Source of the DNA: an uncultured virus (IMG/VR IMGVR_UViG_3300023174_000108)
Taxonomy: Duplodnaviria; Heunggongvirae; Uroviricota; Caudoviricetes
IMG/VR virus record: IMGVR_UViG_3300023174_000108
Direction: 5' to 3' (one strand)
Length of the DNA stretch: 33,124 nucleotides
This document shows, in pieces, positions 1 to 33,124 of the stretch. How positions within the stretch are numbered: the stretch's first letter is position 1; each line of letters begins with the position of its first letter. The position numbers and the translations under genes were made by a program. The notes beneath the pieces were generated by a model. That model was not told the origin of the DNA. It did not search any database and worked only from the letters and a program-made list of their open reading frames with translations.

Positions 1-345
1 CAACTCTGACAATCGAGCATCTGCATATGACTTGGAATCTAGTTCCGACAATGCTTCTGCCTTTGCTCGTTCTGCCTCTGCTTGCGCAGTTGCATTACGA
101 CGAGCTGCTTCTTCTTCTTTTTCTTTTCGTAAAGAGTTAAGCTCTTCCTTCAAACTTTCAATTTGAGGGTAGAGCTTGTCTTTCTCCTGAGAACGAACTT
201 TTGCCAAATCCTCGTCTGTATAGAACTTAGACTTAACGCTGTCCGTAGTAGTAACAGTCGGCGCGTCAACGCCCGACACATTTACGACTGGAGCGGTATT
301 AGCTTCTGCTTCAAAAGCAGCAGCCATATTTTCTGCAGTTTCCAT
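1..345 (-). CDS. Putative capsid scaffolding protein, N-terminal part (runs off window)
   Basis: ORF read by hand, not in track: METAENMAAAFEAEANTAPVV...FYTDEDLAKVRSQEKDKLYPQIESLKEELNSLRKEKEEE; AAAGGA RBS; charged coiled-coil; directly downstream of portal. Confidence 0.6.
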   Translation of the reverse strand, partial: METAENMAAAFEAEANTAPVVNVSGVDAPTVTTTDSVKSKFYTDEDLAKVRSQEKDKLYPQIESLKEELNSLRKEKEEEAARRNATAQAEAERAKAEALSELDSKSYADARLSEL

Positions 346-430
346 GCTCGTACATCCTTTGTATTCTAGGGGTCGTTTTCCGAATGCCTTGCGGCGTAGC
401 ACATATGACCAAACGTTGTATTACAAGTTA

Positions 431-467
431 ATTTTCTCTAGCCCTACGTAAAATTACAGCCTAAACT
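431..467 (-). promoter_or_regulatory. Putative phage late promoter (TTTAGGC ... GAAAAT)
   Basis: AGTTTAGGCTGTAA identical to 18759-18772; a -10-like hexamer begins 29 nt after the start of TTTAG, as in three other copies. Confidence 0.5.
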
Positions 468-470
468 GCT

Positions 471-2192
471 TTATTTTTCGTAGCCTTCTGGAACTCTCCT
501 TTGTGGTAGTTGGGTTCCATAAGCTTGTGTCACTAAGTTGGAGCGTAGGGCTTGTTCTCCCATTTGCGCTGCTATTGTTGCGTCATCAATGACTGGAGGT
601 AGAACTGATTGAGGAACCCCAGCTTCAGGGCTTCCGCCGCCAACTGGCTGAGCTGGAGCCCCTCCAGGGCCTAGCTGGGCAGATTGCATGCCAGTTAGCA
701 TCATGATGTCATTTTCAATTTGAGTCTGTACAAGCTTAAGTGCGCCGTCTGACTTAGCGTCTTCAATAAGCTCTTGACGAATCTCTGTTAGCTTCTCTGC
801 TGGGAATTCTTCACCTAGTGCGCGAAGGGCACCTTCCTTAGACTCAAGGCCTAAAGATAGCTTGCTCTGGATTTCATTAAGAGCAATCAATTTATCTAGT
901 GGTAGAGGCTGTGGGAAGTGTACATAGTTTTGAAAAGTAATTGGGTCATTAGGGTCTAGCTGCGCAGCTTGCCCTGGCTTTAACGGGGTAGTGCTGGCGT
1001 TAGGGTCCCAAATAAAAGTCTCTGGCTCTTTAATAGCAAGAGAGATTAGGATAAGCTCATTAACGCGCTCTAGACCATGCGCGTACTGAATAATCTTCTG
1101 ATGGTAACGGTTCATCAAAGGCTGGAACTGAATAGATAGAGCAACGCCTGATGTATTAGAAATAGGCTGTGCCTGACCAAGTGCGGTTTCAGGAACACCA
1201 ATCATTTCGTGCATAGACTTCTTGAGCATAGCCAAGAATTCCATAGCGCCCTTAAGACCTTGTGAACCGCCCTCTAGGTTTTCTACCTTTGCATCCTTAG
1301 GTAGCCCGCCCCAAACTTTGTTAGCGCCTTTTTCTAACTGAGACGCCTTAGCGCCGATAATAACCGTAACTGGCGCTGCGTGGTAGTTAACGATGTCCGC
1401 GATATCCGTAGCGGTTTCATTATATGCACGGTTAATGTTAATAATATCATTGCAATCTGATAGACCCCAAGGAGAACCAGAAATACGAACGTTTGGAATA
1501 TGTACAACAGGGATAGTGCCAAGCGGATTAGGGCGCGAGTCAATAAGTTCATCGTTGATGTACTCCTCAATAATGTCGTCTGTCAAGATTTCTGTGTAAG
1601 TAAATACTTGACGTGTTCCTTCTAGAGAAGTTCCCCAGAATCTGTACTTGAGCTTAAATCGAATAAGTCGCTCTCTATCATGCGGGTGAAACTCTGGAAA
1701 AGCGAATGAAGAGTTAAGAGGGAGAATGCGAACACGACCAGGATGCTGGCGACCAGACGGGTCAACCCATGCTTCTTCATATGCCACCTTAATAAAGCAG
1801 TCTCCAGATACGGAGCCCTGCTGACCAATTTCCCACAATACTGTGGCTTTGTTGTTATCTATTTCCCATACTCGTTCAAGCAGGTCTGGGACAATAGCCT
1901 CCGTTAACTTTGCTGAACGAAAGTTAACGCCCTTACCAAAAGTAAAGTTAATTAAGAAGTCTGTGAATGCTCTGTAGTAATTGAGCATAATCTGCGCTTC
2001 GCCAGTTTGACGGCGGTATGAATAGTGGTGACCTAAATACATAGCCCAGTTAAGGGAATAGCGATTTAGGCGTGGGCCGTGTACTTCAAACTCTTCATCC
2101 GCTAGTTCTACTAAACCTAGTGGGGATATGGAGATTGTTAAATCAGAGGAAGCTGCGCGATAACTCGGAGGCGAGAAATCAATACCGCTCAC
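471..2192 (-). CDS. Phage portal protein (SPP1 gp6-like)
   Basis: 573 aa, downstream of terminase; portal-like motifs IPVVHIPN...PWGLSD, SNTSGVALSIQFQPL, GLESKEGALRALG. Confidence 0.85.
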   Translation of the reverse strand: MSGIDFSPPSYRAASSDLTISISPLGLVELADEEFEVHGPRLNRYSLNWAMYLGHHYSYRRQTGEAQIMLNYYRAFTDFLINFTFGKGVNFRSAKLTEAIVPDLLERVWEIDNNKATVLWEIGQQGSVSGDCFIKVAYEEAWVDPSGRQHPGRVRILPLNSSFAFPEFHPHDRERLIRFKLKYRFWGTSLEGTRQVFTYTEILTDDIIEEYINDELIDSRPNPLGTIPVVHIPNVRISGSPWGLSDCNDIININRAYNETATDIADIVNYHAAPVTVIIGAKASQLEKGANKVWGGLPKDAKVENLEGGSQGLKGAMEFLAMLKKSMHEMIGVPETALGQAQPISNTSGVALSIQFQPLMNRYHQKIIQYAHGLERVNELILISLAIKEPETFIWDPNASTTPLKPGQAAQLDPNDPITFQNYVHFPQPLPLDKLIALNEIQSKLSLGLESKEGALRALGEEFPAEKLTEIRQELIEDAKSDGALKLVQTQIENDIMMLTGMQSAQLGPGGAPAQPVGGGSPEAGVPQSVLPPVIDDATIAAQMGEQALRSNLVTQAYGTQLPQRRVPEGYEK

Positions 2193-2251
2193 TATTCACC
2201 TCTTTCAAAATAAGTAAAAACTCAATGTCGATATATTAACATATCGACGGC

Positions 2252-2557
2252 TTATATGAAGCGCTCGCCTCGTATGTTGCCCTTACCAATTTTCTTGGTT
2301 ACTTTCTTCTTCTTTAGCTCTTCTTCTTTGTCACGCTTCTCCTGCACATAATCGCGGAAGCGTGGGTCTATGTCCTTCTTAGACTTAACAAATTGACCGC
2401 CCATTTGGTTGTACTTAGCGTGAATCCAGTGACCGCGGGCAGGTGAGTTTTTAGAAAACTTTGAGCCCGCTTGCGCAGTAATCATGTTCCAAAGCTTTGG
2501 GTTGGCAGCTACTTGCGTTGGGCTTTCTTTTGCTTCTCTACCTTGAATCAATGCCAT
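2252..2557 (-). CDS. Hypothetical basic protein
   Basis: 101 aa ORF with AAAGGA RBS, within the terminase-portal gene run. Confidence 0.7.
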   Translation of the reverse strand: MALIQGREAKESPTQVAANPKLWNMITAQAGSKFSKNSPARGHWIHAKYNQMGGQFVKSKKDIDPRFRDYVQEKRDKEEELKKKKVTKKIGKGNIRGERFI

Positions 2558-2577
2558 TGTTTAATCCTTTGTAAAGC

Positions 2578-2616
2578 GCTTACTCCCCACTGCCACGTAA
2601 GGAGCGGGGAGTAAGC
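2578..2616 (-). terminator. Intergenic hairpin / putative terminator
   Basis: GCTTACTCCCC ... GGGGAGTAAGC 11-bp inverted repeat just after the stop of 2624..3022. Confidence 0.5.
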
Positions 2617-2623
2617 TATTTAA

Positions 2624-3022
2624 TTAGTCTTGTACTACTGCTGGGTTTAGAGCTTGCTGGCGTGAACCATTGCGGAAGACTTCTTCAAATTTATTGTCTC
2701 CGTGGTCAGCAAAGGCACCAGCTGCAAAGTCATTAAGACTGTTTGGTGCTTCTACCCAAGCTGCAGAGCCGACGTGTGCGCGCTCGCGCATTGTCTCTTC
2801 TGGAAGCTTTTCAAATACGTTTGCATTACGGTTTGGGCGACCAGGTGCAGGAATGTACCCATGCATTGCGCCCTCTGTAAATGACTGTGGGATATCTGTA
2901 TCTGTTGCAATGCCTTCTTCAAAACGAAGTGGGCCGCGCTGACCTGGGACAGCTCCCGCCATCTTGCGGTCGTATGTAGGGCTGTGCTTTTCAGGAAAGC
3001 GTGGTGCTGGTGAAATTGACAT
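2624..3022 (-). CDS. Hypothetical protein (possible virion protein)
   Basis: 132 aa ORF with AGGAG RBS, between terminase and portal. Confidence 0.7.
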   Translation of the reverse strand: MSISPAPRFPEKHSPTYDRKMAGAVPGQRGPLRFEEGIATDTDIPQSFTEGAMHGYIPAPGRPNRNANVFEKLPEETMRERAHVGSAAWVEAPNSLNDFAAGAFADHGDNKFEEVFRNGSRQQALNPAVVQD

Positions 3023-3057
3023 ATAAACTCCTAATTGGTTTGAGGACCTCAGTAAAT

Positions 3058-3092
3058 AGTGTGCCCCTTAACGGGGTTAAAATCAGGCTAAA
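3058..3092 (-). promoter_or_regulatory. Putative phage late promoter (TTTAGCC ... CACACT)
   Basis: Same TTTAGSC plus 29-nt offset NANNNT arrangement as at 431-467, 18736-18772 and 19529-19563. Confidence 0.45.
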
Positions 3093-3099
3093 GGCGTAA

Positions 3100-4671
3100 C
3101 TATCTGTAGAAGGGTGAACTAGACACCTCTACAGAAGGCATAGTTAAATCCATAGTTAAAGCGCAAGCAATAGCCAAAGAGTCCGCATAGTCGTCGTGGG
3201 CATGGGCCTCTTCTGGGGCATGGGCAAGAAAGTTAGGACCAGTGAACTTTGTCTCTAGGTCAGTCATCTGTTGATAGAAACGTTTCCAGGTACGTAGACG
3301 TCGTGTCTTTGCATGTGCGGGCCAACCAACCATACGACGGTCAATTAAAGCTTTAAGGTGCTTCCAACGCTTTGACTGCTCTGGCTGGCTACTGCCAATA
3401 GAGTGAACTTCAGACTTAGGTAGAAGTAACTTAAGTCTTTGCGCAACAGCATCACCTACACCGTTTGCGTCCACACCTACTGCAATTACATCATAGCTGG
3501 ATAGGAATTGAACAATTTGAAAGTATTGGTCTTCCCAATCATCACCTTGAATCTCTAACCAATTTAAAACTCTATGGTCAAAGTAACCAAACTCATCAGG
3601 TCTATCCCAGTCTACCCAGACGACCGTGACGACCGTCGAGTCCATTTTCCTCGCGGGGTCGACCCCGACCACAACTGGAGTACGATGCCAAGCTTTGACC
3701 ACTTCTTGGGAAGTGTCTCCGAGCTCGTCCATGATTGTGGATGTGACGAACATGCCTCTCTCCAGCAACCATTTGCATGAGTACGACATTTGGAACTCAT
3801 CAGAGTCCTCCCCAATACGTAACATTTCTTTTTTAATAAACTTACCGTAGTTAACATTGTACTTAGCTACGTCTCGCCAGTCCCATTCAAAATGGTTTTG
3901 CCTAGACTTTGCAGATGTGCTACGTCTCTTATTTAACTGAATAGAGCGATAGAAGTTGTTTTTGTGTGTAGTAGGGGTGCCAGTCTTAACCATAGTTCCT
4001 GAGTAGTACGCAAGCATAGGTGAAATAGATTTAGATACCACAAAGTCATCTGCTTCCTGGCATTCATCAATAACAATAAGGTGGAAAGACTTAGACTCAA
4101 TCTTTGCACGAGGGTTAGCAGTCATCATCATAAGGCTACTGCCAGAGTTCTTTAATTTAATCTGTCGAGTAACGCCAGGAACTTTACCTAGACTGTCATC
4201 AATCTCAGGGTCTCCCAAGATTTCTAGTGCGCGCTCTGAAGTAAGTCTATTTACAGTACGGCCAAACAGGGTCTCTACCTGACCTTCAACTGGGGCAAAC
4301 ATACCAATCCAAATGCCTTCTTTAAATTTACCTAATAGGTCTGGGTACATTTTGGCTAATCTGGGGAGTAGAACCATAAGCGTAGCTACAGTATTAGCAA
4401 TAGTTTCAGATTTACCTGACTGACGTGCGGCAAGTGCTGTAATTTCTTCACCATCATTAATGATTACAGACTCAATAACTCTACGCGCTAAAGGCATTTG
4501 ATAAGGGTGTAACTCGTGTCCTACAAGCGCCGTTTGGAATTGAATACAGCGGTCCACTATCTTTTTTACAAACTCTTTAGAGAGCTCATCTAGCTCTTCA
4601 ATTTCTTCTTCGGGCGCAAGGTCCTCTTCCTCATCTGGGAAGAACTCTTCGTCATCTAATGCTGTATCCAT
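3100..4671 (-). CDS. terL: Terminase large subunit
   Basis: Walker A ARQSGKS, Walker B LIVIDE, coupling motif TGTP, RNase H-like nuclease motifs VGVDPA and HDDYADS. Confidence 0.93.
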   Translation of the reverse strand: MDTALDDEEFFPDEEEDLAPEEEIEELDELSKEFVKKIVDRCIQFQTALVGHELHPYQMPLARRVIESVIINDGEEITALAARQSGKSETIANTVATLMVLLPRLAKMYPDLLGKFKEGIWIGMFAPVEGQVETLFGRTVNRLTSERALEILGDPEIDDSLGKVPGVTRQIKLKNSGSSLMMMTANPRAKIESKSFHLIVIDECQEADDFVVSKSISPMLAYYSGTMVKTGTPTTHKNNFYRSIQLNKRRSTSAKSRQNHFEWDWRDVAKYNVNYGKFIKKEMLRIGEDSDEFQMSYSCKWLLERGMFVTSTIMDELGDTSQEVVKAWHRTPVVVGVDPARKMDSTVVTVVWVDWDRPDEFGYFDHRVLNWLEIQGDDWEDQYFQIVQFLSSYDVIAVGVDANGVGDAVAQRLKLLLPKSEVHSIGSSQPEQSKRWKHLKALIDRRMVGWPAHAKTRRLRTWKRFYQQMTDLETKFTGPNFLAHAPEEAHAHDDYADSLAIACALTMDLTMPSVEVSSSPFYR

Positions 4672-4791
4672 GTTGACCTTAGTTTAAGGTGAAAGCAAAA
4701 AGCCTGGGTAGTTAAACCCAGGACCCTTTGTTGCCTTCACGGGAAGAGGAAGAGAGGCAGGAGAAGCATAGCATAATGTCGACAAATCTAT

Positions 4792-5043
4792 TTATTCCCT
4801 AATTGTTCGGCGCGCCAACTCATCTACAACAGCATGCAAAGCCTCTGCACCGACCAGAGCTTCTTTTAAAAATGTGGAATCTCGTTGCTTACCGTACATA
4901 GACATGCATCGTCCAATCTCATACAGGGACTGGTCAATCCACTGTTCGAGCTCCATAGTAGGTATCTTGGCAACTCTATTAGATACCTTTTCAGAAAACG
5001 GCTTTATCCATATCTCTCGTCTGCGTTTAAAAAGATTCATCAA
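4792..5043 (-). CDS. Hypothetical protein
   Basis: 83 aa helical ORF overlapping the upstream gene, directly before terL. Confidence 0.65.
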   Translation of the reverse strand: MMNLFKRRREIWIKPFSEKVSNRVAKIPTMELEQWIDQSLYEIGRCMSMYGKQRDSTFLKEALVGAEALHAVVDELARRTIRE

Positions 5044-5317
5044 ATAGTCCGTCCTCTGGCTTCCAAGCCACTCTGGCTTTCATAGCATCAGATAGTATCT
5101 CATCAATCTTATCATCGTCATCCCACCCAATCTCAGGACGGCTTACCCAAAGTCCTAGGTAAAACCCAGGCTCTGTAAAAGGCGCACGAAAAACTAAGCA
5201 TTTACCTTTACGGTAAGGCATTTCAGTTTCTTGTGTAGTCCCTACCTCAATAATAGGTAAAGCTTTCTTATGCCAGTAACGAAGTTTTCCGCCATATAGT
5301 AGTCCGTATGATTTCAA
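5027..5317 (-). CDS. Hypothetical protein
   Basis: 96 aa ORF, TTG start after AAGGAG. Confidence 0.65.
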   Translation of the reverse strand: MKSYGLLYGGKLRYWHKKALPIIEVGTTQETEMPYRKGKCLVFRAPFTEPGFYLGLWVSRPEIGWDDDDKIDEILSDAMKARVAWKPEDGLFDESF

Positions 5318-5319
5318 AG

Positions 5320-5868
5320 CTACTCCTTAAGCTCAGGAAGGCCAAATAAAGTCTCATCAAGAGTGGGTAAGTTTCCACTTTGCATACGCCCTGCAATAGC
5401 CGCTGAATAACTAAAACGCTCTTTTGTACCAGCAGACAGCGCATCCATATCTGCTGCATGGTGTGAAGAACAAGCCGCCTCAAGTATTGGTAGATATTTG
5501 TTTGTTGAGGGGCTGTTCTTTAACCCAAGCCATACTGGCACTTGAACGTCATTGTATTGCCACCAGGCACCGCTACGCATAACAACAACTACTGTTTTAG
5601 TATTGTGGTTATAGCCCACAGTGTAAGCCCTAGGTCTTTTTGGGTTTTGAGTAGGGGCTGTGTAAACCTCAGTGCCAACATCTTTAACATCATTAGGCAT
5701 TTCAATAGACCAAGTATCTAGTTGATTAGCCGAAGCTAAAGCTCCTGGGTTATTGTCAGCGGTATTGCGCTCAAACGCATTTAGGTTACGCTCACGAGAT
5801 TTTTTAAGCTCTTCACTCGCCTCATTTAAACGAGCATTCATTATCTCTTTAAGGTCTCGCTTAGCCAT
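5320..5868 (-). CDS. KTSC-domain-like protein
   Basis: VGYNHNTKTVVVVMRSGAWWQYNDVQVPVWLGLKNSPSTNKYL fits the KTSC pattern; start moved to the ATG that overlaps the upstream TAA. Confidence 0.65.
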   Translation of the reverse strand: MAKRDLKEIMNARLNEASEELKKSRERNLNAFERNTADNNPGALASANQLDTWSIEMPNDVKDVGTEVYTAPTQNPKRPRAYTVGYNHNTKTVVVVMRSGAWWQYNDVQVPVWLGLKNSPSTNKYLPILEAACSSHHAADMDALSAGTKERFSYSAAIAGRMQSGNLPTLDETLFGLPELKE

Positions 5869-6131
5869 TATTCCTCGCAAACGTGGTTCTGTGTCTCAGT
5901 TTCTAAAACTCTTACTAAGCATACAGCGCAACGCAAATAGCGTGGCGGTTTAAAGTTATTCTGGGCTGTAGCACCTAATGGAAAGTTAGCCCCATCTTGA
6001 GCATACTCTGGCTCATAATCATCAATAATGTCTGGCTCTTTAAATAGCTCTCTTGGAAAAGGGCCTTTAGGGTCAGTTGCTATTGAAGGTACTGGATGGA
6101 CTTGTACTGCTTGGTGCTTACTTACTCTCAT
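5868..6131 (-). CDS. Hypothetical protein with C-terminal CxxC...HxC zinc finger
   Basis: 87 aa; RCAVC...NHVCEE. Confidence 0.6.
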   Translation of the reverse strand: MRVSKHQAVQVHPVPSIATDPKGPFPRELFKEPDIIDDYEPEYAQDGANFPLGATAQNNFKPPRYLRCAVCLVRVLETETQNHVCEE

Positions 6132-6333
6132 CTTCTTCTGACTCTTCTTCTTCAGAAGACTCTTCAGTCGCTTTTACATCATCCTCATCTACGTCTGGGG
6201 CTAAGAAATGACCCTCATCAGCACGGGTACGTAACCAAGATGGTAAACATAAGTTGCAGTAGTTAACAGGATTTACTCCTGGGTCAGCCATGCGGTACAG
6301 GGCTGTGTTCTCGCAGTTGGCGCATTTTGCCAT
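6118..6333 (-). CDS. Small zinc-binding protein with acidic tail
   Basis: CANC...YCNLC, acidic C-terminus, AAGGAG RBS. Confidence 0.65.
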   Translation of the reverse strand: MAKCANCENTALYRMADPGVNPVNYCNLCLPSWLRTRADEGHFLAPDVDEDDVKATEESSEEEESEEDESK

Positions 6334-6369
6334 AGTTAATTCTCCTTCTAAGTAAAGTAAGTGTATATG

Positions 6370-6402
6370 AAAAAGGGGGACAAGGTATGCCCCTGCCCCC
6401 CC
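6370..6402 (-). terminator. Rho-independent terminator
   Basis: Minus strand GGGGGCAGG-loop-CCTTGTCCCCC followed by TTTTT, after the holin-like gene. Confidence 0.55.
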
Positions 6403-6415
6403 AGTTTCGATTAAA

Positions 6416-6730
6416 TTATTTCTTCTTTGGAGCAGCCTTCTTTGCTGCCGCCTTCTTTGCAGGCTTAGCGATAGTTGCTTTGTTTAGCATAGCTGATAGT
6501 TCAGCTAAACCAACAGAGGCTACCCTGCCAAATGCTGGGTCCTTCTTATTGATGTAGCGAAGCGCTACTGGGACAAGAGATGCCCATAGTGCATTAGCTA
6601 CTAGAAGCCACTCTGATTGCCCAAAACTTGCTGGGTTTGCGATACCACTTGTTGATGAAACGATTGTTACTGCAGCAATAACTTGACCAAGCAAGTTACG
6701 TACATAGGATTCAATCATTGCCTTATTCAT
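6416..6730 (-). CDS. Holin-like membrane protein
   Basis: Two hydrophobic helices and a Lys/Ala-rich C-terminus (KPAKKAAAKKAAPKKK). Confidence 0.55.
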   Translation of the reverse strand: MNKAMIESYVRNLLGQVIAAVTIVSSTSGIANPASFGQSEWLLVANALWASLVPVALRYINKKDPAFGRVASVGLAELSAMLNKATIAKPAKKAAAKKAAPKKK

Positions 6731-6963
6731 TTAACTTCTCCTTCTTCTACGTGTTGGTCAAATCGACCCTCAAGTCGAGCTAACGATACCCTAACTTCTG
6801 TCATGTCTGTACTAATCTTATTAATCGCGTCGCGCATTGAGGAGCCGCCATTGGGCTTCAACTCAGCTAAGTAGTGCTTAATAGTCCATCGAATACCAAC
6901 GACAGTAACGCCGCCAATTCCAAGGATTGTTGATGTTAGCGCGGCCCAGTCAGAAATGCTCAC
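6727..6963 (-). CDS. Single-TM plus coiled-coil membrane protein (lysis-cassette type)
   Basis: N-terminal TM helix, ELKPNGGSSMRDAI motif and coiled coil, as seen in actinophage lysis-associated proteins. Confidence 0.6.
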   Translation of the reverse strand: MSISDWAALTSTILGIGGVTVVGIRWTIKHYLAELKPNGGSSMRDAINKISTDMTEVRVSLARLEGRFDQHVEEGEVK

Positions 6964-7100
6964 AGGTAATTACCATTCGTTAGATGAAATGTCAAGAGCG
7001 ATAGCGTTATCCGTATTAAACACCGATGTATAAAATATACAGTATTTACTATTAGATTTGTCATATTAAACATATTATTTATTTAAATACTTAGTTCGCC

Positions 7101-7131
7101 TTGACACACGCTGTAACGCCTGTGCTAAGGT
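7101..7131 (+). promoter_or_regulatory. Housekeeping-sigma promoter candidate
   Basis: TTGACA at 7101 and TGcTAAGGT (extended -10) at 7123-7131; the spacer is long (19 nt). Confidence 0.4.
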
Positions 7132-7186
7132 TAAACCTGACGAAGCCACTAGCGATAGTGGCTTTTGCCAACTGAGAGGAGCAGAA

Positions 7187-7723
7187 ATGCTTAATATCAG
7201 AATTAATCTAACGATTAATCTAAAGAAGATGGGAGCAGCTTTAGTTGCAGGTGTATTGATGTTAACACACCTAATAACTCCAGCCTACGCCCTGCAGTCA
7301 GAGACGGTCGTTAACGAAAAGGTCGTTACCGTTTCATTGACTTACTTGAAGGTTAAAACAACTAAATCAGAAGCCAAGGCAGCCTTGGCAAGTGACACCG
7401 TCAAATACTTTGACGCTGAAGCGCTCGCTTTTTTGACAGTCTACGCAAAGGACTGGAAGATGAGCGAATGGCAGTGCCTACGTAACATCTGGCAAAAGGA
7501 GAGTAAGTTCAACCCAAAGGCTGAAAACAAATCTTCAGGTGCCTATGGCATTGCGCAGTTCATGCCCTCAACATGGGGCAACTACAAGGTCGAAAAGACC
7601 CCGAGCGCACAACTCCAAATTAAATACGGGCTACGTTATATTGAAAAACGATATGGGAGTACAGATGAGCCAACTGGCGCGTGTAATGCATGGGAGTTCT
7701 GGCAAAGAAACAAGTGGTATTAA
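7187..7723 (+). CDS. Lytic transglycosylase (SLT/lysozyme-like) with signal anchor
   Basis: CLRNIWQKESKFNPKAENKSSGAYGIAQ (catalytic ES), QIKYGLRYIEKRYG, C-terminal AW..WQRNKWY. Confidence 0.85.
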   Translation: MLNIRINLTINLKKMGAALVAGVLMLTHLITPAYALQSETVVNEKVVTVSLTYLKVKTTKSEAKAALASDTVKYFDAEALAFLTVYAKDWKMSEWQCLRNIWQKESKFNPKAENKSSGAYGIAQFMPSTWGNYKVEKTPSAQLQIKYGLRYIEKRYGSTDEPTGACNAWEFWQRNKWY

Positions 7724-7955
7724 AGCCCCCTTCTTTGACGGAACTCAACCCTGTAGGGAGATAGGTACAGACCTTTTCTTTGCAGAGGACAATAGCGAGG
7801 CTGAAAAGCTAAAAGCAATTGTCAAGCCAATATGCAACAAGTGTCAGTTCAATACCGAGTGCCTTGAGTGGGCCCTTGTAAATAATGAACTAGGTATCTG
7901 GGCGGGAACCACCGACTTAGATAGGCAGAGACTTAAACGTAAAAAGATTCGTTAA
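7686..7955 (+). CDS. whiB: WhiB-family Fe-S transcriptional regulator
   Basis: Four Cys (C...CxxC-x5-C), DLFF, GIWAG turn, basic tail; start uncertain (ATG 7686 chosen). Confidence 0.88.
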   Translation: MHGSSGKETSGIKAPFFDGTQPCREIGTDLFFAEDNSEAEKLKAIVKPICNKCQFNTECLEWALVNNELGIWAGTTDLDRQRLKRKKIR

Positions 7956-7957
7956 AT

Positions 7958-7991
7958 AGAAAAGCCCCAGCCAATTGGCTGGGGCTTTTCT
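7958..7991. terminator. Bidirectional terminator
   Basis: Perfect 34-bp palindrome AGAAAAGCCCCAGCCAATTGGCTGGGGCTTTTCT between convergent genes. Confidence 0.85.
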
Positions 7992-8000
7992 GTTGGGTGC

Positions 8001-9287
8001 TTATGCAGCCCAAGGAGTGATTGTAATTGTTGCAGATAGAGCAACTGAAGCTGTACCAGCTGCTGTTGACTGTGTCTTGATTGTTCCTGCAGTTCCCTTT
8101 AGTACTGTTCCAGGTGTGATAGCGCCTGAGTTGGCAACTGTCCATCCTGAACCTGCAATAACGAGTGTGCTGCCTGAACCACCAGTAACAGTCCAAGTTC
8201 CAACAACTGCTGTTGGGATACCTGTTCCTGCTGTGATTGTAACCTTTGTGCCTACTGGCCATGAAGCTGTTCCACCAGCAATAGTAAGAGTTGCTGAGGT
8301 TGTGGTTGTAACGTTAACTTGTGTTATCTGTGTAGCAGTGTTGGTTGCTCCAGCAGCTGTTGTGATGTTAGCTGTTGCGTAACCAGCATCCTTAAGCTCA
8401 TCAAGAGCTGATACTGTTGTCTGACCCAATACTGAAGGTACGTCAAGGTAAGCAACCCCAGCTACATAAGCGCCATCAGCGGCTGTAAGCTCGTTAGCTA
8501 GAGCTACAATACCGTTATTGATGTTGATTACTGAAGCGACTGTAGCGTTAGTTACTGTGAAGTATTCACGAGTAGCTGCAGCTACTGTTGCGTTTGTAAG
8601 GTTAAGACCGTTAACGCCTGTAATGTTGACAACGTCTCCTGCCTTCAAGAAGTTGAATGACTCGTAACGGATAGTTGTTCCATCGCCAACTGCCTGAGTA
8701 ATCTGGTACTTACCAGTTCCTGGTGTATATGATGGGTAACCTGAGTACCCTGTTGCATCAAGTTCGTGGTTAGCGCTCTTAACACTGATGTTAGCAATAG
8801 CTCCTGAGCCTGAGTAAGCTGAAGTTCCAGCAAAGTCAAGGCGAGAACCTGTAACAGCTGTTGTAGCCGCCCAGTAGCTGTCTGCGCCAACTCCTGGAAG
8901 AACGTGCTCAACTACCTTAGCAACAGCTGTCTGACCTGTGTCTGAAACAGAGGTTGCATTTGTTACTGTGAACTGTGTAGGTGAGACTGTAGCGATTACT
9001 GCATTTGTTAAATTTGCACCTGAGGTTGAAAGCCCTGTAATTGTTACAAGCTGACCAGCTGCAAATGAGTTAGCTGAGGTATAGGTAATAGTTGTACCGT
9101 TACCTGATGCTGCTGTGACTACAGCAGTCTTAAAAGAAGTTGTGCTTGAACCTGTGGTTCCGCCAATATTGACAGCCGCTGTTTCTGTGCGGACGTCGTT
9201 AGGCTGTAAAGGGAAGTTACCCCATACAAAATCTACCGCTACGTTGCCTGACGAATCAAGCTCGTGCTCGTTGTTATTTGTTGCCAT
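8001..9287 (-). CDS. Thr/Ala/Gly-rich beta-repeat protein, probable virion structural protein
   Basis: 428 aa; repeated G(Q/D)xVxITG...NxTN..(I/V)...T.FTV modules and a PASTA-like VPSVLGQT...L..AG segment. Confidence 0.65.
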   Translation of the reverse strand: MATNNNEHELDSSGNVAVDFVWGNFPLQPNDVRTETAAVNIGGTTGSSTTSFKTAVVTAASGNGTTITYTSANSFAAGQLVTITGLSTSGANLTNAVIATVSPTQFTVTNATSVSDTGQTAVAKVVEHVLPGVGADSYWAATTAVTGSRLDFAGTSAYSGSGAIANISVKSANHELDATGYSGYPSYTPGTGKYQITQAVGDGTTIRYESFNFLKAGDVVNITGVNGLNLTNATVAAATREYFTVTNATVASVININNGIVALANELTAADGAYVAGVAYLDVPSVLGQTTVSALDELKDAGYATANITTAAGATNTATQITQVNVTTTTSATLTIAGGTASWPVGTKVTITAGTGIPTAVVGTWTVTGGSGSTLVIAGSGWTVANSGAITPGTVLKGTAGTIKTQSTAAGTASVALSATITITPWAA

Positions 9288-9393
9288 TATCTACCTATTT
9301 TCTCTAGAGGTGGTAAACGCCTGATATCGGGGGCGCAGTACAATTGTCTAAGAGATATTAAGCTTTGTCAGTCTCTAAAGGGTTTAACGAGTG

Positions 9394-10821
9394 TCAGTAC
9401 ACAATCTTTGTTGATGGGTAGAGAGACTGCCACTCTTCAACATCTTTCATGTCGTTCAGTAATGGTTGCCCTTTTATATTTAAACTAGTATTTAAAAGCA
9501 CAGGGATTCCTGAGTACTCGTGCCACTGTTTTAGAAGACTATAAAGACCAGGGTGTTGAGTGCCGTTTACAGTTTGAACCCTAGAAGTCCCATCTACATG
9601 TACAACCGAAGGTATCTCAGAGGGCCGCTTACAAGTAACAGCAAATTGCATATATGGCGAGGGCCTGGCTAAATCAAACCACTCATGAGCAAGCTCTTCT
9701 AACACTACTGGCGCAAAAGGTCTAAAGAGCTCTCTCTTTTTTATTAGGTTAACCTTGTCCTTGATATCAGCCGCTCTTGGGTCAGCTAAGATGCTTCTGT
9801 TACCTAAAGCGCGGGGGCCATACTCAGCTCTACCGCTAGCTACAGCTACTATTTGATTTACCTTTAACTCTTCTAGAAGAGCGGATACTGGGTACTCCCC
9901 AGGTATATCTGCACCTAGGTAAGGGCCTTTCCAATCTATATGCTTTCCATACAATGCCGCCGCTGCGCCCAAGCTACTGCCTGAGTCACCAGGGTTTGGC
10001 ATAATCCAAACGTCATCAAATATAGAGTATAGGGCTGTGTTAGCTGAGCAGTTCAAAGCGCAACCGCCCATAAATACAAGATTGCGTTGGCCAGTAAGTT
10101 TTTTAGCGTATTCCATAAACTCAGTAAGCCTAGTTTCATACACCTGTTGTACAGAGGCAGCTATATCAAATACATAATTTGGGTTTATTTTTTCACCCCA
10201 ATCAACAATGCCTCTATGAAAGTTATATTTTTGTGAAGTTATGGACGGAAAATACTTAGAGACCTTGTCTAAGTACCTAGTTGGATTTCCATATCCAGCC
10301 ATACCCATCATTATGTACTCTTCTTCATTTGGCTTTAAACCAAGCAACTGAGTGAAGGCTGAGTAAAAAAGCCCAAAGCTGAACGGATAATTCTGCGATT
10401 TAACTAATGATATGGATGTTCCAGAAGCACTCCATATAGTTGACGTGTTCCATTCCCCAATTGAATCTAAAACAACAATAACAGCGTTTGTAAAATGGCT
10501 GGTAAAGTACCCAGCACAAGCATGAGAATAGTGATGCTTGAAGGTGTAAGTCTTAACCCCTTCTAATTTATACTTTGGCCGCCACTCCCCCAACCCACCT
10601 TTTAATTTTAATCTAGAAGCCTTTAATAAGGGCTTCTCATAATAAGCTACTGCATCAGGCTTACCGTACTTAAGAGCATCATCTATAAGCTCTTGATTAA
10701 CATACCAATCATTTTTAGTTTTTGAATACCGTTCGGAATGGGCTGCAAATACTATTTGACCGTCATCAATTAAAGATACGGACGCGTCATGAGAAGCCTC
10801 ATTTATACCCAGTATTAACAT
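9394..10821 (-). CDS. Carbamoyltransferase (NodU/CmcH/TobZ family)
   Basis: HDAS, HHYSHA, DSIGE, GGCALN, EYGPRALGNRSILADPR, RELFRPFAP, SRVQTV, LLNTSLN. Confidence 0.93.
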   Translation of the reverse strand: MLILGINEASHDASVSLIDDGQIVFAAHSERYSKTKNDWYVNQELIDDALKYGKPDAVAYYEKPLLKASRLKLKGGLGEWRPKYKLEGVKTYTFKHHYSHACAGYFTSHFTNAVIVVLDSIGEWNTSTIWSASGTSISLVKSQNYPFSFGLFYSAFTQLLGLKPNEEEYIMMGMAGYGNPTRYLDKVSKYFPSITSQKYNFHRGIVDWGEKINPNYVFDIAASVQQVYETRLTEFMEYAKKLTGQRNLVFMGGCALNCSANTALYSIFDDVWIMPNPGDSGSSLGAAAALYGKHIDWKGPYLGADIPGEYPVSALLEELKVNQIVAVASGRAEYGPRALGNRSILADPRAADIKDKVNLIKKRELFRPFAPVVLEELAHEWFDLARPSPYMQFAVTCKRPSEIPSVVHVDGTSRVQTVNGTQHPGLYSLLKQWHEYSGIPVLLNTSLNIKGQPLLNDMKDVEEWQSLYPSTKIVY

Positions 10822-10822
10822 C

Positions 10823-11887
10823 TTACCCCTCTATAGCTTGTTTAAATAGCTCAAACACATGCTGATGTCTGTGCGTACCCCAGTGATTAAAATCTGTGCC
10901 AATGTCAAATATATTACTATTTTTTTCTTTTAAGTCTAAATGGCACTTAACAACCTCATTACAGCTAGTGCCTTGAACGCACCCATCATTTTTAAGAATT
11001 CTAGCTCTGTGATAGTTGTCTGGTCGTTGGCCTCCGTTCCACCACTTTCCCATTTCTAAATCAATTTTGTATTTAAAATGGGATGGGTCTTTTTTAGACA
11101 TCATCTCTATAGAATCATAGTTCATAAAATCCCACATTCCCCAAATCAAACGTATGTTTGCAGCTTCACAATACTGCTCAAGCATATTTATTGACTGCAT
11201 TGCAAGCCAATACGGGAGCTCCAGAGGAATAACTTCATCTATTAAATGTGGTTTTTTAGAGTACGTAGGGGGAGTAACAGACGTAAAATAACTTTTTTCT
11301 AAAAATTTGTAATCTAAATGGTTGTTAAAAACCTTTGGGTCATCTTCAATAGTTTTTTTAAAAGTTTTAGATATTAAAGTGTTTTTGTTTTGAGGCATGT
11401 GCAAGCGCTCTAAATTAGGAAACGCGCACACAACTATCTTAGGGTGCCCAAACTCTTTAAAAAAAGCCAACAACTGATTGACTATCTGTGATACGGAGCC
11501 TCCAGGTATGCCTAAATTTATATAGGGGTACTCTAAAGATGACGCTAATTTGCTCCCCCAAGTAAGCTCTTCGTGCATACCAACGCCATACGTGTGAGAG
11601 CACCCAGTTATAACTAAAGGTGGTGTTTTAAAAAGCTCATCACACCTAAAACCTCTAGAGTTCTTTCTGTAATGTGTGCTCTCTATATAAGGTTCACTGG
11701 AGCCTGTCCAGTAATTTGTATCGAATGGGGCTCCGTTGTCTAAAGGTGAAACTAAAAGATTAAAAAATAACAGCTCTTTTTCAACCTCGTTAAACTCAAA
11801 ACTTTCATTTGGCCCATTTAGTATGGCGTCATCCAGCCTATTAAAAGGTTGTATAAAGTTTCCCGAGTAATTAGGGTTGCTAGCCAT
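10823..11887 (-). CDS. SGNH-hydrolase-fold protein (acyl esterase/transferase-like)
   Basis: NSRGFR, GCSHTYGVG (block I), NLGIPGGS (block II), DFNHWG (DxxH). Confidence 0.7.
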   Translation of the reverse strand: MASNPNYSGNFIQPFNRLDDAILNGPNESFEFNEVEKELLFFNLLVSPLDNGAPFDTNYWTGSSEPYIESTHYRKNSRGFRCDELFKTPPLVITGCSHTYGVGMHEELTWGSKLASSLEYPYINLGIPGGSVSQIVNQLLAFFKEFGHPKIVVCAFPNLERLHMPQNKNTLISKTFKKTIEDDPKVFNNHLDYKFLEKSYFTSVTPPTYSKKPHLIDEVIPLELPYWLAMQSINMLEQYCEAANIRLIWGMWDFMNYDSIEMMSKKDPSHFKYKIDLEMGKWWNGGQRPDNYHRARILKNDGCVQGTSCNEVVKCHLDLKEKNSNIFDIGTDFNHWGTHRHQHVFELFKQAIEG

Positions 11888-12957
11888 TAGTAAACCAGAC
11901 CTGTTGATGACTCATTTGAGCCTAGCGACCATCGCTCAATAATAAAGCATAACTCATCTAAATCTAAAGTTTTAGCGTAGGCGCCAAAAATAGTAAAGTC
12001 AATATCAAAGTTAGAAAAAATAACTTCGTAAAGGTCAACCCTATACTTATCAGTATAGTTTATAGAAAACACTTTTGCGCTTGGTTTGGCAAACCCGCAG
12101 TTAACTAACGCTGAGCCGTATAAAGCAACTATATAATCCGCTGACCTTACAGCCCTAACTTGTTCAGAAAAGCTCATATCTTCAAAAAATATAGAAGTAA
12201 AGCCAAGTTCAATTAGGCGAGCTTCAAGCGCGTCTTCAAAAGGAAAAGGCCTGTCTATAGTTTTTTTTCTAGATAGATAAATCTTCTTATTTGGAGAGGC
12301 CCCCTCATGCGGAATTAACTCTCTTAGCTTAGATATTGTTTTAATACTAATTGAGTTATCTGGGACTTTTAAGAAATGATACAAGTAATAGTCTTTGTTA
12401 TTATGTTTAATGATTGGGTCATCTAGACCCTGGATATGAAACTCAGAAAAAAACAAATAACAATGACTTACCCTTAGCGTTGAAACCTCGGTGTCTAAAA
12501 TGCACTCAAACGGTATATTTAAAAAAGTTAAAAAATCAAGTACATGCTTGGCGTTTATGTGCCTTAGCGGGTCTTCAGTTAATGACTTAAAAATGCCATT
12601 GTTTAAATCATGCTCATAGTAAACTATTAAAACCTTAAAAGACTCTTTTAAATCAATAAGAGCAAGTATGTTAGAAAACGTTTCAAAGAAGTTATGAAAG
12701 TATTGGGGTATTAAAGGTATGATAAAAACTGGAGTATCTAATAAAGGTGCCTCATCAAAGTGCCCATCAAGCTGTATTTGTATAGGTAATCCGTATGACG
12801 TGTGGGTTGAAAGAATAGGGGACTTAACTTTTAAAACTAATTGAGATGGGGGGAACTCAAGTACGCTTTCTATGTGCTTGTCTAATGGCGTCTCTTTTGC
12901 GTATATCACGGTACTAGAATACTTTTTTTTCCCCAAAATGGTCCCTATAGTACTCAA
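11887..12957 (-). CDS. Glycosyltransferase family 61 (DUF563-like)
   Basis: YFH, KIYLSR, FEDMSFSEQV, IVALYGSALVN motifs. Confidence 0.8.
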   Translation of the reverse strand: MSTIGTILGKKKYSSTVIYAKETPLDKHIESVLEFPPSQLVLKVKSPILSTHTSYGLPIQIQLDGHFDEAPLLDTPVFIIPLIPQYFHNFFETFSNILALIDLKESFKVLIVYYEHDLNNGIFKSLTEDPLRHINAKHVLDFLTFLNIPFECILDTEVSTLRVSHCYLFFSEFHIQGLDDPIIKHNNKDYYLYHFLKVPDNSISIKTISKLRELIPHEGASPNKKIYLSRKKTIDRPFPFEDALEARLIELGFTSIFFEDMSFSEQVRAVRSADYIVALYGSALVNCGFAKPSAKVFSINYTDKYRVDLYEVIFSNFDIDFTIFGAYAKTLDLDELCFIIERWSLGSNESSTGLVY

Positions 12958-13600
12958 AAATACCTTCTTGAGTGCTTAAGTCATATGCAATACTAGATAT
13001 AGTTAATGAAATAGATAGGCCATCATCTAAAGCTAATTGAAGGGCTGAGGACTGAAAGAACTCACCCCCCGACGAGTTTAAAGACGCGTTTGCATACTTA
13101 ACAAAGTCCGTACCGCGTTTCCAAAATACGATACCAGATAAGGCTTTGTCACTTATTGTTATCTTTTCCTTGATTAACCGCTTATCCATGTCCACATAAG
13201 AGTAGCTTGGATTGTTACTTATCTGAACGCACAAACCTATATCGTATTGAAATAGCGTACTTAGGTCTACCTCATTAAACATATCGCAATCAAGTATAAG
13301 TAAAGGGCTATTGTCTATAAAACTAGAAGCCTCTAGTATAGAGGTCATTGGGCCCGTTAAAGGAGACGTTTGAACTATTACTTTACTATCTGGAAACCTG
13401 CTCTGTATAGCGTCATCTATCTTGTAAACGTCCACATGTTCTTGGGATACTACAAATATAAATTCTGTGATTGGGACCTTTAAAGACTGTATAGCTACCT
13501 CAAACATAAAGTGGTTGCCAATAGGTATTAGAGGTTTTGGCGAGTTTGAAAACGTTTTTGTTCTTGTACCTTTACCAGCCATAGGCACAACTACCCTCAC
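12914..13600 (-). CDS. Sugar-phosphate nucleotidyltransferase (GT-A fold)
   Basis: VVPMAGKGTR, PKPLI, LILDCD, YSYV, EK..ISDKA. Confidence 0.8.
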   Translation of the reverse strand: MRVVVPMAGKGTRTKTFSNSPKPLIPIGNHFMFEVAIQSLKVPITEFIFVVSQEHVDVYKIDDAIQSRFPDSKVIVQTSPLTGPMTSILEASSFIDNSPLLILDCDMFNEVDLSTLFQYDIGLCVQISNNPSYSYVDMDKRLIKEKITISDKALSGIVFWKRGTDFVKYANASLNSSGGEFFQSSALQLALDDGLSISLTISSIAYDLSTQEGIFEYYRDHFGEKKVF

Positions 13601-14454
13601 CCCTCCACCTCCTGAAGTATTAGCTCACACTCTTTTAAAAACTCTATAACGTGCTGCTTATTGTCCGCATGTAGGGGTATCATAGATAGAAATAGGGAAG
13701 CTTCATATAACCTAACTAATCTCATATCAGCCCCTAAAGTTGTAAATAACTTTAAAAGCTTGTTGTAAGCGTAGCTGTTAACCTTCTTCTCAGTACCGTG
13801 GATTACATGGTCGTAGCAGCCTACTATAGAGTGACTAAGCTTGGCTAAGTCGTAATACTCATCAATATATAGCTCCTCAACTGTTAAAGCGCCTTTAGGG
13901 TCAATCAGCTTTAAACCAGACTCTGTATAAAACATGTTAGAGAAGCAAAGGTCACCATGCGAAAGGCGTTTATAAAAACTAGGTTTTAATGGGTACACCG
14001 AGTTCCATAAAGCCGTAAATCTGCTTAAAAGCAAAGAAGGCTCCAACTCTGCGGGTATGGAGTAACTGTGCCTAAAGTAAGTGTAAAAATCAGAGACCCG
14101 AATATTTAGCTTATTCAAGATTAAATAGAAACCCTCAGACTCTTGCATATCTATTAGTGGTGAGGAGGTCAAAAGGCTAAATAAATCAAGAAATATTAAA
14201 TCTAGCTCTTCATTAGAAAGTTTGTTGTGGGCAAGCAAAAACCCTAAATCTTTATTAGGTACCATTTTAGTTTTGTAGGATGCTTGATTAAACCCCATTT
14301 TTAAATCTAAAGGCTCTACAAAAAAATGCTTGATGCCTTCAGGCAGTAAGCCGTAGAACTCATACTCTGAAGTTAGCTTGTGGACGTCATAAGAAGACTT
14401 AACTACGTATACGCCATCAGAAACTACTTTATTAAATGACCTAGACTTATACAT
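13597..14454 (-). CDS. APH/choline-kinase-like phosphotransferase
   Basis: HGDLCFSN (Brenner motif), LIDPKG, DEYYDLAKLSHS, LFLSMIPLH, as in capsule-locus kinases. Confidence 0.8.
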   Translation of the reverse strand: MYKSRSFNKVVSDGVYVVKSSYDVHKLTSEYEFYGLLPEGIKHFFVEPLDLKMGFNQASYKTKMVPNKDLGFLLAHNKLSNEELDLIFLDLFSLLTSSPLIDMQESEGFYLILNKLNIRVSDFYTYFRHSYSIPAELEPSLLLSRFTALWNSVYPLKPSFYKRLSHGDLCFSNMFYTESGLKLIDPKGALTVEELYIDEYYDLAKLSHSIVGCYDHVIHGTEKKVNSYAYNKLLKLFTTLGADMRLVRLYEASLFLSMIPLHADNKQHVIEFLKECELILQEVEG

Positions 14455-15197
14455 TACTCAAGTATAGGCTTTGTAGGAACAGGCCTATAGGCTGAATCAA
14501 GATGCTTAGAGGACGAGTCCTCTAGGCTCTCAAATCCTTTTTTATACAAGTGGGGCCATTTACCTGGGTACTTAGCGTAAAACTCCTGTCGGTCACTGTT
14601 GTATAAACTGGTTTTTTCTAACTGCTCTTCAGTTGCTGAGGTTACAGAAATAATAGTTGACTCTAGTAACCCTATTGGATAGTTCACTAACCGCATAAAA
14701 GGGGTTCCTTTTTTAAAGGTAACTACCTTGTTAGGGGTGGTAAGTTTCCAGCAAAACTGTAAAGAGTTAAAGTTGTACCAGTCTGACCTAATTAACGCTG
14801 ACATAGGCTTAGCTCCATCAACAAAATAGTTTGATGGTCCGTCTAATAATATGTAATGGTCCTTATCTGTTTCCACAAAAGCGTTTAAGTTAAAGCTTAA
14901 AGTGGCGTTAGCTGTACCAGTGTCGACAAGGGCTGAGCCGCTAGGCAGCAATCGGCCATCAAGTATGGTGACATGGCTAGACTCAGTATCGCTAATACCA
15001 TCCCAAATGACTTCTACGTCTTGTGGAAGAATAAAATCCCAACCATGAAGGTTGGCCGTAGTCATGGGCTGACAGTGGTACCCGTGCGAGTTAAGAGTAC
15101 TGTCTAAGTACTCTCTTTTAACTTTAGCCTGTTCTACAACAGGATAGTCACAGGAAGAGTCAAGCGCCCATATTTTTATATATGGGCTCTCACTCAT
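14454..15197 (-). CDS. DUF6065-like protein (dUTPase-like fold)
   Basis: YHCQPMTTANLHGW, GPSNY, IRSDW, WKLT, FKKGTPF. Confidence 0.6.
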   Translation of the reverse strand: MSESPYIKIWALDSSCDYPVVEQAKVKREYLDSTLNSHGYHCQPMTTANLHGWDFILPQDVEVIWDGISDTESSHVTILDGRLLPSGSALVDTGTANATLSFNLNAFVETDKDHYILLDGPSNYFVDGAKPMSALIRSDWYNFNSLQFCWKLTTPNKVVTFKKGTPFMRLVNYPIGLLESTIISVTSATEEQLEKTSLYNSDRQEFYAKYPGKWPHLYKKGFESLEDSSSKHLDSAYRPVPTKPILE

Positions 15198-15928
15198 ACC
15201 TTCGGAACCCCAAACTGCTCTCTGTACTCTTTTGGATAAAACGTTGGAGAGTCGTTACGGTGAGCAAACTCATTACGGTCACTCATAATAACTAGTGAGT
15301 ACTTAATGCCGTCATCAGTCACTGGCTCTGAAGCATGAGCATATACATAAGACGATGGGAAGATGACTAAGTCTCCAGCCTTAGGCTTATAACTTAAATT
15401 AAATTTAGGGAAGGTTAACTCTCCACCAGTATAATTGTCATTTGGGTACCCGACTAGTGAGGTAGTGCAGCGGTAAGGTTCACCATCATCTGTATGAACT
15501 TTAAAGTACTCACCTGAGCCGTACCGAACAATATTAATGCACTCATAATAATTAATTCCAGATAAGAAGTTGTTAGGGCAGTAATGAGAAATACATGTCT
15601 TTACTGAGTCCATAATCTCTTTGTGCAGTTTAAATAGGTCTTCTGAGTACTCATCACGCTGACCCAGAGTGTCTTCTCGAACCTTAAAGTCTTTACACTT
15701 TCTATGCGCTTCGTCAGTGTGGCCAAAATTAAGGCCAGCAGTCTGCCAAGCAAATCGTGTTCCAGGGATGGCTAAGCTAGCCTCAACTCGATTTACAATA
15801 TCCATTTCAGGAGTAAAAGCATTATGGTAGACGTAAATGCCTGTTCCAATTTCGTCAAAATCAACAGACCATTCTTTATTATCCCAAACTGTTGTAGCTA
15901 TCATTTTATTCACCCTTTCCTGGTGCAT
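15194..15928 (-). CDS. 2OG-Fe(II) oxygenase, prolyl-4-hydroxylase-like
   Basis: YFKVHTD (HxD), YTGGELTFP, PKAGDLVIFPS, distal H (YAHAS), KYS. Confidence 0.88.
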   Translation of the reverse strand: MHQERVNKMIATTVWDNKEWSVDFDEIGTGIYVYHNAFTPEMDIVNRVEASLAIPGTRFAWQTAGLNFGHTDEAHRKCKDFKVREDTLGQRDEYSEDLFKLHKEIMDSVKTCISHYCPNNFLSGINYYECINIVRYGSGEYFKVHTDDGEPYRCTTSLVGYPNDNYTGGELTFPKFNLSYKPKAGDLVIFPSSYVYAHASEPVTDDGIKYSLVIMSDRNEFAHRNDSPTFYPKEYREQFGVPKV

Positions 15929-16400
15929 ATATAAAACTTAAAGCAGCCCGTGGGCTTAGTGATTGGACGTGGTGCTCTAAAAAAGCTGGTACATATATAG
16001 CGTCTCCAGGATTTAAAATAAAATCCGTTGACGTATCGTTATACCAAACTGTCCAGAGCACTGACCCAATGCATTGAAAGTATACTACATCATCCCCGTC
16101 AAAATGCTTTCCCGTTGTTTTTTCCGAAGTAGTTAGGCTCATCACAGACATTACAGTTTTAAAAGCAAAACCAGAAGGGTTTAATAACCTAGACAGGGCC
16201 TCAATACCTGGAAATACGTCTTCAGTAGCGTAATCAGTAGTTATAGTTAGCCTATCCCAAAAACGAAGGTTACCAACTCGCATGTCTGAAGCTGGCTGGT
16301 TACTTTTCGCAGTTATTCCAATGTTTATATGATTTATAAAGTTAGACCAGTCAAAATCCGTACTAGAGGCGGCTTTGATAAACTTTGGTTCTTTTAACAT
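15906..16400 (-). CDS. JmjC/cupin-like oxygenase
   Basis: HFDGDDV (HxD), FQCIG..W, LNPGDAIYVPA..EH. Confidence 0.75.
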   Translation of the reverse strand: MLKEPKFIKAASSTDFDWSNFINHINIGITAKSNQPASDMRVGNLRFWDRLTITTDYATEDVFPGIEALSRLLNPSGFAFKTVMSVMSLTTSEKTTGKHFDGDDVVYFQCIGSVLWTVWYNDTSTDFILNPGDAIYVPAFLEHHVQSLSPRAALSFIYAPGKGE

Positions 16401-16407
16401 TTTAGTA

Positions 16408-16647
16408 TTACCATTTTCCTATGGGGCACTTAGCCTCAGCTAACTTTGTTTTACCAGACATAAAACATCCGCACTTCTTGCACTGCTTAGTTAACTGGAT
16501 TAACTCTGGGCATTCCAAGCAGACGTTATACCTATCCTCAGCAACTTGCTTGTTTGCAAGTGGAATTCTAGGGTCAACTAGGTCCCAAGGCCTTGTTGTG
16601 CCTAGGTTTTTTTTCCACTCTTGCCAAGCGTTTGTTTTCTTTTCCAT
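16408..16647 (-). CDS. Small Cys-rich protein (DUF6171-like)
   Basis: CLECPEL...QCKKCGCFM..KTKL..AKCPIGKW. Confidence 0.7.
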   Translation of the reverse strand: MEKKTNAWQEWKKNLGTTRPWDLVDPRIPLANKQVAEDRYNVCLECPELIQLTKQCKKCGCFMSGKTKLAEAKCPIGKW

Positions 16648-16842
16648 TTACTCTGCAGGTGGAGAAAACGTTGTCCCATCCCAAGTCCATCCCATCTGAA
16701 CCTCTGACTCTACTTCTACTTCTAAAACTGTAGGGTCTGAAGAAAGGACAGCGGCTAGTGCGGTATGGCGCTCAGAAGACGCTTCTTCAAAGGTAAGGTC
16801 TGGGCCTACTTCACCGTCTACTACAAAAATCCATCTTTTCAT
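16648..16842 (-). CDS. Small tail-fibre-associated protein
   Basis: 64 aa ending GWTWDGTTFSPP, a motif typical of fibre-adjacent/chaperone proteins. Confidence 0.6.
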   Translation of the reverse strand: MKRWIFVVDGEVGPDLTFEEASSERHTALAAVLSSDPTVLEVEVESEVQMGWTWDGTTFSPPAE

Positions 16843-16872
16843 TTTAAGTTCCTTTGTTTTATGTTTTATATA

Positions 16873-17883
16873 CTAGCAGAGAATACAGGTGGTGCCTGAG
16901 AACACGCAACCGCAGAAGGCGTTGCAAGGGTTTGACTTAGGGTCAAAACAGCTTCCAAGACATAAACAACCGCCAGTAAAGCTAGGGAAGTTAGGTGCAA
17001 CGAATGATGGGAAGTTAGGTGCAACGAATGATGGGAAGTTAGGTGCAACGAATGATGGGAAGTTAGGTGCAACGAATGATGGGAAGTTAGGTGCAACGAA
17101 TGATGGGAAGCTAGGGAAGCTTGGAGCAACGAATGATGGGAAGCTTGGAGCAACGAATGATGGGAAGCTTGGAGCAACGAATGATGGGAAGTTCGGAACA
17201 ACAAAGCTAGGAGCAACGAACGACGGGAAGCTAGGAACAACAAATGATGGGAAGCTAGGGGCAACAAAGCTAGGACCAGGGGCTGATGGAGTAACTGGTC
17301 CTCCTACGCTGCTTGCCAAAGATGTTCCATTACCGTTAGTTGCTGTAACTGTAAATGTGTACGGTTGACCAGCTGTAAGGCCTGTTACAGAAATAGGGCT
17401 GACAGTGTTGGTTCCAGAACCTCCTGGAGAGCCTGTTGCAGTAAATAAAGTAATAGCTTTTCCCCCAGTACCGTTTGCAGTAAAAGGTACTGATGCAGAT
17501 TGAATACCAGGGCTAACTGAGCCAATAGTAGGGGCTTGAGGGACAGTAGTTACTGTTGGCGCATTGGAAGGGGCTGAAGAAGCCCCTGTGCCTACAGCGT
17601 TTGTTGCGGTTACTGTATATGTTGGCGCTGTAGAAGAGCCTAATCCAGTTACTGTGATAGGAGAAGACGCACCATCTTGAAACTGACCAGTGCTTGCGGT
17701 AACTCTATAGCTAGTTATAGGTAAGCCGCCGTCGTAAGAAGGGGCAGTAAAGGTTACGGATACAGCTCCATTATTAAAAGCTCTTCCATTTGCGCCAGCT
17801 GCTCCAGAGTCTGTAGCTGTGCCTATTGTTGGGGCATCTGGAACAGTTCGCCTAGACGAATGCGTTACTCCGACTATAGGCAT
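16873..17883 (-). CDS. Fibronectin type III protein with Pro/Phe octapeptide repeats and Cys-rich C-terminus
   Basis: Two FN3-like domains (VPDAPTIG, DGGLPITSYRVT, TGL...YTFTVTATNG.G); about 12 FVAP[S/N]FPS units; GG followed by an 8-Cys tail. Confidence 0.8.
   Translation of the reverse strand: MPIVGVTHSSRRTVPDAPTIGTATDSGAAGANGRAFNNGAVSVTFTAPSYDGGLPITSYRVTASTGQFQDGASSPITVTGLGSSTAPTYTVTATNAVGTGASSAPSNAPTVTTVPQAPTIGSVSPGIQSASVPFTANGTGGKAITLFTATGSPGGSGTNTVSPISVTGLTAGQPYTFTVTATNGNGTSLASSVGGPVTPSAPGPSFVAPSFPSFVVPSFPSFVAPSFVVPNFPSFVAPSFPSFVAPSFPSFVAPSFPSFPSFVAPNFPSFVAPNFPSFVAPNFPSFVAPNFPSFVAPNFPSFTGGCLCLGSCFDPKSNPCNAFCGCVFSGTTCILC
16978..17275. repeat. 24-bp coding tandem repeat
   Basis: GAAGTTAGGTGCAACGAATGATGG and variants arranged head-to-tail; encodes FVAPNFPS/FVAPSFPS on the minus strand. 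Confidence 0.95.
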
Positions 17884-17884
17884 A

Positions 17885-18706
17885 TTACGCGCTCAAATCG
17901 CCAACAAGTACCCAGTTATTCGTACCTAAGCAGATTAAAGTTGCTGATGAATAAGCAGTGCGTAATTTAAGACCAGGTGTTCCATTTAGAGTAACTCCTG
18001 TTTGAGTTACACTTACTCCAGCAGTTAAAGCAAGAAGATGAATCTGTGTGCCAGCTGGTGCTGCACTTAGTGCGGTTGTAAGGTTAAAAGCAAATCCGCC
18101 ATTCATTTGAATCATAGATTCATAGTCACCAACAGCTAGTGTATAAGCTGTGGTTTTAGCTGTTGTATTAACAGTAAATTTAGCTTGATATCCTGTACCA
18201 GCACCACCCGTAGTTAAGTAAGTATTTGTATCTACTGAGCCATCTGCTTTTAAAAATTGACTAGAAGTTCCGCCAGTTCTGACAAATGAAGCCGCAGTAG
18301 CGTTGCCAAGCTGGTCAACCTTAGCTAAAGCAGTTCCTCCTGAGTTCTGCCACTCCTGTAGTGATACAGACTGGCTAGAGCCGCCTTTTACAATTAAACC
18401 TTTAGTTGTACCTGCCGATGGGGCAGTAATAACGTTATCGCTGTCTCCAGCTTTTCTTAGATATTGAGTGTGAACATCTGTAGTAATTCCTGCTTCAACG
18501 TTAGCAATACGCGCTGATACGTTGGCGTATGTAGTAGCGGCTGATGAGTATGTTCCACCAGTAGTAGAGGTTGCTGGGTTGGTGCCTACGGCAGCTTCAA
18601 TTGCATAAACTTCTTCTTGAATAAGGTTTGGGTGAGATGCGTCAATAGTATCAACTGTATTGGCTTTAGCTGTAAAATTAACTAATCCTGAAGGATACGT
18701 TGCCAT
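17885..18706 (-). CDS. Putative tail fibre / minor tail protein
   Basis: Thr/Ala/Gly-rich; NLIQEEVYAIEAAVG N-terminus, GGTSSQFLKADGSVD fibre-like motif, C-terminal WVLVGDL. Confidence 0.65.
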   Translation of the reverse strand: MATYPSGLVNFTAKANTVDTIDASHPNLIQEEVYAIEAAVGTNPATSTTGGTYSSAATTYANVSARIANVEAGITTDVHTQYLRKAGDSDNVITAPSAGTTKGLIVKGGSSQSVSLQEWQNSGGTALAKVDQLGNATAASFVRTGGTSSQFLKADGSVDTNTYLTTGGAGTGYQAKFTVNTTAKTTAYTLAVGDYESMIQMNGGFAFNLTTALSAAPAGTQIHLLALTAGVSVTQTGVTLNGTPGLKLRTAYSSATLICLGTNNWVLVGDLSA

Positions 18707-18735
18707 TTTATAGACCTCTCAATATGTAAGTTACA

Positions 18736-18772
18736 AGGGTAAGACTTTGGCTGTGTGTTTACAGCCTAAACT
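18736..18772 (-). promoter_or_regulatory. Putative phage late promoter (TTTAGGC ... TACCCT)
   Basis: 14-bp exact match to 454-467; TANNNT 29 nt after the start of TTTAG. Confidence 0.5.
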
Positions 18773-18933
18773 TAATTTTGTGATTCTCCGTTTGGTCCAC
18801 GGCCTGCTGAGGTATACCCTTTAATTCTTGGGCGCTCTTGGGTATTTAAAAACATACGGCGAATGCCAAATCTAGAGTCATTAACAGTTAATGGCTTTGC
18901 AAGTGTCTCTTTAAATGCTGTTTTTCTTTTCAT
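18772..18933 (-). CDS. Small basic hypothetical protein (53 aa, not in track)
   Basis: MKRKTAFKETLAKPLTVNDSRFGIRRMFLNTQERPRIKGYTSAGRGPNGESQN; ATGA overlap with the upstream gene. Confidence 0.6.
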   Translation of the reverse strand: MKRKTAFKETLAKPLTVNDSRFGIRRMFLNTQERPRIKGYTSAGRGPNGESQN

Positions 18934-19112
18934 GGTGAGTACCGCATCCATTGGCGTCCATGGGTATCGGCCCCTTTAATAGGAGATGTAACCCGCATTA
19001 GCCTATCTCTACCTTTTACAGATGATGTTACTGATGAAGATATAAGTTGAGCTTTAGCTGTTGTATCAGTTAACTGACTACGCATAGGGTCAGCTTTACG
19101 ACGACGGGCCAT
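18930..19112 (-). CDS. Small basic hypothetical protein
   Basis: 60 aa, overlaps both neighbours. Confidence 0.55.
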   Translation of the reverse strand: MARRRKADPMRSQLTDTTAKAQLISSSVTSSVKGRDRLMRVTSPIKGADTHGRQWMRYSP

Positions 19113-19521
19113 TGATACCCTTAAACTGGCGTGTGTTTCTCATACCAGGGAGCGTTGGTTGAGTGTATCCAGGTTTCTTTTTCTTTGAAGAGGGCTGCGG
19201 GGTAATTGGGGAATAAGAAAGAGCACGACGACCAGCAATAGCTTTTGGAGTTTCAACAATCTCTGCATCATAAATCTCAGGTTCAGGCTTATGAGACGGC
19301 AACACTGAAGGTTCAATTACTTCACCTTCGTAAGGTCCAGTTTTTCCAACGTACTCTTTACTGCCAACGCCTTTACCGCTATAAGTTCCGTCACTAGTTT
19401 TCTTATCTTTACCGCGAACTTTAGAAGAGCTTTTTTTCATAGAAGGTCTCTTCATAGGTATTGGGTTCTTTGAAGGAATCCTCTTACCTATGTTTGCCGC
19501 GTTCTTGACTTCTTCGCTCAT
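19096..19521 (-). CDS. Basic, low-complexity hypothetical protein
   Basis: 141 aa; ATG 7 nt after a TAGACT -10 (possibly leaderless). Confidence 0.65.
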   Translation of the reverse strand: MSEEVKNAANIGKRIPSKNPIPMKRPSMKKSSSKVRGKDKKTSDGTYSGKGVGSKEYVGKTGPYEGEVIEPSVLPSHKPEPEIYDAEIVETPKAIAGRRALSYSPITPQPSSKKKKPGYTQPTLPGMRNTRQFKGINGPSS

Positions 19522-19631
19522 GCTTCTAAGTCTAAGTGCTTTTCTTCACACATTCTGGCTAAATCGGGGACTACATAGCGCTTATCGCATAAAGCACAAG
19601 TCCAGCGCTTTATGCGTTCAGCATCATCCAT
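19518..19631 (-). CDS. 37-aa zinc-finger peptide (not in track)
   Basis: MDDAERIKRWTCALCDKRYVVPDLARMCEEKHLDLEA (CxxC-x12-CxxxH); exactly fills the gap, coupled at both ends. Confidence 0.6.
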   Translation of the reverse strand: MDDAERIKRWTCALCDKRYVVPDLARMCEEKHLDLEA

Positions 19632-20207
19632 TTACTTGCCGCAGGTTGGGCACTTTGCTGTTTTTGCGGCTGCAGGCTTCGCAGCAGCAGGCTTAGCAGC
19701 AGATGCGCCACCAAACTTAGGGCGACCAAAGCCAACAATTGAAATCATTACTCCAGCCTTGTTCTTCTTAAAAGCGCGAAGTTGCTTGCATACTTCTCCG
19801 CCATTTCTTTGGCTTCCAGACTTCTTTGAGGATGTATTGCCTTCAATGCACCAAACAGTGCCGTCTTCATTGTCTTGTACAACAATGCCTACGTGAGAAA
19901 TTCTATCTACACCGTCTGAGGGAAAATCAAAATAAACGACATCCCCTGGTTCTGGGTCTGCAAGGTCTCCATCAATCCATGCACCAGCCTTTTTGAAAGC
20001 CTGTGCGCCACCTGGAGTATAAACAGTATTAGGAATCTTTACCCCAGCCTCGTTTGCACACCAGTTAACAAAACTTCCACACCATGGTTGGAAGTTGGCT
20101 TTCATAAAAGCGCCGTACTTGGTTTCGTTATCTTTAGGGCCTTCAATAGTACCTAGCTCTGCTTTAGCAACTTCGATAAACCGTGCTGCTGTGCCTTGGT
20201 CTGCCAT
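19632..20207 (-). CDS. CHAP-domain peptidoglycan hydrolase (endolysin)
   Basis: QPWCGSFV (catalytic Cys), PGDVVYF, SHVGIV, IEGNTS. Confidence 0.88.
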   Translation of the reverse strand: MADQGTAARFIEVAKAELGTIEGPKDNETKYGAFMKANFQPWCGSFVNWCANEAGVKIPNTVYTPGGAQAFKKAGAWIDGDLADPEPGDVVYFDFPSDGVDRISHVGIVVQDNEDGTVWCIEGNTSSKKSGSQRNGGEVCKQLRAFKKNKAGVMISIVGFGRPKFGGASAAKPAAAKPAAAKTAKCPTCGK

Positions 20208-20617
20208 TAGTCTTTATCCCAATCTGTATCAACAGGCTGCTCTTCTGGCATTGCACCAGCTGGCTTAGCTGCTAAACGAGCAGCGGTAGCGTCAATCTCT
20301 GCCTCAAGCTTCTTATCAGCCTGTGTGTTCTTTGCATCCATCTCTTTGTTAGATAACTGTGCTGCCATAATGTCTTTAGCACCAGACTGGCCAATCAAGA
20401 TACCAGCAAGGGTTCCTGTAATAAAAGTAGCAATGCTTCCCAAAACGTTAAAGAACATCTTGTCATTCTCTGACTGAGCTCCAATAGGCTGCGTTACAAA
20501 TAGAAGACCGTAAAGAATTCCTAGGGATGTAGCTAATAAAATTGTTCCAAGTGTTATACCTAGAATAAACTTTAATCTAGCATCTAAATCTTGTGGTGTT
20601 AGTTTTTCTCTGCTCAT
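20207..20617 (-). CDS. Two-TM membrane protein (holin-like)
   Basis: Two long hydrophobic helices, adjacent to the endolysin. Confidence 0.65.
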   Translation of the reverse strand: MSREKLTPQDLDARLKFILGITLGTILLATSLGILYGLLFVTQPIGAQSENDKMFFNVLGSIATFITGTLAGILIGQSGAKDIMAAQLSNKEMDAKNTQADKKLEAEIDATAARLAAKPAGAMPEEQPVDTDWDKD

Positions 20618-20808
20618 GGTGTTCCTTCTTGTTTAGGTAACTTTACTAAATCTGCTGGGCAAATCTGTGATGCTGTGCAAATAGGCGGTTTGCACTCTGC
20701 GGTTTCCCAATTTGCGGGGTCTTGGCACGGATATCTAAACCCGCCGCTGTATCCGCAACTTGAAAGCGTAAGTGCTAGAGCCAAGGCTAGCATAATCTTT
20801 CTTAACAT
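20614..20808 (-). CDS. Small lipoprotein
   Basis: Lipobox LSSC after a hydrophobic signal; YPCQDPANW..AECKPPIC. Confidence 0.7.
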   Translation of the reverse strand: MLRKIMLALALALTLSSCGYSGGFRYPCQDPANWETAECKPPICTASQICPADLVKLPKQEGTP

Positions 20809-20978
20809 TAATCTTCATCCTTTGAGTTACGTAATGGGTAAGTAACCGCCCATGCAAATAGAGTTCCAACAATTGCGTAACCCACAATTGTTTTTGCGGA
20901 ACCGTCAAGGACTACCCAAGCAATAAACATGCCTAGTAATGTCCACAGTTGGTCAATCATATCTTTGATGATTCTCAT
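20808..20978 (-). CDS. 56-aa two-TM membrane protein (not in track)
   Basis: [56 protein letters not shown]; coupled at both ends. Confidence 0.7.
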
Positions 20979-23242
20979 GGTCTGCGTCTCCTTACGCCTT
21001 TGCTATCTCCAGAAGCGCCTCCGCCCCCAGAACTTCCTCCTCCACTAGAGCTACCGCCAGTAGAGCCGCCAGTTGAACCAGCAGCAGCACCAACTGCATT
21101 CATAGCAGCACCTGCAGCAACAACAGTTGCAACAACCATGTCGGTTGCCTCTTTACGCTCTTCTGGGGACATATCAGCACCAATACTTCCTAGTGCTTGT
21201 AGTGCTTTCCCAGGGTCGCTAAATATTGCGCCAACTAATTCGGATGGGTTCTCTAGTAAAACTAGAGCCGCAGCTACGTCTGCTGTAATTATAACTTCAT
21301 TACCGTTCTCATCCTGTCTAACCTCGACTGGGGTCTCAGGTGGAAGGTCTTGATAAGCAATACCAGCGTCTTGAATCTGTTCCTTTGTGAGAGTCTCGCC
21401 TGGGGCTACGGATTCAATTAAAGCCTTTGCTACAAGCTCTTTCTCTGCAGTAGTTAGTTTTCCGTCTGCTGCAAGAGTCTCTGAAAGGTTATTAACCTCA
21501 TCTTTAGTAATTTCACCGTCTGCATTAAGGGAGTCAAGGACTGCTTCGGCATCTGCTGCAGATAGTTTTCCATCTGACAACACGTCGTTTACTATTGCGG
21601 TAATTTCCTCTTGAGTGGTAGTATCTGTGTTTTCTACTACAGGAGGCTCAGATGGCTCATTATCCACAGGAACCGAAGGTTCCTCAGTCGACGGACCAGG
21701 CTCTGGCTCGGGTTCTGGTGAAGGACCTGGAGCGGGCTCTTCAGGATTCTCAGGAAGAGGTTGTTCGTCTTCAGGGGATGTTGGTTCAGGCGAAGGCTCT
21801 GTCTCGTTTATTGGAGGCAAAGGCTCGTCCAAAGGCGGAGCAGTTTCCTCTGAAGGAGCATCCTCCGAAGGAGCATCCTCAGGGGATGGGTTGGCGTCAC
21901 TAGGTGCAGGGTCAGGAATTGCAACAGGCGGTGCAGGCTCTTCTACAGGCCCAGGAACGGGTTCTGGAGCTGGCTCAGGAGCAATCTCGGGTGTTGGGTC
22001 TGGCTGCGGCACAGGTACAGGCGTTGGCTCAACAGGAGCAGGGGTGGGTTCAACTGGAGTTGGACTTGGGACTACAGGGGTAGGCAATGGAACAACAGGG
22101 TCAGGAGATGGCTGTGGAGACGGCTCAGGCGTTGGAGCAGGCGGCACAGAAGGCTCTGGCGAAGGCGTTACAGAAGGCTCGGGAGAAGGAGTAGGAGATG
22201 GAGTTGGCTGCGGTGTCGGTTCTGGCGTTGGGGTTGGGTTTGGTGTTGGGTTACTGCTCGGCTCTACCGAGGGTGAAGGTGATGGAGAAGGCTCTCTCGA
22301 AGGCTCAGGTGAGGGAGTCGGACTTGGAGATGGCTCTGGACTACCAGAGGGCGAAGGCGATGGGGAAGGACTAGGTGATGGTTGCGCAGATTCTGATGGG
22401 CTTGGCGTTGGGCTTGGGCTTGGTTCTGGTTGTGTGGTTTGAGAAGGTGAAGGAGACGGCGCAGGAGAGGGCTCATTACTTGGACTTGCGGAAGGACTCG
22501 CGGTTGGCGCAGGAGCAATCTCTTCGGCGGTTACAACAGGAGCAATATAAACGCGAGTCAAACCAGCCTCTTCAAGAGTAACAACTCGTCCATCAGGTAA
22601 ACGAACACCTGTTCGAGTATTTAAACCCTGTTGAACATTTGAAAGATAAGTAATAGTTAAAGTATTGTCGGCGTTAATTGCGGCCGTAACAACAATTGTT
22701 GAAAGAGGATTTTGACTGGCGTTTTGACCATAAGGTCGAACAGCTAAATCAACCTGAAACCCAGCCTGACTTGATGTAATAATCAAATGCTCGTCAGCCG
22801 CTCTCCACCCAGCAGGGTATCCATTAGATGGATTTGGGTTATTAGGGTCAAGAACTACCCAGTCATAGGCATTAACTGAAATTGAAGGGGCTGTTGGAAA
22901 GTTAGCAAAAGCGTTATCTTGACGCCCAAAAGTAATTGTAGAGTTTGTTGTGGCATAGACAGCCGTATACTCAGTGCCTTGAAAGTTAACAGCTGTTGGT
23001 AGTGCTACTTGGTAAGAGACGTCATCTCCTCCGCAAGTATTTTGAACTAATACTGGTGTAGCTGTGGCTGTATCCCCAGGCTGTGAGACCGCTGTATTTA
23101 AAACGGTAGGGGCAGTAGCCGCTGCAGCTATAGATTGCGCGGTTGTTACACAAGTTGCCTGTGCTGATGTTGCGAATAATAATGGAAAGAAAGAAGCAGA
23201 TAGTGTTACAGATAATGCTGCGATTAAACGCAGTGCTTTCAA
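20975..23242 (-). CDS. Large secreted, membrane-anchored Pro-rich surface protein
   Basis: Signal peptide (AQA cleavage site), globular N-domain, long (SP/TP/EP)n stalk, acidic helical repeats, C-terminal hydrophobic segment plus RRRRP. Confidence 0.75.
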
Positions 23243-23266
23243 TCAGTCTCCCGTGACTAGGTATTA

Positions 23267-23467
23267 CTAGTCTATCGGATTTAAAACCCCTTGTGGGTCA
23301 AACACTGATAATGCTTTTTCAAATAGATTAGTTTTCTTTTCTTTACCATGATGTCCGCAAAACATAAGCTCACCATTTAAAAATGTAGCTACAACCATTG
23401 CTGCTGCACTGCACATATCACAGCGGTCGTTAAGAGTTAACTCGCGGCCTTGGGCTGTGATTTGCAT
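23267..23467 (-). CDS. Small Zn-binding protein of an actinobacterial type
   Basis: DRCDMCSAAA...GELMFCGHH; AAGGAG RBS. Confidence 0.65.
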   Translation of the reverse strand: MQITAQGRELTLNDRCDMCSAAAMVVATFLNGELMFCGHHGKEKKTNLFEKALSVFDPQGVLNPID

Positions 23468-23476
23468 GTGCTCTCC

Positions 23477-23749
23477 TTAGAAGGGTGGTTTACCGTATGT
23501 GCTTTTATCTAACAAGTTTACTGTGTCAGACATTCCCGACATCTTTTCATGAGCAGATTCGGCCTGCTTATCCATCTCGTCTAATGACTCTGGTGTATGG
23601 TTAAACCAGCCTTCAGGTGCGTGTTCAGCATAATGAGAGCGGTCATAATTACCAATAGTACCGCCCGAGTTTAAATGTGCGCGGCGGCGCTCAATCTCAT
23701 TACTAGGACTACGCTTTGAATTACGCGCTCTATCTTTAGGAGTTTTCAT
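23477..23749 (-). CDS. Hypothetical protein
   Basis: 90 aa ORF in the co-directional gene run. Confidence 0.55.
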   Translation of the reverse strand: MKTPKDRARNSKRSPSNEIERRRAHLNSGGTIGNYDRSHYAEHAPEGWFNHTPESLDEMDKQAESAHEKMSGMSDTVNLLDKSTYGKPPF

Positions 23750-23765
23750 CGGCGGGTGTTTATAA

Positions 23766-24092
23766 TTACTTACCTAGTTTTGATGGATTATTAAGATAAA
23801 AACCGCGGTCGGTCTTTGAATCAATATACATCTTATTTGGTCCGTAATATTGACTTGAACGACTATTATCTTGCTTACCAACAACAGCACCAGCAACTTG
23901 CCCAACCTGTGTTGCAAGATTCTTAATAGGAGCAGTAGGACTAGGCATACCATTAGTTCCAGCACCCATAGCGCCCTTTGAATCCAAAGCGGTTCCAAGA
24001 GCTGTTGGCACGTCACGAACTGAACGTGCGACGTTACTAATGTAACCGCCTACGCTACGAGCTGCATTTCCTGCACGGTCAATTGGATTCAT
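23766..24092 (-). CDS. Hypothetical protein
   Basis: 108 aa, 2 nt from the upstream stop. Confidence 0.6.
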   Translation of the reverse strand: MNPIDRAGNAARSVGGYISNVARSVRDVPTALGTALDSKGAMGAGTNGMPSPTAPIKNLATQVGQVAGAVVGKQDNSRSSQYYGPNKMYIDSKTDRGFYLNNPSKLGK

Positions 24093-24094
24093 AA

Positions 24095-24592
24095 TTACTT
24101 TACGCCTGAACCGCTGCTACCGCCAACTACGTTAGGCTTTGGGCTGTATCCGCCAAATCCGTATGGTGAGTTTGAACGACCAGAGGCAGCACTGTTACTT
24201 GCACGGTTTGCAATAGCCCCTGCTTTTGCATAAGCATTAGGATAAACACGAGTTACAGCTTCTTTTTGCTCAGCTGATGCTGGAACAGGTCCTGAAGAAA
24301 GGACCCCGCCTACAACGCGTGGCTTAACTGCCATTGCATCTTGAGCAGCTTTGACTCCCATGTTTCCACGACCTAAGTCTTTAGTGGCGTCAACAGTAGA
24401 CTGCGAAACTTTAATATTACGATTGTAATTGCTCTTATCAACAGCTTTAGGAGCAGCTGCACCACCAGCGTTACCGCGGTACTCTGAGTTATTAGCAGCT
24501 GTTACTGGAGATGCGGCCGCATTGCTTTCTACTGCTGCAGATGGTCGAAGGCCTGGGCCTTCTCCGTCAAACTGAGCTACTTGTGAATACAT
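24095..24592 (-). CDS. Ala/Gly/Ser-rich hypothetical protein
   Basis: 165 aa, TAATG coupling. Confidence 0.6.
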   Translation of the reverse strand: MYSQVAQFDGEGPGLRPSAAVESNAAASPVTAANNSEYRGNAGGAAAPKAVDKSNYNRNIKVSQSTVDATKDLGRGNMGVKAAQDAMAVKPRVVGGVLSSGPVPASAEQKEAVTRVYPNAYAKAGAIANRASNSAASGRSNSPYGFGGYSPKPNVVGGSSGSGVK

Positions 24593-24882
24593 TATTCGTT
24601 CTCCTTTTTGCCTGCGCGGCGCTTGTTCTCTTTAGCAACGTTCTTGCTGCCTTTAAGGGCTCTAAGGTTTCCCTTAGAATCATTGTTCTTATTATTATCC
24701 TTGTGGTCGACGTGTGTGTCCTTGCTTAACTTGCCATTTTTTGACTCATAATCGGCACGAGCCTTGTTTTTGGAAGTTGTATGCCACTTACCGTCCGCGC
24801 CTTTAGTCTTATAGACATAGATGGGACGTCCACCGTTTTCCTTAGAACCCTTATAGGGTCCAAACTTCTTTGTCTCAGCCAT
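24592..24882 (-). CDS. HNH-motif basic protein
   Basis: HVDHKDNNKNNDSKGNLR...KNVAKEN resembles an HNH_3 core. Confidence 0.6.
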   Translation of the reverse strand: MAETKKFGPYKGSKENGGRPIYVYKTKGADGKWHTTSKNKARADYESKNGKLSKDTHVDHKDNNKNNDSKGNLRALKGSKNVAKENKRRAGKKENE

Positions 24883-25052
24883 TACTTGCCTTTTTTCTTT
24901 TTAGCGGCGTTCATGTTATCAACAAGATTAGGGTATGGGCGCCCAGCAGCTTTAGCACTAGCCTTAGCTGAAGCTTTCTTTTTTGAAGATAGCTTCTTAT
25001 CTTTACCTGAAGGGTCTTTTGTTTCCCAAACAGGCTTCTTTTTCTCTGCCAT
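24882..25052 (-). CDS. Small Lys-rich protein
   Basis: MAEKKKPVWE...KAAGRPYPNLVDNM; start moved to the TAATG-coupled ATG. Confidence 0.65.
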   Translation of the reverse strand: MAEKKKPVWETKDPSGKDKKLSSKKKASAKASAKAAGRPYPNLVDNMNAAKKKKGK

Positions 25053-25327
25053 TAGCAATCCCACTTTCTTAAAGATTTGTTAATACGTGAGTTAGGGTCC
25101 TTGGCGGTCTTTGAAGAGGTGTTCTGCTTCTTCATGCCTTCCATACGTGCGCAAAATGATTTGCGACGTGCAGCAGACGCAGGAGACTTCTTTGCCTTCT
25201 CCTTAGATACAGGAGGCTTCAGGTTAGAACCTGGGTTAGCTTTCTCGTAAGACTTGCGTCCTTTTTCGTTAAGACCGCCCTTAGGATTCTTACCTTCTTT
25301 TTTCTGCCATGCTTCTGATTTAGCCAT
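25052..25327 (-). CDS. Basic phage protein (DUF6321-like)
   Basis: KNPKGGLNEKGR...RRKSFCARM.GM...DPNSRINKSLRKWDC. Confidence 0.7.
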   Translation of the reverse strand: MAKSEAWQKKEGKNPKGGLNEKGRKSYEKANPGSNLKPPVSKEKAKKSPASAARRKSFCARMEGMKKQNTSSKTAKDPNSRINKSLRKWDC

Positions 25328-25508
25328 TCTTCTTATGCCAATCTTTAGTAGCTTTAACGCCTTGCTTAATAGTCTTAGCGCCAGCTTTCTTAGTCAAGTT
25401 AATTTTATCGTACTTGCCTTTGTTTCCAGCGTGGTCAACTACTACATCACCTTTTTTGTTCTTCTTAACTGTGTGCTTTTCACCAGCAGCTTTAATAACT
25501 TTACTCAT
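25320..25508 (-). CDS. Small Lys-rich protein
   Basis: MSKVIKAAGEKH...; start moved to the ATGA-coupled ATG. Confidence 0.65.
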   Translation of the reverse strand: MSKVIKAAGEKHTVKKNKKGDVVVDHAGNKGKYDKINLTKKAGAKTIKQGVKATKDWHKKNG

Positions 25509-26395
25509 ACGATTGCGCTCGGATTCCACTTTTTATCTTCTTCTGTTTTAGGCTTAGGAAGTAAAGCAGCTAAGCCAACTGCAGCAGCAGCGCCTGTACC
25601 AAAAGCAACCGCTCTGCCTGTACTTGTTGAAGGAGTTTTTTGAGTTTGCGCAGACGACTCAGTACTTGGTGAAGTTTTTAAATTTGGTTTTGCAGCATCA
25701 GGCTTAGCAGTACTTTTAGGGTTCCATGGGGTAGTTGCTTTTGTTTTTTTTGTTTTTGGTGCGGGTTCTACTTTTGGAGTAGTACCTGGCGCTGGCGCTG
25801 GTGTTGGTTTAACTTTTGGCATATTAGGCCATGGGTTTGATTTTGGATTATCAAATGGGTCAAATGGTTTATTAAAATCAGGTCGAGTTGAAGAAGGCGC
25901 TTCTGTTATTGTTGTTCCACCACGTGAAGTTGAGCTGCCGCCCTCTTGAATAGGTTTTCCTGGAGGAGTTGGTTTTTTACCGCCTCTTGGCGCAAAGTAC
26001 CCGCCACCCTCATCAGGTTTGCCAAATTTAATTTTAGGTGTTTCAGGGTCTATTTTAGGTGTAGAAAACTGAGGTGGTTTTGGTTTAGGCGTAAACTTAG
26101 GCAAAAACTTTTCAAGAACTGTTGAAGCCTTCTTTGCTGGGATTAAATTAACAAGTGCTTTTGTAGCACCTAACGCAGCGTTACCTACAGTTAAACCAAG
26201 CTCTTTTGTATACTCTGGCGTTGCCCCAAGCACGTTTTTAATATCGCTGCCTGTATCACCAGAGTAATCAATAGACTCTGAAACTTTTCCTGCGCGCTTA
26301 TAGGCGTCTCCAGCTTTTTTAAAATCATTGATGCCAAGAGTTTCTTTTGCTGTCTCTTTAAGAAAATGACCTACTCTTCCAGGAACATCAGACAT
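25505..26395 (-). CDS. Pro/Lys-rich low-complexity protein
   Basis: 296 aa, coupled at both ends. Confidence 0.65.
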   Translation of the reverse strand: MSDVPGRVGHFLKETAKETLGINDFKKAGDAYKRAGKVSESIDYSGDTGSDIKNVLGATPEYTKELGLTVGNAALGATKALVNLIPAKKASTVLEKFLPKFTPKPKPPQFSTPKIDPETPKIKFGKPDEGGGYFAPRGGKKPTPPGKPIQEGGSSTSRGGTTITEAPSSTRPDFNKPFDPFDNPKSNPWPNMPKVKPTPAPAPGTTPKVEPAPKTKKTKATTPWNPKSTAKPDAAKPNLKTSPSTESSAQTQKTPSTSTGRAVAFGTGAAAAVGLAALLPKPKTEEDKKWNPSAIV

Positions 26396-26640
26396 TATCG
26401 AGTCCCCTTATTCTTAGAGCGGTTTAATAGGTCCGCTGCTTGTTCTGATACATTGTATCGACCATAGGTAGGGCGTGGCCCAGCAAACATTCCTACATTT
26501 GTATTACGGATGTCATTTGTATTACGAAACTCATTAACGCGGCTTCTTGGGGTATTTAATACAGTTTGCTTCTTAGCCCCTGGGTATGCCTCACCTAGAG
26601 CGCGCATAGCGCGAGTGCGCCCTAATGCTGGGTCAATCAT
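26395..26640 (-). CDS. Hypothetical protein
   Basis: 81 aa, TAATG coupling. Confidence 0.6.
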   Translation of the reverse strand: MIDPALGRTRAMRALGEAYPGAKKQTVLNTPRSRVNEFRNTNDIRNTNVGMFAGPRPTYGRYNVSEQAADLLNRSKNKGTR

Positions 26641-26978
26641 TACTTAGCCATTCCTACGCCGCTACAGCCTACGCATGTGGCGCCCATGTGTGAGCCGCCC
26701 GCAACGCCTAGCTTTAGAGATTGCCCATACTTGTTATAGTGGGCTTCGGTATTACGCGCATTCATTGGGACGAGGTCGGTCGCTCCGTGACCATTACAAG
26801 TTTTGCATACAGTTCGGTTGCCTGGAGTTGAGGTAGTTGTATCCTCGTTCATAGAAGCGTCTGCTGGAGCTGCTGCTCTTTTACGTGGTTCCAGCTTCTC
26901 CATGGGAGTTTTCTTTGCTTGGCGCATTCGTCGCGCCGAGTCTCCTGGTGCAGCTTCAGCTTTCTTACGTGGTGCCAT
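26640..26978 (-). CDS. Protein with DnaJ-type CxxCxGxG zinc motifs
   Basis: CKTCNGHG and CVGCSGVG; GGGAG RBS. Confidence 0.6.
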   Translation of the reverse strand: MAPRKKAEAAPGDSARRMRQAKKTPMEKLEPRKRAAAPADASMNEDTTTSTPGNRTVCKTCNGHGATDLVPMNARNTEAHYNKYGQSLKLGVAGGSHMGATCVGCSGVGMAK

Positions 26979-27006
26979 CTCTACTCCCTAAGCTTCAACG
27001 AATTTT

Positions 27007-27231
27007 TTACTGTAATACACTCTTTTGATAATCATTGACTGACTTAATCAACTGTGAGATAAGGATATCTCTTTTATCTGGGTGCTTCTCATCAAAGTGC
27101 TTCATCCAGTCTTTTGCCGAAAATTTACCTGAAGCACACCCATTATTGACATCATCCCAGCAAGTCTTAGCAAAGCCTGAGTCTGCACCGAGGTCTTCTA
27201 CCTGAGACCATAACCAGGTTGTATATCTCAT
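27007..27231 (-). CDS. YozE/SAM-like small protein
   Basis: MRYTTWL..Q...GFAK...DD resembles YozE-like N-termini. Confidence 0.45.
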   Translation of the reverse strand: MRYTTWLWSQVEDLGADSGFAKTCWDDVNNGCASGKFSAKDWMKHFDEKHPDKRDILISQLIKSVNDYQKSVLQ

Positions 27232-27821
27232 TTAATAGAGCTGCTGGTCTTCTTTGATGAAGAGCTCTCAGTAGATTGAGCTGTCTTTGCCTCTACTGGG
27301 AATCTTTTGTCTGACCCTTGGCTACGCTGATTGGTAGAGGCCCCGCTAAATGAGTCGGCATATGTAACAGGGATTAACATATTTTTATCAATCTTTGCCG
27401 CGGTTGCTATTCTGTGATGCCCTCCAAATACCTCTGGACGCATATCAAAGCTACTGAGGTCCTTAGTTTGTAAAGTTACTGGGTTCTGAACGCCCTCACG
27501 CTTAATTGAGTTTGCTAGTGTATCTGGGTGGCTTTCAGAGAAAGCTTCGTTTCTAGAGTTACCAGAGAGCCCTTTGCGGCCTTCACTTGCTTTACGGCTC
27601 CAAGTATCCTCTGCATCTTCTCCGCTGCGCATATCACCCTTCAACGGGTTGTAATCAGTCATAATTTCTGCTGGCGTCTTATACATAGTTAATTGCTCAA
27701 CAGGTGGTTTTGGTGATGGACGCTTAGCTCTAACTGGGGGAGTATAGGCGTTACCTGATGTTACATAACGAGCTGGCATTCCAGGTAGCGCTTCTTGAAT
27801 GAATGTTTCGCTACGACTCAT
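27228..27821 (-). CDS. ParB/Srx-like domain protein
   Basis: LANSIKREGVQNPVTL...EVFGGHHRIATA; start moved to ATG 27821. Confidence 0.75.
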   Translation of the reverse strand: MSRSETFIQEALPGMPARYVTSGNAYTPPVRAKRPSPKPPVEQLTMYKTPAEIMTDYNPLKGDMRSGEDAEDTWSRKASEGRKGLSGNSRNEAFSESHPDTLANSIKREGVQNPVTLQTKDLSSFDMRPEVFGGHHRIATAAKIDKNMLIPVTYADSFSGASTNQRSQGSDKRFPVEAKTAQSTESSSSKKTSSSIK

Positions 27822-27945
27822 GGCGCTTCCTAGCATTAGCGCAGTTGTAGCAAATCTTTTCAACTAGGTCGATAACACCTAGCACAAATGCGTCTACGCC
27901 TGAATAGACGATGCCGTCCTTGGTTTCGCAATCTACGCATGACAT
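27811..27945 (-). CDS. 44-aa CxxC...CxxC zinc-ribbon peptide (not in track)
   Basis: MSCVDCETKDGIVYSGVDAFVLGVIDLVEKICYNCANARKRHES. Confidence 0.6.
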   Translation of the reverse strand: MSCVDCETKDGIVYSGVDAFVLGVIDLVEKICYNCANARKRHES

Positions 27946-27952
27946 GTAGCAA

Positions 27953-28324
27953 TTATTGCAACCGCGCTGACTTTATTCTGCTCAAACGCGCCTCTTTGCC
28001 ATTGACCCACCAACAAAAGGTACAACGACAGGAAAAGGTAACACAGGGGCAGTCTCTACCTTCAACCTCTCTGCTTCCCCAGCATTCTTGACACTGCATC
28101 TTTGATTTAGGTTGGGGGCCTATTTTTGTAAACTGTCGTTCAATTTGAGCAAGCGCTGTAGCCAGATGAGCATCACGTTGTCTTTTAGCAATTCCTTTAG
28201 CAACCGCTGGATGTTGCTCCTGATAAGCACCCTTTGGGTCGTGCCAATGGCATAACCCACCACGGGCCTCTTCACCATTAATTCTACAAGGTTTACCAGA
28301 AACAGTTACCGCGGTACATTGCAT
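27953..28324 (-). CDS. Zinc-finger protein carrying a RecA N-terminal-helix-like segment
   Basis: CTAVTVSGKPC...CHWH finger, ALAQIERQF, Cys-rich C-terminus. Confidence 0.65.
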   Translation of the reverse strand: MQCTAVTVSGKPCRINGEEARGGLCHWHDPKGAYQEQHPAVAKGIAKRQRDAHLATALAQIERQFTKIGPQPKSKMQCQECWGSREVEGRDCPCVTFSCRCTFCWWVNGKEARLSRIKSARLQ

Positions 28325-28330
28325 CCCCGC

Positions 28331-28359
28331 ACAATAGCAAAAAAGGCTACTGCCTTCAA
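28331..28359 (-). promoter_or_regulatory. Housekeeping-sigma promoter for a leaderless transcript
   Basis: TTGAAG-17 nt-TATTGT with TG extension; ATG of 27953..28324 lies 6 nt downstream. Confidence 0.55.
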
Positions 28360-28470
28360 ATCATGAGGTCACCTATGGGGCTTCCCTGGTGGCCTATGTA
28401 GATTTGTCGACATTTAACCCTGGGGGGGTCTGAGTGGGGAGCCTGAGCCGAGAGCAGCAGGCTCAAAACA

Positions 28471-28510
28471 ATTCATCTCCCGTTCACCTTGTGTTTGCCT
28501 ATTGTTACTA
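28471..28510 (+). promoter_or_regulatory. 11-bp-phased (G/A)TTCAYC boxes
   Basis: ATTCATC 28471, GTTCACC 28482, degenerate GTTTGCC 28493 and GTTACTA 28504. Confidence 0.6.
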
Positions 28511-28573
28511 TTGAGGTGTAGCGTACGCAATACTTAGCCACAAGGGCTAGGGATTAGTAGTTAGGACTACATC

Positions 28574-29002
28574 ATGACAACAGACCGCCTCTACCTAGTA
28601 GCAGGGTCAATCGCTCCACGCCTTAACGACGCACTACCAAGCACAGCAACAGTATTAGAGACAGACCTAGACACAGACCGCGACATGGTTCATGTGCGTG
28701 TTGTTATCTCTCGTAATGGTGCTGTATCTATGGGAGCGAGTGGGGCTGAGTTGTACTTCGGAATAGAGGAGCGCGCTATCCGTAGCCACCTCGACATTGA
28801 CGGTGACCAAGTAGCACCAGCCAAGCAATTCAATCTGACCGCGTTCATCTCTGACACATCATGGGCTGAGTTCGTGAGCAACTACATCACCAGCGAGGTC
28901 ACTCACTTTATCGCTATGAACGCGCCACGCATGACAATCAACGACCTAGCCAAGGCACAGGCTGAGTCTGAGCCTGAGTCTAACGTGCGCACATTGTGGT
29001 AA
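28574..29002 (+). CDS. Hypothetical early-region protein
   Basis: 142 aa, AGGA RBS, first plus-strand gene of the right arm. Confidence 0.7.
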   Translation: MTTDRLYLVAGSIAPRLNDALPSTATVLETDLDTDRDMVHVRVVISRNGAVSMGASGAELYFGIEERAIRSHLDIDGDQVAPAKQFNLTAFISDTSWAEFVSNYITSEVTHFIAMNAPRMTINDLAKAQAESEPESNVRTLW

Positions 29003-29184
29003 TGTTTTACAACGGGTTCAATCTTCTAGTGGACATGGTCGCCGTAATGGCGACCATGTTCATCACCTACCGCTACGCACTACGCAAGGGGTTCATGCTA
29101 GGCATGAGCGCCGAGGCCGCTAACAATCCATACATTGACTTAGACACACATTGGGAAGGCGTTATTCATGAGCACAGTAATTAG
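29002..29184 (+). CDS. Small single-TM protein
   Basis: TAATG coupling; hydrophobic N-terminal helix. Confidence 0.6.
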   Translation: MFYNGFNLLVDMVAVMATMFITYRYALRKGFMLGMSAEAANNPYIDLDTHWEGVIHEHSN

Positions 29185-29311
29185 CATTACACGCAAGACA
29201 ACCGTCACCCGTAAGATTATCCGTCAAGAAACACCCAATCACCCCACGGTTACACAAAAGCCTAAGGAGTATTGGGAACAGTTGGAGTTAGACCTCAACG
29301 AGGTTTCGTAG
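29168..29311 (+). CDS. 47-aa peptide ending in WEQLELDL (not in track)
   Basis: MSTVISITRKTTVTRKIIRQETPNHPTVTQKPKEYWEQLELDLNEVS; GGAAGG upstream. Confidence 0.55.
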   Translation: MSTVISITRKTTVTRKIIRQETPNHPTVTQKPKEYWEQLELDLNEVS

Positions 29312-29360
29312 TGACCTAACCACTACGATTAGACACCGCCTTAGTTGGTCGCTGTCGGGC

Positions 29361-29390
29361 AAAGGGCAAGGGCTTCCCCCCTTGCCCTTT
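29361..29390 (+). terminator. Terminator hairpin
   Basis: AAAGGGCAAGGG-cttccc-CCCTTGCCCTTT, 12-bp stem. Confidence 0.7.
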
Positions 29391-29411
29391 CGCATGTCAC
29401 AAAGCTTAGAG

Positions 29412-29523
29412 ATGTTTGTGGCGGGCTATGTATATGTATGGCTAATAATTTAATGAATTAAATTATTTAATTATTAGCTTGCTAATAATTAAGCCATACA
29501 TATACATAGCCCGCCACAAACAT
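29412..29523. repeat. T-shaped palindrome, copy 1
   Basis: Perfect 32-bp outer inverted repeat enclosing two abutting 24-nt hairpins (29444-29467, 29468-29491). Confidence 0.95.
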
Positions 29524-29591
29524 TTCACCACCTGGTACCTGAGAGTTTCCTGAGAGATACTGTTCACCTATTGTTCACCTACTGTTCATCT
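29523..29591 (+). promoter_or_regulatory. 11-bp-phased GTTCAYC boxes
   Basis: GTTCACC 29562 and 29573, GTTCATC 29584; a degenerate phased set at 29523/29534/29545. Confidence 0.7.
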
Positions 29592-29690
29592 GAGAGTAGT
29601 CCTATCGTGTAGCGCGATAAGGCTGGGCGAGAGTATGCTGGCCCTATCGCGTAGCGCCCGCTATGCGTAATTTATGAAAGGTTAGGTACC

Positions 29691-30695
29691 ATGGCTCACA
29701 ATCTCGAGCAATGGGGCGAGAGCACCGCTTTCGCCTTGCGTGGCGAGCCTGCTTGGCATGGATTGGCTAACGTGTTATTCGATGAGGATACACACGTGGA
29801 CACACGCACAATGTTAGATAGCGCAATGCTATCTAATTGGAATGTGCGCTTGGAGCCTGTCTCATTCCCTGCTGGTTATCGTGTTGTATCACCCGCGTAT
29901 TCTGTAGTACGCACCAATCCAGCAGACGCTGGCAATGATGTGCTCGCTGTAGTAGGCGACCGTTACCAAGTATTCCAGAATGAGGATTTATTCTCATTCG
30001 GGGATAACATCCTCGATGGCGGGGGACGCTGGGAGTCTGCTGGCTCAATCAAGCAAGGCCGACAGGTTTTCGGCTCAATCAAGATTGACCGCGAGTTAGT
30101 ACTAGACCCTAACGGCATCGCGGATAAGACCGAGTCTTATCTGCTCATCACTACATCACACGACGGCTCAAGCGCCATTCAAGCAATGGTTACCCCTGTG
30201 CGCGTCGTATGCCAAAACACCTTGAACATGGCGCTCAATGGCGCCAAGCAATCTTTCAAGGTGCGCCACACTGCCAAGCAGGCAGACCGCGTAGCCGAGG
30301 CGCGTCGCGTACTAGGCTTATCTTTCGCACACATGGATGAATTCGACGCCATGGCGCAAGACCTATTCAAGACAGAATTCACCAATAAGCAATTCGATGC
30401 GCTAGTTGAGGCAATCTATCCACAGCCTGATGTCGCATCCAAGGCTGCTTTCACCAAGCACACAGATAAAGTCGACTTTATCAAGGCGCTTTATCTCAAC
30501 AGCCCTACACAACAGGGCATCACTGGCACAGCATGGGGAGCGCTTAACGCGCTCACCGAGCACCTCGACTATTTCCGCGCTGGCAAGGCGGGACAGACCG
30601 AGGGCTTAATCTCAGCAGCGAGCGGTTTCGAGGCTGGCATTAACTCACAGAAGGCGCGCATCCTCTCAACAGTGCGCGACATGGCAACAGCCTAG
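29691..30695 (+). CDS. DUF932 / TIGR03299-type phage-plasmid protein
   Basis: MAHNLE, PAWHGL, VGDRYQVFQNED, ESAGSIKQGRQVF, YLLITTSHDGS, TPVRVVCQNTL, RHT, GTAWGALNALTE. Confidence 0.88.
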   Translation: MAHNLEQWGESTAFALRGEPAWHGLANVLFDEDTHVDTRTMLDSAMLSNWNVRLEPVSFPAGYRVVSPAYSVVRTNPADAGNDVLAVVGDRYQVFQNEDLFSFGDNILDGGGRWESAGSIKQGRQVFGSIKIDRELVLDPNGIADKTESYLLITTSHDGSSAIQAMVTPVRVVCQNTLNMALNGAKQSFKVRHTAKQADRVAEARRVLGLSFAHMDEFDAMAQDLFKTEFTNKQFDALVEAIYPQPDVASKAAFTKHTDKVDFIKALYLNSPTQQGITGTAWGALNALTEHLDYFRAGKAGQTEGLISAASGFEAGINSQKARILSTVRDMATA

Positions 30696-30710
30696 GCTTA
30701 GCCCAAGCAA

Positions 30711-30738
30711 TAGCCCCCAGCCAATCGGCTGGGGGCTA
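30711..30738 (+). terminator. Terminator hairpin
   Basis: TAGCCCCCAGCC-aatc-GGCTGGGGGCTA followed by ATTGTTTGTT. Confidence 0.75.
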
Positions 30739-30741
30739 ATT

Positions 30742-30855
30742 GTTTGTTGCGGGTAGGCTTATTGGTTATTGGCTAAAAAAATAGTGAGCTATTTTTTTAA
30801 ATTATTAACTTGTTAATAATTTAGCCAATAACCAATAAGCCTACCCGCCACAAAC
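30742..30855. repeat. T-shaped palindrome, copy 2
   Basis: 33-bp outer inverted repeat (1 mismatch) enclosing two abutting 24-nt hairpins (30775-30798, 30799-30822). Confidence 0.95.
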
Positions 30856-30856
30856 T

Positions 30857-30886
30857 ATTCACCGTGTGTTCATCTGTTGTTCATCT
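30857..30886 (+). promoter_or_regulatory. 11-bp-phased (G/A)TTCAYC boxes
   Basis: ATTCACC 30857, GTTCATC 30868, GTTCATC 30879. Confidence 0.7.
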
Positions 30887-30955
30887 AAAACGGGAAGGAA
30901 GAGAAGAGAAAGGGTGTTTAATAAGCACACAGGTCAAGAGATAGGAGTTCCAACA

Positions 30956-31168
30956 ATGGCAACTATGACCCGTCAACACTTCAAGGTGATTGCAGACGTT
31001 CTAAACGACCGTCTCACAACCGCGAAGCAAGCAGACCAAGAGTACCCCGAGGCTATTACGGCTGAGAGCGTACTTGAAGGGGTTATTGAGCAGTTTGCGA
31101 TAGTGCTACGCAGCACCAATCCGAACTTCAATGAGAGCAAGTTCCTTCAAGCATGCGGAAGGGGGTGA
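30956..31168 (+). CDS. Small phage early protein
   Basis: MATMTRQHFKVIA...TNPNFNESKFLQACG; AGGAG RBS; start corrected from the track. Confidence 0.75.
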   Translation: MATMTRQHFKVIADVLNDRLTTAKQADQEYPEAITAESVLEGVIEQFAIVLRSTNPNFNESKFLQACGRG

Positions 31169-31171
31169 CAC

Positions 31172-31471
31172 ATGGCACACACAGATTTGGACGCATTAAA
31201 AGAACGTCTACGCAACGCTAACACTACGCCTCGCAAAGTGCGGACGTACCGCAAGCGCGCTAAACTTAGCGAGTCTCGCAAAAATGAACTTATGATTAAA
31301 GTACGCGAGTCCGCTGATTTCCTAGAGGAAATGAAGTTAGAACTAGACGCACTCACATACCAAGCCTACAAGCAAGGCTTGACATACGAAGACCTAGCAG
31401 ACGCGTTAAAGATTAACGTATCTGCTCTCTCCAAGCGCATTAGCCGCTTGAAGGCCTCACTTACTAAATAG
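31172..31471 (+). CDS. Helix-turn-helix DNA-binding protein
   Basis: AYKQGLTYEDLADALKINVSALSKRI. Confidence 0.75.
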   Translation: MAHTDLDALKERLRNANTTPRKVRTYRKRAKLSESRKNELMIKVRESADFLEEMKLELDALTYQAYKQGLTYEDLADALKINVSALSKRISRLKASLTK

Positions 31472-31537
31472 GATTACGGGGAGCCTATCTCTCTCCGTAT
31501 AGGGTAACCGTGCCACGTAATAGCCGTCATTCCCTAC

Positions 31538-31571
31538 GATTAGCCCTCTGTCGGTTGGCAGAGGGCTAATC
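31538..31571 (+). terminator. Terminator hairpin
   Basis: GATTAGCCCTCTGTC-ggtt-GGCAGAGGGCTAATC, 15-bp stem with one G-U pair. Confidence 0.7.
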
Positions 31572-31584
31572 TTATGCCCAAAGA

Positions 31585-31677
31585 GTTTGTGGCGGGCTTA
31601 CTTGCTAAAAAACTAACTTGTTTAGTTTTTTAAATTATTACTAAAGTAATAATTTAGCAAGTAAGCCCGCAACAAAC
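31585..31677. repeat. T-shaped palindrome, copy 3
   Basis: 22-bp outer inverted repeat (1 mismatch) enclosing abutting hairpins 31607-31631 and 31632-31655. Confidence 0.95.
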
Positions 31678-31678
31678 A

Positions 31679-31729
31679 ATTCACCCTCTGTTCATCTACT
31701 GTTCACCTTGCATTAAGAGATTGTTCACC
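31679..31729 (+). promoter_or_regulatory. 11-bp-phased (G/A)TTCAYC boxes
   Basis: Boxes at 31679, 31690, 31701 and 31723 (offsets 11, 11, 22). Confidence 0.7.
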
Positions 31730-31796
31730 AACCGCCCGATAGAGTACGCAGTACAAGGTTCTCCATTAGGGGAGAGCCGAGAGAGAAAGACACGAC

Positions 31797-32300
31797 ATGG
31801 AATACACGCAAGACGCGCTGTTTTACACAGCCGAGGAAATGGTAGCGAAGGTTACCGAAGCCCTCAACCGCTCATACGAGGACGCAGACCTACGCGTTCA
31901 GCGCGCTAAGGATAACCTTAACGCTTACATCTCAGAGTCTCTAGTAGAAACACTAAAGACCTACACCGAAAGCGGAGACTTAGATAAGACTACCGCTCAG
32001 GACATCTATGACTCTATGAAGTCTAAGCACCTATGGTCAGACGCTAGTCTTACCACCAACCTATACACCGTATCCGTCACCCTAGACGGTAGCCTTATCG
32101 CAGAAGTATCAGACATTGAGGCACAAGACGAGGACGAGGCTTGCGATACCGTCCGTGATGATTTCTTCCTATACAACGCTAACGTTAGCCTTACCTTCCG
32201 CGACGGTCAAGGTAATGAGTACGAGCATGAAGTAGAAGGCGTAGAACACGAAATGTCCGACTACCAAGACTCCTTGGATTTCTCAGCCGAGGAACAATAA
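31797..32300 (+). CDS. Highly acidic hypothetical protein
   Basis: 167 aa; about 40 D/E versus about 11 K/R by manual count. Confidence 0.75.
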   Translation: MEYTQDALFYTAEEMVAKVTEALNRSYEDADLRVQRAKDNLNAYISESLVETLKTYTESGDLDKTTAQDIYDSMKSKHLWSDASLTTNLYTVSVTLDGSLIAEVSDIEAQDEDEACDTVRDDFFLYNANVSLTFRDGQGNEYEHEVEGVEHEMSDYQDSLDFSAEEQ

Positions 32301-32408
32301 GGTTATCGGGGTCGGCAGGGCTATTCGTGTAACCCCTAACCCCCTAACAACGGCTAGTCCTAGTTGCCGATAAGGACTAGCCACCAACCAACTAACAGAA
32401 AGAAGCAC

Positions 32409-32954
32409 ATGAGTACCAACCGAGAACTATTTGACACCATAGTCGCAGAAGTAGAGCGCGATTATGTCCATGTATGGGAACACGCTAACGGCGAAGTGCC
32501 CGTACAAGATGAGGAAGGCTTTGTCCAGTACGAGGTACTAGACGGACTACTCCTAGATACACCAACCAACGCGTTCAGTAATTTTACCGTTCGTGACGCA
32601 GTAATGGTCAAGGCTAATCAGGACGATAAGTTTGCCTTTGTCCTCTGCAATAAGATTATCCACCATGCCAAGAAGGCTGACGAAGCAGGTAATTTCGTTC
32701 AGGCTGACCTTGACGCGCTCGCTACCGCTATCCACATACAGGCTATGTGGGAACAGACAGAGCGAGCAATAGCCTTAGCCTCAGTAGCAGAACAATGCGC
32801 TCAGGAGAACAACCTTGAAATGCCTACGATTATGGACGCTACCAAGCGCGTAATCATGATGCAGACCGTTATGGGCTTGGACATAGCAGAACTACGGGTT
32901 CGTATGACCAAAGACCTTGCCAAAGTAGCCTTCACGGCACTAGACTCCGAATAA
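32409..32954 (+). CDS. Acidic helical hypothetical protein
   Basis: MSTNRELFDTIVAE...; start moved to ATG 32409. Confidence 0.7.
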   Translation: MSTNRELFDTIVAEVERDYVHVWEHANGEVPVQDEEGFVQYEVLDGLLLDTPTNAFSNFTVRDAVMVKANQDDKFAFVLCNKIIHHAKKADEAGNFVQADLDALATAIHIQAMWEQTERAIALASVAEQCAQENNLEMPTIMDATKRVIMMQTVMGLDIAELRVRMTKDLAKVAFTALDSE

Positions 32955-32959
32955 GTGGA

Positions 32960-32985
32960 AGGCGGTGGGCTTCGGCTCACCGCCT
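32960..32985 (+). terminator. Hairpin with cUUCGg tetraloop
   Basis: AGGCGGTGGGC-ttcg-GCTCACCGCCT, 5 nt after the stop. Confidence 0.7.
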
Positions 32986-33019
32986 AACCTTATCGCTCGC
33001 CCGCGAGCGCGAGCGATTT

Positions 33020-33124
33020 GTTTGTGGCGAACCCACCCACCCACCCAAAGCATATATTGCTATCGCAATATAAATTGAATATGCAATAGCATATTCAATT
33101 TGCGGAATACCTAATCTTCGATTA
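33020..33124. repeat. Fourth, variant palindromic element (truncated by window end)
   Basis: Begins GTTTGTGGCG; two abutting AT-rich hairpins (33053-33072, 33073-33100) closed by GCA/TGC; the right outer arm is not in the window. Confidence 0.65.

Follow-up and report, generated by a model that had tools for sequence, protein, structure and literature searches.

The intergenic palindromes analyzed here belong to a family of DNA elements in uncultured freshwater phages that is undescribed, and the literature searched for the element offers no fitting description. In the window, i.e., the whole stretch of 33,124 nucleotides of the uncultured virus IMGVR_UViG_3300023174_000108, four such elements (P1–P4) lie at the joints of small gene cassettes. 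They have the potential to fold into long self-paired structures, they belong to a family in which the stems pair by Watson–Crick pairs only, and the phages carrying them show footprints of recombination. Our preferred but tentative explanation is that P1–P4 are DNA-level hairpin or cruciform joints of a cassette array of genes that, judged from gene order, are probably early, and that they act as recombination joints. We infer that the palindromes fold in vivo, that folding drives the exchanges and that the elements have a selected role rather than being a side effect.

The palindromes of the window and their surroundings

An earlier note on this DNA had described three elements, P1–P3, all of which were recovered; its count was incomplete, as a fourth element, P4, reaching from 33019 to the window end, was missed:

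29412..29523, no strand: P1, T-shaped perfect palindrome; outer stem of 32 bp, two AT-rich arms of 10 bp each (inverted-repeat search and ssDNA folding)
30742..30855, no strand: P2, T-shaped palindrome; 33 stem positions, of which position 7 is a T.C mismatch
31585..31677, no strand: P3, T-shaped palindrome; 22 stem positions, of which position 7 is a G.A mismatch
33019..33124, no strand: P4, a 'long form' truncated at the window end; its left part contains GTTTGTGGCG, a CCCACCCACCCACCC tract and a pair of hairpins

Folding of P1–P3 as single-stranded DNA gives exactly the shapes that had been proposed, i.e., outer stems of 32, 33 and 22 positions branching into two arms without unpaired bases at the junction, with inner parts of 48, 48 and 49 nt, respectively. 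P1 reaches -48.5 kcal/mol with z-scores of -15.1 (+ strand) and -17.0 (- strand), followed by P2 with -14.2 and -14.5 and P3 with -10.5 and -10.1 (overall -10 to -17 on both strands), and 0/200 shuffles folded as well in each case. This equal stability of both strands is as expected of perfect palindromes. The stems of P1–P3 contain no G–T pairs, as the earlier note had stated, which also holds for the variable stem across the family, and the GCT/AGC junction together with AATTATTA in arm 2 is present in 3/3 copies. The 2-nt loops described before depend on the model, since ViennaRNA, which disallows shorter loops, draws loops of 4–5 nt. An origin of P1–P3 as assembly fold-backs, which had been named as an observation that would speak against the elements, is contradicted by contigs of four other studies bridging P1 in 4/4, P2 in 2/4 and P3 in 3/4 runs; as these contigs are independent, the palindromes are not fold-backs of the assembly. 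The end pattern of the window gave 0 matches in 100 shuffles, and its exact 12-mers occur six times in the window, corresponding to the six arms of P1–P3. The complete form of P4 is found in a relative (L140:3879-4012, 134 nt, ending in ...CCAACACAAAC), and in the relatives this long form is always the last element ahead of the AAA-ATPase and VWA genes.

The joints have a common order, in which the terminator of the upstream cassette is followed by the palindrome, a module of phased short repeats and finally the leader and the gene. Elements are found only where an upstream unit on the same strand ends, and terminator hairpins are present at 4/4 joints of the window. The neighboring features are:

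28470..28512, + strand: phased repeats heading the + strand gene cluster, without palindrome and without upstream same-strand gene
29361..29390, + strand: terminator-like hairpin upstream of P1 with 12-bp perfect arms
29524..29592, + strand: module after P1 with TTCACC, CCTGAGAG twice and then TGTTCAYC three times, 11-nt period (Tandem Repeats Finder: 29558-29588, period 11, 2.8 copies)
29691..30695, + strand: DUF932 cassette gene between P1 and P2 (phrog_1221, 1.6e-94; PF06067, 1e-55)
30711..30738, + strand: intrinsic terminator with 12 pairs, its T-rich tail ATTGTTTGTT entering the first bases of P2
30856..30887, + strand: module after P2 with TATTCACC and then TGTTCATC twice, 11-nt period
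30956..31471, + strand: cassette between P2 and P3 with a small ORF and a 99-aa helix-turn-helix protein (31172-31471)
31535..31574, + strand: terminator-like hairpin upstream of P3 with 16-nt arms, 94% complementary
31678..31730, + strand: module after P3 with AATTCACC and then TGTTCAYC two to three times
31797..32954, + strand: cassette between P3 and P4 with two ORFs without assigned function (families F2 and F14)
32992..33017, + strand: terminator-like hairpin with 9 pairs, its T-rich tail TTGTTTGTGG entering P4

The element family in related phages and its variation

The family extends over about 18 uncultured phage contigs and three close metagenomic relatives. A scan by end pattern, as had been suggested, gave 0 matches in IMG/VR for the exact form of the window, and succeeded with two positions freed; this relaxed form identified 49 distinct sequences, of which five (L012, L039, L058, L061 and L062) were dropped for poor fold and missing context, leaving 44 members. 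As the stems are ungapped from the ends, pairs were counted directly. The ends GTTTGTG ... CACAAAC are present in 44/44 members and the terminal pairs 1–12 are conserved, while pairs 13–19 show all four Watson–Crick types and 25 distinct 7-mers among the 44 members. Nevertheless, 306/308 of these variable cells are paired and none is a G–T pair, compared to paired fractions of 0.42 upon shuffling of the partners between sequences (maximum 0.56 in 2000 shuffles) and of 0.21–0.29 upon sliding the partners by one to three positions. The claim of a family with conserved ends and differing yet paired stems, made from three copies, therefore now extends to 44. The stems are perfect over 18–36 bp, the shortest having 18–19 bp, and enclose interiors of 34–57 nt with a mean of 65% A+T. 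The T shape, by which the earlier note had characterized the family, is retained in 15/16 elements of the window's lineage and is found in only 4/35 elsewhere; it is lineage-specific and not family-defining. The feature retained throughout the family is that either strand can pair with itself, by means of 12 conserved terminal pairs and a free, perfectly matched stem; in the window's lineage the interior is fully paired as well, resulting in the T shape. Pairing is probably maintained at the DNA level.

Every member of the family has a terminator on one side and a module of phased short repeats on the other. In many relatives this module starts with a perfect DnaA-box sequence, and in 43 distinct relative joints CC-TGTGGATAA-CT follows the right arm after 2–22 nt; a perfect DnaA box is absent beside the elements of the window and from the whole of its closest relative, G001. 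The orientation of the flanking repeats differs among lineages. As side observations, the motif AGCT occurs in 28/44 interiors compared to 5.5 expected, a figure to which non-independent orthologues contribute and which small palindromes favor, and two to four solo 10-mers per genome lie outside the arrays, some of them being degenerate right arms upstream of first modules.

G001 carries contractile-tail genes, and among its 78 ORFs of at least 90 aa are DnaB-like, primase, IstB/DnaC-like and PolA proteins and no recognised initiator. The large terminase is 54% identical to that of Streptomyces phage BRock and 41% to that of Bacillus phage BCD7. Among cultured phages, a blastn search of 50,697 phage records with the region returned only weak DUF932/DUF945 matches in Streptomyces phages covering at most 7% of the query, and the region of a relative only weak matches to gene fragments. 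In bacterial genomes 55 pattern matches were found, which on inspection by eye lie in other contexts, none with a terminator and repeat module; several are host repeat families in single MAGs (Myxococcales, Cytophagales and one Pseudomonadota MAG). Rfam gave 17 matches, all below gathering scores (16 to plant miRNA precursor families and one to the sRNA STnc490), as generic long hairpins do.

Comparison of related copies reveals how the elements change. In 13 clusters sharing the same interior, 31 pair types are changed and 0 positions are unpaired, mirrored indels included. The orthologues of P1 (L139:172-277 and L140:223-327) show mirrored changes at pairs 8–9; P1 also has a 2-nt indel without a mirrored counterpart, which is likewise present in L139, L140 and 4/4 runs of the other studies. 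In the P2 orthologue L139:1466-1576, a 1-nt deletion and a G>T exchange have occurred, both of them mirrored; the same joint is occupied by a plain hairpin of 61 nt in L140 and by a 120-nt T shape with different stems in L141. In L139, the P3 orthologue is longer by about 10 stem pairs, present on both arms and similar to the stem of P2, and at the P3 site of L140 and L141 both arms are replaced with the T shape retained. The mismatch at position 7 of P2, P3 and several orthologues, the only recurrent one, belongs to the window lineage and changes arm between orthologues. Moreover, central blocks are exchanged between elements, one interior is the reverse complement of the interior of another element in the same genome, and in phages about 80% alike the elements at one joint are replaced outright.

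The mirrored indels, the exchange of central blocks and the interior inversion indicate that the arms are copied from one another at the DNA level. Published accounts describe template switching between the arms of inverted repeats as homogenizing these arms and inverting the spacers (PMC8604942, PMC8794818). The earlier note had read the covariation as selection on structure. The stems do stay paired; however, arm-to-arm copying alone would also result in Watson–Crick-only stems, and selection is hence not the sole reading.

Cassette exchange and competing explanations

Among the roles proposed in the earlier note, recombination sites for cassette shuffling are the only one with comparative support. 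In the 12 mapped phage regions, one element lies at every joint of the array and the DUF932 gene is flanked by elements in 12/12, the DUF932 proteins being 52–60% identical across these phages. A stretch of 5–6 kb contains three to seven copies, and every copy is tied to one cassette. The phages vary in which cassettes they carry and in how these are arranged, with breakpoints inside or next to the elements: depending on the phage, family F6 precedes or follows the DUF932 gene, the helix-turn-helix gene F11 precedes it in G001 and follows it in both the window and G002, and the F18 and F2 cassettes are gained or lost between phages. In two phages 86–90% alike, homology breaks off where the left arm of one element ends (4482) and is regained with the final 12 nt of the next (5246); in other pairs the break lies about 40 nt ahead of an element or about 34 nt past it. 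A coupling of element type to the neighboring gene was considered and rejected, as the type cannot be predicted from the gene on either side; type e9 always has the same gene downstream, and type e6 the same gene upstream.

According to the recombination model, P1–P4 would mark the joints between small gene cassettes, each with its own terminator, in a lytic phage that infects freshwater bacteria. The palindromes would fold back as hairpins on single strands or as cruciforms under negative supercoiling. The conserved ends would supply short homology and the folded palindromes would be prone to breakage, so that co-infecting relatives could trade whole cassettes, whole elements or central blocks without the two arms losing their match. 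Several observations count against this model. The breakpoints are not at one fixed point, and any repeated joint sequence could look alike with the palindrome as a passenger. Neither recombinase, resolvase, HUH enzyme nor transposase was found among the 78 ORFs of at least 90 aa of G001 or the 32 and 14 scanned ORFs of the window, which is part of a genome, and exchange is rare as synteny is mostly kept. Pairing is not absolute, considering the unmirrored indel of P1 and the mismatches at position 7. Finally, the strong conservation of the 12 end pairs despite DUF932 identities of 52–60% suggests a putative sequence-reading protein, which the recombination model does not require.

The main rival, possible though in our view unlikely, interprets the elements as cis-regulatory DNA structures upstream of the promoter module of a cassette that extrude under negative supercoiling; extrusion would alter promoter geometry or insulate neighboring transcription units, and DnaA may open the AT-rich interior of those elements that have a DnaA box next to them. 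This fits the constant position between terminator and repeat module, with the first module (28470-28512) lacking a palindrome, the box after the right arm in the 43 relative joints and the solo right-arm 10-mer upstream of some first modules. Furthermore, box-free lineages are T-shaped with 7–11 unpaired interior nt compared to 12–29 in box-bearing lineages, and the nearest-neighbor extrusion cost in 11 examples is 34–50 kcal/mol for T shapes and 53–68 for others. As a precedent, a cruciform upstream of a Vibrio promoter that is attenuated by HlyU is outlined in a preprint (bioRxiv 10.1101/2022.03.07.483294). However, the turnover of stems and interiors is complete and one interior is inverted, leaving no fixed internal site, the downstream box lies at variable distances of 2–22 nt, the DnaA-box match is missing from the window and G001, and the link between box and interior pairing comes from about two lineages. 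Sigma-70-like promoters are not above chance in the window region (3 vs. 4.9 expected), although the host may use another promoter type. It is improbable that the elements are by-products or selfish DNA without a role for the phage, arising by inverted duplication, by template switching at terminator–promoter joints or by MITE-like insertion and persisting because arm-to-arm copying would keep the palindromes perfect. We take their size and terminal repeats to resemble bacterial MITEs, and mirrored indels, block exchange and spacer inversion are products of template switching between inverted-repeat arms (PMC8604942, PMC8794818). Against this stand the elements at every joint of 12/12 mapped regions despite the divergence of DUF932, the T shape retained in 15/16 elements while arm sequences were replaced, and the within-genome copies, which are not near-identical, as pairs 13–19 illustrate. 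No target duplication was seen at the flanks, and the 55 bacterial matches are unrelated repeats.

It is hardly probable that a transcript reading through the upstream terminator forms a 19–36-bp duplex that RNase III cuts in the manner of the T7 early sites, which would uncouple the downstream cassette and leave a hairpin protecting the 3' end. The elements follow directly after terminators, with the T tract entering their first bases, and their stems conserve structure only and not sequence. RNase III needs a duplex length close to 18–19 bp, which is the length of the shortest perfect stems. In contrast, 0 G–T pairs in the 308 variable stem cells, the interior inverted relative to its paralogue and the solely generic Rfam matches do not support a role at the RNA level, which would also leave the conserved ends unexplained. 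The sense strand is more stable as RNA in 23/44 elements, less stable in 7 and equal in 14, and interiors shuffled at the same composition give -1.2 compared to the observed -1.6 kcal/mol in 20 elements, with one cluster standing out; strand asymmetry was therefore rejected as a sign of an RNA role, the bias being due to G+T-rich interiors. Very unlikely is an origin-like function, in which the AT-rich palindrome is an unwinding element beside a DnaA box and phased iteron-like repeats that host DnaA would open, followed by the phage DnaB-like helicase and the DnaC/IstB-like AAA+ ATPase as possible loader. The AT-rich interior adjoins CCTGTGGATAAC in relatives, a string that occurs in the text of papers on oriC and DnaA, and G001 encodes the replication proteins listed above without a recognised initiator. 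However, there are three to seven cassette-tied copies per 5–6 kb, the perfect DnaA box is lacking in the window's joints and G001, and the orientation of the flanking repeats varies by lineage. Extremely unlikely, and suggested by analogy, are DNA-entry pause signals or decoys for host nucleases or sensors: for the first-injected region of T5, palindromes and DnaA boxes are proposed in a preprint to stop injection (bioRxiv 10.1101/866236), but the elements here are one-to-one with cassette joints and not at a single position.

Known systems and the meaning of the elements

The closest published concept is that of the PeSL (promoter-early stem-loop) cassettes, whose motifs are described as mediating cassette shuffling in T4-like phages (Arbiol et al., 2010, PMC2839356; Comeau et al., 2014, PMC4122927). 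As far as these accounts describe them, both systems share repeated composite motifs at the joints of small early genes without assigned function in plastic regions, a terminator and start module for every gene, and cassette indels, replacements and reordering between related phages with breakpoints at the motifs, all of which are found here. The PeSL itself is presented as a sigma-70-like promoter and a short RNA-terminator stem-loop containing G–T pairs (PMC2839356), whereas the phage element is a separate perfect palindrome of 76–120 bp between terminator and start module, with conserved 12-bp ends, Watson–Crick-only stems, no T tract after it and no sigma-70 consensus above chance in the window region, where the host may use another promoter type. 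A second comparison concerns the attC sites of integrons, as the phage elements follow the same folded-DNA logic with one site per cassette. An attC site has a short conserved base, a free paired middle and a variable, sometimes branched tip, spans about 60–140 nt and occurs once per cassette; its two ends carry the inverse core RYYYAAC and the core GTTRRRY, and its stem is imperfect, with extrahelical bases setting strand choice. In contrast, GTTTGTG departs from GTTRRRY at positions 4, 6 and 7, the stems are perfect over 18–36 bp without systematic extrahelical bases, the mismatch at position 7 switches arm, the cassettes carry their own terminators and start modules, and breakpoints lie at no one fixed position. 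An IntI-type tyrosine recombinase (PF00589) had no match in the 78 ORFs of G001 or the scanned ORFs of the window, which covers part of a genome. It is quite doubtful that the array is a phage-borne integron-like cassette system, in which the folded palindromes, built on a conserved 12-bp base with free stems, would be structure-specific recombination sites that a putative phage or host enzyme cuts or exchanges.

Other systems are more distant. AAV terminal repeats are T-shaped three-way junctions of nested perfect palindromes at genome ends that occur in 'flip' and 'flop' orientation. The window's elements likewise form a three-way junction of nested palindromes, and one interior of the family lies in opposite orientation; unlike AAV repeats or hairpin telomeres, they are internal and intergenic in a dsDNA phage of about 95 kb, and no Rep/HUH nickase was found in G001. 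N4 hairpin promoters have a 5–7-bp stem and a 3-nt loop and are read by a virion RNA polymerase; this analogy of the earlier note was abandoned, as the stems are far too long and the 78 ORFs of G001 include no phage RNA polymerase. MITE and REP repeats occur in many near-identical copies with target-site duplication and a partner transposase or RAYT; a repeat of this kind was rejected, as within-genome copies differ in stem and interior, the flanks show no duplication and no transposase or HUH match was found in G001. T5 is similar in having, amid the first-expressed genes of a large lytic phage, non-coding DNA in which many palindromes and inverted repeats are combined with perfect DnaA boxes; as described in the preprint by Davison, the boxes are paired 3 bp apart inside long-range inverted repeats with a fixed 52-bp spacer, in a single untranslated region of the terminal repeat (bioRxiv 10.1101/866236). 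In contrast, there is one palindrome per cassette joint here, with a single box 2–22 nt downstream in relatives only, and no sequence similarity to the T5 repeat regions was seen.

Composite terminator/promoter joints for the shuffling of small early genes are already known from T4-like phages. Here, the joints also bear a long, perfectly self-paired DNA palindrome, whose ends are fixed and whose stem and tips turn over with pairing retained. The mirrored indels, the exchanged blocks and the flipped interior make these elements a clean natural example of structure conservation at the level of DNA, found in abundant but uncultured freshwater phages. If the palindromes tune promoters, they would represent a rare case of cruciform-dependent control. 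If the integron-like reading were true, early genes, possibly for host takeover or anti-defence, would be captured, reordered and traded between co-infecting phages. If, as in the preferred recombination model, folding drives the exchanges, the elements would provide a structure-based route for the traffic of gene cassettes in lytic phages.

Layout and fold of the elements

The window covers 33 kb of a tailed-phage genome with a G+C content of 44.6%. The minus strand, which next to the portal and terminase genes also carries an endolysin and auxiliary genes, reaches to position 28324, and small genes follow on the plus strand from 28574 onward; the palindromes P1 (29412-29523), P2 (30742-30855) and P3 (31585-31677) all lie within this plus-strand cluster.

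471-2192, minus strand, portal
3100-4671, minus strand, large terminase
29691-30695, plus strand, cassette gene DUF932, between P1 and P2
Cassette between P2 and P3 with a small ORF and a 99-aa helix-turn-helix (HTH) protein
Cassette between P3 and P4 with two ORFs without family match

Amid the virion genes, the window encodes a Nol-like carbamoyltransferase and a 2OG-Fe(II) oxygenase (9394-10821, 15194-15928) as auxiliary genes.

Folding as single-stranded DNA reproduced exactly the T shapes that an earlier note had described for P1-P3: outer stems of 32, 33 and 22 positions branch, with no unpaired junction bases, into a pair of 10-bp AT-rich arms, the inner lengths being 48, 48 and 49 nt and the z-scores of the fold ranging from -10 to -17 on both strands. 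The stems contain no G-T pairs, as had been claimed, and stem position 7 is mismatched once each in P2 (T.C) and P3 (G.A). Chance does not account for the end pattern of the palindromes. The long-form element P4 starts at 33019 and runs off the window end; its full form in a close metagenomic relative is 134 nt long, with about 8-10 terminal pairs, a CCCACCC-type tract and three internal hairpins. Window positions 33031-33047 hold four CCC runs with single A's between them, a G-quadruplex motif on the minus strand (reading as GGGT repeats), and CCCACCC-type tracts recur in the relatives' long forms (L070:8574-8689, L067:7879-8019, L140:3879-4012), the remainder of which is variable.

The window stretch or close variants of it were found in 20 run rows from 8 studies with lake, freshwater, plankton or wastewater metagenome labels. 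Contigs of four other studies span P1 in all four runs, P2 in two and P3 in three, which rules out the assembly artefact that the earlier note had considered. Compared to the window, strains in these contigs show a 2-nt deletion at 29431 within P1, a C>A change at 29515 resulting in the position-7 mismatch in P1, and a 12-nt deletion directly after P1.

Extent of the family and conserved pairing

Nothing similar to the elements was found in cultured phages. The closest DUF932 relative in IMG/VR resides on the 81.7-kb contig G001 (60% identity) and is flanked by two T-shaped palindromes with the ends GTTTGTGTTGGG; G001 also carries an APS-kinase-like auxiliary gene amid its virion genes (L137:7339-8091). 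Freeing two end positions in the search pattern yielded 51 IMG/VR loci with 49 distinct sequences, of which five were dropped due to poor fold and missing context (L012, L039, L058, L061, L062). The 44 members kept derive from 14 contigs, and four further contigs with loci merged as duplicates bring the number to about 18, by a manual tally of the loci. Complete genomes of about 95-98 kb encode two to seven elements each, confined to one 3-6-kb region. Scanning metagenomes gave four loci: L139-L141, which share about 78-81% identity with the window, carry P1-P4 orthologues, and L138 is an unrelated palindrome. The 55 pattern matches in bacterial genomes are unrelated repeats. Cytophagales MAGs (L080, L103, L110, L123) possess their own GC-rich palindromic repeats starting with GTTTGTGCNGGGC, with stems of at most 26 bp and in other contexts, and their likeness to the phage ends may be a mere product of the search pattern.

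Counted inward from the ends, pairs 1-6 and 10-12 are invariant among the 44 members, and pairs 7-9 vary slightly, being paired throughout save two mismatches in the window. The claim that stems of differing sequence stay Watson-Crick paired held in the whole family, as pairs 13-19 span all four pair types, 306 of 308 cells being paired and none of them as G-T. If the 3' partners were dealt among the sequences, the paired fraction was 0.42 (maximum 0.56 in 2000 trials), and sliding the partner by 1-3 positions reduced it to 0.21-0.29. Perfect stems are 18-36 bp long, enclosing interiors of 34-57 nt with a mean of 65% A+T. The T shape, proposed as a family feature, is present in 15 of 16 canonical elements of the window, L139-L141, G001 and the contig G002, whereas only 4 of 35 in nine other regions adopt it, judged there by two hairpins with at most 14 unpaired bases; the non-T elements of these regions form a single hairpin next to an unpaired stretch of about 18 nt. 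In the lineage of the window, the T shape persists even with both arms swapped for other sequences.

Changes between copies and exchange of cassettes

Among 13 clusters with shared interiors, 31 pair types were changed and no position became unpaired, the 31 changes not being equal to 31 independent events as several represent mirrored indels or whole-stem replacement. P2 of L139 shows a 1-nt deletion and a G>T change, both mirrored in the opposite arm, and P1 of L140 differs at pairs 8-9 and by a 1-nt deletion, again mirrored in both cases. In P3 of L139, both arms have about ten additional pairs resembling the P2 stem, suggesting transfer of one element's central block into another's outer stem. 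The P2 joint is occupied by a 61-nt plain hairpin of the other end type in L140 and by a 120-nt T shape built from different stems in L141. Moreover, for one interior type, the element across the DUF932 gene in the same genomes holds the reverse-complementary interior; in contigs G007 (L130:3194-3282, 4462-4552) and G008, the DUF932 gene is bracketed by such an inverted pair of interiors. Maintenance is imperfect: a 2-nt indel in P1 that lacks its mirror is retained in L139, in L140 and in each of the four runs, and the position-7 mismatch moves to the other arm among orthologues.

Mirrored changes, block placement and the inverted interior fit arm-to-arm copying at the DNA level. Template switching between inverted-repeat arms was described, in the excerpts available, to homogenise arms and to invert spacers (PMC8604942, PMC8794818). 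Such copying by itself would hold stems free of G-T pairs. The absence of G-T pairs therefore shows pairing at the DNA level without fixing the level of any function, and the covariation, which the earlier note had read as selection on structure, could equally result from copying alone.

The ORF families and elements were mapped across 12 regions, and one element is present at every array joint. The long form is always located upstream of the AAA-ATPase gene, which is followed by a VWA gene in the six regions that reach far enough. Other cassettes vary in order: in three phages the F6 family is upstream of the DUF932 gene, in four downstream of it, and the HTH gene is upstream in G001 but downstream in G002 and in the window. 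Cassettes F18 and F2 are present in some phages and absent from others. In a phage pair 86-90% alike, one phage has an extra cassette and an extra element, homology being lost at the left-arm end of one element and regained with the final 12 nt of the following one; other pairs diverge about 40 nt upstream of an element or about 34 nt downstream. These differing distances indicate a recombination-prone joint instead of a single fixed crossover point, and the element type is independent of both the upstream and the downstream gene. Of the roles put forward by the earlier note, cassette shuffling alone finds backing in these comparisons, through the differing order and content and through breakpoints in or near the elements.

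Joint architecture and readings of the role

A terminator-like hairpin precedes each of P1-P4, and at P2 and P4 its T-rich tail extends into the first bases of the palindrome. Directly 3' of each copy, wATTCACC is followed by two or three TGTTCAYC units with an 11-nt period, picked up by Tandem Repeats Finder after P1 only; the module after P1 also holds two CCTGAGAG units. Phased repeats of the same kind are found at the cluster head (28470-28512) with neither a palindrome nor a same-strand gene upstream. At 43 distinct joints of relatives, CC-TGTGGATAA-CT lies 2-22 nt beyond the right arm, with TGAACA-like or GTTAT units further on. TGTGGATAA matches the DnaA box in 9 of 9 positions, and an extended string is also present in the accessible parts of oriC and DnaA papers. 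In complete genomes the string containing TGTGGATAA is nearly confined to the element region (6 of 7 copies in G005, 4 of 4 in G003), and it was found neither in G001 nor at the elements of the window, where CCTGAGAG and TGTTCAYC units take the place of the box; TGTTCAY corresponds, on the opposite strand, to the RTGAACA unit found in the other lineage. The 11-nt-phased short units after the elements (TGTTCAYC, CCTGAGAG, GTTAT, RTGAACA) differ by lineage and occur in either orientation (window 29524-29592, 30856-30887, 31678-31730; relatives' joints). They look like binding-site arrays of a putative regulator and somewhat resemble weak DnaA boxes and response-regulator direct repeats.

In relatives, a lone right-arm 10-mer, CAACACAAAC, precedes the DnaA-box-like site of the first transcription units by about 55-60 nt and has no left arm there (for example L130:1652-1661, L129:12951-12960, L131:11999-12008), and exact copies beyond the arrays number two to four per genome. 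A perfect GTTTCACGTGAAAC palindrome, which we take to be the core of the bacterial parS consensus, adjoins elements in G005 and G002 (L046:1594-1607, L068:6711-6724, L070:1443-1456) and is absent from the window. A protein with weak likeness to ParB is, however, encoded at window positions 27228-27863 (phrog_3264, E 8e-4).

G001 encodes tail sheath, tube and baseplate proteins together with PolA, a DnaB-like helicase, primase, an IstB/DnaC-like ATPase, RecA and an SNF2 helicase. Its 78 ORFs with 90 aa or more gave no match at E <= 1e-4 to an RNA polymerase, integrase, resolvase or HUH enzyme, so transcription of the early genes presumably falls to the host polymerase. In the window region, sigma-70 matches from a simple scan did not exceed chance.

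Self-pairing at the DNA level is well supported, and comparison of the regions shows that recombination occurs in and around the elements. That folding would cause the exchanges at the joints, and that this would be the selected role, is a tentative reading. Its main rival, a cruciform acting upstream of a promoter, is somewhat unlikely; it is favored by the constant palindrome position between terminator and start module, by the first module of the cluster lacking an element, and by a contrast between lineages: where the DnaA box is absent, interiors are fully paired and extrusion is estimated to cost 34-50 kcal/mol, whereas lineages with the box have partly unpaired AT-rich interiors at 53-68 kcal/mol. 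This contrast of about two lineages hints that a bound protein may aid opening. A by-product without function is improbable, given that the elements are retained at every joint despite deep divergence and that the T shape is kept. A role at the RNA level, supported neither by strand asymmetry nor by Rfam, appears quite improbable. The arrangement of DnaA box and AT-rich interior would fit an origin-like role, but the copy number and the window itself do not, making it very unlikely, and a function as entry-pause signal or decoy, conceivable by analogy, is extremely so.

The literature searched yielded no account of the element. Integron attC sites are alike in their logic, but the phage elements differ in end consensus and in having no systematic extrahelical bases, no integrase turned up among the ORFs scanned, and the cassettes bring their own start modules instead of being promoterless. 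The pre-early repeat regions of T5 share palindromes and DnaA boxes and differ in layout, as far as the available part of the preprint describes them (bioRxiv 10.1101/866236). The closest published concept is the promoter-early stem-loop (PeSL) of T4-like phages, which according to the excerpts available comprises promoter and terminator motifs and mediates modular shuffling (PMC2839356, PMC4122927). Judged by these excerpts, the joints described here similarly act as sites of modular shuffling but add a long Watson-Crick-only palindrome, the folding of which might drive recombination.
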